Sequence record: OP310983.1
DNA: 64,000 nucleotides
Reading direction: 5' to 3' (one strand)
Shown here one piece after another: positions 1 to 64,000 of this stretch. Position 1 is the first letter of the stretch; the number at the start of each line of letters is the position of its first letter. The notes below the pieces were generated by a model. That model saw only the letters and a list, made by a program, of their open reading frames with translations, was not told the origin of the DNA and did no database searches. A program made the translations under genes and the position numbers.

Positions 1-123
1 CAAAAACTACAATGGATGGTAAATGATACTAGTGCCGGTATGCTACAGAGAAGAGCGGAGGTTAAGCTTTGTAGATGACGCTAGGATCGGGCCAGGCTCC
101 GTTGGTGGTCCATTGTAAAAACT

Positions 124-166
124 GATATAGCGGCTCCTTCGGGGGCCGCTTATATCTCCTTTTTTT
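124..166 (+). terminator. Intrinsic terminator upstream of nvRNAP beta' gene
   Basis: gcggctcc-ttcg-ggggccgc stem (130-149) with extended AT arms, followed by a T run at 159-166. Confidence 0.75.
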
Positions 167-191
167 GTTAATCGATAAATAGGAGTTTGGT

Positions 192-1436
192 ATGGGTCTT
201 TATGCCAAAGTTGTTGATCATAATGAAGTTCATGATCAATTTACGGGTAAACGAATTTATGCCAATGATTACAATACGAGTAACTCAGATGAGAAAGAAG
301 AATTCGATAGGCATTTCTATTCTCATTTCCAAGATTCAGAAGCAATTGAAAGTAGTGTAAGCTGTGATTGTCGAGCAATCGAAGATGCACATAAACTCGG
401 AGTAATCTGTGATATTTGTAATACTCCAGTTGTCAATACTTCTAGCCGTCCTATCGAACCATCAATGTGGGTTCGTACACCAAAACATGTACGTAGTCTA
501 ATTAACCCACGTTTAATCATTATGCTAACCGGATATCTAGTAACTAAAGAATTCGATTTCTTAGCATATCTAACTGATACTTCTTATCGATACGATGTAG
601 AATCTATTGCTTCTAAAGAAACACGTAGGAAAGTAGATAGGCTACTGCATCGAGGATTTGAAAGAGGATTAAATCACTTCATTGATAACTTCAATGAGAT
701 CTTCCAATTCCTACTAGATGCAAATATTATTTCTAATAATAAATCAGAATTCGCTCAATTCGTTGCTCAGAACAAAGATAAGTTATTCCCTAAATATTTA
801 CCAGTTCCTTCTAAACTCTGTTTCGTAGCAGAATCAACCACATCTGGTACTTACTTAGATAAACCAATCGAAGCAGCAATTGACGCTACCTTAACCTTCG
901 CTAGTATTGATGCATCATCTGTGCCACTTAGCCCTATTAAAGCTCAGAATAGGACTATGCGAGGACTAAGACTATATGGCCAGTTCTACGAGATCTACGC
1001 AAAATCACGAATTGCTCAAAAGCCTGGTCTTGCTCGGCGTCACATGTTTGGTGCTCGTCTCAACGCTACGGCACGTGCAGTAATTACTTCTATTAGTGAC
1101 CCGCATGATTATGATGAATTACATATTCCTTGGGGAGTAGGTTGTCAATTATTAAAGTATCATCTAACTAACAAGTTAAAAGCTAAGTTTAACATGACAA
1201 CTCGTGAAGCATTCTCATTTGTATATGAGAATGTACTTCAATATAACCAAATCATCGCTGATCTATTTAAAGAGCTAATTGCAGAGGCTGCACCATATAA
1301 AGGAATGGGTTGCACTTTTCACCGAAATCCGACTCTTCAACGTGGATCTACTCAGCAATTCTTTATTACTAAAGTAAAAGATGACATTAATGATAATTCA
1401 ATCAGCATGTCAGTATTATGCCTTAAAGCGCCTAAT
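192..1436 (+). CDS. Non-virion RNA polymerase beta'-like N-terminal subunit (phiKZ gp55-like), exon 1
   Basis: Zn-finger CDC...CDIC, RHMFGARL and RNPTL motifs. The ORF stops just after LKAPN; joining to 1934 restores the catalytic NADFDGD. Spliced product 487 aa. Confidence 0.93.
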
Positions 1437-1933
1437 GGACAAGTAACTAACTAAATAAGGTAAAAAAACAATGGAACAAAACGGAGTAGTGTCCGTCTTT
1501 GATCCGACTTCATTTAAAAAAGAATGGGGTGCTTGATAAATACCTTATTAAGTTAATCAAGTCTAGTTCCCCCAATGAGTAATCATTGGGATGAGTTCTC
1601 TCTAATTGCTGGGATATCCTGTTAAACTAATCTACCACTGCGAGTCGAAAGACAAAGCCAAGGTTTGAAAAAGATTAGGTAGGGACAATCAGCAGCCAAG
1701 CTCCGTAACATTCCATTTAGGAATAGGAGAAGGTTCAACGACTATTACGGCATCAGGTGCGCCGGTCCTAGAAATAGGATGTAGGGTCAAGTGACTCGAA
1801 ATGGGAGACACCCCACTCCGAAAGGAAGGGTGAAGATATAGTCTGGTCTGCATGGCGACATGCAGCAGGTGGTAATTATCATGTGGTAATTATACTACCG
1901 GGTATGGATTAACGACCCATACTGAACATAACG
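1437..1933 (+). ncRNA. Group I self-splicing intron (497 nt, no intact endonuclease ORF)
   Basis: P aattgctggga 1604-1614; Q aatcagcag; R gttcaacgactat; S aagatatagtc 1833-1843; P9 ctgcatg-gcga-catgcag. The 5' exon ends in U, the intron ends in G, and in-frame removal restores NADFDGD. Confidence 0.92.
1471..1536 (+). pseudogene. 21-aa mini-ORF inside intron 1, possible homing endonuclease remnant
   Basis: SD taaggt 1456-1461, ATG 1471, MEQNGVVSVFDPTSFKKEWGA*; lies in the 5' peripheral region before P2. Confidence 0.4.
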
Positions 1934-2152
1934 GCGGATTTTGACGGCGATCAATTGAATTTAACGTTAATGCCTGATGTGTATTTAACCAAAGCAACTG
2001 AACGCATTGCTCCACATACATGGGTTCTATCTATTGATGAACCACATGAAATCTCAGGTAACCTTGAATTACAGGGTCCTGTTGTAGAAACAATTATTAA
2101 CTGGGCGCATGAGAAGTATTTACCACCATTAGAAGAGTGGTTGAAGTCGTAA
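1934..2152 (+). CDS. nvRNAP beta'-like subunit exon 2 (phiKZ gp56.1-like)
   Basis: Begins gcg gat ttt gac ggc gat = ADFDGD, in frame with track ORF 1955..2152. Confidence 0.93.
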   Translation, partial: ADFDGDQLNLTLMPDVYLTKATERIAPHTWVLSIDEPHEISGNLELQGPVVETIINWAHEKYLPPLEEWLKS

Positions 2153-2160
2153 TAATAAAC

Positions 2161-2196
2161 TTGCCCCTACTATTTATGTAGTAGGGGGCTTTATTT
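2161..2196 (+). terminator. Hairpin terminator after beta' gene
   Basis: gcccctacta...tagtagggggc followed by tttattt. Confidence 0.6.
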
Positions 2197-2245
2197 CCTG
2201 TTATGGCGGCGACTAACCATGGATGTAAAGTTCCACTAGATTTAA

Positions 2246-2271
2246 TTTCAGATTTATATCACTAAGATGCA
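2246..2271 (+). promoter_or_regulatory. Early promoter-like motif (TATATCAC)
   Basis: tttcagatttatatcactaagatgca resembles 9342-9367 and 14421-14446; the phiKZ early consensus is TATATTAC. Confidence 0.6.
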
Positions 2272-2293
2272 ATAGTGATAAGGGGAATACCCA

Positions 2294-2482
2294 ATGTCTA
2301 ATATTCGTGAAATTATTCGACGTAACCCGGAATGTTTATCACAAGTCGAACGAGATGAACGTGAAGCCAGATCGGTAGCCGTATTCACTAAGAGATATAT
2401 TACTCGCGGGAATGGTGATGTAGTGGTAAACAGAAGGTTTGTCGATGCATATGTCGAAATGATCTCTAAGCTTAATGATTAA
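2294..2482 (+). CDS. Hypothetical protein, 62 aa
   Basis: SD aagggga, downstream of the early motif, followed by a hairpin. Confidence 0.7.
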   Translation: MSNIREIIRRNPECLSQVERDEREARSVAVFTKRYITRGNGDVVVNRRFVDAYVEMISKLND

Positions 2483-2541
2483 AAGCAAAATAAATTAATA
2501 GGGGAGTTTGAATCCCCTATTAATTCTTTGAGGCTAGCAGT

Positions 2542-2925
2542 ATGCATGATTTAGTTATCTATTGGAGAGCCCATGATGGTTACTACATACAAGATGAATA
2601 TGGCGAACATCCTGTAACTTTCCAATTTGCAGAGATTAATTGGAATTTCACTGGGGCGTATGTATACGGTGGTTCTGAATTAATTGATGATCACTTAAAA
2701 TTTGGTATAGATTTCAAAGTACGTGATATTGAATGGCAAATTAGGTTTGATTTAGACGGTAAATTTACTCTGTACAATATGTCAAATAATGATCGGGATG
2801 ATACGTTTGTAATTCCAGCTACTTCAAAATTTGCCCAATTCTTTAAAAAGACAGGCAAACATGTAGTTACTAATGAAGTTATCACTATCCCAATTAATTG
2901 CTCTTTTGATAAGCAAATTTATTAA
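2542..2925 (+). CDS. Hypothetical protein
   Basis: 127-aa ORF with SD gagg. Confidence 0.75.
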   Translation: MHDLVIYWRAHDGYYIQDEYGEHPVTFQFAEINWNFTGAYVYGGSELIDDHLKFGIDFKVRDIEWQIRFDLDGKFTLYNMSNNDRDDTFVIPATSKFAQFFKKTGKHVVTNEVITIPINCSFDKQIY

Positions 2926-2937
2926 AGGTAAATAAGG

Positions 2938-3363
2938 ATGAATAGTAAATGTAATGAATGCACTAAGCAAATCGATAATTCCCACGATATGCCAAAAACA
3001 CTTGGTATCTGCCATAAGCATTATCGGTTCAATGTATTTGGGGATAATGATTTACTTAAAGATTCTGATAAACTGGTTACATTTGAACTTAATAAAGAAA
3101 CTAATTTATTTGAATGTATTCTAGAAAATACTAAAGGTGAATATACTGGATTCCATCATCCTAAGTTTGGATTCCGTATTAAACATGATGATCCAATCAC
3201 TATTGTGGTGACTGCACCTGAACATGATATCTATATTGAATTAACTGTAACTGTTGAAGGTGTTACAAAAGCTGTCAATTGGTGCGGTCAGGAACTAGAC
3301 ACATTTAATTTACCTATGCAACATCCGTTTAATCTATGCTGGTCATATACGGCCAATAACTGA
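2938..3363 (+). CDS. Hypothetical protein
   Basis: 141-aa ORF with SD aagga; CxxC...CxxH at the N-terminus. Confidence 0.75.
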   Translation: MNSKCNECTKQIDNSHDMPKTLGICHKHYRFNVFGDNDLLKDSDKLVTFELNKETNLFECILENTKGEYTGFHHPKFGFRIKHDDPITIVVTAPEHDIYIELTVTVEGVTKAVNWCGQELDTFNLPMQHPFNLCWSYTANN

Positions 3364-3371
3364 GGTGTATA

Positions 3372-3983
3372 ATGATTGTAGATGCACATGGTGTAGACCT
3401 CTTGGACATCTGTGCAGGTGGCCATCTTACACAGCAAACAACCCAATGGTTGGGTGAGCGTAGTCAGGCACTTCGTTCAACTATGTCAACTGCTGCTGCT
3501 AGCTTTTTTAATACTGCTCAAAATATGTACAGTATGATTAGTGAATCAGCTGCTGTTCAAGCACTGCGGAATCTGACCACAAAGAAAGATAACTTATGGC
3601 AGTCGAACAACATTGTGTATCTTGAGACATTAGCTGAACTACAAACAGCTGGTCCAATTATGCAACGTTGGGTTATGGCGCATGAGCGTCTAAGAACTAT
3701 GTATCTTAATAATGAAGTTGATGGATATGGTGGTTCTTATAATAACATCCAAGGTGATGCTGTAGGTGAACGACAGTTTGATTATCGTCGCGTGATGGAT
3801 GGAGTTATGTATACCGATAAGAAAGAATTCGGTTATAAAAACTATCACGAAGATATCAAGAGCGATCGTAAACTTAGTCTGCATGAAAAAGTTGACATCA
3901 TCCGTATGTGGAATGCTATTGATGGGCATCTGGATGCAGGTGAAGAAGATCCAACTTCAGTCGTAGGTAATCTTCTAGGTTAA
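3372..3983 (+). CDS. Conserved nucleus-phage protein, probable gp59/Imp3 nuclear import factor
   Basis: 203 aa with SD gaggt; assignment rests on syntenic position within the gp55-gp69 block, from recall. Confidence 0.6.
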   Translation: MIVDAHGVDLLDICAGGHLTQQTTQWLGERSQALRSTMSTAAASFFNTAQNMYSMISESAAVQALRNLTTKKDNLWQSNNIVYLETLAELQTAGPIMQRWVMAHERLRTMYLNNEVDGYGGSYNNIQGDAVGERQFDYRRVMDGVMYTDKKEFGYKNYHEDIKSDRKLSLHEKVDIIRMWNAIDGHLDAGEEDPTSVVGNLLG

Positions 3984-4034
3984 ATAAATGAGAGTCCCTA
4001 CATGGGGCTCTCTTCTATCGTTTAGGAGAGATCT

Positions 4035-4370
4035 ATGTCAATTGATCTACTCGTACCAAATAAACTAAAGATGTTTCAAAAAAGTCCAGATGGTACGGGA
4101 TATATGTACTTTAATAGTACAGATGGAATAGAACTTAAATACGATAATCAAACACGACTATTGTATCTTCCCGATAATGACTATGTAACTGGTGATTATG
4201 TTTCACCTGATACTAAATTTATTTTCACAGTTATTGAAGGTGAAGTGGTTTCTATTAAATTAGATACTGGCGAGGAAATACATAGTTATAGTTTTTGTGA
4301 TGAGAGTCCATTGTGGAACCATCCACATATTGCTTTTTACGTTAAGGAAAATACCGATGCTATTAATTAA
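4035..4370 (+). CDS. Hypothetical protein
   Basis: 111 aa, SD aggag. Confidence 0.75.
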   Translation: MSIDLLVPNKLKMFQKSPDGTGYMYFNSTDGIELKYDNQTRLLYLPDNDYVTGDYVSPDTKFIFTVIEGEVVSIKLDTGEEIHSYSFCDESPLWNHPHIAFYVKENTDAIN

Positions 4371-4821
4371 GAATAATAACTCATCAAGGCCACTACACCC
4401 TATTCTTAAATTAACTACTGCTGTGGTTGATTCAATTCGTTTTAATTTTGAAGAATATTCTTATCTTAAAGAAGCATTTAAGAATGGCGCTCTACGTATC
4501 TATGTAACTGGATATGACTATGCTTACCCATCTGAAGATGGTCATCTTGTTATTAAAGATGACCATCCTAATGTTTCTAGCAGGCCACCATTTGTACATG
4601 TTGGTAGGGATCCAAATGGGTTAGTTGATGATACCCAGTTATATGTAGCTACAACTCATTTTTCAGGGACAAGTAGTGAAATTACTACCAAACCCATTAG
4701 TGTACATGCATGTGTTACTGAACACGATATCGTTTTAACAAGCACACTCAAGAAAAAAGAAGGTGCTGTTATCGTATATCACATTGAATTAATTGCAAGT
4801 AAATATTTATATGCTAGTTAA
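4357..4821 (+). CDS. Hypothetical protein
   Basis: Start moved to ATG 4357 (SD aagga), overlapping the upstream stop. Confidence 0.7.
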   Translation: MLLIKNNNSSRPLHPILKLTTAVVDSIRFNFEEYSYLKEAFKNGALRIYVTGYDYAYPSEDGHLVIKDDHPNVSSRPPFVHVGRDPNGLVDDTQLYVATTHFSGTSSEITTKPISVHACVTEHDIVLTSTLKKKEGAVIVYHIELIASKYLYAS

Positions 4822-4887
4822 TGTAAGTATTTAACTGTATGTATCAAGCAATATAAAGGGAGCCATTTGGCTCCCATCTTAACTTAA

Positions 4888-5325
<438 letters not shown>

Positions 5326-5883
5326 ATGACTAGTGAAGTTGAGAAAAATGAAAGCGAAGCTATGAACTCCATGCTATTAAAACGAATTCATATGCTAGAA
5401 GTAACAGTTAGGAATCTAACAAAACATGCTAATGTTGTAGATGAGGCTTTCCAACAATTGGTAAAAGCTAAAGCTGAAGAAACTGCAACATTTAATATTC
5501 GCGTTAGTCGAGTTCTTGCAGATATTCTTTGCAATATGGGTGAAAGTATTCGGCATGAAGTTGATGACGCATTGCGAGCTATCCATGGTGATACTAAACC
5601 AGTATTCTCACTAGCTGAAGTAGATGGGGTTAATCAGAAAGAACATATGGAATCAGTCATTGTTCGTAAGGGCGGTGATAAAGGTTATATGTTTGCTACT
5701 GTTGGAACGCCTAATAAGTTCACTACTGAAAACTGCGATGCGTTGATTGATTACCTAAATAGTAATCCTCAACTAATGGAAAATAAAGAAGAAGCTCGTT
5801 TTAATATCATCACTACTCTGACTAAACAACAGATTGAACAAGTTATGGGTAAAGAAGATGGCAACTCCGGAACCGAACACTAG
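5326..5883 (+). CDS. Hypothetical protein with N-terminal coiled coil
   Basis: 185-aa ORF coupled to the upstream stop. Confidence 0.75.
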   Translation: MTSEVEKNESEAMNSMLLKRIHMLEVTVRNLTKHANVVDEAFQQLVKAKAEETATFNIRVSRVLADILCNMGESIRHEVDDALRAIHGDTKPVFSLAEVDGVNQKEHMESVIVRKGGDKGYMFATVGTPNKFTTENCDALIDYLNSNPQLMENKEEARFNIITTLTKQQIEQVMGKEDGNSGTEH

Positions 5884-6466
5884 AGTTACAGATAGCGATA
5901 ACATGATCATGGATGCAATGCAAGCCATGGTTAACATTCATCAGAAAGAGACACCTATTGTTCATGAGGACGTTTTTGTAAAGAATATATTACCGTTACT
6001 TGAATGTCCATGGGCACCTGGTGCATTAGATGAATATCGTAAATATGTTCGTGAGCTATCAAATCCGTTACGCGTAGCAAGTGTAAATACCAAAGAAGCA
6101 GTTGTGCTTTTTACAGTTCCAGCACTCTATCCTCGTCCAAGTGTTGCAATCTCATCTGGTGAGAATGTTGCTAGCATTTCTAACGTAATGGATTATTATA
6201 ATAAAGAACATAACCGTAATCCACGTGGTGGGTTTGCTAAAGAAGCGGCTCAATTCCTAGAGCGGTGTATTTATAATGAACCATTAGAAAAACAACTTCT
6301 ACAAGTGTTAATCCAAATCTTAGCAGCATATGGTCGGGTATTAAAAAATACTGATGGTACTCCGTTATATGAGTTACCGAATGCATCTTCATCTAAATCT
6401 GGAGGTGTGCAAGTAGATACACCTGAGAATGATGAATGTGTTTACGGTGACGAATATGAAGACTGA
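5858..6466 (+). CDS. Conserved hypothetical protein (gp64-like)
   Basis: Overlapping operon gene with an acidic C-terminus. Confidence 0.75.
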   Translation: MATPEPNTRVTDSDNMIMDAMQAMVNIHQKETPIVHEDVFVKNILPLLECPWAPGALDEYRKYVRELSNPLRVASVNTKEAVVLFTVPALYPRPSVAISSGENVASISNVMDYYNKEHNRNPRGGFAKEAAQFLERCIYNEPLEKQLLQVLIQILAAYGRVLKNTDGTPLYELPNASSSKSGGVQVDTPENDECVYGDEYED

Positions 6467-7595
6467 TAAAACAAAGAAACCTGGCATATTTCGATATTTA
6501 ACAGTAGGCGATGTCCATATGGGGCATCGCCAAACCCCTACTGAATTAATCATCAATAACTTTTGGAAAACTGTCCCTGATACAATTTTAAAAGATATTG
6601 ATATGTTGATTATTACAGGGGATTTATTTGATCGCCAATTAAACAACGGTGATCCAGCTGCATACGCAATTGATAGATTTATTACAATACTTCTCTACAA
6701 ATGTGAAATGTATAATGTAATGATCCGTATTGTTGAAGGGACTCCATCACACGATCGTGGGCAAATGCAGTTTTTCGTAGAACAAAAGAATAATGCTAAT
6801 ATTAAAGTTGATTTGCATTATTCAAAGATTCTCGATATCGAGTATATTGAGAAACTAGATGCATATTTCCTTTATGTCCCTGATAAATGGAATCCATCCA
6901 CATCAGAGACTTTAAATCAAGTAAAAGATTTAATGCATAAGAAAGGTATATCTCAAGTTGACTTTACTATTTTACATGGTGCATTTAAACACCAGCTACC
7001 TAGCATTGTTGAAGAGCCAACACATGATCCAGATGAATATTTAGCATTAACTAAATATATGATCAATGGTGGACATGTTCATGAGATGTCTATCTATGAA
7101 CGCATTTTAGCTGCCGGTGGATTTGACCGATTAAGTCACAACGATGAAATTCCAAAAGGATTATTTGATGTTGTGGTGAAAGAAAATGGCGAATGGACTG
7201 CTACATTCCTTGAGAATAAGGGTGCGCGTAGATATGATACTTTGAATGTCCATGGAATGGATACTAAGCAACTTAATTACACTGTTAAAGAACATATCAA
7301 GACACTACCAACTAACTCTGCAATTAGGTTAAGATGTAATCCAGGTGATGTAGCTACTGGTGATCTCGATACATTTCAAAATGAATATCCTAATTTTTCA
7401 TGGAGTATCTTAATTGAAAAAGTTACTACAAAGAAAAATACTGTGTCAGATAGCCTAAAGAATTTTGATTTATCAGAATTTTTGGATATAACTCCAGAAA
7501 GTATTTCTGATTTAATTATTCCAGATATTGAAAAATTTACAGCGGACGCTGCTCAGATCCAGCGGGTATTGGGATTATTGACAGAGTTCAAATAA
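6456..7595 (+). CDS. sbcD: SbcD/Mre11-like metallophosphoesterase nuclease (gp65-like)
   Basis: GDVHMG, ITGDLFD, GTPSHD, HGAF and GGHVH motifs. Confidence 0.88.
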   Translation: MKTDKTKKPGIFRYLTVGDVHMGHRQTPTELIINNFWKTVPDTILKDIDMLIITGDLFDRQLNNGDPAAYAIDRFITILLYKCEMYNVMIRIVEGTPSHDRGQMQFFVEQKNNANIKVDLHYSKILDIEYIEKLDAYFLYVPDKWNPSTSETLNQVKDLMHKKGISQVDFTILHGAFKHQLPSIVEEPTHDPDEYLALTKYMINGGHVHEMSIYERILAAGGFDRLSHNDEIPKGLFDVVVKENGEWTATFLENKGARRYDTLNVHGMDTKQLNYTVKEHIKTLPTNSAIRLRCNPGDVATGDLDTFQNEYPNFSWSILIEKVTTKKNTVSDSLKNFDLSEFLDITPESISDLIIPDIEKFTADAAQIQRVLGLLTEFK

Positions 7596-7607
7596 AAGGC
7601 AATAATA

Positions 7608-8438
7608 ATGGATATTATCGAGAGAGATGTAGGTGCTAATATTCCGATTAGCATTGGAACTTCTTTTGCTCTCGAAGGGCTTATAGGAACACATCCACAA
7701 AAGCCTAGACAACCAACTGATGTTAAGTCTATTAAAGAAATATGGATTAATGTCCGTACTCTTGCAAGAAATATGTGGCAGGCTATGAAGTCTGAACAAC
7801 AAACTAATATTAACTTGGTTGCAGCAGTCGATGTTTTATTTCAAGAAGCACAAACAATCCCGGTTGCTTTACGGCAATCGGGGATAAAAGCAACTGTAAA
7901 ATATTACATTACTGGTCGAGATGCAGTGAAGTGGTTATTCCCTAAAGCTACATTTAAAGTATCACGAACACCGCAACAATTAGCTTATGATGTTTATGAA
8001 CGATTTGTATCAATTGAACTATATCAGAAGTTAAAAGATACAGATTTAATTACAATGGAAATATCTAATAAACCTCCAAAGGTTGAAGGTACTGTTTTAC
8101 TATTAACCCATTTCCCACATGAATTATTATGGAAACCCCATTTTAATAGACTTCTTTTATTGGAATCCCATACGGGCAAAATAAAGACATACAACATGTG
8201 GTATACTAAACTAAATGGTTTAAAAGAAGATACTCCATTTCCTTTTACATCATTTGCTATACAGATATTTGGCGATAAACAATTACTTGAACCACAAGAC
8301 AAAGCTATTCGTGCACAGTTAAAACAATTGGCACAATCTAGAAAATGGACAGGATTAACAACACCAGATAAAGTTCATCATGACATTACTGCTTATGGTT
8401 CTAAAGAGTTAAAAGAAGCATACAAGAAATTCAAATAG
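7608..8438 (+). CDS. Conserved hypothetical protein (gp66-like)
   Basis: 276-aa ORF in the core block. Confidence 0.8.
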   Translation: MDIIERDVGANIPISIGTSFALEGLIGTHPQKPRQPTDVKSIKEIWINVRTLARNMWQAMKSEQQTNINLVAAVDVLFQEAQTIPVALRQSGIKATVKYYITGRDAVKWLFPKATFKVSRTPQQLAYDVYERFVSIELYQKLKDTDLITMEISNKPPKVEGTVLLLTHFPHELLWKPHFNRLLLLESHTGKIKTYNMWYTKLNGLKEDTPFPFTSFAIQIFGDKQLLEPQDKAIRAQLKQLAQSRKWTGLTTPDKVHHDITAYGSKELKEAYKKFK

Positions 8439-8525
8439 AAGAAATACTTGTTGCGATAATATTACGTAGAAATCATTTCCCATCTAGTTAAAAAGAATCT
8501 AGTTTTAATTTGGAGTTATCACATC

Positions 8526-9266
8526 ATGTCACAACAGCAGTCTAATGCACCCGTAGTTAACCCTTTTAATGTAATGAATACTTGGCTACATGCCAAACCA
8601 TGTGAGGGTTCTCAAAAACGACCGACGCTGCGTTTTGGTCTGTTTAAAAACCAACCACGGGTTACTGTTCGTACTAATGTACCTGGTGATAAAGACCATG
8701 GTAAAATTGAGTTCAATACTGACCTAGCAACCTTTGCATGTTTCATTAAGTTTGCAATGGACTTAATTGAAGGTAAAACTGAAGATACTGAACGTGTCTT
8801 TGTTTACCGCAATAACTTCGTAGCTGGTAAGAAGCGTGATAATTTTATTGAGCTTTCTAAGCTACATGTTGGCCGTGCACAAGATGGTCGAATTTACATC
8901 GCAGTGCTAAGCACTCAACCTGATCGTCCAAAGATCAAATTCTTCTTTGGCCCATCCCAATTCCATGATATCCGCAAAGCAGATGGTAGTCAACTATCAC
9001 CTAAGGAAATGTCCGATGCTTATGCATACGGTTTCCTAGACCCCGCATATAAACTAGTAATGCATCTTCTAGTAACTGAATTCGATCCAGATGCTAAAGG
9101 TGTATCTAACCCTGCTAATTTCAATCAGGGTAATGGTAATAGCGGCGGTTACAATAACGGTGGTCAGCGCAATAACTATAACAACGGCGGCAATAATAGT
9201 TATGCTAAGCCGGCTAATAATAGTTATAATGACTCAGCTTTTGATGAGGATATGCCTTCCTTCTAA
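8526..9266 (+). CDS. gp67/Imp6-like protein with a G/N-rich linker and an SSB-like acidic tip
   Basis: Immediately upstream of gp68; SD ggag; ends NDSAFDEDMPSF. Confidence 0.65.
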   Translation: MSQQQSNAPVVNPFNVMNTWLHAKPCEGSQKRPTLRFGLFKNQPRVTVRTNVPGDKDHGKIEFNTDLATFACFIKFAMDLIEGKTEDTERVFVYRNNFVAGKKRDNFIELSKLHVGRAQDGRIYIAVLSTQPDRPKIKFFFGPSQFHDIRKADGSQLSPKEMSDAYAYGFLDPAYKLVMHLLVTEFDPDAKGVSNPANFNQGNGNSGGYNNGGQRNNYNNGGNNSYAKPANNSYNDSAFDEDMPSF

Positions 9267-9341
9267 AACATATTTCGGTGCTTACTCTCGAAGTAGGCAC
9301 CGATATGCCCTCAGTACTAAATGCCGTTATACTAAAAAAAA

Positions 9342-9367
9342 TTTGAGATCTATATTACTAACATGTA
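9342..9367 (+). promoter_or_regulatory. Early promoter (TATATTAC 9351-9358)
   Basis: Exact match to the phiKZ early consensus, upstream of gp68. Confidence 0.75.
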
Positions 9368-9391
9368 TCTACATTGGTAAAAGAGGTTAAA

Positions 9392-10957
9392 ATGCAAATC
9401 ATCGTTACAGGAGTTCAAGGTACTGGTTTTACTGAAGTGGCTACAGAGCACAATGGTAAACGTTTAACTTGGACAACTACGGCTTATAGTAAAATCCGTG
9501 TACAAGATCAACAACGAGTATTCCAAGAAATCAATGATTATTGGAGTGGCCTAAGTGCTGAGACACAACAACATATCTGGAATTGTTATGTAGAAATTCG
9601 TAAGATCATGGATATGGCTATGGATCCGATGAGGATTGCAATGAGTCTATCCTATTACATCAAAGAGATGTATAAAGCCATGCCGATGAATAGTTTTCGG
9701 CGATGGCTACTAACTATTGGTAAACTTTATATTCCAGTAGATATTGAAGAAGTTATCACTGATGATTCACGATATAATCGACCAGATCAAACATATCTGA
9801 AACATGACTATATTAACCTTGCATCTGTATCACTAGCTCTTCGTCCTTTAGTACCTATTTGGGGCGAGTTTATTGATCAGGGCACTTCTCAGGAAATGCA
9901 TAAAGAGTGTGAAGTAATTAGTCTCATCTCGGATTGTGAGGTTAACCATTGGCCTGTTGATGAAATATCAATCGATGGAACTCCAGTAGAAACAGCTTAT
10001 GATAAGCTAAGTGCATATGTTAAGTTTTGTGTAGAAGATGAAGCACCCACCTTAGCCAACCTTTATAGGGGTATGAGTTCAGCTGAAGTGCCGGATATCT
10101 TACAGGCTAAAGTTATGGTTAGGCGATTAACCATCCTACCATTAAACGATGTCACCTCACATTCCATCGTTTCAAATATGTTTAGATATGTTAAGTCAAA
10201 TCTAAACCCTGCGGAACGATCAACTGCTGACCGGGTTAATGATAAACGGCCAGATAAAGGTGGTATTGATGATGATGATAAAACATCATTTATCGAATCG
10301 CATAAAACTAAACAGCGAGTTACTCCTGGTGATATCGTAGCTTATAACTTAGATGCTCTTGATGTAGTTAAACTTGTTCACAAAATCGATGACACTGTCC
10401 CACTAGAGTTAATTCAGGAATGTCTAGATTGCGTTGCAGTTACAGCTACTAAAGATATCTATCCACACCAGATATTACTTGCGCAATGGGTAATGCACAA
10501 AGCTTTTCCTGCAAGAGCATTCAGCCACATTAATAAGAATGCAGTTAACCATTTGTTGGCAGCAGCTCAGTCACTAATGTGGCATTGGGGTTTCCAACAA
10601 GTTGCTGTATTTATGCAAGTAGAGTTGTATTATAGTGGTGAACATGCAATGTCCATTCAACCACGTAATAGTACACGTATTCAAATTAAATATAAGGATG
10701 TGATGGATGAACTTTATCCACATCAGCGACAACAACGAGCTATTAACGGTGTTCCAGTAGCACCTGTAAATATTGCGGGCATTGCTGTGCAATCTGCACA
10801 TGCATCCATTAGATCTAGTAACTGGATCTATCATGGACCCGATCGTTTATTCAAAGAAGCAGAACAGGTAACTCAGAATAAAGTCCTTGTTGTACCGGCC
10901 ACAATTAAGTCGGTGATCACCGAACTGGTAATTCATCTGGGTAAACTTAATCAGTAA
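9392..10957 (+). CDS. nvRNAP promoter-specificity subunit (gp68-like), 521 aa
   Basis: SD gaggt, MQIIVTGVQG start; sequence and length match phiKZ gp68 from recall. Confidence 0.85.
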   Translation: MQIIVTGVQGTGFTEVATEHNGKRLTWTTTAYSKIRVQDQQRVFQEINDYWSGLSAETQQHIWNCYVEIRKIMDMAMDPMRIAMSLSYYIKEMYKAMPMNSFRRWLLTIGKLYIPVDIEEVITDDSRYNRPDQTYLKHDYINLASVSLALRPLVPIWGEFIDQGTSQEMHKECEVISLISDCEVNHWPVDEISIDGTPVETAYDKLSAYVKFCVEDEAPTLANLYRGMSSAEVPDILQAKVMVRRLTILPLNDVTSHSIVSNMFRYVKSNLNPAERSTADRVNDKRPDKGGIDDDDKTSFIESHKTKQRVTPGDIVAYNLDALDVVKLVHKIDDTVPLELIQECLDCVAVTATKDIYPHQILLAQWVMHKAFPARAFSHINKNAVNHLLAAAQSLMWHWGFQQVAVFMQVELYYSGEHAMSIQPRNSTRIQIKYKDVMDELYPHQRQQRAINGVPVAPVNIAGIAVQSAHASIRSSNWIYHGPDRLFKEAEQVTQNKVLVVPATIKSVITELVIHLGKLNQ

Positions 10958-10973
10958 TAATTGAGGTAGTTCT

Positions 10974-12647
10974 ATGTTAGGTTTTAATAATTCAGCAATG
11001 GGTGGTAATACTGAAGTACAGATTGAATCATTCATTCTAGTACAGACTGGTACTTATCAACCTGAGCATGTTCGACCATTTACGGTAGAGGTCACTGAGA
11101 ACTCTATTGAACGTTTAAAAGAAGCAACTAATGATGGTCGTAATCTAGGTGTTGCAGCTGTGCAGCAAATTGCAGCTGATGTGATTGCACCACGTGCTCA
11201 AACTCAAGGTGAAGTCCCTATCGTCAATGGTTGGGGTGAGCGCCGGTTTAGGTTCATGATGAAAGTATGGGAGAATAACCGTTTCTTTGGTAATACCCGT
11301 ACTTGCCGGATTCTATTTGGTTGCTCTGACCATTGCTCTATTAGTCCGCTTAGCAATAGTCTAGATCCTAACATGCGTATCTATTTTAATAGTGAAACTG
11401 TTATTGTAGAGCGTCAACGACCAACTGAGTTTGGTGTGGTTAAACAAGCACATATCCTAGGTTCTAACCAGATCCTTGCACCCGTCGATATCATGAGTGA
11501 TATTACTATCCCTCAGAACGGGTTTAGCATGTATACTGGAACTTCATCATATCTCCAACGGCCAGAAGATGTTTTCCAGATTCAGCAAACGATGCAAGTA
11601 GCTAAACGCATTGAATCAACTGGACTACATCAAGGCGTATTTGACCGGATCATTGACCAACGCTCCAGTGTTGGTGAAGCAGGCACTTTCCAATATTCAA
11701 ATCGCCGTGATACTTCTCCTACTCGTTATCTATCTAGTACTCTTAATGCATGGCAGCATTCTGTTAAAGAAGCTGAGATGGCTAATAATGATAACGATAA
11801 TATCTTTGGAGGTGTCTCTGATGAAGTGATGCTAGGCGATGCATCTGCTGTGCTTCGAAATCAAGATATCCATTCCAATATGTTCATGCGCATTCTAAAA
11901 GAACGCTGCAATTACATGGAACGTGGCTTTGTTACACTGGCTGACCTACAACGAGTATTCCCTGAACTACTGGTTGATGGTGTAGTTAAAGCTGGTATGG
12001 ATAATGGTAATTCTCAACGCTTCGTTAACCGAGCAGAGCATTCCATGCATTGGGGTGGTGCAGATCATCACACTGTTGCAGCATCTCTACTTGCACAAGT
12101 AGTTCCAGCAATCATGATGGATAACTATTTCCGGGTAACCTCCTTTGCAATTACAAATGGACATGGAGCGAATAACTATCTATTCGAAATGCATCCAAAT
12201 GGTACCAGGAGTATCATGGATGGAATTGATATGACTCCACAGATTAATGACTTTGAACGTCGTCTTATTACCGATGCGATTAACAGTATCTCTTATGGTA
12301 ACCAGATTCCGTTTAAAATTTCCATGCACTCTGACTTAGCTGGTGATACTGTTATTGATATCAGTCTAAATCATGAATCGGTAGAACGATTCATCGCACC
12401 GACCTTCATTGATAGTCTGTTTAGTCCAGTCATTACTCGGGATGCATCTGCACCGGCTATGATCTCTAATGACCTTACCTATCTTGTTAAGAATGTTATC
12501 CCAACTAAGACTCAACAAAACATTCTAAACAGTAGTGGTCAGCCGGTTAACATGCAACCGTATCAACATCCTGTAGCTCAACCTGCTCAAATCAATCCTA
12601 AATTTGGTGATAACAATGCCTACGATTTCTCTTTCCAAGTTCTATAG
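10974..12647 (+). CDS. picA: Phage nucleus protein importer PicA/Imp1 (gp69-like)
   Basis: 557 aa directly after gp68; synteny with phiKZ gp69. Confidence 0.7.
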   Translation: MLGFNNSAMGGNTEVQIESFILVQTGTYQPEHVRPFTVEVTENSIERLKEATNDGRNLGVAAVQQIAADVIAPRAQTQGEVPIVNGWGERRFRFMMKVWENNRFFGNTRTCRILFGCSDHCSISPLSNSLDPNMRIYFNSETVIVERQRPTEFGVVKQAHILGSNQILAPVDIMSDITIPQNGFSMYTGTSSYLQRPEDVFQIQQTMQVAKRIESTGLHQGVFDRIIDQRSSVGEAGTFQYSNRRDTSPTRYLSSTLNAWQHSVKEAEMANNDNDNIFGGVSDEVMLGDASAVLRNQDIHSNMFMRILKERCNYMERGFVTLADLQRVFPELLVDGVVKAGMDNGNSQRFVNRAEHSMHWGGADHHTVAASLLAQVVPAIMMDNYFRVTSFAITNGHGANNYLFEMHPNGTRSIMDGIDMTPQINDFERRLITDAINSISYGNQIPFKISMHSDLAGDTVIDISLNHESVERFIAPTFIDSLFSPVITRDASAPAMISNDLTYLVKNVIPTKTQQNILNSSGQPVNMQPYQHPVAQPAQINPKFGDNNAYDFSFQVL

Positions 12648-13995
12648 TGATCAAGTATTACCTGCTTTCCGATACAAAGTAGGTGAAGAGGATATGATCA
12701 GTATTCTCGATCCACTTGGTCGACCTGCACCTGCAAAGGTAGATGGTAAGCGACTAGTAGTACCTACTAAAGATTGGCTTCGTAAAGGGCTTGGCGATGA
12801 TTACATCGCCTTCCACCCGCTATCTGAAAAGATCTCTCGGCTAGGTACTTCTCAAGTACTACAGCATATGCAGCGTCAAGTTAAGGCTAACCTAATGTTT
12901 ACTGTGAAGTATCTTACTTCACGTATTTTAGAAGTAGCTGCCGACTCTACTCTGCATAAAGACATTCCACCAGAATGTTCAGACTTCCTAAAGAAACTAT
13001 CCGGTGCTAAGCCAGATACCATTGAGTGGTTTAATAAGGTTGTCAAAGCTGCTGAAAAACGTTCACGTTTTGTAAGCGTGTATCTAAAAGCAAATGGTAA
13101 ATTTGATGGGAAAACTGTTAACCGTATCTGCGTTATTCGGTTCCCTATCGTAGAGGATCTTTATTCTAAGGATGATATTCTTGGAGTAAATGTACCTAAG
13201 AAACAGCGGCCAGTTCTAATTGAACTATTTAAACTGGTTGTACCATTTGGTGATTCGCCAACCGAATATTCAGCAGGAACTGTTGAGCGAGTAGCACCTT
13301 ATTTTGTATGTCTTATCCAGGCATTTAACAAAATCACTACTCAGCTAAATAGTGTTATTGATAAGTATCGTCTGATCTTCGATGATGCTATTCAACCTTA
13401 TTCAAAAGTTGATGAGAAGGTGATTGCTGATTTTGCAAAGATGCAACGTGAGATCCCATCTCTTGATGGTAATGAAGGAGTCAGCAATGAAGTAGAAGAA
13501 GAAGCTTCTGAAACTGTAAACCCAGTTGCCCAAATCCCTGTCCAGAAAAAGGATAATGTAGTTAAAGTGGGTAATACTGCTAAAGAACAAACTACTTCTA
13601 CTCGTGTACCAGTAGGCACAACTGTGAATGTTAATCCATCCATGAGTCAAGCAGTAGCAATGACTCAGGCACCTCAACGTCCCTTACAGCAAGTTCAAAC
13701 TAGCAATAAAGCATCTATCCAAGATCTTCTAAACGCTGGGCAGAAAAACCAATTTGCTCAACCCGGAATGATGCAACAACCTGTTATGATGAACAATAAC
13801 TTTGCAATGCCTGGGATGATGCAGCCACAGCAACCAATGATGGCTAATATGCATCCGCAGATGATGCAGCTCATGGGCAATCAAATGCCGATGGGTGGTG
13901 GATTTGCACAAGCACTAAACCCCTCTCTAGCTGGCAATGGTAACACTGCGATGATGAATCTAGGTGGAAACCAAATGATGGGTCGTCTACTGTAA
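12616..13995 (+). CDS. gp70-like protein with an M/Q/N-rich low-complexity C-terminus
   Basis: Overlaps the picA end; tail QPGMMQQPVMMNNN... Confidence 0.8.
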   Translation: MPTISLSKFYSDQVLPAFRYKVGEEDMISILDPLGRPAPAKVDGKRLVVPTKDWLRKGLGDDYIAFHPLSEKISRLGTSQVLQHMQRQVKANLMFTVKYLTSRILEVAADSTLHKDIPPECSDFLKKLSGAKPDTIEWFNKVVKAAEKRSRFVSVYLKANGKFDGKTVNRICVIRFPIVEDLYSKDDILGVNVPKKQRPVLIELFKLVVPFGDSPTEYSAGTVERVAPYFVCLIQAFNKITTQLNSVIDKYRLIFDDAIQPYSKVDEKVIADFAKMQREIPSLDGNEGVSNEVEEEASETVNPVAQIPVQKKDNVVKVGNTAKEQTTSTRVPVGTTVNVNPSMSQAVAMTQAPQRPLQQVQTSNKASIQDLLNAGQKNQFAQPGMMQQPVMMNNNFAMPGMMQPQQPMMANMHPQMMQLMGNQMPMGGGFAQALNPSLAGNGNTAMMNLGGNQMMGRLL

Positions 13996-14000
13996 CACGG

Positions 14001-14030
14001 CATAAACCAGGGGGCCTAAGGGTCCCCTGG
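14001..14030. terminator. Bidirectional hairpin between convergent genes
   Basis: cataaa-ccagggggcc-taa-gggtcccctgg. Confidence 0.65.
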
Positions 14031-14036
14031 CTTGCT

Positions 14037-14399
14037 TTAAAACTTTTTAGTTTGATATAAGCTAACGAGGTGTTGAATCATGTCGTTATTCGGTATGATT
14101 AAATAACTGGTGTAATCATTAGCTGAAGGATCCCTTAGAACTTTACCAAAATCATAAGGGCTAACTAAACCATTAACACGCATTTGAATCCACCACATAT
14201 CAGGATTGACACGGCGTTCTGCCATGTATCCATAAAAGTTTCCTTCGAACTGGTAATACAGTTCAGGTGGAATCTGAATACGTGTGGATCTGACATTACG
14301 TAAGATATTCAAATGAGTCTCAATAATTAATCTGAACCCTGGTTCATAATAAACAGATTCACCTGAATCTGGCTGATTAGCTAACAGTGTGAATGCCAT
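14037..14399 (-). CDS. Conserved hypothetical protein
   Basis: ORF starting MAFTLLANQ; convergent on gp70. Confidence 0.7.
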   Translation of the reverse strand: MAFTLLANQPDSGESVYYEPGFRLIIETHLNILRNVRSTRIQIPPELYYQFEGNFYGYMAERRVNPDMWWIQMRVNGLVSPYDFGKVLRDPSANDYTSYLIIPNNDMIQHLVSLYQTKKF

Positions 14400-14420
14400 A
14401 ATAAATTCCAATAAATTTTA

Positions 14421-14446
14421 TTTAAGATCTATATCATTGATTTGTA
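14421..14446 (+). promoter_or_regulatory. Early promoter-like motif upstream of nvRNAP beta
   Basis: tttaagatctatatcattgatttgta, same pattern as 9342 and 2246. Confidence 0.6.
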
Positions 14447-14463
14447 ATTAGTAAACAGGAGGT

Positions 14464-14583
14464 ATGAGATTGGTGATACCAGACATTGAAGTCTTACAAA
14501 AGGCTATATCTAAAAACAGCGCAAATAAGAAATATAGTAGTACTGCATCTTGTCTAATTAATGGTGATAAACAAAATGGCTGA
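14464..14583 (+). CDS. Small leader ORF (36-39 aa) overlapping the beta subunit start
   Basis: Strong SD aggaggt 14457-14463; start ATG 14464, TTG 14470 or GTG 14473; TGA overlaps ATG 14576. Confidence 0.4.
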   Translation: MRLVIPDIEVLQKAISKNSANKKYSSTASCLINGDKQNG

Positions 14584-15754
14584 ACTAGGTAAACGTGAAA
14601 TTGATCTAACCCTATTAGGGCATACTGGTTTAGATCCTTGGTATGGCACTACCTCATCTGCACGGGGTGCTATGTTTGTAACACATATTGGCCAGGCACC
14701 AGAAGTAAATGGAAATGAATCGCGTTATTTCCTAACGGGTGCTGAATTAGAGTATGCCAAGTATACACATGATATTCGTTTTCCTGAGGATTGTCGTGTA
14801 CTACATGTTCTTAGAAAATATCCAACGGGTATTGGTAAAGACAGTATTAGATCTAACCCGGTAACAACTATTATCTACGAAAACTATTTTGACAAATATA
14901 AAACCATTGGTGTCTTACATGTTCCCGAGTACATGAGTCATCACCAAGACTTTGGTTATGAACTTGTAAAGAATCGAGAAGTGTGGGAAACCATTGCCCC
15001 AAATGAAATGTTCTCTAAAGACACAGTGATTGCACAGTCTGGTGCAGTTAAGAAAGACGGTACTTTAGGGATGGGTGTTAATGCTAATGTTGTATTCCTA
15101 TCTGCCGCTGGTACCATTGAAGATGGATTCGTAGCTAATAAGAATTTCCTTAAAAGGATGATGCCAACTAGTTATAGCACGGCTGTAGCTAATGCTGGTA
15201 GGAAAGCTTTCTTCTTAAACATGTATGGCGATGATAAGGTCTATAAACCATTCCCAGACATTGGCGATGTTATCCGACCAGATGGTGTAATCTTCGCCAT
15301 CCGTGACCATGATGATGATCTAGCTCCTGCCGAGATGACTCCTAGGGCACTTCGTACACTAGATAGAACTTTCGATAGAGCTGTTATTGGCACACCTGGT
15401 GCGAAGGTTATTGATATTGATATTTGGCGTGATGAGCGTGTAAATCCATCCCCTACTCCAACAGGAATGGATGCACAACTAGTTAAATATCATACTCATC
15501 TTAGCAGTTATTATCGAGAACTATTAAAGATCTATCGTGGTCTATTAGCACGTCGTAAAGATGATCTACATATCACTGAGGAATTTGAACGTCTTATTGT
15601 AACTGCACAGATGTTCCTACCTCAACCTGATAATGTCCGTAAACTATCTCGATTCTATCGACTAGACCCACTAGATGAATGGCGAGTCGAAGTAACTTAC
15701 AAAGCCCAAAAGATGCCTGCTGGTGCTTTCAAGATGACTGATTTTCATGGTGGT
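14576..15754 (+). CDS. nvRNAP beta-like subunit (gp71-73), exon 1
   Basis: Ends KMTDFHGG; splicing to 16062 gives HGGKGV, equivalent to the RHGNKG motif of RpoB. Spliced product 700 aa. Confidence 0.93.
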
Positions 15755-16061
15755 AATTAATATCCATCCATCTCTCAGGAATGGATATTGTCAAATTGCC
15801 TGCTTGATCTCGAAAGAGTCAAGTAAATCCTCTCTAATTGCTGGGACATCTCAATGAGACAATCAGCAGCGAAGCTTTCCAGAAATGGATTGAACGTTCA
15901 ACGACTATCCGGTTACGCGGAGTACACTCAAGCGAGTGGAAATGGGAGGGACCTGACCACCTAGGGTGAAGGTTAAGATATAGTCTGGTCTGCATGGTGA
16001 CATGCAGCTGCCTGCAATACGAGAGGCGGGGTAAGCGTAGCGAACTTACCTGAACATAACG
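15755..16061 (+). ncRNA. Group I intron, ORF-less, 307 nt
   Basis: P1 ggU|aauu pairs with aauugcc (15794-15800) with a U-G wobble at the splice site; P aattgctggga, Q aatcagcag, R gttcaacgacta, S aagatatagtc; terminal G 16061. Confidence 0.94.
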
Positions 16062-16985
16062 AAGGGCGTCATCTGTAAGGTAATGGAAGATGAAGATATG
16101 CCTATTGACGAAAATGGTAATAGGGCAGATCTAATTATCTTTGGTGGTTCAACCATGCGTCGTTCAAATTATGGTCGAATTTATGAACATGGTTTTGGCG
16201 CAGCTGCACGAGATCTAGCTCAACGCCTACGCGTTGAAGCTGGACTAGATCGACATGCCAAACCAACCCAGCAACAACTAAATAGTGTAATGGGTAATAC
16301 GCAATGGGTTGATTATGCATTTAAAGAACTATTAGGTTTCTATGAGATCATTGCTCCAACAATGCATAGTAAAATGATGGAACACCCAAATCCAGCAGAA
16401 CATGTTAAAACAGTACTAATGGATGGATTCCCATATATCTACGCACCAGTTGATGATCCAGTGGATCTAATGGCAGCAGTCAACAAATTAATTAATAGCG
16501 ATAAGTATCGACCACACTATGGGAAGGTATCTTATCGAGATCAAGCTGGTAAGTGGGTAACAACTAAAGATAATGTCTTAATGGGTCCACTTTACATGAT
16601 GCTACTAGAAAAGATTGGTGAAGACTGGTCAGCAGCAGCATCTGTAAAAACACAACCATTTGGTCTACCTTCTAAGTTAAACAATGCTGATAGGGCTAGC
16701 ACTCCTGGTCGAGAAACAGCTATCCGGTCATTCGGTGAATCTGAAACTCGGTCATATAACTGTACAGTTGGTCCAGGTCCGACTGCTGAAATCTTAGACC
16801 AAACTAATAACCCATTGGCACATGCTGCGGTTATTGAGTCTTGGCTAACAGCAGAAAAACCTTCATCTGTACCAGTTGCAGTTGATCGTGAAAAGATCCC
16901 ATTTGGTGGATCTCGTCCAGTAGCTATGTTTGATCACCTGCTTGAATGTAGTGGTATTGCATTAGAATATGCCCCTGATCATTGA
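16062..16985 (+). CDS. nvRNAP beta-like subunit, exon 2
   Basis: KGVICKVMEDEDMP..ADLII, GPLYMMLLEK and FGESETR motifs. Confidence 0.93.
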   Translation, partial: KGVICKVMEDEDMPIDENGNRADLIIFGGSTMRRSNYGRIYEHGFGAAARDLAQRLRVEAGLDRHAKPTQQQLNSVMGNTQWVDYAFKELLGFYEIIAPTMHSKMMEHPNPAEHVKTVLMDGFPYIYAPVDDPVDLMAAVNKLINSDKYRPHYGKVSYRDQAGKWVTTKDNVLMGPLYMMLLEKIGEDWSAAASVKTQPFGLPSKLNNADRASTPGRETAIRSFGESETRSYNCTVGPGPTAEILDQTNNPLAHAAVIESWLTAEKPSSVPVAVDREKIPFGGSRPVAMFDHLLECSGIALEYAPDH

Positions 16986-17015
16986 TCAGGGGTTTAATAA
17001 TACAAGAGGTAAATA

Positions 17016-19049
17016 ATGAATCTTAATCGTTATAAAGCACGTGATCTTCTAAATCTAAGTTATGATGATTTATGGTCACTCCCTTCAGAATGGCATCTAA
17101 TCGAATTTGATGATGGTAAAACGGTTGTGTCAGTTGACCGTATTACCAAATTATCCGTTCTGTGTTGGTATCCTCTTAAACATTATAAAGATTGCCCAAT
17201 TCCATCTGATCACCATATCGATTTCAATCGCATCTTAACTGATAACCCTAAAGATTATCTAAATGTTGAAGGTGGCCGAGTAACATCTAAGGCCATGGTT
17301 AAGCATTTAAATAAGGCTATTTGGAACATCTATGATTGGTCAGGTGAAACAGTAGATCCTGAAGTACTATCTAAACTGGCTATTGAAGGTAAGAACTGGC
17401 TGTATAATCAGACCACTGTGAAACTGTCTGAATATCTAGCAACCTTGTCGATGTTTGATATTGCTGAAGTATATAATCATCCCAAGGTACGTGAGGCTAA
17501 CCATAATATCGAACCAACTACTTATGGTATCGAAAAAATTAGTTATGGTAAAGTCAAAGAAGTATTTAATGATCCTACCCAATTCATTGGTAACAGCATC
17601 ATTGAAGGTCTTCGTTCTGGTACTCAGAAAACTGAACAGCTTCTACAAGCATTTGCTTGGCGGGGCTTTCCAACTGACATTAACTCAGATATCTTTAAAT
17701 ATCCGGTAACAACTGGTTATATTGATGGTATTTGGAATCTGTATGAGAATATGATTGAATCTCGTTCAGGTACTAAAGCACTACTATATAACAAAGAACT
17801 ACTGCGAGTAACTGAATACTTTAACCGGAAATCTCAGCTTATTGCACAATATGTCCAAAGGCTACATCCTGGTGATTGTAAGACCACAATCTTAGCTGAG
17901 TATCCTGTAACTAAGTTAACTTTAAAAGCATTCAAAGGAAAATATTATCAAAAAGAAGATGGTAAACTAGACTGGATCCGTGGAAATGAAACACACCTAA
18001 TTGGAACTAAACAGAAATTCAGGTCTGTATTTGGATGTAATCATCCAGATAGTCAGGGTATCTGTATGACTTGTTATGGCCGACTAGGTATCAATATTCC
18101 AAAAGGAACTAATATCGGTCAGGTTGCTGCCGTATCGATGGGTGACAAAATTACTTCAGCAGTATTGTCTACTAAACACACCGATGCGTCTTCTGCTGTA
18201 GAACAATATAAACTTGGCAAAATTGAAAGTAATTATTTAAGAACAGGTGAAATCCCAGAGACACTATATCTAAAGAAAGAACTTACTCAGAAGGATTATC
18301 GTTTAGTAATCGCACGGTCAGAGGCAGAAAACCTTGCTGACATTTTAATGATTGATGACCTTACTGCATATCCAGCTACTTCAGCTACTGAACTAACCAG
18401 CCTGGCCCTAGTCTATGATGATGAGGTGAATGGTGAATGTGGTGATGTTCTGACTGTGTCGCTGTATAACCGTAGGGCTAGTCTATCTATTGAAATGCTA
18501 AAGCATATTAAGATGGTCCGTTGGGAACTAGATCAGCGAGACAATATCGTCATTAGTCTTCGTGGTTTTGATTTTAACCTACCATTCTTAACGCTACCAA
18601 ATAAGCACGTAAACATGTATGAAGTAATGAAACGATTCCAAAGTTTCTTACATTCCGGTAGTGACTCAGCCGAGGCAGGTAAACTAAGCACTGAGAAAGT
18701 TGGATATACGTCTAAAACGTATCTTAAAAACTACAAGTCACCAATTGAAGCACTACCTGTATTTGCAACAATGGCTAATGAAAAGATTAGCCTTAATATT
18801 TCCCATTGTGAGATCTTGATATACGCTATGATGATCCGTTCAGCTCAATATCGAGACTATCGCTTACCTAAACCCGGTATTAATGGCCAATTTGAAAAAT
18901 ATAATAGGCTAATGCAATGTCGTAGTTTAGGTGGTGCGATGGCTTTCGAAAAGCAGCATGAGCCACTAAATAACCCAGGCAGTTTCCTTAACAAGATGAG
19001 GAATGACCATCCATATGACTTACTAGTTAAAGGTGGTAAACTGCGATAG
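17016..19049 (+). CDS. nvRNAP beta'-like C-terminal subunit (gp74-like)
   Basis: 677 aa; C..GICMTCYG Zn site and GQVAAVSMGDKITSAVLSTKH trigger-loop region. Confidence 0.9.
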   Translation: MNLNRYKARDLLNLSYDDLWSLPSEWHLIEFDDGKTVVSVDRITKLSVLCWYPLKHYKDCPIPSDHHIDFNRILTDNPKDYLNVEGGRVTSKAMVKHLNKAIWNIYDWSGETVDPEVLSKLAIEGKNWLYNQTTVKLSEYLATLSMFDIAEVYNHPKVREANHNIEPTTYGIEKISYGKVKEVFNDPTQFIGNSIIEGLRSGTQKTEQLLQAFAWRGFPTDINSDIFKYPVTTGYIDGIWNLYENMIESRSGTKALLYNKELLRVTEYFNRKSQLIAQYVQRLHPGDCKTTILAEYPVTKLTLKAFKGKYYQKEDGKLDWIRGNETHLIGTKQKFRSVFGCNHPDSQGICMTCYGRLGINIPKGTNIGQVAAVSMGDKITSAVLSTKHTDASSAVEQYKLGKIESNYLRTGEIPETLYLKKELTQKDYRLVIARSEAENLADILMIDDLTAYPATSATELTSLALVYDDEVNGECGDVLTVSLYNRRASLSIEMLKHIKMVRWELDQRDNIVISLRGFDFNLPFLTLPNKHVNMYEVMKRFQSFLHSGSDSAEAGKLSTEKVGYTSKTYLKNYKSPIEALPVFATMANEKISLNISHCEILIYAMMIRSAQYRDYRLPKPGINGQFEKYNRLMQCRSLGGAMAFEKQHEPLNNPGSFLNKMRNDHPYDLLVKGGKLR

Positions 19050-19107
19050 ACGTGGAGGACGTGAGGTTTGGGGAGCACTGCTCCCCTTACCGATCGTTGA
19101 TTTTTTT

Positions 19108-20646
19108 ATGAAACCGATTCTTACAGCAGAACGATACACCCATGGTGTTCGTTTATCCGGTTACGATCGGGAAACATACTTAAAGATGACTGGATATCTT
19201 AATAAACTGGTTTTAAAAGAACCTAAGAAGATACCTGGTCAACGCACCATAATGGAAATAAAGAAAAAATATTATGGTGAAACAGAAGATGGTAAATCTG
19301 TATTCATCCATCGTGAATGTCTTCAAGAACTTATTAATTATCTAGCCGATAAGAATATACCATCTACTAGAATTGAAATTGTAGATATTCCTGTACCAAC
19401 AGCTGTTAAAGTAGACTATACTTTATTTGAACATTATGTTCTAAGGGATTATCAGGAAACCATCCGCGAAGATATTCTAAGACCACATTTACATTCAGCA
19501 CGTGTTGATTTACAGACTGGTAAAGGTAAAACCTTAACTAGTTTAGCTTCAGTTGCAGTAATGAAAGAACGTGGTGTTGTTATGATTCCACCTAAATATT
19601 TCGGTATTTGGGAGAAAGCATTAAAAGAAACATTTGTTGGTTATGAAGATCAGCTAGGTATAAAATATTTAAAAGTATCTGGATCTGCTGAGTTACAGAA
19701 TCTAATTAATCGCGGACTAGAGAATGATTTAGAGGGTGTTGAAATTATTCTCATTAGTTCTACAACATACCGTGCATATATCGATACTTTTGAACGATTA
19801 GGTGAAAAAATCGATGTAGTTGGATTTAATGTACCACCACCTAGATTCCATGAGGTTATTGGAGCAGGTTGGCAGATCAATGATGAGATTCAAGAAGATC
19901 CAGGATTAGTATTTCGTACTGATCTATATACCAATGTCAATAAACAAATCTATTTATCAGCTACTCCATACACTGGTAATCAGTTTGTTACTAAAATGAT
20001 TGATGTCATGCTACCTGCCACTACAAAGTGTAGGTTACCTGCATATGACTCATACATCAATGTTATTGGCTTGTTATATAGTGAACCAACTATTAAACCT
20101 AAGGACTATTTAACTCCATTTAAAAATACATATAACCATGCTCGTTATGAAACAGTAATGATGAAGAATCCTAGGCGACTAGACTTCTATTTAAAGATGG
20201 TTAAACGTATTGTAGATGGCGTTTATATAAAGGATCGTATTGAAGGTCAGAAATGTTTGCTATTATGCGCGACTGTAAACTTTATCGATGTACTGACAGC
20301 TTATCTTAAGAAACAATATCCAGATCTTCAGATTAATAGACATGTTTCGGGTAGTCCGTATGATAGATTAATGACTAATGATATCACTGTATCAACTATT
20401 AAATCATCTGGTACTGGTGTTGATATTAGGAATTTAAGGGAAGTTATTCTATTACAAGCAACTGACTCTAAAAAGGACAGCATCCAAATTCTTGGACGAC
20501 TAAGACCATTGAAGAACTGGCCTGATGTAATACCAAGGTTAACATTCATGGTTTGTAATAACATACCTCATCATTGCAGATACGCTAGAAATAAAGAAAA
20601 TCATTTCATGGGTAAAACTAAAAGTATGCGCATGATGCGTTTATAG
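19108..20646 (+). CDS. Superfamily 2 helicase (gp75-like)
   Basis: LRDYQ Q-motif, QTGKGKT Walker A, INDE motif II variant, LSATP, GTGVDI and QILGRLR; start uncertain (19033 GTG or 19108 ATG). Confidence 0.88.
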   Translation: MKPILTAERYTHGVRLSGYDRETYLKMTGYLNKLVLKEPKKIPGQRTIMEIKKKYYGETEDGKSVFIHRECLQELINYLADKNIPSTRIEIVDIPVPTAVKVDYTLFEHYVLRDYQETIREDILRPHLHSARVDLQTGKGKTLTSLASVAVMKERGVVMIPPKYFGIWEKALKETFVGYEDQLGIKYLKVSGSAELQNLINRGLENDLEGVEIILISSTTYRAYIDTFERLGEKIDVVGFNVPPPRFHEVIGAGWQINDEIQEDPGLVFRTDLYTNVNKQIYLSATPYTGNQFVTKMIDVMLPATTKCRLPAYDSYINVIGLLYSEPTIKPKDYLTPFKNTYNHARYETVMMKNPRRLDFYLKMVKRIVDGVYIKDRIEGQKCLLLCATVNFIDVLTAYLKKQYPDLQINRHVSGSPYDRLMTNDITVSTIKSSGTGVDIRNLREVILLQATDSKKDSIQILGRLRPLKNWPDVIPRLTFMVCNNIPHHCRYARNKENHFMGKTKSMRMMRL

Positions 20647-20652
20647 TAAATG

Positions 20653-20697
20653 GCATAAATGATCCCTCCCTTAGTTGGGAGGGATTATGCTTTTTTT
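20653..20697 (+). terminator. CATAA-hairpin-TTATG element with T tract
   Basis: gcataa..atccctccc-ttagtt-gggagggat-tatgc-ttttttt. Confidence 0.7.
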
Positions 20698-20705
20698 ATT
20701 TTTTG

Positions 20706-20742
20706 TATTTAAAGCATTTTAAACAGTATATCACAAATGTGA
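20706..20742 (+). promoter_or_regulatory. Early promoter repeat copy (TATATCAC)
   Basis: First 26 nt identical to 58432-58457; 34 of 37 nt identical overall. Confidence 0.7.
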
Positions 20743-20763
20743 TAAAACTATAGGGTATTTACA

Positions 20764-20829
20764 ATGAAGAAAAAATTGATTATGATTACAATTGTAGTTA
20801 TAGCTTATAAACTATGGGAGTGGAAATAA
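20764..20829 (+). CDS. 21-aa hydrophobic peptide (not in ORF track)
   Basis: SD agggt; MKKKLIMITIVVIAYKLWEWK; TAATG coupling to the next ORF. Confidence 0.55.
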   Translation: MKKKLIMITIVVIAYKLWEWK

Positions 20830-21086
20830 TGTATACAGTTGATCAGATCTTTGGTGCAACATGGCTTCTAGTCAGTACTTTGATCTTAGTTGATATTCTT
20901 CTAACATGCATGCTGATATTTATTATTAAAACATATCTTGAGTTTAAAGATATCTTTAATAAAAGTGCATGCCAGTACGCTATGCTTTTTCTCTCCGTAA
21001 GCATTGTATTAGTTACCATATGGGTAAGTACTATTGTTAGTTGCTGGACTAACTATTCACTGACATGTACAACTTATCTATTTTGA
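20829..21086 (+). CDS. Small two-TM membrane protein
   Basis: Two hydrophobic segments; ATG 20829 overlaps the upstream TAA. Confidence 0.7.
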   Translation: MYTVDQIFGATWLLVSTLILVDILLTCMLIFIIKTYLEFKDIFNKSACQYAMLFLSVSIVLVTIWVSTIVSCWTNYSLTCTTYLF

Positions 21087-21098
21087 TGAGGTGTCTAT

Positions 21099-21290
21099 AT
21101 GGCTCGGGTATTGTTATTTTTAGTACCACTATTAATTGCATTTAGTGGATTAATAACTTCAATTATATTTCTTGCTGCTGCTAAAACAATCAAACAAAAA
21201 GCAATGATTGTAAGTGGCTTGATTTGCAGTATGTTTACCCTTATGTTAGGGTTGTGGTTATTTAATATGATAATCATGCATATTAAATAG
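21099..21290 (+). CDS. Small two-TM membrane protein
   Basis: SD gaggtg; two hydrophobic helices. Confidence 0.75.
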   Translation: MARVLLFLVPLLIAFSGLITSIIFLAAAKTIKQKAMIVSGLICSMFTLMLGLWLFNMIIMHIK

Positions 21291-21345
21291 ACATGCTATG
21301 TAAGAACAATTGATCATTGTTCTCTAATAATAAGAGCATCCCACT

Positions 21346-21540
21346 ATGGTCTTTTTGTGTCAACTTATAGTAATAGCCCTTGTGGCTAGTATGGGATATA
21401 AAAGTTATCAGATTTATCTTTATGTCAAGTTTGACTTAGATAAAGATAGTATTAAATCCCGGTATGTTCGCCAAAAGACACTGCTTGTTGTTTTATATGG
21501 CTTCTTTGCTTTATTCCCATTAGGATATCTGATGGTTTAA
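21346..21540 (+). CDS. Small two-TM membrane protein
   Basis: Hydrophobic N- and C-terminal segments; hairpin follows. Confidence 0.65.
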   Translation: MVFLCQLIVIALVASMGYKSYQIYLYVKFDLDKDSIKSRYVRQKTLLVVLYGFFALFPLGYLMV

Positions 21541-21635
21541 TAAATATTACCCCGCCTTTTATTGGTGGGGTAATATGCCATCTTTATATCAAAAGACTTT
21601 TGAATATCATATCCCACCCTGATAAGGAGTAGACC

Positions 21636-21779
21636 ATGCAAGTACGAATTGAGGTAATCAATAGTGAGGGCAATCTGGATATCGAAGAACGGGTTGATAT
21701 CCGCCCAATGAAGGGGTTAACGGCCTGGATGGTCGCTCTAGCTATCAAAGGTCTTGTAGCTAGCTTTGCACGTAAGTAA
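21636..21779 (+). CDS. 47-aa protein with an amphipathic/hydrophobic C-terminus (not in ORF track)
   Basis: SD taaggag; MQVRIEVINSEGNLDIEERVDIRPMKGLTAWMVALAIKGLVASFARK; hairpin follows. Confidence 0.7.
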   Translation: MQVRIEVINSEGNLDIEERVDIRPMKGLTAWMVALAIKGLVASFARK

Positions 21780-21784
21780 GGCGA

Positions 21785-21830
21785 CATAAACCCCTCTCCA
21801 CATGGAGAGGGGCCTGTCTTTATTTTTTTT
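21785..21830. terminator. Bidirectional hairpin terminator
   Basis: cataaa-cccctctcc-acat-ggagagggg followed by a long T tract; lies between convergent genes. Confidence 0.7.
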
Positions 21831-22327
21831 TATTTAGTTAACGGCTTGTTTAATTCATTTAACTGGTTATTGTTATTAACAGCTTCATTATGGGTAATAT
21901 TTCTACATAATTCAATTATGTATTCTACCTCAGAATAAGCTAATTCAAAGAATTCAGTTAATGACATATTAGATAAGCTACCTACTTTATACTTGAAGAA
22001 ATCTCTAGTCAGTCTCCTTCTCAACCCACCTTCGATAAAGTCCTCTTTAGGATTTACCTTATTTAACCACATGGGTCCGTTTTCTGGTGAACCGATATCG
22101 TAATCAAGTAGATATGCTTCTCTTGTTAAACGTGCTGCTGTAGACGGTCTTACTGCCCCTACTGTCGATAATAGTCTATCTAAGTGTGTATCATCTTCAG
22201 TTAACTTATCATAACCAAAGTTTGGATGTAGGATGTGACCACTATCTTCCTTGAAAGTGGCCTCAAGACGACTATATCTCAGATCATTAACTACACCATC
22301 CGGTTTGACTTCGAGGCCGCCAAAGTA
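21830..22327 (-). CDS. gp76-like ORF, probably the -1 frameshift extension of gp77 (TAC GT-like)
   Basis: Frame open from 22345 to 21833 with no ATG/GTG/TTG before 22072; overlaps the gp77 end at a T7 slippery run. Confidence 0.6.
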   Translation of the reverse strand, partial: YFGGLEVKPDGVVNDLRYSRLEATFKEDSGHILHPNFGYDKLTEDDTHLDRLLSTVGAVRPSTAARLTREAYLLDYDIGSPENGPMWLNKVNPKEDFIEGGLRRRLTRDFFKYKVGSLSNMSLTEFFELAYSEVEYIIELCRNITHNEAVNNNNQLNELNKPLTK

Positions 22328-23892
22328 AAAAAAGTTGACAGCATGTCAATAGGGATTAAGTGTGGGAAACGTTCTTTAAATTTAGTAGCAGCAGGTGACT
22401 CACATACTGGACAATTCCAACTTGTAATTGCAATCATTCCAATTAGTTGTGAATCAATGAAGTTACTCACCGCATTAATAAAGCGGTCATTATATTCCGG
22501 TGTGGATAGAATATTAGTTAAGAACTTTTCAATAGTTTCACGATTAGTGGTTGCAGTACGAATATTGTCTTCAGAACTTTCACCATCGTCATCTTCACGT
22601 ACTTTAATTTCTTTAACAAAATGTGAGAACTGACGGGCAATAGAGATCTTTTGTAAACGTGCAATATACTGAGAACGTTGCGGACCATCGACTGGTTCAT
22701 TAAAACTACCTTGAGTCATATCGATAATTGAGTTAATCCAACTATCACCAGACTCTCGGCGATCAGCAATTGTACACATCTCAAGAACAACACCAACGTC
22801 ACCAAACATTTCAGTTACTTGAGTTTCAATACGGAATCCTTCTTTATAAGTCTTAAGATCAGATTCAGTACATGCATTAAACTTACGTGCAATATATTTC
22901 TTTTGTTCTTCTGAGAATGCCAGTAGATCATATTGAACAAGCGTTGACATATTAAGTTTCGCTGTTTCAATATGGTTACATGTATTGGCATCTGCAATGC
23001 ATGGATAACTATAATTAAATCCATCTGGATACATAGTCGCCGCTAGTGCGTGATGCAAGAACGGCTCATCAGCTACTGAGATAACATGCTCTAGATCAGT
23101 TGGGGTGTTGAACTTATAGTTGGATTGAATAACACATGCAAGTGCTAAACTACTAACCATGTTAAGTAACACAGCTGCCATGTTTGAGAACAGCATACCT
23201 TTTGATTCAGCGCCTAGCCGGATCTTTAATTGTGCTAGACGTGCTTGTAGGGCAGCTACTTCAGTACCAGTAGGTGCACGTAGTTTTACCCAAATACCTG
23301 AATGAGGTAGGAAAGTATCATATGGCGTACCGATGTTAGCTTTACGTGTTAGGAAAACTAGAGTTTCATCATCGGTCATTTTACGACCATTGGTATTAAA
23401 TACAGGTCGGCCAGGTCGAATGATCTTTTCACCATAAGGAATTTCACTAGACCATTCAGAACCTTCTCGGGCAGTTGCACCGATTGGTGCATCTTCAACA
23501 ATAGAGTGAGCTAAGCCTTCCAGAATAGCAGCTGTCCACTTTACACCGTCACTAGTGTCATCTACTTTATTATCAGCAAATGCTTTAAATAGTTCTTTAT
23601 TGTGATCCAGGAAATTATAAACAGTCTGGGGATTCTCACGTAGTAAAGTAAGAATGCTAGCACTATCTTTAATAGCCGGTTCAGAAGCATCCCGGATATT
23701 TCCAGTTTTAGCATTACGTGGAATACGTAGTTTAATTTCTTTTTGATCAGGAACGAAAGGTGGAGTTTCCACCTCGTCATTATTTTCAATACTAGAGTCA
23801 GGATCGTGTTGCGCATTGATCTCATCAATTTGATCTAGTAAATTCTCTTCTGGAGTATCATCGTACTCATTATCGAAGTCAGCAGTAGCCAT
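22291..23892 (-). CDS. gp77-like protein, putative tail/baseplate assembly chaperone
   Basis: 533 aa with SD; acidic N-terminus, WVKLRAPT, two Cys clusters (C..D..TC and WNCPVC); function inferred. Confidence 0.75.
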   Translation of the reverse strand: MATADFDNEYDDTPEENLLDQIDEINAQHDPDSSIENNDEVETPPFVPDQKEIKLRIPRNAKTGNIRDASEPAIKDSASILTLLRENPQTVYNFLDHNKELFKAFADNKVDDTSDGVKWTAAILEGLAHSIVEDAPIGATAREGSEWSSEIPYGEKIIRPGRPVFNTNGRKMTDDETLVFLTRKANIGTPYDTFLPHSGIWVKLRAPTGTEVAALQARLAQLKIRLGAESKGMLFSNMAAVLLNMVSSLALACVIQSNYKFNTPTDLEHVISVADEPFLHHALAATMYPDGFNYSYPCIADANTCNHIETAKLNMSTLVQYDLLAFSEEQKKYIARKFNACTESDLKTYKEGFRIETQVTEMFGDVGVVLEMCTIADRRESGDSWINSIIDMTQGSFNEPVDGPQRSQYIARLQKISIARQFSHFVKEIKVREDDDGESSEDNIRTATTNRETIEKFLTNILSTPEYNDRFINAVSNFIDSQLIGMIAITSWNCPVCESPAATKFKERFPHLIPIDMLSTFFTLAASKSNRMV

Positions 23893-23903
23893 TTAAAACT
23901 CCA

Positions 23904-24398
23904 TTATTGTTGAATTAGTTTTTCGTCCCAACCAGCTTCTCGAAGAGTGCCGATCATCGCTAGGATTACACCATCAATACCGCGTTCAATAGCACCTTCA
24001 ATACCAGTGTATTTAGTAACAAGTTCACTGATGAGTTTTAGTTCATCTTCATTATTTGCTGGACCAGCCTTACCTTGATGTTGTGCATATAGGACACTGA
24101 TAATTTTAGTTAGTCGATTAAGGTCAGCAATAACTGTTTGTAGGTTCTTTTGGAATCCAGTAGGATCAGATAACGTCGGAATGATTTCATTGATCTTATT
24201 GATAACTGGATTAATGAATACTTCAGTTTGTAGAATACGTTTACCTACGGAACCTGCTAGTACATTGACAACATCCCAACCATCACGGTTAAGAATATGA
24301 TCAGCTGCGGCAGCTGATGCTCCAACTGCACGTTCAAATAGACGTAGAGTCTTTTCCTGTTCTTTAGTTAGAGTTGGTTCTTTAGCTTTATTTGACAT
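23904..24398 (-). CDS. Hypothetical protein (gp78-like)
   Basis: 164-aa helical ORF. Confidence 0.8.
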   Translation of the reverse strand: MSNKAKEPTLTKEQEKTLRLFERAVGASAAAADHILNRDGWDVVNVLAGSVGKRILQTEVFINPVINKINEIIPTLSDPTGFQKNLQTVIADLNRLTKIISVLYAQHQGKAGPANNEDELKLISELVTKYTGIEGAIERGIDGVILAMIGTLREAGWDEKLIQQ

Positions 24399-24569
24399 CT
24401 TGTTATACTCCGATAGAGGCTTAATTTAATATTTGCCAATATAAATTGACAAATGAAAAAAATGATTAGTTCAACATATATTTAACACATTTGGTAATTT
24501 TACACTATATTAAAGAATAACTATCTGTCCAACCCTATGTTAATAATTCCGTATAAAAAGGATATCGTC

Positions 24570-25427
24570 ATGAAAGATTTCATTGATAGTTATCTTACGC
24601 CTCTTATACATGAAGAGCGTAAAGAAGTTATCCTAGACTGTGTAGCATCTTTTGAAAAGATCAATTATGTTGCAGCTCTAGATGAACTAAATACAGTATG
24701 TCAGATTCAATCAGGTATCTCAGATAATGCAATGCTTCTTTCTCGCATTGATGATATCATTCGCATTGCACAAGATGAAATTCTAAATGAACATCTTATT
24801 AAAATTAGTGATGAAGCAACTCAGGCTGAACGGCAAGCTGTTGTTAATACACTCCTTAGTTTAGAAGATTACATTATTCCAGATGAAGTGAATGATATTC
24901 TGTTAGCCGAATATTCACCCGAAGAGACGTTAGCACATCTGGTAGAACTTATCGATACAAGTGTAGATTTCTTAAATATCATTGACTTAATTGAAAGTGT
25001 ATCACCAACACTTATTAGTAATATTACATCATTTATTCAGTCAGTACTTACTACCCGTGGTCAAGCATATGGCAATGTAAGTAATGTCGAACGGATTAAT
25101 TTAATTAATCGCCTTATTCGTATTCATACGCGGGCATCATTTAAGTTAGCTATGGAACTAGTTAATGCAGGATTACGTGTTGGTAAAAGGAATATTGATG
25201 ACCTATTACAAATTTCATTTGGCCCATTAGATGCTATGACGCCTATTGAAGTTGCTAAAGAAATTGTCGGATTGGTATTAATTTCAAATACTGAACAGAA
25301 TGAAATTAGTAGAACCGTAATGAGTATTATAGATGATTTCACATCTAACAATATTGAACGATCTATTATGGAAAATGAAGCTAAAAAGATTTTAAATAGC
25401 ATAGGTGATACTAATGAAATTACGTGA
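24570..25427 (+). CDS. Conserved hypothetical protein (gp79-like)
   Basis: SD aagga at ATG 24570; overlaps gp80. Confidence 0.8.
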   Translation: MKDFIDSYLTPLIHEERKEVILDCVASFEKINYVAALDELNTVCQIQSGISDNAMLLSRIDDIIRIAQDEILNEHLIKISDEATQAERQAVVNTLLSLEDYIIPDEVNDILLAEYSPEETLAHLVELIDTSVDFLNIIDLIESVSPTLISNITSFIQSVLTTRGQAYGNVSNVERINLINRLIRIHTRASFKLAMELVNAGLRVGKRNIDDLLQISFGPLDAMTPIEVAKEIVGLVLISNTEQNEISRTVMSIIDDFTSNNIERSIMENEAKKILNSIGDTNEIT

Positions 25428-26763
25428 TTATTTTCTAATGGGTATCAATGCTGGATTAGATAAGAAACGAGCATGGGTTAACGTTTTATTTAATATCGTT
25501 TATAACCCAAATGATGGTGGTGAATATCTATACAAGCCATATTTCAAAGATGGTAAAATGTTCTTCTATAAAGAAGGCGATTCTAATGATGAAGTTGTTT
25601 ATATCGACGATTATATTGAAGGTAAACAACCATTAGCATTTCGAGATGAATTCATTTTACAACCTGGTGAAATTGAAAACTATAAAGGACCAGGTGCATT
25701 AAGAACAACTTATGGTAACGTTTTTGTTAACCATTTAGTATTATGTTTACCTTTTGGTGATCTGTTCCCATTCCAATCTGGTTATTTCGATATTGGTAAA
25801 GTTGAGAAAGAAATTCTTAACCGCATGATCGATGATCCAATTGATGATGATAATCCACCGCGTGCAACTGATGGTAAGTTATATGTATGGCAATATCGGA
25901 TGTTTGCAGATCATTGTTTAGCATTGCCAGCATATGCCAGTACCTTGGTAACATCCATTACTGAGAAATCAATGACCTCTGCACCAGACAGAGATAAGTT
26001 ACGTAAAGAACTAGAAGAGAAATATAAAGATCGGTTAGATGATCCGGCTGTTATTGCAGAAATGGGTAATGCATTAATCAAGCTAGATGAGGACTATCTA
26101 AAAGACGATCCTTCTTATGAGTTCTATGACACTAAACATAGTAAATTATTTGGTGGCGTGCGTAAGAAAGTATTTGGTATGTTTGGTGGGGAAGCGCCAT
26201 TCCAAGATGGTACATCAGTTGAATATATCGGTAAATCATTGGAAGAAGGCATTGACACTGACCATATGCCAGTGATGAATAACTCATTACGTTATGGTTC
26301 ATATAACCGTGGTGCACAAACAGCCCTAGGCGGTGAGTCAACTAAAACGATTTATCGAATGGTTGGTACAGTCAGGATTATTATGGAAGACTGCAATACA
26401 TGGATAGGTATTCCAACTACTGTTCACCAATTTAATAAGAAAGATTTCATTGGCTTGTCTTATGTTAAGAATGGGAAATCTATCCTTATTGAAGAAACTA
26501 ATATTGATGAACTAGTTGGCACTGAGATTGAACTACGTGGTCCAATGACATGTAAGGCCGGTGGTGATCCAGCTAATGGTGTAATAGGTAGAGGTAAGAA
26601 CGTATGTGCTGTCTGTATGGGTAAACAAATGTCAGAGAACCCCAATGGCATTCCGGCAGCAGCAGCAGGTGTTGGTGGTCGATTCCTATCCATCTTCATG
26701 TCTAAAATGCACAGTGCTGTTCTTAAGACTGTTAAATGGTCTTATCGCGATCGCATCAGTTAA
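25414..26763 (+). CDS. Virion RNA polymerase beta'-like subunit (gp80-like)
   Basis: TTYG, bridge-helix-like RGAQTALGGESTK, EDC..., C...VCAVCMG Zn site, trigger-loop-like MSKMH. Confidence 0.85.
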   Translation: MKLRDYFLMGINAGLDKKRAWVNVLFNIVYNPNDGGEYLYKPYFKDGKMFFYKEGDSNDEVVYIDDYIEGKQPLAFRDEFILQPGEIENYKGPGALRTTYGNVFVNHLVLCLPFGDLFPFQSGYFDIGKVEKEILNRMIDDPIDDDNPPRATDGKLYVWQYRMFADHCLALPAYASTLVTSITEKSMTSAPDRDKLRKELEEKYKDRLDDPAVIAEMGNALIKLDEDYLKDDPSYEFYDTKHSKLFGGVRKKVFGMFGGEAPFQDGTSVEYIGKSLEEGIDTDHMPVMNNSLRYGSYNRGAQTALGGESTKTIYRMVGTVRIIMEDCNTWIGIPTTVHQFNKKDFIGLSYVKNGKSILIEETNIDELVGTEIELRGPMTCKAGGDPANGVIGRGKNVCAVCMGKQMSENPNGIPAAAAGVGGRFLSIFMSKMHSAVLKTVKWSYRDRIS

Positions 26764-26825
26764 AATAGATGGAGAAGTTACTCAGCTTCTCCATTATTTA
26801 GATTATAACCCGAAAGGAACTAGTA

Positions 26826-28247
26826 ATGTCTAAAAAGAATCAACGATTTGGAAAGTTTCCTCAACTCAATCGTTTACCTGAAAAACCTATTGTCAAAGAC
26901 GAAGTTTTATCAGAAGTAACTGAAGATAAGCCAACTTCTGAAATTGGTCGAGGATTAACAAATATTGAATTAGTATCTCCTGAGGAAGTATATGCTACAG
27001 CAGATGATATTAATTCTTCAGTTAATACAGTTAACGATACCTCAGAATTAGCTAAAGTTAATGTAAATGCACTGCGTACTGACCATGATATTCCTGAAAC
27101 ATGGACAGATGAAAACGTCATTGAATGGTTTACCAATGATGGCATTGCTAAAGGTAAAACTGAACTCGGTAGCTTTGTATTTGACCCAACCCGTAAATAT
27201 CGTCCTTATGATGAATGGTCAGATGATGAACTAATCGATGCTGCTAACCATCGTCTAACTGGTGTAGTTAATGATATTGCCGATATTGCTGATGATATTT
27301 TAACTAAAAGGGCTAAAGAGAATGAGACTACTGAGGAAGTAATTGTACCGGTAGTTAATGAAGATACTCTGAAACAAGATATTCGCAATACTGAAGACAG
27401 TATCAAGCTTGAAGAATTAGTCAAGCAACTGCGTATTCACACTAGTGATATTCCACTAGATTGGTCTACCCAAGAAGTGGTTGATTTTGTTAAACAAGGT
27501 ATTACTCCACCAAAAACACTACGTGGTAGTTGGGTTAATAGTGTTATTCGTGATAATGCTCCACCTACCGATTGGACGACAGCAGAGCTTGAAGACTGGG
27601 CTGAAGGACTTATTAAAAATAGTAATCTGATAAAAGATTTTAAAATTGCTATTGAGTTACGCGATCGTTTATTCTTACCTACCACTAGTCAAGATATTGA
27701 AACTATTGTTGAACAATGGAAAGTATTCTCTGGTAAAGATGATATTAAACCAACCGGGGAAGTTAAAATCTTGAATAGTGAATCAACATCTAATGAACCT
27801 GTACTTCGTAAAGGTATGACCAAAATGAACCAAGTATTTATCGAATCTCGTCTAGAGCAGTTTGCCACTGGTGCTAAACCTGGTGACTATATCACTATCG
27901 AACGTGGTGGCGATGCACAAAAGAAACTAGATGATGTATTCAACTACGTAATGACAATCGAAGATATTGAAGGCTTTAAATCAGGCATGGATATTATCTT
28001 TGATTTCGTTAAGAAAAATCGTAATACTCTATTTAGTGAATCTAACGCACTTCGCTTTGTTGCTACTCTACCTACTCAGAATAACCGTCAAGAAGCACAC
28101 ATTAATCTTCTTACTCTATTCTGCCTATTTACTAGTGATGTATCAGATGCGCTTTATCAGGTAGATATTAACTATCTTGCACGTTTCATCCCTGAAGGTA
28201 AGCGGCAACTCGTTCTACACTTCTTCCGGCAGAAAGCTGGTATGTAA
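26826..28247 (+). CDS. Conserved hypothetical protein with an internal duplication (gp81-like)
   Basis: Two DIP..W(T/S)..(N/E)V..(W/F) ... W(S/T)..EL units. Confidence 0.8.
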   Translation: MSKKNQRFGKFPQLNRLPEKPIVKDEVLSEVTEDKPTSEIGRGLTNIELVSPEEVYATADDINSSVNTVNDTSELAKVNVNALRTDHDIPETWTDENVIEWFTNDGIAKGKTELGSFVFDPTRKYRPYDEWSDDELIDAANHRLTGVVNDIADIADDILTKRAKENETTEEVIVPVVNEDTLKQDIRNTEDSIKLEELVKQLRIHTSDIPLDWSTQEVVDFVKQGITPPKTLRGSWVNSVIRDNAPPTDWTTAELEDWAEGLIKNSNLIKDFKIAIELRDRLFLPTTSQDIETIVEQWKVFSGKDDIKPTGEVKILNSESTSNEPVLRKGMTKMNQVFIESRLEQFATGAKPGDYITIERGGDAQKKLDDVFNYVMTIEDIEGFKSGMDIIFDFVKKNRNTLFSESNALRFVATLPTQNNRQEAHINLLTLFCLFTSDVSDALYQVDINYLARFIPEGKRQLVLHFFRQKAGM

Positions 28248-28248
28248 A

Positions 28249-28278
28249 CATATTGCCTCCCCTAGGGGAGGCTTTATG
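28249..28278. terminator. CATA-hairpin-TATG element
   Basis: catatt-gcctcccc-ta-ggggaggc-tttatg. Confidence 0.6.
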
Positions 28279-28348
28279 CTGATTATTACTTTTACTAGGC
28301 ACTAATATAGTACGTAGATAAATATCAATATGTGCTGAGGTTATAGCA

Positions 28349-30265
28349 ATGTCTAATGAACAACAGGTTACAAATAAGAAAAAGATTAAGGGCATTGAAG
28401 CCAAACATATTACTTATTGTACTGATCAATTTGGTAAGTTTACAGATGCGCATTTCGTTAAAGAACGAATTCATTTTGAAGATGGTACAACTGCAAATAA
28501 TTTAAGGATGTGGGAAAACTACCAGCGTCCTTTTTGGATTACCTCAAAAGGAATGCGTAACCATAAAGAAAAGAAAGATTACGAATATGAGCGTAACTTA
28601 GTTAAATACATGTCAACTCAAATTGACATGAAACGTAAGATTAGTAAAATCCTAGGTGACTATTCGGCTAGATCTCTTCGTCAACTAGCGCGTAGTCCTT
28701 ACCTATATGGCAGTGATGTTAGTTCAACCTGTTATCTGAAGCATGATTATCAAGAACGTTATCCTGGTCTAATCTCTCTAAACACTGTTGCTGGCGGTGA
28801 CATCGAAACCAACGTTTATGAAGCTGAGAACGATGGCCAGATTATCTGTATGTCAGTTACACATAAGAACAAAGCTTTCCTAGCCTATTTAAAACGATGG
28901 GTTAGTGATATTGAAGATCCAGTGAAAGAGACATTAGAACAAGCACAAAAAGAAGAGGTATTATCACATCTAATTAAAGAACGTGGTCTAGATATTGAAG
29001 TAATGGTTGTTGAAACACCAGTAGATATTATTATTGAATGTTTTAAACGACTACATACCTGGAAACCAGATTTCTTCGCATTCTGGAATATTAGCTTCGA
29101 CATTGGTAGAATCTTAAAAACATTAGAACACTATGGTGTTAATCCAGCTGATGTTTTTTCTGATCCATCGGTACCTAAGAATTATAGGTATTTCCATTTT
29201 AAGATTGATGAACCTATGACCACCACTGCATCTGGGGTCACTAAATCTAAAGGACCGGAGGATCAATGGCATTGGATTACAGCACCCTCTAGTTTTCAAT
29301 GTATCGATTCTATGTCAACTTATCGAGTAACTCGATTAGCTAAAGGACGTGATCCTAACTATCGGTTAGAGTCTATTCTTAGAAAAGAACTAAACATCGA
29401 TAAATCCACGACCATTAAAAATGATAAGGACTTAGAAGATTTTATTGAAGGTTTTAATAAACAACTAGTTGACCGACCAGGCGGCGTTATTACTAAATAT
29501 ATTAAAAATGTAGGTAGTAATGAATGGGTACCGGTGGATGATTTTATATTAAATGATAACTTTACCTATGGTGATTCTATTAGATATGTAATGGAATTTG
29601 GTAAGTTAACCTTTAAAGAAACTGCACATCTTGGTGGTATCGATTGGCACCGTGAGATGCAGACTAAGCATAAAATCAAATATGGTCTTTATAACATCAT
29701 CGACTCCATTCGACTAGAACAACTTGATGAACAAGTAAATGACCTTGGTCGCTCTATAAGTCTATTCTCTAAGGCATCTGACTATAAGAACTTTAGTTCT
29801 AACCCAAAACGACTATGTGACGATATGCACTTCTGGTATTTGAATAGACCAGAGCCATGTGTCATTGGTTCAAGTTCAGATCAGATGGTGCATGAACTTG
29901 ATCAATATGTTATTGGCCATAATGATTGGATTGTTACACTACCATCATACATGGCAGGTCCAAATGGATTGCAGTGTGTTAAAGATTTACCGAATTATAA
30001 AACCTTAATCTTCTGTCATATCGCCGACCTTGACATCGTGTCGACATATCCTAACGTTAGTCAGATTCTAAATATTGCACGTGAAACATGTGTGATGGAA
30101 TTCTCAATGATGGAAGGAATTAGTGAACACCATCGCCGTGAAGTTGGCGTAAACTTAACAGGTGGTAGGGTTAATGCTATTGAAATCACACAGAAGATCA
30201 TGGGTGCTCCTAAAATGGACACCCTGCTAGAGAAGTTTATTAATACCTATAAGAACCCAAAGTAA
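28349..30265 (+). CDS. Split family-B DNA polymerase subunit with 3'-5' exonuclease (gp82-like)
   Basis: ExoI DIET, ExoII FWNISFD, ExoIII YNIID, PolB motif A DIVSTYP; motifs B and C absent. Confidence 0.85.
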   Translation: MSNEQQVTNKKKIKGIEAKHITYCTDQFGKFTDAHFVKERIHFEDGTTANNLRMWENYQRPFWITSKGMRNHKEKKDYEYERNLVKYMSTQIDMKRKISKILGDYSARSLRQLARSPYLYGSDVSSTCYLKHDYQERYPGLISLNTVAGGDIETNVYEAENDGQIICMSVTHKNKAFLAYLKRWVSDIEDPVKETLEQAQKEEVLSHLIKERGLDIEVMVVETPVDIIIECFKRLHTWKPDFFAFWNISFDIGRILKTLEHYGVNPADVFSDPSVPKNYRYFHFKIDEPMTTTASGVTKSKGPEDQWHWITAPSSFQCIDSMSTYRVTRLAKGRDPNYRLESILRKELNIDKSTTIKNDKDLEDFIEGFNKQLVDRPGGVITKYIKNVGSNEWVPVDDFILNDNFTYGDSIRYVMEFGKLTFKETAHLGGIDWHREMQTKHKIKYGLYNIIDSIRLEQLDEQVNDLGRSISLFSKASDYKNFSSNPKRLCDDMHFWYLNRPEPCVIGSSSDQMVHELDQYVIGHNDWIVTLPSYMAGPNGLQCVKDLPNYKTLIFCHIADLDIVSTYPNVSQILNIARETCVMEFSMMEGISEHHRREVGVNLTGGRVNAIEITQKIMGAPKMDTLLEKFINTYKNPK

Positions 30266-30633
30266 TATATCAGTGGAAGCGCCGAGGAGGATATGAATGT
30301 TCATCTGTTGGTGACAAAAGATTCTCGGCTCTTTACGCAAGGCTTCCTGATGGCAGAACAATTGAGGAAGCTTGGCAGTTAGATTGTAAAGGATATCGCA
30401 TATACTCCAACCATTGGAAAGCTGGTAAAGGAAAACCACCACTAGACGGGTATAATCCCAAATATGATGATTATAAAAATCTGTGGAAAGTATGGGCGGT
30501 ATCTAATAAACATCTAATGGATGAATTGCGTCAGAATGCAAAAGAACATGATAACTATCTTTCTGATGTTTTTGCTTCTACTGATATTTCACAGGCACGT
30601 GCTCTAGCAGAACTACTTAATGAAGGATATTAA
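30265..30633 (+). CDS. Start-less conserved phage ORF, NADAR-like by eye (122 aa from ATA)
   Basis: Frame open 30253-30633: IYQWKRRGGYECSSVGDKRFSALYARLPDGRTIEEAWQLDCKG...QARALAELLNEGY; no upstream ATG/GTG/TTG in frame. Confidence 0.65.
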   Translation: MYQWKRRGGYECSSVGDKRFSALYARLPDGRTIEEAWQLDCKGYRIYSNHWKAGKGKPPLDGYNPKYDDYKNLWKVWAVSNKHLMDELRQNAKEHDNYLSDVFASTDISQARALAELLNEGY

Positions 30634-30701
30634 AAAATGGAAGGTATTCCTAATTAAATATTATCAATTGATCATTACTGCTAACATAAACTTCGACACA
30701 T

Positions 30702-30735
30702 CATAAAACCCTCCCATTACGGGAGGGTTTATTTC
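30702..30735. terminator. Bidirectional hairpin between convergent genes
   Basis: cata-aaaccctccc-attac-gggagggttt-attt. Confidence 0.65.
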
Positions 30736-30736
30736 G

Positions 30737-32251
30737 TTAACTAATTTGGTATTTTAAATTCTGATTACCGTTTAGAACATAAATCTTACCGTCATTATTA
30801 AACGTATTGGCAAAACCTGCATCCACTAAACCAGTTTCTAAATTACCTAAATTTATCCATCGTGCTAATCGTGGTTCATAATACTTAATTGGTGCGTTAT
30901 TTTGATTTTCACCAGCGATTACATAAAGTTCACCAGATGGGCGTATATTAATAGCTGCACCAAGAGGTATACCTGTAGTTATTGGTTTGGACCAATTATT
31001 GTTGGTTTGATTGTACGATATGATTCCAGTATTAACACCAGCACCAACCGTACCACCAATAACGCATACGCTATTATTATAAATACTCACTGAATAATCT
31101 TGGGTATATTCCCCAGTATCATTAAATGCTGCACCACTGGTATATGTATCTGTAGTTGGATTGTACATTAATGTAAATCCACGATTATTTGTCGCAGTTG
31201 TATCAGCTGCACCTAATATGTAGATTAACCCATTAAGACTAGTTCCACGTGCATACCGGCAAGCTATCGTGCCTGGTGATTTTATTTCCCATGTATTAGT
31301 TGCAGGATCATAACACTGCATATCTTTAGTAAGTACACCATCTGTGGCACTTTCACCACCATAGAAATATACTTTACCATTAAATGCAACAGCCGAGCAT
31401 TGTTTAACTGCTATAGGCGTACCAGTTGGTTGTAATGTTGTTAACTTACCCGTGACTAAATTCAGTGTACGTAGAGCAGTATTAGCATTATTCTTACCAC
31501 CGTAATAATAGACTAAGTTACCTATTTGGGCACCTGCTGCCATTTCGTTATCAGTTTCAAAATCAGTAAGTTTAATAACATTATCTTTAACGAATGGATA
31601 TGTACCACTAGCATAAACCACTGGACGCCAACCTTGGGTTGCAGCACCCGTTTCACTACTTGACGAGCTAGTTATATCAATCGCATAGTAGCCACGATAG
31701 AGCTGGTCATTAACTGGATCACTACCTGGGTCTCTTCCCCAGTTAGTAGTACCATCAGTGCTAATACCACCAGCGACCGCTTGGTTAATACCTAAGTCAT
31801 TATCTGTAAATTTATAAGGCCAGTTAGCACCATTTAAATTAGATACGTGAACATTATAAAGTAACCTTTGCCATTCTGATGTGGCACCAGCCATTGTTAA
31901 TAAACCAAATTTATAAATGTTCCCCATAAATCTAACTTCATAGTCACCATTACGGAGTCCGGCATTATTAAGCCGTGATTTTTGTATTGATTTACGAGCT
32001 GGTTTCTTTGGTATGTAACAAGTAACATTTTTATTAGAGAACTTTAACCATGGTTGTCCATCATTGATTACTGTTCCAAATGTCATATTAACTAATTTAG
32101 CTGCATCATCATAACCAAATAATTCTGAAGATGTTGTTTCACCATACAAACCTAATTCCCTTGTCCCAGCTATCAGTGTTTTAGGACCTGGATAAGGATC
32201 GGAATATATAGGCGTATTTGTTAGTCCAGAAGACAACAATAACTCAAACAT
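30737..32251 (-). CDS. Virion protein of the gp83/gp130-135-like family with C-terminal Kelch repeats
   Basis: N-terminal PYPGPKTLIAG..LGLYGE family motif (recalled); about six Kelch repeats (VYYYGG, VYFYGG..YDPATNTW, IYILGA..YNPTTDTY). Confidence 0.75.
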   Translation of the reverse strand: MFELLLSSGLTNTPIYSDPYPGPKTLIAGTRELGLYGETTSSELFGYDDAAKLVNMTFGTVINDGQPWLKFSNKNVTCYIPKKPARKSIQKSRLNNAGLRNGDYEVRFMGNIYKFGLLTMAGATSEWQRLLYNVHVSNLNGANWPYKFTDNDLGINQAVAGGISTDGTTNWGRDPGSDPVNDQLYRGYYAIDITSSSSSETGAATQGWRPVVYASGTYPFVKDNVIKLTDFETDNEMAAGAQIGNLVYYYGGKNNANTALRTLNLVTGKLTTLQPTGTPIAVKQCSAVAFNGKVYFYGGESATDGVLTKDMQCYDPATNTWEIKSPGTIACRYARGTSLNGLIYILGAADTTATNNRGFTLMYNPTTDTYTSGAAFNDTGEYTQDYSVSIYNNSVCVIGGTVGAGVNTGIISYNQTNNNWSKPITTGIPLGAAINIRPSGELYVIAGENQNNAPIKYYEPRLARWINLGNLETGLVDAGFANTFNNDGKIYVLNGNQNLKYQIS

Positions 32252-32352
32252 TTTGTGTGCGCCTCTTTTATAATACGTAGTGCATAAGATTGAATTCTAT
32301 ACAACGCAGCCTTATCTTTATGATTATAAATTAATACTGGTAGAGATATAAA

Positions 32353-33594
32353 ATGCTACATACGATAGAAATCTCTAATGAAGTGTTAGATGTGAATGTT
32401 AAGCGTGACTTAGGTCCATTGATCGAAGAACATCTAACCAAGATTCGTGATAAATTAGATAATCAACAGAGAATAGATATTAATGATTTTAGGTCACTGA
32501 GTGATGATGTTTCTAAGATCCTCAATATGAATATAGAGTTTACACACCTGGATGATCAGGGTATAATGGGTGGTGCATACACATCCTTTACAGTTGGACA
32601 TACTGGTAGTAAATTTGACAATATTAATCGAGTTACTTTAGCAACTGAGCAAGGTGTCAATACATTCATTAATATTGATTTAACAAATTTAAAAGTTACG
32701 GGTGAGGCTGTTTCAACTTTTAAATACAAGGTCGGTTTATCTATTGGTTTATTATCGGCTATTAACCGTGTTAGTATAGCAGAAGCTACTGCCATTACAT
32801 TACATGAAATTGGGCATTGTTGGGAAACACTGGCTACAATGGGTGACTACGTCTATCTTAACTATGCACTTACTGAAGGTATACTTATCTTACAGGGTAG
32901 GAAAGCTAATAAGTATAAGATTCAATTATTGGATGAAACATGGTTAAAGAAAAACGTTGATCCAGCCGATTATGAGAAGTTTGCTAATGATAGGACTGAA
33001 GGAAATATTCGTAAAGTCATTCTATCATCATTTAAGAAAGCGCAACGTCCGCATTTAACTGGTGATGTTCAATCACGTAAACGCGATGAACAATTAGCTG
33101 ATTTATTCTCCACTCGATTAGGTTATGGAAGGCCACTGGCAACGGCATTAACTAAATCAGGTCGGTATTATAATGACCGTGAATATAAATCTGTTTCTAG
33201 CCATATTACTGCTGAGGTATTCAAAGGTCTATTTATGATCATTGGTTTACCTGTTACACTAGGTATCATTGCCGGTAATTTAAAAGTTGGATATGATCCA
33301 ATTAGTTCACGTTATGACAAACAACGACAACGTTTAATGAAAATTAAACAAGATCTAGTAGCACAACTTAAATGGGTAAAGGACTCATCACTAAAACCAG
33401 GAATTGATGATGACATTAAAGTAATTGATTCATTGATAAATGATTTAGCTAATGAGTGGACCATTTTTGATAAAATTTTAGATTTCCTTAGTCCCCAGCG
33501 TCGTAAAGATAAACGGGCTACTGAATTAGAAGATACTTTAGAAAGTCTATTAAATAATGACTTATTTGTAAGAGCCTACCGCTTAACTAAATAG
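32353..33594 (+). CDS. Virion head protein (gp84-like) with a zincin HEIGH motif
   Basis: LHEIGH plus a downstream EQLADLFSTRLGYG motif and a hydrophobic segment. Confidence 0.75.
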   Translation: MLHTIEISNEVLDVNVKRDLGPLIEEHLTKIRDKLDNQQRIDINDFRSLSDDVSKILNMNIEFTHLDDQGIMGGAYTSFTVGHTGSKFDNINRVTLATEQGVNTFINIDLTNLKVTGEAVSTFKYKVGLSIGLLSAINRVSIAEATAITLHEIGHCWETLATMGDYVYLNYALTEGILILQGRKANKYKIQLLDETWLKKNVDPADYEKFANDRTEGNIRKVILSSFKKAQRPHLTGDVQSRKRDEQLADLFSTRLGYGRPLATALTKSGRYYNDREYKSVSSHITAEVFKGLFMIIGLPVTLGIIAGNLKVGYDPISSRYDKQRQRLMKIKQDLVAQLKWVKDSSLKPGIDDDIKVIDSLINDLANEWTIFDKILDFLSPQRRKDKRATELEDTLESLLNNDLFVRAYRLTK

Positions 33595-33605
33595 AGAGAA
33601 AAATC

Positions 33606-34055
33606 ATGCAACAATTAGGTTTTGAACTTTCCCGTATTCTAAAGCAACTGCCTAACTTAGGTGGTTCTGATCGTAAAACCCGCGCAATGTTCCTAGCTAA
33701 TGCGGTGGCATTACAGATTCCATTTGAGATTTTACTTGATTTCAATGAACAACAGGATAAAGCTGTTGCTAAATTTAAGAAAATCTTAAGTAAAGTTAAT
33801 GAGAATATTGCAGTTGATACTAAACTAGCCGTAACATATTTTAACAATATTCTTCGCATTCGCCAAAGTCTTATCAACGGTATTACTGATCCATGTCTTG
33901 TCAAAGCTGTACTGACATCTGATACCGCTAATGATTATCTAACTGTCGATGATATCAATATTGTCTCTGCCGTTGTTAATGGCCCAGATTATAACCGTAT
34001 CCAAGCAGACATGGGTAATGCATTAAATCAATTAATCGGTAGTATTGATGAGTGA
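33606..34055 (+). CDS. Virion head protein (gp85-like)
   Basis: 149 aa; synteny. Confidence 0.7.
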   Translation: MQQLGFELSRILKQLPNLGGSDRKTRAMFLANAVALQIPFEILLDFNEQQDKAVAKFKKILSKVNENIAVDTKLAVTYFNNILRIRQSLINGITDPCLVKAVLTSDTANDYLTVDDINIVSAVVNGPDYNRIQADMGNALNQLIGSIDE

Positions 34056-34065
34056 GGTTAAACCC

Positions 34066-35334
34066 ATGTCTCATGTTAAAGAAGTAGATGTCGAAGAGGA
34101 AAAACTTTTCTTTGATGAGAACCAACCAGAGATGGTTGAAGGCGAAGAAGAGACTGTTTCAAGTGCCTCGGCTCCTGAAATTTTAGCTAAGATGTGTGTA
34201 GCTGTCGAAGCGATTCATCAGCTATCTGATATTTATGCAATCACTAAACTTGAAGGCGTATCAAAACCAGATGTTGATGGTATTCGAGCATTAGTTAAGC
34301 GCATGAGCACTGAAGGGTTTGAAGCTCCTAAGAAAGCAGTAGCTTCACTTGAGCAATATGCTTCTATGTTTACACCAACCCGTAGTACTCTTAATGTGAC
34401 TATTTCTCAAGAGGTAGTGATGGCTACCATCATTAATACTCTTAAGACTTGGTTTGAGAAACTAATGGAACTATTTGCTAAGCTGATGCGTTGGATTAGT
34501 GATTTTAAGAAGCGCGATGTTGTTGTAGCAACTCGTTATGGAAAGATTGTCCGGGCAGTTGATCAAGCACGTACTCTCTTTCAAGAGTTACTAGTTAAAA
34601 ATCGATTAGGTAATCGAAAGGATGCGCTACTAGAAAAGTTTGATGCAATTGCACAATCAATCATTGATGATCCTAAAATCCTAGCTAGTCGTGTATATGC
34701 TGCTGCATTTGGTAGTGTATACTACCAGAAAGAAATCATTAATATTAATAATGAAGCACGTACTGAACTAGGTACAATGGAAAAGCTAGTTGGCACTATC
34801 ATTGAATATGTTAATTACAATGGTGATGATTATCGTGCACTTATGCCTATCGCTAATATCCGTGAGATTGGTAAACTAGCTACCCGGTGCAATGAACTAT
34901 CTACAGTGTATCCTGATCGTTCAAGCATTCCAGATTTCCCTGATAAGAATTTCTGGAAAAACTCACATCTGTTAAAAGATCGTTTTGTCGCACCACTTGA
35001 TGATTTGTTAAAAGCATATCGCAATAGCAGTGATACTCTACGTAAGTTAAAGCAACTATCACGTAATTATAGTCAAGAAACTATTGATGCTATTGGTGAG
35101 TCTGTTCAATTAATCAACACTTCCCTTGAAGGTATGCGTCGTATTACTGATACGATGTTTGAATATTCTCAAGCACAATATCTAGCAGCTAGTTGCGTAC
35201 TTAACTATTATGGTAAGTGTGCACAAGTAGTTAGTGAAGATTATAAGATCCATGGCTTCAATGATGCTATTCGCGAATGGCAGCGTCGATTTGATAAAGT
35301 CATCGATGACTTTAAACGTGGTTATGCAATGTAA
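34066..35334 (+). CDS. Virion head protein (gp86-like)
   Basis: SD gaggt; acidic propeptide with SLE processing-type site. Confidence 0.75.
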   Translation: MSHVKEVDVEEEKLFFDENQPEMVEGEEETVSSASAPEILAKMCVAVEAIHQLSDIYAITKLEGVSKPDVDGIRALVKRMSTEGFEAPKKAVASLEQYASMFTPTRSTLNVTISQEVVMATIINTLKTWFEKLMELFAKLMRWISDFKKRDVVVATRYGKIVRAVDQARTLFQELLVKNRLGNRKDALLEKFDAIAQSIIDDPKILASRVYAAAFGSVYYQKEIININNEARTELGTMEKLVGTIIEYVNYNGDDYRALMPIANIREIGKLATRCNELSTVYPDRSSIPDFPDKNFWKNSHLLKDRFVAPLDDLLKAYRNSSDTLRKLKQLSRNYSQETIDAIGESVQLINTSLEGMRRITDTMFEYSQAQYLAASCVLNYYGKCAQVVSEDYKIHGFNDAIREWQRRFDKVIDDFKRGYAM

Positions 35335-35341
35335 AATACAA

Positions 35342-35372
35342 CATAATGCCCTCCCCTAGGGGAGGGCTTATG
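35342..35372. terminator. CATAA-hairpin-TTATG element
   Basis: cataat-gccctcccc-ta-ggggagggc-ttatg between convergent genes. Confidence 0.65.
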
Positions 35373-35375
35373 ACC

Positions 35376-39347
<3,972 letters not shown>

Positions 39348-39383
39348 TTATAACTCTCTGCAAACCCATATAGGAAGAGAAAA

Positions 39384-40547
39384 ATGCCATTACCTGTAAT
39401 CGCCGGAGCAGTAAGTTCTGCTCTGATGACTGTTGCTGCTGATCAAGGTGTACGTGGTCTAATGCAGACTGTCCTACAAGCCACTAAAAATGGTGTAGAG
39501 ATTTCTTCTCTAACCGATCTAGCACGTCCAACTCGTGTTGAACCATTGGTCATCGTAGACCAAACCTTAGTTGATCAACCTTACATGAAAGACGTTATGA
39601 AATTTGTTTCATCGTCTTTTACTGGTTATTATCTACAAGCTGTTAATATGCTTCTAGGTGTGGATAAGATTGATACTTTAAAAGTATTCGATACTATTAA
39701 TCCTAACCGTACAGGTGTAACTCGCACTAGTGTATTCTCTGCCGAAGAGTATTCTGATGGTCTTCCTTCATTAGAGTCTTTTGAGAAGCCTGTGCATTTA
39801 CCAAATATCGTCGCTGAACACTCACATGAGCGTTGGGTAGCTTCAATGGAAGCGAATGACGAAAGTACAAGTGCACAAAGTATTTCTAGTGGTGATACAC
39901 AAAAGATTTATGAAGTTGAAAACCTTGCCGTTGGTAAGCTGGTTAACGTTGATGTTAAATCAGGAAAGCAGAAAGCTAAAATTCCTGTTATGATCCGTTT
40001 AATTCCAGCCGCTGTTAGTCCTCAGATTATTGCGCACATCTTTAGTGCTGGTGGACGAGATACTTGGCTACATCGCCTATTTCTAGTAAAAACTGGTCAA
40101 ATTAAATTCTGGCGTGACTTCGTTCTAGGTCAAGATATGATCGATGAACATTATCGCATTCTAATGAATGATAAATCAGGTGTTTATAAACAAATCACCG
40201 ATCGCCGCCGTAACAACTGGAAACAATCAGTTCGCAGTGGTACGGTTTCATTAGCAGATGCATCAAATATCGCGATTGTATCAACTTCAACTCTTAAAGC
40301 TGCTTCTAATTCTCTTTATGGTCGTATTGATGATTTCGCCACTCGGCAAAAGATCTTTGACAATAGCTATCTAATGATGCTTGTTGTTATTGATGACCGT
40401 TATGAGCGAGTAACTATTTATCATCGTGGGGTTGATCTATCTACATCTCACCGACTTGATGAAATTAAAATGGCTGAAAAGAATAAAGGTCCGGATATCA
40501 CTGAGATCTTTAAAATGATGAATAAAACCATGTCTACCAATATTTAA
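39384..40547 (+). CDS. Inner-body/head protein (gp89-like)
   Basis: SLE and SME prohead-protease-type sites; synteny. Confidence 0.75.
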   Translation: MPLPVIAGAVSSALMTVAADQGVRGLMQTVLQATKNGVEISSLTDLARPTRVEPLVIVDQTLVDQPYMKDVMKFVSSSFTGYYLQAVNMLLGVDKIDTLKVFDTINPNRTGVTRTSVFSAEEYSDGLPSLESFEKPVHLPNIVAEHSHERWVASMEANDESTSAQSISSGDTQKIYEVENLAVGKLVNVDVKSGKQKAKIPVMIRLIPAAVSPQIIAHIFSAGGRDTWLHRLFLVKTGQIKFWRDFVLGQDMIDEHYRILMNDKSGVYKQITDRRRNNWKQSVRSGTVSLADASNIAIVSTSTLKAASNSLYGRIDDFATRQKIFDNSYLMMLVVIDDRYERVTIYHRGVDLSTSHRLDEIKMAEKNKGPDITEIFKMMNKTMSTNI

Positions 40548-40554
40548 GGACTGA

Positions 40555-41487
40555 GTGATGAGAATTATTGATTATGTACGTGAACTCGCACCAGTTACTG
40601 AACGTCGTGAACTATTAAATCAAATCCGTTCATTACGTGAAGAATATGATGCAACTCTCGCACCAATTATTGACGATGTAGGTGAAGTATTTGGTAATAT
40701 GCAACTTAAATCAGATTTAGGTATGCGGTTATCTACTGAACTACGGCGAGCGATTAGTTTTAATACTGAACCGATTAAACTAGTACTGGATACTCTTTCA
40801 AATATTCGTGGTAGCTTTGATATGATCGAAAGCGAAATCCGGCGTTTATTTGCTATTCAGTTTACTAACTCTAATCTAACCTTTGACCGTGCAAACATGT
40901 TACGTTTTGTTGATGGTCTTAGTTTCTATATTCGTTATGGCCGTAAACTACTACTAAATCTAATTGCACAAGAAGCAATGAAATTAGGTAAGGCTACAGA
41001 ATTAAAATCATCTCGTGCTGAGAAAGAATGGCTATACACTAATATGGCGCAATTCATTACTCTGTATCCAGCAATGAGTCTTAAGACTAATGAACTGAAA
41101 CAACGCTTAAGTCGTGCATCTAGTGCTGAAGTCAATGAAGGTACTTATGATGTAGCTGTGAGTGCTCTCTCTATAGCTCAACGTGATCCACTTAACATGG
41201 ATGGCTTCTCACCTCGTCAGAACCCGTTCGTGCTATTTGGCAAGTTCTTAGCTGAGTATCAGGTTGAACGTTTTAAAGAAGCTGAGCAAGAATTCCTTGC
41301 ACTTCAACTACGTTTACAAGAAATGCGGGAAATGCAAAGTAATGGTAAAGTGGATGCACGCCTACAGAAGCTTATTAAAGAGTATGAAATTCGTATCTCT
41401 GATTATAACTATCGCCTAGGTATGATCCAAGATCGCGCATCTGAGTTCTTTGCTAACCATCGTGATCTACTATCTCTTGGTCACTAA
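40555..41487 (+). CDS. Inner-body/head protein (gp90-like)
   Basis: 310 aa helical/coiled-coil; synteny. Confidence 0.75.
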   Translation: MMRIIDYVRELAPVTERRELLNQIRSLREEYDATLAPIIDDVGEVFGNMQLKSDLGMRLSTELRRAISFNTEPIKLVLDTLSNIRGSFDMIESEIRRLFAIQFTNSNLTFDRANMLRFVDGLSFYIRYGRKLLLNLIAQEAMKLGKATELKSSRAEKEWLYTNMAQFITLYPAMSLKTNELKQRLSRASSAEVNEGTYDVAVSALSIAQRDPLNMDGFSPRQNPFVLFGKFLAEYQVERFKEAEQEFLALQLRLQEMREMQSNGKVDARLQKLIKEYEIRISDYNYRLGMIQDRASEFFANHRDLLSLGH

Positions 41488-42032
41488 TGGAGGGCATTGA
41501 TATGCCAGCAACTAATGCTGTACGCCCATTTGGTCGTAATTACTCAGGTGGTCAACAACAGGCCATTTCACGGTTCACTGCTCGTCCCGGTGATCCTCAA
41601 GTTGAAGAACTATATCTTATCTTTACCAACTTTCCTGCACAAACTGCATATTGGGAATTCCATAAGAAAGTTCTAGCTTGTGCTATTCGTCTTTTTAGCG
41701 GAAACTATAATTGGTTTATTCTACAGGACAATAATAGTAATATTGATAGTTATAATTATCAATTCCTATTAGATACTGTTCGATACATTGCTACGGGTCA
41801 TCGACGTATTTCAATTACCCAATGGCCAATGTTACTAGCTACTGAACCAGATGCTGGTGCACAACTCATTGAACCGCGCGCTGAAATTGCTACTCTCTTT
41901 AATGAGTTAAAATTAGATCTAGATACTGTTTCAATGATCCAGAATTGGGTTAAACACAAAAACGGTATGAATGATCTAATGTATACCCTACATCTACTAT
42001 TTGGATCTGTAGAAGTAATAGATAAGGACTGA
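41487..42032 (+). CDS. Head protein (gp91-like)
   Basis: TAATG coupling to gp90. Confidence 0.7.
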   Translation: MEGIDMPATNAVRPFGRNYSGGQQQAISRFTARPGDPQVEELYLIFTNFPAQTAYWEFHKKVLACAIRLFSGNYNWFILQDNNSNIDSYNYQFLLDTVRYIATGHRRISITQWPMLLATEPDAGAQLIEPRAEIATLFNELKLDLDTVSMIQNWVKHKNGMNDLMYTLHLLFGSVEVIDKD

Positions 42033-42041
42033 GGACTATCT

Positions 42042-43364
42042 ATGACTAATAATTCACTTAGTCATTCGGTCTTACTTGAATCAATCGACGGGGACAGCCC
42101 CGTCGATATGATCGCTACATGCGATGGATATCTAAAAGAATTATTGCCATCAATTGAAGATATTCAAAGTAGATTAGAATGCACTGAAAAAGACATTTTA
42201 GTTAAAACCTATACCGATGGCTTATTTCAAAAATATGCAGATAACCAAGATGTTGTTAGTGAACACATTCTAAAAACTGAGAATGTGTCATTAGAAGACC
42301 TATCTAAGACAGCACGAAATACCTGGGATGAAATGAAAAAATCCCAAGCAAAGCATCGAGATGAGTTAAAAGAGTATGCACGTGTTATTACACAAGGTAA
42401 TCAACGTACTCTTGAACGAATAAACATGCTTTTAGAAAGAGCTGAAAATATTAAGCATGAGCCATTTAAGCAAGAATTAAAATTTAAAAATACTAAACGA
42501 TTTAGTATTGATGGTAAATTCGAACCGACTACAGTTGATCCGATACTCATGCAAGTTAACAACTTGATAGCTTTCTATGATAAATCCCTACTCTTGTATA
42601 TCCAATCTGTAGCGGATATCCTTAGGAAATTATCATTTGATGAAAAATGGACTGATAGAGCTGCACAAGACTTTAGTAAGTTTAATGTTAAGAACTGGAT
42701 GAAGGGTGCAGTACCTATTAAGAAAGATGATAGATTTAGAGTAAGTTCTACAGTTTATCGTAGTATGCCAGTTCAAGGTAATAAGACTTTATTTGGCGCA
42801 GGGCCAACTGAAACACAGACTGAAGAGATCAGGGATTGGGATTTTTTAGTAAATACTGTCCGTGATTTTGCCTTTAAGTTTTATACTATTCCTACTATGA
42901 AGGATGCACCTGAAGGTAACAATACCTTTAAGGTTAATGATACGAGTTCAATTGGAAGACGGTTAGTATTATTAAGCGAAATGGCTAAACGTATAGATGC
43001 TAGAAAAGATTATGCAACTAAACTAGATTTTGAATTTGGTAGGTTAATGCAGTTAGCCGAGACTAATCGTCAACAAGCTGGTAGGATTCGGGCACAACAA
43101 TCTAATATGCGAAATCGTCAAGCAAAAGTTCAAGATCCTGATGCACCTGATGGCATCCCTGCTATCTCAAATATCATTAATTCAATTACATTAATGATCA
43201 ATAATGTAAGTCGCGTTGTAACAGATTTTAGTAATGCTCTTGCTGGTTTAGTCAGAGTAATGGGTCGACTAGTATTCGTGACCGAGTTAGAATTAAAAGC
43301 TTACCAGCGTCCAATTCAAAGACCTACGCAAGAACAAGTAAATAATCCCTCCCAGGTAAGGTAA
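42042..43364 (+). CDS. Head protein (gp92-like)
   Basis: SLE site; remote similarity to gp93-97 paralogs. Confidence 0.75.
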   Translation: MTNNSLSHSVLLESIDGDSPVDMIATCDGYLKELLPSIEDIQSRLECTEKDILVKTYTDGLFQKYADNQDVVSEHILKTENVSLEDLSKTARNTWDEMKKSQAKHRDELKEYARVITQGNQRTLERINMLLERAENIKHEPFKQELKFKNTKRFSIDGKFEPTTVDPILMQVNNLIAFYDKSLLLYIQSVADILRKLSFDEKWTDRAAQDFSKFNVKNWMKGAVPIKKDDRFRVSSTVYRSMPVQGNKTLFGAGPTETQTEEIRDWDFLVNTVRDFAFKFYTIPTMKDAPEGNNTFKVNDTSSIGRRLVLLSEMAKRIDARKDYATKLDFEFGRLMQLAETNRQQAGRIRAQQSNMRNRQAKVQDPDAPDGIPAISNIINSITLMINNVSRVVTDFSNALAGLVRVMGRLVFVTELELKAYQRPIQRPTQEQVNNPSQVR

Positions 43365-43369
43365 TTAAC

Positions 43370-44677
43370 ATGTCTCTACTTAAAATGCTAGACAAACTAT
43401 CACTTGAATCAATTGAAGATCAAGGCACTACGATTCATGGTGATGTTGAATTAGTCGTTGAAAATAAAACTTCTGCTGATGTATCATCCGTTTTAGCAGA
43501 AGTAGATCAGATTGAAAATAATCCCGTAGAAGAAGTTCTTGATGCAGATGATGCTATTCAACCAACTGCATTAGATACTGAAGTAACTATTGTTCAAGCT
43601 GAAGATGAATTAGGGCTAATTGAAGATGCTAAAGAAGCACTTGAAAAGTTCCAAGGTCTTTTACTTCAAGCTGGTGAAGATGGTATCTCTCGACAAGCAG
43701 CTGCCTTCATGCATGTTGGCATGGAATCAATCGATCGTATCCTAGGTATTGAAAAATCTGGACTCACTGCCGCGCTTGAGAATTACGATGCTTCTCCACG
43801 CAGCGCTATTCAGAAAGCAGCTGTTATCTCTCTTGAGGATCTCAAAGAGAAACTAAAAGAAGCAGGTAAGAAAGCTTTAGAGATTATCAAGAAAATTGTT
43901 GCAATGATAAAGCAGAAGATTAAAGATTTTAATCCTAAGCTGATTGCACTCGATATGCGTATTACTAAAACTATTGATGCTATTAAATCACTCAAAGCCG
44001 GTGATCTAAAGAAAGAAGAGATTAAGTTCACTCCTTCTGAGTATATGGTATCTAGTAGTGGCTTTATTGCAAATAATCCGAAGACTATTGCAGACTTCAT
44101 GACTGTATTCTCAACTCAGTATGTATCTGCTCTTAGGAAATATGGCGAACTTGGAGTACGTTATCTCAAAGGTGACAAGTCTATTGATATTGATCAAGTC
44201 ACCAGTGATTTACAAGCTAAGATGGCTGAAGATATTAATAAAGCCGTTGAGAAAGCTCCTGGTAATGTTAAGTTAGAAGTTACTTCTTCTAAGTCAGGTG
44301 TGAATAAGTGGGAAGTTGTTGAGGGTGATGGGGAAACGGATCTACATGAAGTTGAAGTTGATGTCCGTGCACCGAGTAAAATCTTAGCACATCTTAATAT
44401 TCTTAAAGGTCTTGTTATTAAACTACAGGACTTTAATAAGATTGATTACAAGATTGCTGAGAATCTTGAAAAGGCCCTAGCTGATTGGAATCCTGACGAA
44501 GCAGGCATGTCAAAAGAAACAGCGCGTGATGCACTGAATATTGGTGGTATTGATAATAGTGCACTAGTTAACTATATTGCTAAATGCATCGCTGCGCAGT
44601 ATACATTTATTGTTAAACATGAATTAGCTGCGTACGGCAAAGAAACTTCTAAAGCACCTGAGAATGATGAGAAGTAA
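43370..44677 (+). CDS. Head/inner-body protein (gp93-like)
   Basis: SLE/ALE sites; G-GISxQAAAFMH paralog motif. Confidence 0.8.
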   Translation: MSLLKMLDKLSLESIEDQGTTIHGDVELVVENKTSADVSSVLAEVDQIENNPVEEVLDADDAIQPTALDTEVTIVQAEDELGLIEDAKEALEKFQGLLLQAGEDGISRQAAAFMHVGMESIDRILGIEKSGLTAALENYDASPRSAIQKAAVISLEDLKEKLKEAGKKALEIIKKIVAMIKQKIKDFNPKLIALDMRITKTIDAIKSLKAGDLKKEEIKFTPSEYMVSSSGFIANNPKTIADFMTVFSTQYVSALRKYGELGVRYLKGDKSIDIDQVTSDLQAKMAEDINKAVEKAPGNVKLEVTSSKSGVNKWEVVEGDGETDLHEVEVDVRAPSKILAHLNILKGLVIKLQDFNKIDYKIAENLEKALADWNPDEAGMSKETARDALNIGGIDNSALVNYIAKCIAAQYTFIVKHELAAYGKETSKAPENDEK

Positions 44678-44681
44678 CAAA

Positions 44682-44714
44682 CATAATGAGGAACCCTTCG
44701 GGGTTCCTCTTATG
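44682..44714. terminator. CATAA-hairpin-TTATG element
   Basis: cataat-gaggaaccc-ttcg-gggttcctc-ttatg. Confidence 0.65.
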
Positions 44715-44746
44715 CTATGTAATTAAGTATTCTTGAGGAATTGTAA

Positions 44747-46264
44747 ATGAACTTAAATAAGTTACTTGATAGTTTAGAAGGTTATGGTGTTGTCGAAGTA
44801 AAAGAAAAAGTCGCGAAAGCCAAACTAAAGCACGCTGCTACAGACGACAAGCAAATATCTAAAGAACCAGAAGAAGCTGCCAAATTAATTGATGAATTAC
44901 CAAATGATGTAAAAGCAACTAATAATGGGTTAGATGTTGAAGAAGCACATAAACCTAATATCCATTGGAAATCAGATCGTGGTTTAGTTACTGAAGTTGA
45001 TTCATTTGGTAAAACATACGTCGCATCAGAAGAATATCCAGCATCACCCCATGATACCCGAGAAAGTCCTGATAATAGACCTACACCAGTGGATGGTAAA
45101 GATTTAGATAGTGATGATGATCATTTAAATATCTTTGCGTATGATACACCTCCATCTCAAAACATGACATATCAGCTAAATCAATTACTGCATGCGCGTA
45201 CTAGTTTAGAATGTTTTATAGATTTATTAAATACCGCTGGTGATAGAGGTATTACTAAACAATCAGCTGCTTTTATGCACGTTACATTAGAATCAATTGA
45301 TAAGCTTATCGGCTTTGAAAAGATTAGTATTGAAGATTTTAATGCAACCCCTAGCAGCGCTATGCGTTTTGTAAATATTTCTCAAGAAGAAATAAAAGAA
45401 CGTATTGAAAGTATAGGTAAAAAGATACTTGCTTTAATAGTCCATGTTATTGAACAAGCTAAAGTAGCGGCACAGCGTGTACTAACTGGAATCAAATCAG
45501 TTGAAGATAAAACTGATGAGTTAATTGAAAAAGCGAAAAGTTTAATCAATAAGCCAACTGTATCAAATGAAAGGGTAACACCTGATTTTGATATGTCAAT
45601 TAAAATTGACAATCCTAAAATGTTATTCATTGGTGATGAATTTGTTTTAGACGATTTAACTAATGAAACAAAAGTTAGTCAATTTCTAGCTAAAGAATGG
45701 CCAAATATAGCTAGATCAAACATTGATAAAGTAGTTAAATTAATTAAAGACTACGACTTAGAAGATAATGAACTAGATAAGTTTAAAGAGGCTTTTGAAT
45801 TTATTGGTGAAGCTAATCAGTTAGATAAAGTAAAAGATACTTCTCTACCTGGTAATAGTAAACTTATATTCCAGAAAGATAAATATGCTCCACGACTTGG
45901 TGAAGATAAACATGGTGATGGTCCAGATACAATCACGATCGAGCCAAGGCCGCCTGTTGAAGTGCGTAAAACATTAGAAGTTAATAAAGAAGCTATTCGT
46001 CGTTTAGGTGATCTATTTAAAGCTGAAAAAGATGTCCTTGAACAACTGAAGAAGGTTGCACAGGGCATTGAGGACATGGAGCTACGTAGGTCTAAAGCTA
46101 TTTGGAAAGGTGCTCGTGATGATGCAAATGAGATTATATCTTTAGTTAATGGCTTTATTACCGATATGTCACCAGAATACGCAACACTAATTAGTTACCT
46201 ATTACGTATTGCAAAGCAACGAAATGCTGTTTGTAATATGGAATTAGAAAGATATGGCCAATAA
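44747..46264 (+). CDS. Head protein (gp94-like), gp93 paralog
   Basis: GITKQSAAFMH motif, SLE sites, LPGN motif. Confidence 0.8.
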   Translation: MNLNKLLDSLEGYGVVEVKEKVAKAKLKHAATDDKQISKEPEEAAKLIDELPNDVKATNNGLDVEEAHKPNIHWKSDRGLVTEVDSFGKTYVASEEYPASPHDTRESPDNRPTPVDGKDLDSDDDHLNIFAYDTPPSQNMTYQLNQLLHARTSLECFIDLLNTAGDRGITKQSAAFMHVTLESIDKLIGFEKISIEDFNATPSSAMRFVNISQEEIKERIESIGKKILALIVHVIEQAKVAAQRVLTGIKSVEDKTDELIEKAKSLINKPTVSNERVTPDFDMSIKIDNPKMLFIGDEFVLDDLTNETKVSQFLAKEWPNIARSNIDKVVKLIKDYDLEDNELDKFKEAFEFIGEANQLDKVKDTSLPGNSKLIFQKDKYAPRLGEDKHGDGPDTITIEPRPPVEVRKTLEVNKEAIRRLGDLFKAEKDVLEQLKKVAQGIEDMELRRSKAIWKGARDDANEIISLVNGFITDMSPEYATLISYLLRIAKQRNAVCNMELERYGQ

Positions 46265-46351
46265 ATATATCTAAGTGTTCATTTTTATCTAAGTACCTAA
46301 TTCTATGGTTTATTGTTAAACGCGCGCAAAGAAATTCCTTGAGGAAATAAC

Positions 46352-47995
46352 ATGACATTTAAACTCAATGAGTATCTAGATAGTCTAGAAGACTATACTG
46401 AGGTACCTATTCCTGAAACAGCAGTTGATAAAGTAGCAGCCATGACTAGTGGCGATTGTATTTCTGAAGACGCTGTACCTGAAAATACTATTCAAGATGT
46501 GACTGACAATAATGTTGGTGTAACACCAACTGCACCAGTGGATGCAGATACCACTATTGTTAATACTCCTAATAATGGCGTTATTGTTGAGACTCCAGCT
46601 GCTACTCTAGTTGAACAACCAGCTGTACCAGTTACCGTAGTTGAAACAGATGTAGTAACAGAAGTACCCCCTATTCCTGAACAACCTAATATTGCTGTTG
46701 AAACAGTTATTCCAGCAGGTGCCGAAGGAGAGGAACCACAAGGTGGTGAAACAGTAACTCAGCAAATCGCTGATCAGGCTGCCAAAGATAGTTCTATTCC
46801 ACTAGCGCATAATGGCGTGGTGCCACAGATCGCTGTTGCAGTGGATATGGATAAACCTACTGATTTCATGGACATTGGTAATGCACAAGTAGTTACTACA
46901 GCAGTGCAAGATATTAATCAAGGTCTAAATACCGCATATGCCCTAGAGTCGATTAAAGCTCTTGTTCGACAAGCTGGTATTAATGGTATCAGTCAAAGTA
47001 CAGCTGCATTTATTCATTCTGCACTCTTACCACATCGTCATGTACTTGGTGATAATACTTTAACTAGCTCATTAGAAAACTATACGACTGGTGGTAAAAG
47101 TCATTTATATCCAGTTAAGATTTCAACTGAGGATATTAAAGAGTTAAGTCGTAAGGCGCTTGCTTATATCAAGAAAGCTATTGCTAAACTACGTGAAATT
47201 ATTAGCCACGTATGGGATAGTCTTAAGAATAGTGTACCGCGTGTGAGCGTAAAAGTTGATGAACTCATTTTAGCTATCCAAAATGCTAAGTTTGAAAATA
47301 TACCCAGTGAATTAACGGTTCCTGTTAAAAATGGTGGACCCGTATTTGCTAATGGTAAATTCATTCAGCCTTCAGCTAACGTTGGATATGGCCCTATTGT
47401 TAAATGGATGGCATCTGTATATGCAAAAGACTATGCTACCTACCTAACGAATATTGGCACTGTGCTTAAAGCTTGGGATCCAGAGCGTAATGATGCTAGC
47501 GAACTAGTTGAGAAGATGGACAAACTTCAAGATGGGCCTCTCAAACACTACGCTAGTACATCTAACACTTTACCGGGTAATAAGCTTGTAACTACGACTG
47601 CTACTCAAGTATATCTAACGGATGATGAGACAGCCGCAGAACCTGGCGCTGAAGTGACTTTAAAGAACTTTGATAAGAGTCAAGCTAAGAAAGAAGCAGT
47701 AGCTCTACGTAATCTGGTTGATGATGCAGCTAATGTTATCACTGGCGGACGGAACATTGTTAAAGCCATTAAGCAACTTGAAGATGATGTTGATCAACTT
47801 TCACGGAAACTAGAGAGTGATAAAATCGACGATGTTTCTAAAGAACAGATCGAAGAAGTATCACGTAAGGTAGCATCTATTATTACAGATAGTGCACCTA
47901 AACATGACTCCATTATTCGTGAAGCAATGCGTTACGCAAATACTGCAACTGGACTTTATAATAGTGTAATTAACACTAAATTCCAAGCAGAATAA
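46352..47995 (+). CDS. Inner-body protein (gp95-like), gp93 paralog
   Basis: GISQSTAAFIH motif, SLE sites, LPGN motif, T/V/P/E-rich propeptide. Confidence 0.8.
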   Translation: MTFKLNEYLDSLEDYTEVPIPETAVDKVAAMTSGDCISEDAVPENTIQDVTDNNVGVTPTAPVDADTTIVNTPNNGVIVETPAATLVEQPAVPVTVVETDVVTEVPPIPEQPNIAVETVIPAGAEGEEPQGGETVTQQIADQAAKDSSIPLAHNGVVPQIAVAVDMDKPTDFMDIGNAQVVTTAVQDINQGLNTAYALESIKALVRQAGINGISQSTAAFIHSALLPHRHVLGDNTLTSSLENYTTGGKSHLYPVKISTEDIKELSRKALAYIKKAIAKLREIISHVWDSLKNSVPRVSVKVDELILAIQNAKFENIPSELTVPVKNGGPVFANGKFIQPSANVGYGPIVKWMASVYAKDYATYLTNIGTVLKAWDPERNDASELVEKMDKLQDGPLKHYASTSNTLPGNKLVTTTATQVYLTDDETAAEPGAEVTLKNFDKSQAKKEAVALRNLVDDAANVITGGRNIVKAIKQLEDDVDQLSRKLESDKIDDVSKEQIEEVSRKVASIITDSAPKHDSIIREAMRYANTATGLYNSVINTKFQAE

Positions 47996-48008
47996 TGATA
48001 GGTGACGA

Positions 48009-48043
48009 CATATTGACGGGGCTCGGAAGAGTCCCGTCTTATG
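48009..48043. terminator. CATA-hairpin-TTATG element
   Basis: catatt-gacggggctc-ggaa-gagtcccgtc-ttatg. Confidence 0.6.
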
Positions 48044-48056
48044 TTAGGAGTTAGCA

Positions 48057-49172
48057 ATGGAATTAATTGATATTTATAAAGATACACCAGATGAAATGAT
48101 TATTGATCTTGATGAACCTAAAAGACTTGCAGATTTATTATCAGGCGATGAAGCATTAGCTAGGCGAGTGATGGATCTATTAGGTGGTATGGAAGATTAT
48201 AATCAGATCCAAGGGGTTATCAAAGAATTAGAGGATGTGGTATCTACTGAAGATATTAGTGATACTATTAAACATGTCATTGATCGAGTTATTAAACTAT
48301 TTGTCACCACTATTGAGAAACTAATGGATAGTGGAGTAGTATTAGCAGCTACAGCTGAATATGTTGCAATTCGAGCAGAAAACTTACGAGTTAACAGTCG
48401 TGCTAGAACTCGTAAAAATAAGAATCCTACATTCCTAATTACAACCCGTATTCAGAACTTAAGTGTTAGATATAAACCCATTACCAATAGTGCTAATTTG
48501 CTATCTCACTTACGTGTGTTAGAGACAGTAGTTGATGGGTATATTAATGGATTAGACAATGTCATCCTAAGACCAGCTAGTATCATACCCTCGTATATGA
48601 CTCCAAATGCTAGTCCAGATGCATTAGCAGAACTACTATTAAACAGTGCTCCAACTAAAATCACCACGCCATCTATTTATCGTGATCAAGGTAATCGATT
48701 TGTATCGTTGCATTTGCTAGGCAATCATCAGATTGTAATTAACTATAATCCTGATAAGAATGCAAGTGCTTATGATCAGTGTAGGGATATTTCTTCACGG
48801 TTAGTTCCATCTGAAGAAACCCCTAGACCACTACCAGTCGAAATAGAATTTGAACATTTCAACCATCAAGTTACTGAAAGTATTATTGATCGAGTTGTTA
48901 AGGTAGTTGATAAGATCAATCGTGCAAATGCTGCATCGATGCGTACTCGTCGAAATGAACGGTTAAGGACTCTTAAAGGTGCATTAATCAGGTTTAGAGA
49001 TGAACTAACACGTGCTCGTAATGAAGGGCGACCTGATAGAGAAATACAAGAACTTGTTTCATTGGTAGAAACATATGTTGATTGGTTGGCTATTCCTTAT
49101 CACGACCTATTTAAATTAACATGTCGTAATTTGACTGCCATACTCAATGTATGCGATGAAAATCTAAAGTAA
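48057..49172 (+). CDS. Head protein (gp96-like)
   Basis: SD aggag; GME and STE processing-type sites. Confidence 0.78.
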   Translation: MELIDIYKDTPDEMIIDLDEPKRLADLLSGDEALARRVMDLLGGMEDYNQIQGVIKELEDVVSTEDISDTIKHVIDRVIKLFVTTIEKLMDSGVVLAATAEYVAIRAENLRVNSRARTRKNKNPTFLITTRIQNLSVRYKPITNSANLLSHLRVLETVVDGYINGLDNVILRPASIIPSYMTPNASPDALAELLLNSAPTKITTPSIYRDQGNRFVSLHLLGNHQIVINYNPDKNASAYDQCRDISSRLVPSEETPRPLPVEIEFEHFNHQVTESIIDRVVKVVDKINRANAASMRTRRNERLRTLKGALIRFRDELTRARNEGRPDREIQELVSLVETYVDWLAIPYHDLFKLTCRNLTAILNVCDENLK

Positions 49173-49271
49173 GATTCCAGCGCAATATTTTGAATGTTAA
49201 CGTTCGTCGCTTGGAGTTATGACTAAGACGAATAGCATAACTCATAAACTCTGTACAGAAGGTATATTAAC

Positions 49272-51722
49272 ATGATGGTAAATATTCACAAATATGTAGC
49301 CAGCCTTGAGAACCAAGATGGTACGGCTGTGGAACAGGATGTATCCAAAGTCGAGACATCTGTTAAAGATGATCATGAACTAGTTCAAGATTTAAAGAAA
49401 GATAATGATGCATCTGCAACTATTGAGAATGAAACTGTTAAAACAGATACTGATATTATCTCTGCTGAAGAACATGAAGAAACAGCACATGCTGCTGATA
49501 AGTCAGCAGTAATTGTTGAAGAAGTTGTACCAGAAGAAACTGTTGTTGAGGAAAGTATTCCTGAACCGCTAGCTACCACTAGTGTCGAAGAAGGCGAAGA
49601 AGCAGTTAAAGTTGCTGAAGCTGAAATCGCTGAAGAAATCGGTACAATTTCTGAAGGCGGTAAAGAGGTTTTAGATTCAACCACTGAAATTATTGAAGCT
49701 GCACAAGATGCGGCTGATGATACTGAACTAGTGCCTGTTGCAGAAGCACCTGGTGAAACAGCAGTGGAATTAACTCCCACTGAAGAAACCCCACTTGGTG
49801 ACGAAACTCCGCCTCCTGCACCACTGTCTGAAGAACTTCCAGCTGGTGATGAACCCGTGTCATCCACTATGGATACACTACCGGATGAAGTATTAGATGC
49901 TGGTGAAGTTGTAAGCGAAGCAGTTCCTGGTATCGATGATGATGTAACACCGGAAGAAGCCGGTGCTGAACAGACAACTGCTGATGAAAGTTCCAATGAT
50001 GAACCTGATGCAGAGATTACTGAAACTGAAGAAGTCGATGTTACTGAACCAGCTGTAGCTGATGCTGAAACAGAAGTTGTTGAAACCGTGGAAGACACGC
50101 CGGATACAACTGATAGTGAAGTAGCTGAAGTAGTAGAGACGGAATCTGAAAGTATCCCTGCTGAAGCTGAACCGGATGAAATCGTAGCAGTTGATGAAGA
50201 AGTAGCTGTAACTGATCCAATTGTAGAAGAAGCTGCCGAAACAGCAGAAGTAGCTGAAGACGGCTTAAGCGAATTGGAAGAAGTTCGGGATGAAGCTGAA
50301 GAAGAATTAACTAATGATGACAGTGATTCTACTGATGTATTAATTAATGAAGCTGAAACTGAAGAAACAGTTGCTGAAACTGAAACAGCATCTACTATTG
50401 CTGAACCAACAATTGAAGAAGGTGCAGTTGAAGATGATAGTGAAACAATTGTCGCTGAAGCTGATGATGATGTCTCTGAAGATGACATCGAAGAGAAACT
50501 AGCTGAAGGTGAAATTGATATTCCAGATGTCGATGTAGAAGTAACTGAAGATGATGTTGAAGAAGCAGATGAAGCTGCTGATGAGGCAGTTGCTGAAGCT
50601 GATGATCTTGAAGATGAAGTTGAGGACAGTAAGAAGACCATTGGTCAATTACTTGAAGAGCAGGCATCAAATGAATCAATGCTTGAGATTCTGCATTATG
50701 GACTAGAACATAAGCAGTATAGCCCTCAGTTCATCGTTCATGCTAATAGCTGCTTAGAACGTCTACACAATGCCTTTGATGTCTATTCACCTGGTATTCC
50801 AGCAATGGAAGATTATGGTTATGGTAATCTAGAAGATTACTATAAGGCGATGGTTACTTCACTAGAATCATTTAATAGCACTATTGGTAAGTTTGTTCGA
50901 AATATTATCGACAATATTGCTGAAGGTGCAAATGCATCCATCCATGTTAAAGCTAACCAAAAAGAACTCGCCGCAGCTAATACTAAAGCTGACCAACTTC
51001 TAGTTAAGCTTAAAGACACTGATAATTTTGAAAGTAAAGAAATCAAAATTAATGGTATTCTAAAAGGTGATGATAATCTAGTGCGTGGTGTTGCTGGAGA
51101 GGTTCGTCGTATTAGCGATATTATTAACAAATGCTTTAAAATCGATGGTGAATACATCGAACGTTTAGTTGGTCATCTAGCAACTGCTATTGAAGCTGAT
51201 AGTGAAGAAGCTATTGATAAGGCTCTAGAAGAAGCAACTAAATTAGAAGTACCTGTTAAGAAATATCCTGAAAGCGCATTCATTAGTGGAAAACTAGATG
51301 GTAGCTTTGTATTTGAGCGCTCTGGCCGTGATGTCACTGGTCGAACCAGTAAAGATATTGAACGACTAGCAGCTATTGCACTTCCAACTGGTGAATGGGG
51401 TGCTACCGGCACTGGCACTGCTAAAGTTAGCCGTAAAGACGTTACTGAACTAATGAAACTTTCTAAAGTTCTAATTGGTCTTGGTAATGCCTCTCTAAAA
51501 GTTAGCGGTAACCGTGGTGTACGTCGTCTTGACCAAGCTAACCGTGATATCTCTAAAGTGGCTAGCATGGATAGTAAAGCCGGTAAAAAGAAAGTCCGGC
51601 AACTAGCTGGCGCAGTATGGGAAGTTGTTGGCCAATCGGCTGAAAACCACACCATTCTAGTTGATTACATTGTAGCTCTTACCAATGCAATTAACACTGC
51701 TGTGAATCGTGCCATTAAGTAA
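49272..51722 (+). CDS. Inner-body protein (gp97-like) with a very acidic propeptide
   Basis: 816 aa; about 450 aa E/D/A/T/V-rich, then AME/SLE sites and a helical domain. Confidence 0.82.
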   Translation: MMVNIHKYVASLENQDGTAVEQDVSKVETSVKDDHELVQDLKKDNDASATIENETVKTDTDIISAEEHEETAHAADKSAVIVEEVVPEETVVEESIPEPLATTSVEEGEEAVKVAEAEIAEEIGTISEGGKEVLDSTTEIIEAAQDAADDTELVPVAEAPGETAVELTPTEETPLGDETPPPAPLSEELPAGDEPVSSTMDTLPDEVLDAGEVVSEAVPGIDDDVTPEEAGAEQTTADESSNDEPDAEITETEEVDVTEPAVADAETEVVETVEDTPDTTDSEVAEVVETESESIPAEAEPDEIVAVDEEVAVTDPIVEEAAETAEVAEDGLSELEEVRDEAEEELTNDDSDSTDVLINEAETEETVAETETASTIAEPTIEEGAVEDDSETIVAEADDDVSEDDIEEKLAEGEIDIPDVDVEVTEDDVEEADEAADEAVAEADDLEDEVEDSKKTIGQLLEEQASNESMLEILHYGLEHKQYSPQFIVHANSCLERLHNAFDVYSPGIPAMEDYGYGNLEDYYKAMVTSLESFNSTIGKFVRNIIDNIAEGANASIHVKANQKELAAANTKADQLLVKLKDTDNFESKEIKINGILKGDDNLVRGVAGEVRRISDIINKCFKIDGEYIERLVGHLATAIEADSEEAIDKALEEATKLEVPVKKYPESAFISGKLDGSFVFERSGRDVTGRTSKDIERLAAIALPTGEWGATGTGTAKVSRKDVTELMKLSKVLIGLGNASLKVSGNRGVRRLDQANRDISKVASMDSKAGKKKVRQLAGAVWEVVGQSAENHTILVDYIVALTNAINTAVNRAIK

Positions 51723-51726
51723 CAAA

Positions 51727-51759
51727 CATAACGGGGAGCCTTCATGGCTCCCTTTTATG
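51727..51759. terminator. CATAA-hairpin-TTATG element
   Basis: cataac-g-gggagcc-ttcat-ggctccc-ttttatg. Confidence 0.6.
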
Positions 51760-51787
51760 CTGTTAGACCATGATCTTATGATCTTAA

Positions 51788-54843
<3,056 letters not shown>

Positions 54844-54847
54844 TACC

Positions 54848-56813
<1,966 letters not shown>

Positions 56814-56837
56814 GTGGAGGGTTTATTTAGGTGTATT

Positions 56838-57260
56838 ATGGAACAACTATTTATACGAGTTGATGTGAGGTGGTCACAACAATTCTTTTCTGAATTAAAA
56901 CAATACTTTAATTATACCGCAAAAGATGAAGATGATCTTAACTACCTGATTATTCTTTATATTAAAGAACGACATAATTTCTTTTGGACATGTGTTCCAG
57001 ATAGATACAATGATGTAATGTGTAGTTTCTATAAATCAATTTGCGGTTATCCAATAAATCCTAATATCATTGCAAATAGATTTGATCAACTCTATCGTGA
57101 GATTATGAATAGCCTATTGCAAATAAAAGGTATTATCAAAGATATAGTTGCTGTTAAAACAAAAGAAGGGGATATCGAGGGATTCATTATACATTCTGAA
57201 TCACTACCTAGGTCCTACCCAAGACCTACTAATTGGAAAGGTGTATTTGAAAGATCTTAA
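56838..57260 (+). CDS. Hypothetical protein
   Basis: SD aggtg before ATG 56838. Confidence 0.65.
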   Translation: MEQLFIRVDVRWSQQFFSELKQYFNYTAKDEDDLNYLIILYIKERHNFFWTCVPDRYNDVMCSFYKSICGYPINPNIIANRFDQLYREIMNSLLQIKGIIKDIVAVKTKEGDIEGFIIHSESLPRSYPRPTNWKGVFERS

Positions 57261-57280
57261 ACAGTATATTACACATATGA
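57244..57280 (+). promoter_or_regulatory. Early promoter (TATATTAC 57265-57272)
   Basis: ttaaacagtatattaca shared with 58445-58461. Confidence 0.7.
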
Positions 57281-57299
57281 ACTAATGTGGAGTATATAC

Positions 57300-57425
57300 A
57301 TGAAAAACATCCCTCTAAATAAACCTAAACAACCGGTAGTACCTGAAACATGGATAAAACTTCATCATGTAGTCGTATTATTCATTCTCTCACTAATAGG
57401 AACTTTAATCTTCAATGGTATTTAG
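57300..57425 (+). CDS. 41-aa tail-anchored membrane peptide (not in ORF track)
   Basis: SD tggag; MKNIPLNKPKQPVVPETWIKLHHVVVLFILSLIGTLIFNGI. Confidence 0.65.
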   Translation: MKNIPLNKPKQPVVPETWIKLHHVVVLFILSLIGTLIFNGI

Positions 57426-57433
57426 GAGGACAT

Positions 57434-57826
57434 ATGTCATTTATAATTGCTATATGTCTAGCAGTAATGGTAATAGGTATTTTCACTATTGGATCTAAAG
57501 TTAAAGCTTTATGGAATCTTATAAATGGTAAAACTTTAAATGAGTATAGGAAATGGCGCGCAGACTTTAATGAAGTAATTCAATGGCTTCATGAAGGTGC
57601 CTTCTTTACTAAATCAGGTTTATTTAAAGATCAAGCTATCTCGATTAGATTGTGTGAGCTATCTCGCAGTAAGAAATTATTCTCAATGCTACGGCGTTCT
57701 AAGTTCGAAGTTATAACTGCTAAGGTATTTAGGGAAATAACTGGTGAGCCTTCAGAGTATAATTATTACTTGAAATTTAATAAGGCTTATATTGGCTTCT
57801 ACAATGCTAATCCAGAAATCCAATAA
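57434..57826 (+). CDS. N-terminally anchored membrane protein
   Basis: SD aggagg at ATG 57434; MSFIIAICLAVMVIGIFTIG. Confidence 0.75.
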   Translation: MSFIIAICLAVMVIGIFTIGSKVKALWNLINGKTLNEYRKWRADFNEVIQWLHEGAFFTKSGLFKDQAISIRLCELSRSKKLFSMLRRSKFEVITAKVFREITGEPSEYNYYLKFNKAYIGFYNANPEIQ

Positions 57827-57906
57827 GCCTGGAAATGCACCCAATCTAATGAGAAGGTCTATGTTTTGATCTTCTCATTAGTACTCTTGTAGAAGGAGCC
57901 ATTATC

Positions 57907-58395
57907 ATGGCTGAATTTATTATAGGTAAAGATATATTCAATGTACCTGGTGATCTTTATCTAATCACTGTTAATGTTGTTGGCGTCATGGGCGCTGGTT
58001 TAGCTAAATCGTTTAAAGAAAAGTATCCTGAACTTTTTGAAAGATACAAACACGATTGCAAAAAGAGAATTATTACTATTGGTAATCCGGTTATTTACAA
58101 AGCATCCGATGGTAAACGTTTCATGATGTTTCCCACTAAGGATAACTGGCGAAACCCATCTCAAATTAGTTTCATTGAACGTGGACTAGAGTGGATGATG
58201 GAGAACGTATCGGATTCTGCGGAAAATGAAGAAGACTGTATTCATCCAGATTGGAAAATTATCATACCACCTCTAGGGTGTGCTAATGGTGGATTAGATT
58301 TCTCTGATGTTAGAACTATAATTGAAGACTGGTCTAATCACATGCCTAACCAGATTGTGGTTGTTTATCCACCGTGGATGGATTCATCGGTTTAA
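57907..58395 (+). CDS. DarG-like macrodomain ADP-ribosyl hydrolase (gp104-like)
   Basis: TVNVVGVMGAGLA, FPTKDNWR and IPPLGCANGGL motifs, closely matching DarG macrodomains from recall. Confidence 0.85.
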   Translation: MAEFIIGKDIFNVPGDLYLITVNVVGVMGAGLAKSFKEKYPELFERYKHDCKKRIITIGNPVIYKASDGKRFMMFPTKDNWRNPSQISFIERGLEWMMENVSDSAENEEDCIHPDWKIIIPPLGCANGGLDFSDVRTIIEDWSNHMPNQIVVVYPPWMDSSV

Positions 58396-58426
58396 CATTG
58401 GCCTTCCCTCAGGGGAAGGCTTTATG
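58396..58426. terminator. CAT-hairpin-TTATG element
   Basis: cattg-gccttccc-tca-ggggaaggc-tttatg. Confidence 0.6.
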
Positions 58427-58431
58427 TCGTA

Positions 58432-58468
58432 TATTTAAAGCATTTTAAACAGTATATTACATTTGTGA
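58432..58468 (+). promoter_or_regulatory. Early promoter (TATATTAC 58453-58460) heading the small-gene cluster
   Basis: Near-identical to 20706-20742. Confidence 0.75.
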
Positions 58469-58518
58469 CAATACTGTAAACATTATCATACAACTTAATG
58501 TAAATAGGTGGAGATAAA

Positions 58519-58965
58519 ATGGCAAAGACTAAAAAGCAGAAAGTGCAAGAGGCGATTACTCGTAAATTGATCAAGTTCTATAGTGATACATTTCCGGAGT
58601 TGATGAAAGCTATTGAAAACTGTGATAGCAGTGGCGAAGAGCATAGCCTCCACAATGTATTTGATAGTTATAAGAAAACCATCAAAATGGCAGAAGAAGC
58701 CAAGGTTGACCTTAGTCTTTATGGAGTAAATTTAATTGACAGGGATACATACACGAGTTTTTTGTGGTTTATCGAAGGTTGCTATGTATGGGACATGATT
58801 AAAAAACTTAACAAAGCAAAATATGACAATGTTCCTGAACGGGCCAGAATTACACAATGGGATGAATTGGATGACGCAAAGAAACTTCAATTCAATAAAA
58901 GTCGAGATTATATCATCGATCGACTGAAAGAAGTAACGACCTGCGAACGTTTCAGAAACTATTAA
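58519..58965 (+). CDS. Early hypothetical protein
   Basis: 148 aa; SD aggtggag. Confidence 0.78.
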   Translation: MAKTKKQKVQEAITRKLIKFYSDTFPELMKAIENCDSSGEEHSLHNVFDSYKKTIKMAEEAKVDLSLYGVNLIDRDTYTSFLWFIEGCYVWDMIKKLNKAKYDNVPERARITQWDELDDAKKLQFNKSRDYIIDRLKEVTTCERFRNY

Positions 58966-58999
58966 ATAGTTTTAATATTAGTAAATAGGTGTATTTATT

Positions 59000-59338
59000 A
59001 TGAAATTCAATACAATTGCAAAAGGTGTATCGTTTCTTCTGGCTACAGCATCTCTGGTAGGAACTGGATATGTGGTTTACAAGAAAGCTAAAGAGACTAA
59101 AACCAACTTTGACAAGCTCATGGGTTTCAGGGATCAGTTTAAAAGTATTTCAAAAGAGTATGGCGAATCAGATGAGTTCATGATGTTCGTCAATACTGCA
59201 ATGACTGAGACAACTGACAGTGCTGTTGCTGAGAGCAATATTGAAAAACATCGACTGGATGTAATTCGTGATAAGCTGTCGATCATTTATGGCGATGACT
59301 ATACGAATCAAGTATTCGATACAGTTCGTAAGATGTAA
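59000..59338 (+). CDS. Early protein with an N-terminal membrane anchor
   Basis: GVSFLLATASLVGTGYVVYKK. Confidence 0.75.
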   Translation: MKFNTIAKGVSFLLATASLVGTGYVVYKKAKETKTNFDKLMGFRDQFKSISKEYGESDEFMMFVNTAMTETTDSAVAESNIEKHRLDVIRDKLSIIYGDDYTNQVFDTVRKM

Positions 59339-59446
59339 AAATGGATAGGGCCTCAGTGAGGCCCCATTCAAATATAATTACAATAATAAAATTATATTTG
59401 AATGAGTTTGTTAAACCTTCAATTAATCGTAAAAAGGAAAATACAA

Positions 59447-59608
59447 ATGAATATTGATAAAGTTAAACTTCAAAAACTTATCGCGGATGTTCCTGAGGTA
59501 CCTAAACATAAGAAGATTAAAAACGTCATCACCAAATATGCGGAAATAGCACTAGGAGTATATGTTGGTATTGTAATAGCTAAACGTGTTCTAAATATCA
59601 AGTTTTAA
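59447..59608 (+). CDS. Small protein with a C-terminal hydrophobic helix
   Basis: SD aagga at ATG 59447; IALGVYVGIVIAK. Confidence 0.65.
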   Translation: MNIDKVKLQKLIADVPEVPKHKKIKNVITKYAEIALGVYVGIVIAKRVLNIKF

Positions 59609-59652
59609 ATAATCAAAATAAATCTACATTCATTAACTAATAGGATATTATC

Positions 59653-59970
59653 ATGCTTTCCATTATCGGTAATGTTGTAAAAACTGGTCTCATGCTGGCT
59701 GGCACCATCTATGTGTTCGAAGTCGGTGTGACTGTTTATAATGAGATTAAATTAGAAAAGAATATCCGTGAAAAAGTAAAGGACTATTCCGATTATATCA
59801 AATCTAATTCAGATAATACTACCGTGGAAGTAATGACGGACTTTATTGAAGTAGAGCTTATATACGTTATTAATGATGGATTGGATATGTTTAACACCAT
59901 CAGTGATAAACATCGAATTAAATCAAAAATCCGTAACTGGATTAAGGATGCAATTAACAATGAACTCTAA
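59653..59970 (+). CDS. Early protein with an N-terminal membrane anchor
   Basis: GLMLAGTIYVFEVGVTVY. Confidence 0.75.
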   Translation: MLSIIGNVVKTGLMLAGTIYVFEVGVTVYNEIKLEKNIREKVKDYSDYIKSNSDNTTVEVMTDFIEVELIYVINDGLDMFNTISDKHRIKSKIRNWIKDAINNEL

Positions 59971-60400
59971 GCTATCTCTTACATTAGGGATGGTAAGTGG
60001 AGCCGTACTCGGTAAGCTTGCTTGGGATTCTAGAGAAAAACTTTATGAATTCTATTATGGACGAATTATTATCCATAAACTGAAAGCTTATCAAAAGACC
60101 ATGGATGTCGATAAACTACCGTTCCATCCAGCAACAGCAATGGCCCATTATCTTAAGGCTAGCATTAATGCATCCAAGGAGACACTTGTGTCACTGGATC
60201 TTCTTGAGAGCATTAATGAAGTAGGGCTTAAATATATTGAGTCAGTGCGATGCCGTTATGATACTGCATGGCAAATGAGTCTGCACAGGAGGCTTGTCAA
60301 ACGGCAGAAAGAGATTGAAGAAGAGAATCGTCGTATCGAAGAAGAAGAACGACGTAATCGGAAACAACTTGATCTGTTCGATGATGTGTCAGATGTGTAA
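59960..60400 (+). CDS. Early protein, N-terminal anchor and charged C-terminal coiled coil
   Basis: Start moved to ATG 59960; MNSKLSLTLGMVSGAVLG. Confidence 0.72.
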   Translation: MNSKLSLTLGMVSGAVLGKLAWDSREKLYEFYYGRIIIHKLKAYQKTMDVDKLPFHPATAMAHYLKASINASKETLVSLDLLESINEVGLKYIESVRCRYDTAWQMSLHRRLVKRQKEIEEENRRIEEEERRNRKQLDLFDDVSDV

Positions 60401-60487
60401 CTGATAATGGGAGTCTTCGGACTCCCTTTTATTTTCTACATCGTATTATTTTTTAATCACTTCAATAAACGTAAATAGGTATACAAA

Positions 60488-60844
60488 ATGAATATTGATA
60501 AAGTATCACTCTGTCTTGGTATTTTTGTTGGTTCAGTTACAATGTGTGCAGTTGGTAAAATCTATCATAAAACTGTTATTGATGTAAAAATCAATAAGTT
60601 GCGTAATGCTGCTTCAGTGTCTAATGAAATTCTTACAATGCTTTCTAAGCGCGCCTCTGTCATTCGCGCTGAGGTTATGCCAACCGCAGAAGACTTTATC
60701 GATTGTGAAGGTAAAGTACACAACAAACTCACTGAAGAGTTACAGGACATCATCGCTGGTTTTAAAGTAGCGCCTGAACATGGGGCTAGTGTTAATACAC
60801 GTATTAATGATTGGTTCCTACAAACGTTCCCAACTGTTTACTAA
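60488..60844 (+). CDS. Early protein with an N-terminal membrane anchor
   Basis: MNIDKVSLCLGIFVGSVTMCAVG. Confidence 0.75.
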   Translation: MNIDKVSLCLGIFVGSVTMCAVGKIYHKTVIDVKINKLRNAASVSNEILTMLSKRASVIRAEVMPTAEDFIDCEGKVHNKLTEELQDIIAGFKVAPEHGASVNTRINDWFLQTFPTVY

Positions 60845-60854
60845 TAGGTGATAT

Positions 60855-61277
60855 ATGTCAAAAGTAGTATTTCCTAATGGTCTACTAATAGCGCTCATGC
60901 AAAACTTCGATCACACTCTCGAATGTTTTGATCATGATGTTAGTGTTTTTAAAAAGGCACTCAGTGACCTAGGTAATAAAATTAAAGGTGGTATTAAGTC
61001 ACTTGATAATGATTACCCTAATGCTAAAATTGCATTAGAACGCATTCTTGAAGAACTTTTTAAAAGAGGATTACATATCCCTGGGCCTTCTGGAAAAGCA
61101 TTTGTCATTGAAAAAGTTCACATTGTAGATAGCACAGGTGTGGCTAAGGCATACCGTGTCAGTTACAATGATGAAAAAGCTATGCCTGAATATGTATCAG
61201 CCGATAATGTATGGGATGCACTAATTTCATATCAAAAACGTAGTCGTAGTGCAAATCCATTCAAACCAACTGCGTGA
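60855..61277 (+). CDS. Hypothetical protein
   Basis: SD aggtg; 140 aa. Confidence 0.75.
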   Translation: MSKVVFPNGLLIALMQNFDHTLECFDHDVSVFKKALSDLGNKIKGGIKSLDNDYPNAKIALERILEELFKRGLHIPGPSGKAFVIEKVHIVDSTGVAKAYRVSYNDEKAMPEYVSADNVWDALISYQKRSRSANPFKPTA

Positions 61278-61348
61278 AAAGGATCTGATGGTTAAAGCCA
61301 TAATCCATTATCGTATTACATAATACCTGCAAAAGAAGGAATAAGTCA

Positions 61349-61600
61349 ATGAGCGAATCTAAAGAAGTTATCAACATGGTGGAATGTTTTATCAGTGAAT
61401 CTTACATGGAGCCAGGTGTTGACCACAATCGTCGGATTTTGATGCGTGAATACGGGATCAACCCTAACAGCGGTATACCACTTCGGGGGAACTGGGTTCT
61501 GCGTAACATGCTCACTGGGGAATTTATCGACAATGATAAATACCTCAACGATATTGTTGAACGTAATTCCATCCAATTCGAACGCAATACCTTCGTCTAG
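61349..61600 (+). CDS. Hypothetical protein, paralog of 62594..62869
   Basis: REYGINP....P.RG.WV.R...TG.FID motif. Confidence 0.75.
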   Translation: MSESKEVINMVECFISESYMEPGVDHNRRILMREYGINPNSGIPLRGNWVLRNMLTGEFIDNDKYLNDIVERNSIQFERNTFV

Positions 61601-61635
61601 CTATAATTAATCCAAATCTGAAAATAGGTCAAACC

Positions 61636-62019
61636 ATGAACGAACACATTCAAAAGAAAATCAACCAGGGTACTGGCAGACTGGCTATGTGCAACTTCGA
61701 CAAAATGAACTATGTTCAGGGTCGTGAGTACTATGCCATCTCAGATAGTGGTTTACTTGAACAAATCGTTGCTCTATGCGCAGTTCAGTGGCCTCAGGAA
61801 ATGGCCAACTACCTGCATGATGAAAGCGCTCTGTTCTGGGCTCTTTTCGACCGTGGTATCGTAGCTGATGGTAAACCTCGCGCCGACCGTAAAGACTTCA
61901 TCTACGAACGCCTTGGTTTCATCCACAAGAAGAAGTTCAAAAAATACGGCTTGTCTATTCTACAGCGTGCGCGCACCCGCTCGATGGCTAGTTTTGAGAA
62001 AGCTCAAGAGACTTGCTGA
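61636..62019 (+). CDS. Hypothetical protein
   Basis: 127 aa; SD aggt. Confidence 0.75.
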   Translation: MNEHIQKKINQGTGRLAMCNFDKMNYVQGREYYAISDSGLLEQIVALCAVQWPQEMANYLHDESALFWALFDRGIVADGKPRADRKDFIYERLGFIHKKKFKKYGLSILQRARTRSMASFEKAQETC

Positions 62020-62054
62020 GCTATGCTGCAACACCAATACGAGGATCGTTAATT

Positions 62055-62552
62055 ATGAACCGCATGATTCCTGCAAATGAGCGTGACAGTGAACTCAGTC
62101 TCTATGGCTATTTGACCTCTGTTGTAACTGGTGGGGTTGCTTGGGATTATAACCCTATCGTTCTGCTGGAGAAGATGTGTAATCGTGATGATGAGGCCAT
62201 CTGCATGGGTGAACCCAATTACGATCAATTACGTTTGATCGGTGCAAGGGGTATGTTCGAACAGATCTCTGAAAACATCCTGTCTCGCAATGAACAAATC
62301 ATGGATGGTGTTCGTGATTTCTTCAAAGATGGTCTCCAGTTGAAAACCAATGTAGATGACATGTTGGTGAGACTGAATTATCAAACTGTGCATAACGGGA
62401 CTGATATGGATGAGGTGATCATGGTAAACTTGTTCAAAAAAATTGATGGTGATTATGTGGTTGCTCATAAGTGCACATATGACCCTCAAGATTGGAAACA
62501 TGCGTTATATTACTTCACCAATGCCTCCATGATCAGTCAAAAACAAAAATAA
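62055..62552 (+). CDS. Hypothetical protein
   Basis: SD gagga before ATG 62055. Confidence 0.72.
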   Translation: MNRMIPANERDSELSLYGYLTSVVTGGVAWDYNPIVLLEKMCNRDDEAICMGEPNYDQLRLIGARGMFEQISENILSRNEQIMDGVRDFFKDGLQLKTNVDDMLVRLNYQTVHNGTDMDEVIMVNLFKKIDGDYVVAHKCTYDPQDWKHALYYFTNASMISQKQK

Positions 62553-62593
62553 ATATCATGCATATCCCTTCAGGTAATTTTAGAGAGGTTATT

Positions 62594-62869
62594 ATGAGCA
62601 ATAAAGATGTATCAATGATCCCAGTTTATGAAAATCACTTTGTCACTACTGGTGCTACTCCACGACATGAAGCAATTGTGGTATGTCGTGAATATGGTAT
62701 TAATCCATTAGATGATGCACCATTTCGGGGTTCATGGGTGATGCGCTACCGAGAGACTGGCAAATTCATTGATTGTTCCAGGGATATTGATGATTTAGCT
62801 AAGAAATATAATCTGACCATTCATAAACCAACCATTGAATTATACACCAGCACGTATATTGGTCAATAG
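62594..62869 (+). CDS. Hypothetical protein, paralog of 61349..61600
   Basis: SD gaggt at ATG 62594; shared REYGINP motif. Confidence 0.75.
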   Translation: MSNKDVSMIPVYENHFVTTGATPRHEAIVVCREYGINPLDDAPFRGSWVMRYRETGKFIDCSRDIDDLAKKYNLTIHKPTIELYTSTYIGQ

Positions 62870-62915
62870 AAAAAAAACCACCCTTATATAGGGTGGTTTA
62901 TAAAAGAGGTGAAAT

Positions 62916-63179
62916 ATGCATAAACTTAATCCTGGTTGTTATCCATTAACTATAAATCCTAATGGTAAGTTTCTGAATAAAGACGATTTACGGAATCTTC
63001 CCAATGGGATTTATGTAACTTCTCCGTTACATGGTCCTAGGGTATATAGCCATGATCGACGCGTTATGGTTGATGGTGATTATTGTTATCTAATCACTGC
63101 ACCGAACATAAAATTCAAGGTAAGTGATTTCTTTAAATATAATGTAGTTTATTATCCGAGCATTTACCTCAAGAGGTAA
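62916..63179 (+). CDS. Hypothetical protein, paralog of 63535..63762
   Basis: NLPNGIYVTSPLHGP...DRR. Confidence 0.72.
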   Translation: MHKLNPGCYPLTINPNGKFLNKDDLRNLPNGIYVTSPLHGPRVYSHDRRVMVDGDYCYLITAPNIKFKVSDFFKYNVVYYPSIYLKR

Positions 63180-63186
63180 TAAATAA

Positions 63187-63471
63187 ATGGCAAACGAATG
63201 CACTCCCGGTGTCTGGGATACACTAGTTGACTCGACAAAAGAAACTGAAAACCTACGTATCCGTTCCCAACTCATGCGGGCTCTCACCCGTACTATAAAG
63301 GGCTGGGATCTTCCGCAAAAAGACGCTGCTGCTCGCCTACATGTTACGCAACCGAGATTGAATGATCTTCTCAAAGGCAAGATTGACAAGTTCTCTCTGG
63401 ACGCCCTGGTAAACCTACTGGACGCGGCTGATCTGACTCTTGAGATATCAGTGATCCCACGTGCAGTATAA
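63187..63471 (+). CDS. XRE-family HTH protein (HigA-like antitoxin/regulator)
   Basis: QKDAAARLHVTQPRLNDLLKGKIDKFSLDAL helix-turn-helix; about 49% GC over three counted lines versus about 30% in a neighbouring line. Confidence 0.85.
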   Translation: MANECTPGVWDTLVDSTKETENLRIRSQLMRALTRTIKGWDLPQKDAAARLHVTQPRLNDLLKGKIDKFSLDALVNLLDAADLTLEISVIPRAV

Positions 63472-63534
63472 ACCATGGGGACGCAGCTTGATACGGCCAC
63501 CGGGTGGTTTCATGACAGCAAGGAAATAAAGAAA

Positions 63535-63762
63535 ATGACAACTGATAAAAAGTTTAGTATTAAAGAACTCGGATGGGAAAAAGCCACTAATCTACCCGAT
63601 GGTGAATACTACACTATTCCTAAACATGGACCACAAAACTGGCGGTATGATCGCAAGATTATCAAAACCAAGAACAGTGTAAAACTGGTAAATGAACCAG
63701 ATTATAGCTGGTCAGCCCCATTCTTTTTCGAGGCAAATAACTTGTTAATCGAAGAACCATGA
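63535..63762 (+). CDS. Hypothetical protein, paralog of 62916..63179
   Basis: NLPDGEYYTIPKHGP...DRK; start 63535 or 63475. Confidence 0.7.
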   Translation: MTTDKKFSIKELGWEKATNLPDGEYYTIPKHGPQNWRYDRKIIKTKNSVKLVNEPDYSWSAPFFFEANNLLIEEP

Positions 63763-63920
63763 CTATGAAACGATCACCAGGTTATTTTAAAAGAGTAGTA
63801 AAAGAACTAACTGAGCGAGAGAACATTATACATCAGAAAGTTCTTAAATACATCAATGATAATCCGAATATTTCTTATAAAGAAGCACGTCAGATAGTAA
63901 CTAAGGAGATTATAAAGTGA
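63759..63920 (+). CDS. 53-aa basic protein (not in ORF track)
   Basis: ATGA overlap with the upstream stop; MTMKRSPGYFKRVVKEL... Confidence 0.55.
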   Translation: MTMKRSPGYFKRVVKELTERENIIHQKVLKYINDNPNISYKEARQIVTKEIIK

Positions 63921-64000
63921 CTATTTCAATTCCTGCATCAGTTCGTGGTGAGTTTGGAATTTATTACAAAAATAATAAGAATCTTCGACTGGGTCAGGCA
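63917..64000 (+). CDS. Partial ORF running off the window
   Basis: SD aaggag, GTGA overlap, open to the window end. Confidence 0.55.
   Translation, partial: MTISIPASVRGEFGIYYKNNKNLRLGQA

Follow-up and report, generated by a model that had tools for sequence, protein, structure and literature searches.

The gp77 gene of a phiKZ-type phage appears to encode two proteins, a 533-aa product that terminates in its own frame and a C-terminally extended form of a predicted 687 aa, the latter arising by a programmed -1 ribosomal frameshift that joins gp77 to the frame of the small annotated ORF PHIKZ076.4. Judged by comparison of sequences among relatives, we assign this reading a probability of roughly 80%. 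The window analysed here comprises bases 1-64000 of the phage (record OP310983.1), and the frameshift had been proposed in a preliminary description of this DNA, whose central claim is strongly supported by the comparative evidence presented below. The proposed frameshift is neither annotated nor described in the sources searched: a literature search retrieved no description of a gp77 frameshift ('gp77' in the papers found follows the numbering of other phages), and a joined CDS at the gp77 locus is present in none of 26 annotated phage records.

Organisation of the gp77 locus

The gp77 protein belongs to phrog_4585 and has a homologue in 226 phage records. Upstream of its gene lies the gp78 homologue (phrog_14050, annotated as of unknown function), and a GGAG precedes the starts of both genes, which probably form one transcription unit; in the relatives retrieved, too, a small gene on the same strand lies 5' of the gp77 homologue. 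PHIKZ076.4, the 80-aa ORF, belongs to an open frame that is at -1 relative to gp77 and overlaps it by 55 nt, and the first 91 codons of this open frame are devoid of ATG, GTG or TTG (Table 1). Within the overlap, a run of seven T is the sole homopolymer slip-prone sequence, which in the 0-frame register constitutes a full slip sequence of the X XXY YYZ type. It coincides with a Phe pair at residues 521-522 of gp77, beyond which a short C-terminal helix is predicted. The long product of 687 aa would consist of gp77 through this Phe pair plus 165 codons of the -1 frame. The extension ends at a stop codon at 21830-21832, and 18 nt past it a terminator-like hairpin closes the convergent gene sets. 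The ORF coordinates, the opening of the frame at 22345, the 91 start-less codons, the register of the T-run and both product sizes were all reproduced as the preliminary description had given them.

Chance estimates for open frames were based on the stop-trinucleotide frequency of the window (0.071). A stop-free run of 73 codons, for which a chance below 1% had been put forward, has P = 0.0047, and one of 165 codons has P = 5e-6. Moreover, across all six frames the window contains 49 stop-to-stop intervals of at least 150 codons, and a start-less lead of at least 40 codons occurs in just one of these, the gp76.4 frame.

Table 1. Features of the gp77 locus (positions refer to the window)
Feature	Position	Strand	Remarks
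gp78 homologue, 164 aa	23904..24398	-	upstream of gp77, own GGAG and ATG
gp77 (PHIKZ077), 0-frame ORF, 533 aa	22291..23892	-	core gene cg18 of nucleus-forming phages
Open -1 frame, 171 codons and stop	21830..22345	-	
Overlap zone, 0 frame and -1 frame both open	22291..22345	-	contains the T-run
Candidate stem of the preliminary description, outer arm end to outer arm end	22259..22318	-	in the minimum-energy fold
Start-less part of the -1 frame outside gp77, about 73 codons	22073..22290	-	coding as judged by selection (dN/dS)
Predicted helical domain of the extension	21833..22198	-	residues ~50-171 of the 171-aa piece, pLDDT mostly 81-98
PHIKZ076.4, annotated 80-aa ORF	21830..22072	-	C-terminal part of the extension
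G+C-rich hairpin, 9 pairs	21791..21812	.	terminator-like on both strands

Conservation of the layout among relatives

The comparison covered 38 complete and distinct loci, which represent at least 20 genera or metagenomic lineages and span phages of Pseudomonas, Erwinia, Salmonella, Vibrio, Ralstonia, Xanthomonas and Bacillus; the 20 gp77 homologues obtained by a word-indexed search have 485-633 aa. In all 38 loci, a -1 shift leads from the gp77 homologue into the downstream piece. The 0 frame ends 8-44 codons past the run, while the -1 frame stays open for about 150-180 codons (149-179) past it in 37 of the 38 loci; the exception is the RVTF4 record, with an open -1 frame of 58 codons past the run and one further frame change. 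The +1 frame is mostly short at these loci. In roughly half of the loci, the -1 frame is shut within 4-6 codons upstream of the run. This closure just 5' of the run, which is seen even in loci with a 37-45 codon overlap of the two frames, implies that the -1 frame is maintained open from the run on and not before it.

Homopolymer runs are often sites of sequencing error and of mutation, and the two frames might thus represent a once-continuous gene that has decayed by a frameshift mutation, or simply a misread run. The distribution of the layout effectively refutes this reading, and we regard its probability as negligible. Not a single indel was found in the 111 nt around the run in 47 phiKZ-like records of the phage collection, so the run is not a sequencing slip; these genomes are near-identical, were sequenced independently and all have the two-frame layout. 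The same layout recurs in the 38 diverged loci, and purifying selection acts on both parts. In addition, the unbroken version is absent from the databases searched: a phmmer search with the 171-aa piece against 1.84 billion (1.84e9) representative proteins gave 38 matches, all of 45-175 aa and with ragged N-termini, and no single-ORF fusion of gp77 with the extension was found among these or the 20 word-indexed homologues. The word-indexed search with the extension itself matched just one partial protein. Two BFVD entries of 686-687 aa resemble a fusion by size and were rejected as such: SPN3US, a relative from the Erwinia/Salmonella group, has a longer N-terminus, and in both genomes a match to the extension is encoded as a small protein of its own.

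Selection on the start-less part of the extension

In the part of the extension that is start-less in phiKZ, dN/dS amounts to 0.07-0.16 in 10 informative pairs. By this measure, the stretch 22073..22290 is under strong purifying selection and protein-coding, so that the check for amino-acid-level selection on the extension, which the preliminary description had proposed, has a positive outcome. Consistent with this, tblastn similarity begins at residues 1-6 of the open -1 frame in distant phages. A structural model of the 171-aa piece predicts a helical domain (Table 1), preceded by about 45 residues of low-confidence, linker-like prediction. A fold search with this model matched only the downstream ORFs of other chimalliviruses; neither a named protein by fold nor, in a profile sequence search of the PDB, a solved structure was matched.

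These observations also bear on the simplest conventional interpretation, according to which gp77 and the downstream frame are two separate genes, with the latter translated from the ATG at 22072 to give 80 aa, from some non-canonical codon, or by ribosomes that re-initiate once they have terminated on gp77. A separate downstream ORF is indeed called in all 26 annotated phage records; the annotated start of 201phi2-1 gp135 overlaps the stop of gp136, those in Ea35-70, RSF1, PCH45 and FBKp24 lie 12-20 nt past the upstream stop, and another small gene in the window seemingly lacks a canonical start. On the other hand, the annotated starts fall at unrelated points of a conserved protein, since phmmer matches of the 171-aa piece begin anywhere from query residue 5 to 89 and the first ATG of the -1 frame lies 18-114 codons in, at positions that vary among relatives. 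With 37 of 38 extensions open over about 150-180 codons and their first ATG so scattered, the check for stops or own starts in relatives, which had been named as one way to overturn the frameshift, came out in its favour. Moreover, strong purifying selection extends upstream of the annotated starts, and no Shine-Dalgarno-like sequence was found before the ATG at 22072. Two separate genes would account neither for the -1 phase in 38 of 38 loci nor for a -1 frame that is open from the run despite an overlap of 37-45 codons, given that re-initiation at a stop needs none, nor for a run whose TTT codon appears to be selected contrary to codon preference (see below). We therefore consider this interpretation very unlikely.

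Register and codon choice of the T-run

In 37 of 37 loci the run occupies the same codon register, and its first codon is TTT in every one of them. The second codon is TTT in 23 loci, TTC in 12, TTA in one and TTG in one. In most of these ORFs the commoner Phe codon is TTC and not TTT; for instance, TTT accounts for none of the 13 other Phe codons in Xoo-sp14. The usage-based probabilities for the TTT of the run multiply to 10^-21.9, a product uncorrected for kinship among the loci. From this pattern of codon usage, the TTT of the run is under selection against codon preference. The two Phe residues are themselves conserved in the protein, and conservation of the run is hence partly at that level.

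The length of the run varies. It comprises 7 T in the window, 8 T in Ea35-70, RSF1 and the Halocynthia phage JM-2012, 6 T in many others and 5 T in PS119XW, HPP-Temi, Noxifer and three metagenomic loci (L036, L039 and L041), and in one of the latter, L036, the run is one codon shorter. In about one third of the loci the base preceding the run is not T, and a full X XXY YYZ heptamer is missing there. In these loci only the second tRNA-Phe can re-pair fully, so slippage would proceed mainly on one tRNA-Phe. Hence, the expectation that the run of seven T be conserved holds for its register and first TTT (37 of 37 loci) and does not hold for its first T or its length of 5-8.

A run of this kind could in principle act on transcription instead of translation. 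The phage RNA polymerase would then stutter in the T-run, and a minority of mRNAs with changed length would yield the same long protein, so that the protein product is indistinguishable from that of a ribosomal shift. Such transcriptional slippage agrees with the homopolymer nature of the signal, of 7 T in the window and 8 T in three phages, with the failure to find an RNA stimulator typical of ribosomal frameshifting, and with the fact that chimalliviruses possess their own unusual multisubunit RNA polymerases, subunits of which are encoded by neighbouring genes. However, the 5 T of several lineages and the 6 T of many others are too short for appreciable stuttering by bacterial RNA polymerases, and the codon register, invariant in all 37 loci, matters to the re-pairing of tRNA and not to the stuttering of a polymerase. 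Taken together, we consider transcriptional slippage improbable, albeit less so than two separate genes, and infer that the slip is ribosomal in nature.

RNA structure and the proposed mechanism

At bacterial -1 sites, a downstream structure 5-9 nt away or an upstream Shine-Dalgarno-like element is common, though not universal. The preliminary description had pointed to a stem 3' of the run as a well-placed stimulator. Both of its arms are present at their positions and are included in the minimum-energy fold of the window (-19.4 kcal/mol). However, the stem is neither unusual, as the fold scores z = -0.87 and is equalled by 36 of 200 shuffles, nor conserved, the RNAalifold consensus after the run in 20 sequences of the Pseudomonas group amounting to -0.45 kcal/mol. 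Single-sequence folds revealed no conserved stimulator, and excess structure 3' of the run was not found across the family (median percentile ~0.5 relative to same-size segments of the same loci). In addition, Rfam gave no match, and a conserved upstream Shine-Dalgarno-like stimulator was not found in the sequences compared. The locus thus combines a slip-prone run in register, a long start-less -1 frame under selection and conservation in diverged relatives, all of which are hallmarks of programmed -1 frameshifting, with no evident stimulatory RNA structure or Shine-Dalgarno-like element.

According to the mechanism we propose, ribosomes on the gp77 mRNA would meet the U-run near its 3' end, within the overlap of the two frames. 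The majority would remain in the 0 frame and terminate soon, yielding the 533-aa protein that ends in the short helix. A fraction would slip back by one base, with tRNA-Phe re-pairing on UUU, and would then read the -1 frame to its stop. In the resulting long form of about 687 aa, the terminal helix would give way to a linker (about 45 residues) followed by a helical domain (about 120 residues), and PHIKZ076.4 would represent the tail of the extension and no separate gene. Since no conserved RNA stimulator is evident, the run itself probably determines the product ratio, as it does in lambda G/GT, and both products are presumably of importance.

Possible function of gp77

The gp77 protein may assist assembly of the baseplate hub or tail without entering the virion, akin to T4 gp51 or gp26, and the extension would add a binding module to a fixed minority of its molecules; we advance this tentatively, at somewhat less than even odds. 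A Foldseek search of the gp77 model (mean pLDDT 62) against BFVD retrieved entries named 'Baseplate hub assembly protein, bacteriophage T4-like' and 'Baseplate hub assembly chaperone' at E values of 4e-5 to 1e-4, with a TM score on the target of 0.53-0.58 and an rmsd of 8-11 A. Some depositors also label gp77 homologues as baseplate hub assembly proteins. Moreover, the note for gp136 of 201phi2-1 is without a virion mass-spectrometry mark, which its neighbour gp138 carries, and gp81, the cg18 homologue of Goslar, goes unmentioned in the text of the paper on the Goslar virion structure. T4 gp51 is needed for assembly and is not part of the particle (PMC3004832). In the core-genome paper, phiKZ gp077 is listed as cg18, a 'hypothetical protein'.

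At the sequence level, Pfam yielded no match for gp77, the extension or gp78, and PHROGs none that is named. Neither gp77 nor any of 17 homologues matches PF12322 (T4_baseplate), to which T4 gp51 and gp26 match at the gathering score with 177 and 216 bits, respectively. Alignment of the gp77 family with the gp51/gp26 family by hhalign gave a probability of 19% over 23 columns around the CPxC motif, and profile searches against T4 gp51 and gp26 individually returned no significant match. Against the PDB, gp77 had no sequence-profile match and a best Foldseek E value of 2. The gp26/gp51-like character formerly ascribed to gp77 from its Cys motifs is confined, in sequence, to the CPxC stretch; the model-based matches weakly support a likeness to T4-type baseplate hub assembly proteins that is structural and not one of sequence. 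The additional suggestion that the C-terminus of the extension resembles T4 gp51 or the T-segment of tail chaperones was not upheld, with an hhalign probability of 0.1% for the extension against the gp51/gp26 family and no named fold match.

Significance

The phiKZ-like phages are a leading model of the phage nucleus and are in phage-therapy use, and gp77 (cg18) is nevertheless still annotated as 'hypothetical'. If recoding is family-wide, the locus is mis-described in every annotated genome of the family examined. Gene callers assign arbitrary starts to the downstream piece, resulting in database entries of 45-175 aa, and the listed 'core gene' and 'accessory small ORF' would together be a single gene with two products. 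The locus would also provide a clean natural case of a minimal U-run signal, in hosts from Pseudomonas to Bacillus, that informs on the requirements for slippage of bacterial ribosomes.

In its widest form, the proposal is that cg18 in all Chimalliviridae undergoes an ancient and obligatory -1 frameshift, which yields a fixed mix of a gp51-like hub or tail assembly factor and its extended form. As a whole this is rather doubtful. If true, the pair would be the functional counterpart of the G/GT pair in a lineage without a known one, formed by an unrelated and far larger protein that is unlinked from the tape-measure gene and made without an RNA stimulator. Should the function in hub or tail assembly hold, the rule that assembly factors of long-tailed phages come in two frameshift-linked forms would extend to a seemingly exempt group.

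Comparison with known systems

In the T4 proteins gp51 and gp26, a CPxC-type motif is conserved as it is in the gp77 family, while gp77 is twice as long. The T4 genes 51 and 26 have no annotated frameshift, with gene 26 giving rise to an internal second product, 26', and both proteins are unrelated to the extension of gp77. In E. coli dnaX, -1 slippage of the bacterial type at a heptamer resembling a homopolymer yields two products, tau and gamma, at a fixed ratio, similar to the situation envisaged for gp77. The dnaX slip takes place on A AAA AAG, flanked by a Shine-Dalgarno-like element on the 5' side and a hairpin on the 3' side, and frameshifting there gives the shorter product; gp77, in contrast, is without a conserved stimulator, and frameshifting would give its longer product. 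Transcriptional slippage on A/T runs is known from IS elements and Thermus dnaX and needs about 8-9 or more residues. It shares with gp77 the homopolymer signal and the outcome at the protein level, and differs in that the gp77 run comprises 5-8 T in an invariant codon register.

The closest parallel in layout is offered by lambda G/GT, the tail-assembly-chaperone frameshift that is reportedly conserved among long-tailed phages (Xu, Hendrix and Duda 2004). Identity of gp77 with a G/GT tail chaperone, as suggested earlier, fails on context, size and family. Such gene pairs lie immediately upstream of the tape-measure gene, and the neighbours of gp77 are gp78, gp79 (a head protein), RNA-polymerase subunits and a helicase, in line with the caveat already raised that no tape-measure gene is adjacent. 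G-type chaperones are small, with about 100-150 aa compared with the 533 aa of gp77, gp77 matches no chaperone family in Pfam, and chaperone entries were retrieved by Foldseek only at E values of 0.22-0.79. In addition, the slip sequence of gp77 differs in being a U-run. Nevertheless, both systems place a -1 slip, predicted in the case of gp77, close to the 3' end of the first ORF and shortly before its 0-frame stop; the frame entered has no start of its own, and the long product corresponds to the short one plus a C-terminal domain. Lambda G/GT moreover works without an RNA stimulator, and in both cases the layout is conserved despite diverged sequences.

Layout of the gp77 3' region

The 2.3 kb around the 3' region of gp77 share ~99% identity with phiKZ, and the principal features are compiled in the table. 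On one side gp77 is flanked by gp78, gp79 (a head protein) and a subunit of the virion RNA polymerase, and on the other by four very short ORFs, a helicase and a subunit belonging to the non-virion RNA polymerase. The frame that contains the 80-aa ORF is stop-free from 22345 to 21830, lies at -1 relative to gp77 and shares its final 55 nt, with a run of seven T inside the shared zone; none of its first 91 codons is ATG, GTG or TTG. Every checkable detail of this layout in the preliminary description was right, and its estimate that 73 stop-free codons would arise by chance in roughly less than 1% of cases agrees with the stop-trinucleotide frequency of the window (P = 0.0047; for 165 stop-free codons, P = 5e-6). 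Among the 49 stop-to-stop intervals of at least 150 codons in the window, a start-less lead of at least 40 codons occurs solely in the gp77 -1 frame. Moreover, ATG 22072 is devoid of a preceding Shine-Dalgarno-like sequence, whereas gp77 and gp78 have one. The 111 nt around the run are free of indels in all 47 phiKZ-like records. Beyond the extension, as the predicted C-terminal part read from the open frame is termed here, a hairpin separates the convergent genes gp76.4 and gp76.3 and may constitute a bidirectional terminator.

Features of the gp77 locus and of other unusual frames in the window
Feature	Coordinates	Strand	Remarks
gp77	22291..23892	-	533-aa ORF; phiKZ counterpart PHIKZ077
Open -1 frame	21830..22345	-	171 codons
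gp76.4	21830..22072	-	80-aa ORF; phiKZ counterpart PHIKZ076.4
Terminator-like hairpin	21791..21812	both	9 pairs, G+C-rich; 3' of extension stop
638-aa ORF	28349..30265	+	phiKZ gp82 position; "DNA polymerase" in some records
Second start-less open frame	30253..30633	+	126 codons; first 88 without ATG/GTG/TTG
816-aa gene	49272..51722	+	
Antisense ORF	49385..50641	-	418 aa; inside 816-aa gene
Antisense frame without any start	49893..50264	-	123 codons; inside 816-aa gene

Conservation among relatives

As core gene cg18 of the nucleus-forming phages, gp77 yields tblastn matches in 226 phage records from many hosts, and the homologues found comprise 485-633 aa. The 171-aa open frame is matched at 34-40% identity in PS119XW, Psa21, PhiPA3, Phabio, Noxifer, 201phi2-1 and others; since these alignments start from residues 1-6, the similarity reaches far ahead of any start codon. 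For a systematic comparison, 26 annotated phage loci and 20 IMG/VR loci were reduced to 38 distinct complete loci by removal of duplicates and one incomplete contig. In all 38, the downstream piece resides at -1 relative to the gp77 homologue. A T-run in a single fixed codon register is present within the last 80 codons of the homologue in 37; its length varies from 5 to 8, against the seven T of the preliminary description. The 0-frame stop follows 8-44 codons past the run, while 149-179 open codons follow it in the -1 frame, up to the stop codon shared with the annotated downstream ORF (37 of the 38 loci). In one metagenomic locus the run is one codon shorter with an unchanged layout. Pseudomonas phage RVTF4 (PQ015378.1) is the sole case with one extra frame change within the extension, the homology switching frame after 58 codons, which reflects a sequencing error or else a genuine lesion. 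Upstream of the run, about half of the loci have the -1 frame closed within 4-6 codons, even where the frames overlap by 37-45 codons; thus, only from the run onward is the frame kept open.

In 37 of 37 loci the run opens with the codon TTT, although most of these ORFs encode Phe more often by TTC (TTT share 0.04-0.60); the usage-based probabilities multiply to 10^-21.9, a value not corrected for shared ancestry. This fixation of TTT against codon usage points to selection on the nucleotides of the run themselves, in addition to conservation of the Phe pair. Amino-acid-level selection on the extension is likewise evident: across ten pairs with unsaturated dS, dN/dS (Nei-Gojobori) of the region without a start in phiKZ amounts to 0.07-0.16, equally low values being obtained for the remainder of the extension. 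The first ATG of the -1 frame varies in position among relatives, lying 18-114 codons into the frame.

A joined CDS is absent from all 26 annotated records, and when the 171-aa piece was searched by phmmer in 1.84 billion representative proteins, 38 matches of 45-175 aa with ragged N-termini were returned, without any long fused protein among them. Annotated starts of the downstream piece are inconsistent between gene callers, the products (45-175 aa) beginning at query residues 5-89; therefore, the N-terminal third of the domain is not covered by family models like phrog_12109 (147 positions). One partial hypothetical protein of 96 aa, recorded for Klebsiella pneumoniae from a contig of 288 nt, shares 90% identity with the start-less part of the extension; it has the appearance of a fragment of phiKZ-like origin in a Klebsiella assembly, probably owing to contamination or a mislabelled read set.

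Decoding of the extension

Layout, conservation and selection data together fit a programmed -1 ribosomal frameshift joining gp77 to the frame of the 80-aa ORF, as had been proposed; we put the probability that it is real and family-wide at roughly four in five. Frameshifting would give two products, gp77 (533 aa) and a form of ~687 aa. Independent initiation of the downstream frame is very improbable, as it leaves unexplained the fixed -1 phase, the opening of the frame from the run, the selection on its start-less portion and the disagreement between annotated starts. Transcriptional slippage on the run would yield the same protein product as a ribosomal slip; it is nevertheless unlikely, because the run comprises just 5-6 T in many lineages and its codon register is invariant, both of which favour the ribosome.

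The ribosomal slip would probably rest on the run alone. The stimulator stem suggested previously is not supported: it is present when the window sequence is folded at minimum energy, yet with z = -0.87, and 20 Pseudomonas-group sequences have a consensus fold with practically no structure (-0.45 kcal/mol). In 31 loci, no excess structure after the run was found relative to other segments of the same loci (median percentile ~0.5), and no Rfam match was obtained. In the literature searched, no description of a frameshift in gp77 was found.

Protein identity

Pfam, NCBI-style names and PHROGs assign no function to gp77 or the extension, and no PDB neighbour of gp77 was found by fold or sequence. 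The AlphaFold model of gp77 is of moderate quality (pLDDT 62, pTM 0.65) and ends in a predicted C-terminal helix that would be absent from the predicted long form. Foldseek against BFVD returned chimallivirus (nucleus-forming jumbo phage) homologues first, followed by entries named "Baseplate hub assembly protein, bacteriophage T4-like" and "Baseplate hub assembly chaperone" (E 4e-5 to 1e-4, TM on target 0.53-0.58). The products of T4 genes 51 and 26 both belong to PF12322. The gp26/gp51-like character ascribed to gp77 is hinted at by fold, but a profile of gp77 homologues matches that of the gp51/gp26 family with just 19% probability and over a CPxC stretch only; therefore, the likeness is tentatively regarded as structural. 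An assembly factor is the function favoured for gp77, although at somewhat less than even odds. The model of the extension consists of a low-confidence linker and a confident helical domain, which by fold matches only downstream ORFs of other chimalliviruses; its supposed resemblance to the T4 gp51 C-terminus was not recovered (0.1% profile probability against the gp51/gp26 family).

Other start-less frames in the window

Relative to the 638-aa ORF, the second start-less frame lies at -1; it shares the last 13 nt of that ORF, an overlap that holds an X XXY YYZ-type heptamer immediately before the stop; heptamer and open -1 frame recur in all five loci seen. Its 125-aa product is 58-69% conserved in other Pseudomonas chimalliviruses and shares ~50% identity with small genes that stand alone in Achromobacter N4-like phages and Sphingomonas phage PAU. 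The homologous first codon is ATA in the window, ATG in PhiPA3 and one UViG (as a stop/start overlap), GTG in 201phi2-1 and ACA in another UViG. Two readings would account for this frame, namely translational coupling with initiation at a near-cognate codon, or a second frameshift. Both antisense frames are probably by-products of the composition of the 816-aa gene.

Comparison with known systems

Membership of gp77 in the G/GT tail chaperones was ruled out on context, size and family, and the corresponding label in the preliminary description is not earned; the decoding logic of G/GT is the same as that of the proposed gp77 frameshift. T4 gene 26 (NC_000866.4, 5803..6429), encoding a PF12322 hub assembly protein, has an annotated second internal product, 26', in the same frame. 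Hence, two products from one gene do occur in the PF12322 family, by a route different from that proposed for gp77.

Follow-up and report, generated by a model that had tools for sequence, protein, structure and literature searches.

In phiKZ-like giant phages, the gene gp82, which encodes the N-terminal half of the DNA polymerase (DNAP-N), very probably ends in a programmed −1 frameshift site, at which a fraction of ribosomes would fuse a 123-residue extension to the polymerase subunit. This reading is drawn from sequence comparison. The DNA analysed (the window) is a stretch of 64,000 nucleotides from record OP310983.1 and is part of a Phikzvirus genome. The gp82 product is annotated as DNA polymerase or PHIKZ082 and matches the phrog_3011 'DNA polymerase' profile (E 1.2e-241). 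Structure and biochemistry of the gp82+gp50 polymerase are available in a preprint (10.64898/2026.09.30.755723). DNAP-N and the extension were used as two separate search queries. The features of the locus, in window positions, are as follows.

28349..30265, plus strand: DNAP-N gene gp82, 638 codons and then TAA, a listed open reading frame
30256..30262, plus strand: slippery heptamer C_CCA_AAG, in X_XXY_YYZ register with the 28349..30265 frame (codons AAC CCA AAG)
30263..30265, plus strand: 0-frame stop TAA directly 3' of the heptamer, terminating the 638-aa product
30262..30633, plus strand: predicted −1 extension, 123 codons (GTA ATA TAT CAG TGG ... GGA TAT), then TAA
30280..30313, plus strand: weak local hairpin about 18 nt 3' of the heptamer (MFE −10.5 kcal/mol, z = −0.75)
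30293..30382, plus strand: 30-codon ORF annotated in some genomes (locus 2994-3083), in the polymerase frame past its stop
30364-30366, 30388-30390 and 30565-30567, plus strand: codons of the invariant E35, K43 and D102, candidate catalytic residues
30517..30633, plus strand: annotated mini-ORF PHIKZ082.1, 38 aa, beginning at the first ATG of the extension
30706..30730, plus strand: intrinsic-terminator-like hairpin with a T run, ahead of gp83
30737-32251, minus strand: gp83, a convergent gene

The 3' end of gp82 reads ...AAG AAC CCA AAG TAA TAT ATC AGT GG. The heptamer C_CCA_AAG is highly shift-prone in E. coli (PMC5009743). CCCAAAG occurs once in the 64-kb window, both strands counted, against 4.8 occurrences expected. 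The −1 frame has an upstream stop at 30250, is open from 30253 to 30630 (126 sense codons) and closes with TAA at 30631-30633. Read from the slip, the extension protein runs V-I-Y-Q-W-K...E-G-Y (30262-30630), and the predicted trans-frame product measures 638+123 = 761 aa. The only in-frame ATG, GTG or TTG codons of the −1 frame are ATG 30517 and TTG 30526. An earlier sequence-only reading of this DNA had described a heptamer right before the polymerase stop and a start-less −1 frame absent from the list of open reading frames. These points hold: the heptamer is in register with TAA adjoining, the first canonical start comes only at 30517, and the frame is not among the listed ORFs. The protein translation quoted in that reading agrees with retranslation. 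Its open frame is real, but the lengths it gave need correction, as the post-slip extension has 123 residues, neither 122 nor 127.

Conservation of the site was examined at 17 independent polymerase/domain junctions, from phiKZ-like phages, PhiPA3, HHBS36_1, Phabio, 201phi2-1, Viktualia and 11 metagenomic contigs. C_CCA_AAG is present in register at all 17. The 45 nt upstream of it are just 30-70% conserved, and third positions flanking it are 36-79% conserved. The codon preceding CCA is AAC, CCC, ACC, GAC, GCC, TCC, CTC or GTC and ends in C in every case. Conservation of the heptamer therefore exceeds what the encoded amino acids require. Its rarity in the window, taken together with its invariance at the homologous junctions, argues for more than chance. 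The 0-frame stop follows the heptamer immediately at 15 of the 17 junctions; 201phi2-1 and SRR28089900 have one extra codon in between. Among 120 DNAP-N homologue clusters, 27 end in ...PK and five further ones in PK plus one or two residues.

More distant relatives show other solutions. Noxifer does not have CCCAAAG; an in-register A_AAA_AAG lies 14 codons ahead of its polymerase stop, and the −1 frame runs open into the domain and contains no start codon. In one contig that carries a PhiKZ_MCP gene (P0223/L032), a DNAP-N with 30% identity has the domain fused in frame. No in-frame fusion to the domain was found among the 120 closest DNAP-N clusters. A second candidate fusion protein, P0262, was discarded because it is not a DNAP-N homologue. 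In D6 and Psa21 the heptamer is absent, and the domain is encoded in the +1 frame as a separate overlapping gene with its own GTG or TTG start. These separate genes, together with the ATG or GTG found in seven lineages (see below), indicate that tethering to the polymerase is not obligatory. The frameshift put forward in the sequence-only reading is strongly supported by the conserved heptamer and stop, the frequent lack of a start codon, the Noxifer site and the P0223 fusion.

The following course of translation is proposed. The majority of ribosomes would stop at UAA and yield the 638-aa DNAP-N. A fraction would slip by −1, with tRNA-Pro moving from CCA to CCC together with tRNA-Lys from AAG to AAA. 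Alternatively, the P-site tRNA-Lys could slip on A_AAG with the stop codon positioned in the A site. Shifted ribosomes would read GUA AUA UAU... and produce a DNAP-N-extension fusion of 761 aa (~88 kDa), so that each such event would give one polymerase subunit with a single domain copy at its C-terminus. The gp82 C-terminus, which would be the fusion point, is placed in the 'palm insertion' domain of the gp82/gp50 polymerase. The TAA abutting the heptamer may stimulate slippage as a 'shifty stop'. The hairpin at 30280..30313 is doubtful as a stimulator, and folding of the window sequence is no better than that of shuffled sequence (z = −0.75), in line with the earlier remark that no strong downstream structure is apparent. 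PhiPA3-type relatives have a stronger form of this hairpin (GUCGCGGAGGA...UCCUCCGUUGGCGAC), and in one subgroup synonymous-codon conservation is elevated over the first ~20 extension codons. A stimulator structure common to all lineages was rejected: RNAalifold on 14 junctions gave −2.4 kcal/mol, no covariation and no common structure. No upstream Shine-Dalgarno-like stimulator is consistent among the junctions.

The extension is a member of a large protein family. It matches phrog_9995, an uncharacterised phage protein family, with residues 3-123 aligned to profile positions 2-123 of 124 (E 1.7e-55). The extension domain has 693 homologues, and its family comprises at least 854 representative clusters. 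Free-standing homologues occur in many phages, including a free ~125-aa early protein of N4-like phages, and the domain recurs in proteins of 2-6 kaa. Its fusion partners include DUF4326, SLOG, DUF488-N3a, guanylate kinase, RNase H and SF1 helicase; such a set has been described for NADAR and Macro domains (PMC9503650, PMC7824862). Twenty-three residues are invariant in the family, among them E35, Q39, D41, K43 and D102, and the window copy retains all 23. NADAR catalysis employs a conserved Glu and Lys (E88 and K95 in the E. coli C7 NADAR) and a later acidic residue (PMC11543638). The motif of the domain is E-x3-Q-x3-K (E-x7-K), compared with E-x3-Q-x2-K (E-x6-K) in YbiA.

The sequence-only reading had called the extension NADAR-like, and this assignment is only partly supported. 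The AlphaFold2 model of the domain (pLDDT 96.3) shows four or five helices and a pair of small beta elements. In the PDB, TM exceeds 0.4 for YbiA 2b3w (0.53) and NADAR 8bau (0.43) alone; viral NADARs reach TM 0.45-0.59 against the model, and of the weak BFVD matches, 11 carry the name NADAR or YbiA. The Foldseek comparison that the earlier reading had suggested thus places NADAR proteins as the best matches, but with non-significant E-values of 0.5-10. In a low-confidence hhalign alignment the motifs FS-x, DG-x-T, E-x3-Q, W..N..L and D..F/W are collinear with YbiA, as are E35, K43 and D102. Fold matches, the E/Q/K invariants and the fusion partners thus speak for the label; profile searches speak against it. 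The Pfam NADAR model PF08719 at E <= 1 matched neither the window protein nor 71 homologues, while YbiA as a control scores 133 bits. An NCBIfam scan of the extension and the 71 homologues returned chance-level matches only. In hhalign, comparison with a YbiA-family profile reached a non-significant E = 0.35, and against YbiA as a single sequence GKGK alone was aligned. When all PDB sequences were searched with the family profile, ribosomal protein L3 alone came up (E = 0.02) and was judged spurious.

We tentatively propose that the domain is a small, divergent NADAR/YbiA-like N-glycosidase with a candidate active site of E35, K43 and D102, which would remove ADP-ribose or N-glycosidic adducts at the replisome. 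Its putative substrates are ADP-ribose or a related N-glycosidic adduct on nucleic acid or nucleotides. One example would be the guanine ADP-ribosylation carried out by DarT1-type defence systems, in which case the domain would complement the phiKZ macrodomain AdfM (gp104), a counter-factor to DarT2. Hydrolase activity on ADP-ribosylated DNA and clearance of the fork by the domain are hypotheses. It is somewhat unlikely that the broadest version holds, in which chimalliviruses employ recoding to equip a fixed fraction of their replicative polymerases with a NADAR-like glycohydrolase that strips ADP-ribose, such as DarT1-type guanine adducts, from the template at the fork within the phage nucleus.

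It is quite possible that the frameshift is real and that the extension is some module other than a de-ADP-ribosylase, such as an N-glycosidase acting on free nucleotides or ADPr-derived signals, a replisome accessory that binds nucleic acid or nucleotides, or an adaptor between proteins. In its favour, sequence and profile matches to NADAR fall short of significance, as do the structural matches. According to Iyer et al., most phage NADAR and Macro domains target soluble ADPr derivatives and not DNA adducts (PMC9503650). The SLOG and guanylate kinase partners are nucleotide-centred, and the early N4-like protein shows that the family exists free of a polymerase. The invariant polar residues E35, Q39, D41, K43 and D102, however, hint at catalysis over plain binding, and no structural match other than NADAR proteins recurs. 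A substrate linked to nucleic acid is suggested, moreover, by the fact that the domain has been fused independently with DNAP-N, with RNase H and with an SF1 helicase.

The other alternatives do without a ribosomal frameshift. At the 17 junctions, the codon at the supposed start of the extension is no start codon in 10 lineages (ATA, ATT, ACA, GAA or GTA), while the other seven have ATG or GTG. The earlier reading had proposed alignment of the junction across relatives, with an ATG and no heptamer as the pattern that would speak against a frameshift. CCCAAAG is kept throughout the alignment, the start codon is frequently missing, and the relatives with ATG or GTG retain the heptamer. That the extension is translated on its own into a 122-aa protein, through termination-reinitiation or a leaky AUA start (30265-30267), is improbable. 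The UAAUA that overlaps the polymerase stop is viewed in this alternative as a decayed UAAUG. TAATG does stand at the exact position in PhiPA3 and one metagenomic relative, and GTG in 201phi2-1-type and some further relatives; the free-standing homologues and the phrog_9995 profile, which begins at this position, fit a separate protein as well. Against it, ACA, GAA, GTA or ATT occupies the position in eight other lineages and offers no usable initiator, and no Shine-Dalgarno sequence precedes 30265 in the window. A separate protein also leaves unexplained why CCCAAAG never varies at these junctions, even in the C that forms the third base of an otherwise variable codon, and it accounts neither for the Noxifer A_AAA_AAG nor for the in-frame P0223 fusion.

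A decaying pseudogene in phiKZ, that is, a once-independent gene which lost its ATG and fell silent, is highly improbable. The start codon is indeed absent, and across the 47 phage genomes that share this junction the full frame is unannotated save for the 38-aa fragment. The 123 codons are, however, intact in ten start-less lineages with saturated synonymous sites and dN/dS of 0.09-0.34, which by this sequence measure places the start-less copies under purifying selection; the heptamer is conserved and the 23 family-invariant residues are all kept. Both the ATA start and the pseudogene, which had been offered earlier as the alternative, are disfavoured by these values and by the codons seen elsewhere. 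A change of frame in the nucleic acid itself, whether by an error of sequencing or assembly or by slippage of RNA polymerase, is just as remote. Nothing specific favours it beyond the short C3 and A3 runs at the site. Forty-seven phage genomes sequenced independently share the identical junction, which excludes a sequencing error, and the same arrangement recurs at 16 other junctions. Runs of three are too short for transcriptional slippage, which in known cases requires far longer homopolymer runs, a matter discussed in PMC5009743.

The proposed −1 frameshift has several known counterparts. The E. coli copA gene is said to shift frame on C_CCA_AAG, as Meydan and co-workers reported in 2017, and its shifted product is reportedly truncated and chaperone-like. 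The copA heptamer is the same as that of gp82 and is likewise read by bacterial ribosomes, whereas the gp82 product would be an extended fusion. A CCCAAAG oligonucleotide also features in a study of ATP7B. The lambda G/GT tail-assembly chaperone site (G_GGA_AAG) and its equivalents in tailed phages share with the proposed gp82 site a −1 shift on X_XXA_AAG near the end of the upstream ORF, a downstream ORF with no initiation signal that is produced only as a C-terminal extension, and conservation over very divergent phages despite being missed by gene callers. The upstream protein is a structural chaperone in lambda and a catalytic DNA polymerase subunit here. Unlike in lambda, the gp82 extension is enzyme-like and occurs free in other phages, and the 0-frame stop abuts the heptamer. 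The dnaX tau/gamma frameshift (A_AAA_AAG) also takes place in a replicase gene and gives two versions of a subunit at a set ratio. It involves slippage of tRNA-Lys on AAG, as proposed here, and its heptamer is identical to that of the Noxifer DNAP-N. The dnaX shift truncates the protein, while the gp82 shift would extend it by a domain. Stimulation in dnaX comes from an upstream SD-like element and a strong downstream stem-loop (PMC5009743), in contrast to the gp82 site, which has no conserved RNA stimulator in the RNAalifold analysis of 14 junctions.

The domain can likewise be set beside known NADARs, namely YbiA, the DarT1-associated antitoxins and T4 gp30.3. The identity of T4 gp30.3 with AdfN, given in the sequence-only reading, is correct, and AdfN is a phage NADAR that strips DarT1 ADP-ribose from phage DNA (PMC11257639). 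Resemblance consists in TM values of 0.43-0.59, an invariant Glu-Lys pair in a single helix with an Asp further on, and shared DUF4326 and SLOG fusion partners. The gp82 extension differs in its length (~123 aa versus 150-190), its lack of a PF08719 match and a Glu-Lys spacing one residue longer than in YbiA, and, unlike the free AdfN, it would be joined to a polymerase. AdfM (gp104) is a nucleus-localised phiKZ macrodomain and anti-DarT2 factor, and chimalliviruses need ADP-ribose-removing enzymes inside the phage nucleus despite its protein shell (PMC13309987). AdfM is found in the same phage as the extension, but it has a macrodomain fold, is encoded by a separate gene, acts on thymidine adducts and has no known link to the polymerase.

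Among nucleus-forming jumbo phages phiKZ serves as the model, and its gp82/gp50/gp155 polymerase structure has been newly solved. The structural study does not mention an extended gp82 (preprint 10.64898/2026.09.30.755723), and searches for phiKZ polymerase frameshifting and PHIKZ082.1 found no paper or annotation that describes the frameshift. If an extended gp82 is made, the current composition of the replisome is incomplete. We hypothesize that the phage protects its DNA from base ADP-ribosylation during replication by an activity physically coupled to the polymerase. If true, the polymerase would be the first known replicase with a built-in anti-defence or adduct-reversal enzyme. The family would then form a minimal clade new to the NADAR superfamily, a module found again in hundreds of proteins, both phage proteins and giant multidomain ones. 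The domain family has no Pfam model, and assignment of its activity would inform many phage genomes.

The locus also presents an annotation problem, as in dozens of genomes gene callers omit the ORF or leave only 38-100 aa of it. PHIKZ082.1 is the C-terminal third of the extension miscalled as a gene, and a match to phrog_33573 is limited to extension residues 86-123. The ORF at 30293..30382 is probably spurious, since its GAGGAGG/ATG comes from the extension codons R-G-G-Y-E. An Rfam scan of 30100-30800 gave just sub-threshold matches, which fall on the terminator. This hairpin (30706..30730) closes the transcription unit of gp82 and its extension before the convergent gp83.

The gene for gp82, the N-terminal half of the phiKZ DNA polymerase (DNAP-N), ends in AAC CCA AAG TAA. 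A sequence-only reading had pointed to an in-register slippery heptamer and a start-less open -1 frame running past this stop; both are present in the sequence as claimed, and the translation that it quoted is correct. The features of the region are as follows.

28349..30265, gp82 (DNAP-N) ORF, 638 aa, annotated DNA polymerase; phrog_3011, E 1.2e-241
30256-30262, slippery heptamer C_CCA_AAG, in X_XXY_YYZ register with the gp82 frame
30250 to 30633, -1 frame: stop at 30250, open to 30630, TAA at 30631-30633
30517-30633, PHIKZ082.1, 38 aa, GenBank fragment of the extension
30293-30382, 30-aa ORF in a frame other than that of the extension, called by some annotators

The only canonical start codons of the -1 frame are ATG at 30517 and TTG at 30526. 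CCCAAAG occurs once in the window, at the end of gp82, against 4.8 occurrences expected. The interior of gp82 has two more in-register X_XXY_YYZ heptamers, T_TTA_AAA and C_CCA_AAA (28888-28894 and 29803-29809). A sequencing artefact at the junction can be rejected because the region from 29800 to 30750, which is 100% identical in many Phikzvirus genomes, is found at an identity of at least 90% in 47 phage records.

The -1 frame codes for a real protein. It is matched over its whole length by phrog_9995 (E 1.7e-55), and tblastn finds homologues in 91 phage records, including Pseudomonas jumbo phages, N4-like Achromobacter and Delftia phages, and Sphingomonas phage PAU. A large protein database holds 693 homologues, mostly free-standing and about 125 aa long; an exhaustive profile search yielded 854 representative clusters of the domain, and 23 columns are invariant in an alignment of 71 sequences. 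GenBank covers the extension with at most two fragments, the 38-aa piece and the 30-aa ORF. The latter is called by some annotators because a strong Shine-Dalgarno-like GAGGAGG is followed there by two out-of-frame ATGs (30284-30299). The motif is explained by the extension codons for R-G-G-Y-E, and it is missing in relatives whose protein has R-Y-D-G/A-Y-E instead. In N4-like phages such as Achromobacter phage Axy24 (L013:1480-1869), free-standing homologues lie in the first ~2 kb amid small early genes, a position that would suit a part in host takeover or anti-defence early in infection.

Comparison of junctions makes it very likely that extended DNAP-N is produced by a programmed -1 frameshift. 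Some ribosomes would shift on C_CCA_AAG before UAA, adding a C-terminal extension of 123 residues and giving a product of 761 aa and roughly 88 kDa (computed). The junction set comprised every independent case of the domain following DNAP-N obtainable from GenBank phages, IMG/VR and metagenome contigs. All 17 junctions, the metagenomic ones among them not all phylogenetically independent, have an unchanged CCCAAAG in register, and the 45 nt 5' of this heptamer are only 30-70% conserved. The codon ahead of CCA codes for N, P, T, D, A, S, L or V, and its third base is always C, the base that the slippery pattern calls for. The 0-frame stop (TAA, TAG or TGA) directly follows the heptamer in 15 of the 17 and comes one codon later in the remaining pair. 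At none of the 17 does a stop interrupt the -1 frame between the heptamer and the domain, and this includes the 201phi2-1 group, whose linker has 12 nt more. The junction of 201phi2-1, Viktualia and SRR28089900 resembles a ~15-nt duplication, CCCAAAG-(T/C)TGTAAG-CCCAAGTATTGTG (L005:580-610, L006:580-610, L031:1954-1985), which would have left a degenerate second heptamer copy and lengthened the linker by four codons with the frame kept.

Codon at the 'start' position of the domain frame
ATA: window, ERZ27268034, ERR2298563
ATT: SRR18067259
ACA: three contigs
GAA: two lineages
GTA: Phabio, SRR18476386
ATG: PhiPA3 and one contig
GTG: 201phi2-1 group, ERZ1755726 (HHBS36_1 has GTG one codon earlier)

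A usable initiator is thus missing from ten lineages, and these show the conserved heptamer without ATG that the sequence-only reading took as the mark of a frameshift. The contrary pattern, ATG at the equivalent position and no heptamer, is not seen in the 17 junctions: those with ATG or GTG keep CCCAAAG. In the start-less lineages the domain frame is unbroken and evolves under purifying selection (pairwise dN/dS 0.09-0.34, with synonymous sites often saturated).

Three further observations support the frameshift. Phage Noxifer has no CCCAAAG and carries instead A_AAA_AAG, a dnaX-type heptamer, in register 14 codons 5' of the DNAP-N stop (L012:553-559); from there the -1 frame continues uninterrupted into the domain, with no start codon, and GenBank calls only a truncated 99-aa ORF. 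DNAP-N C-termini end in ...PK in 27/120 homologue clusters and in PK plus 1-2 residues in five more. In P0223, a DNAP-N homologue with 30% identity to gp82 from a distant relative (locus L032, adjoining a PhiKZ-type major capsid gene), the domain is fused in frame at the C-terminus, which shows that the fusion is a functional architecture. In D6 and Psa21 the heptamer is absent, and the domain lies in the +1 frame, overlapping the last ~9 DNAP-N codons (L010, L011, about 590-640), with GTG in D6 and TTG in Psa21 directly before YQWK. In these two phages the domain seems to have a gene of its own, so it can also work untethered, as in many unrelated phages.

The mechanism itself is of a well-known kind: like lambda G/GT and dnaX, the putative chimallivirus site belongs with bacterial -1 frameshifts on X_XXA_AAG, and C_CCA_AAG has been described as highly shift-prone in E. 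coli (PMC5009743). We found no annotation or paper describing such recoding in a chimallivirus DNA polymerase. The window's local hairpin at 30280-30313 folds no more stably than shuffled sequence does (z = -0.75), and RNAalifold found no structure common to all lineages (-2.4 kcal/mol, no covariation); PhiPA3-type relatives have a better hairpin beginning about 17 nt past the site. Synonymous codon identity across nine junctions, including the window and HHBS36_1, is 0.80-0.85 over the first ~20 codons versus 0.3-0.55 later, a suggestive but not general sign of a stimulator. The one candidate stimulator that recurs across the lineages is the adjacent stop codon, which may contribute as a 'shifty stop' (Weiss et al., 1987, as cited in PMC5009743).

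The proposed NADAR identity is supported only in part. Built on the alignment, an AlphaFold2 model of the domain reaches very high confidence (pLDDT 96.3, pTM 0.88), and its only PDB matches with meaningful TM-scores are E. coli YbiA (2b3w, 0.53) and a Phytophthora NADAR with ADP-ribose (8bau, 0.43); no Foldseek E-value against PDB is significant. Among viral models, four members of its own family rank above weak matches named NADAR or YbiA (n = 11, TM 0.43-0.59); DUF4326 is also among the weak matches (n = 7). Sequence methods assigned the domain to no family: Pfam NADAR matches no family member, NCBIfam does not match the family, a PDB sequence search found nothing relevant, and hhalign against the YbiA-family profile gave E = 0.35. 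No Pfam model exists for the family. In the low-confidence hhalign alignment with YbiA the motifs are collinear (FSAL with FSNF, DGRTI-EE-WQ with DGKTWPTSEHYFQ, W..N..L with KF.QH..L, LSDVF with NDAYW), the Glu-Lys spacing being one residue longer than in YbiA. NADAR catalysis needs a superfamily-conserved Glu and Lys and, further along the chain, an acidic residue; in E. coli C7 NADAR these are E88, K95 and D171 (PMC11543638), and E35, K43 and D102 are invariant in the domain family. On the predicted structure, its weak structural matches and the context, we take the domain as a candidate member of the superfamily, probably a minimal and divergent NADAR-like enzyme working in the NAD/ADP-ribose network of phages.

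gp82 pairs 1:1 with gp50 (DNAP-C), the RNase H-clamp protein gp155 associates, and a 'palm insertion' domain includes gp82 residues 589-638 (10.64898/2026.09.30.755723). A tentative proposal by analogy is that the extension acts at the replisome as an N-glycosidase, stripping nucleic acid of adducts of the ADP-ribose type. Its precedents are T4 AdfN (gp30.3), a phage NADAR clearing DarT1 ADP-ribose from phage DNA (PMC11257639), and phiKZ AdfM (gp104), a nuclear macrodomain required against DarT2 even with most of the toxin kept out of the phage nucleus (PMC13309987). Tethering to the polymerase would bring automatic import into the nucleus and placement on template DNA. The domain's substrates may instead be soluble ADPr derivatives or nucleotides.

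In a survey of architectures the domain recurs in independent fusions, its partners being DUF4326 (five cases), SLOG domains (YAcAr, cpYpsA), DUF488-N3a (two cases), guanylate kinase, RNase H (two cases) and a PIF1-like SF1 helicase. The ~120-aa domain is also embedded in predicted proteins of 2,000-6,100 aa (P0138, P0154, P0157, P0160, P0162, P0163, P0232 and others). Five large domain-bearing proteins tested (1.5-2.3 kaa) had no Pfam domain at E < 1e-4; such proteins may be polyvalent phage or conjugative-element proteins, or mis-called genes.

In PhiPA3 a group I intron (L017:1914-2219, same region in L004; Rfam RF00028, 71.7 bits, E 2.5e-18) interrupts the DNAP-N gene precisely within polymerase motif A (...HVADLD / IVSTYPNV...). 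Of the two exons GenBank has just the first (gp085, 608 aa), leaving the second (L017:2268-2504) unannotated; gp82 of the window has no intron there. Many metagenomic DNAP-N clusters (P0459-P0508) end at ...HVADLD/HVAD in motif A and others at ...VVGHDxWI, a pattern suggesting that introns or insertions recur at two places in the polymerase genes of chimalliviruses.
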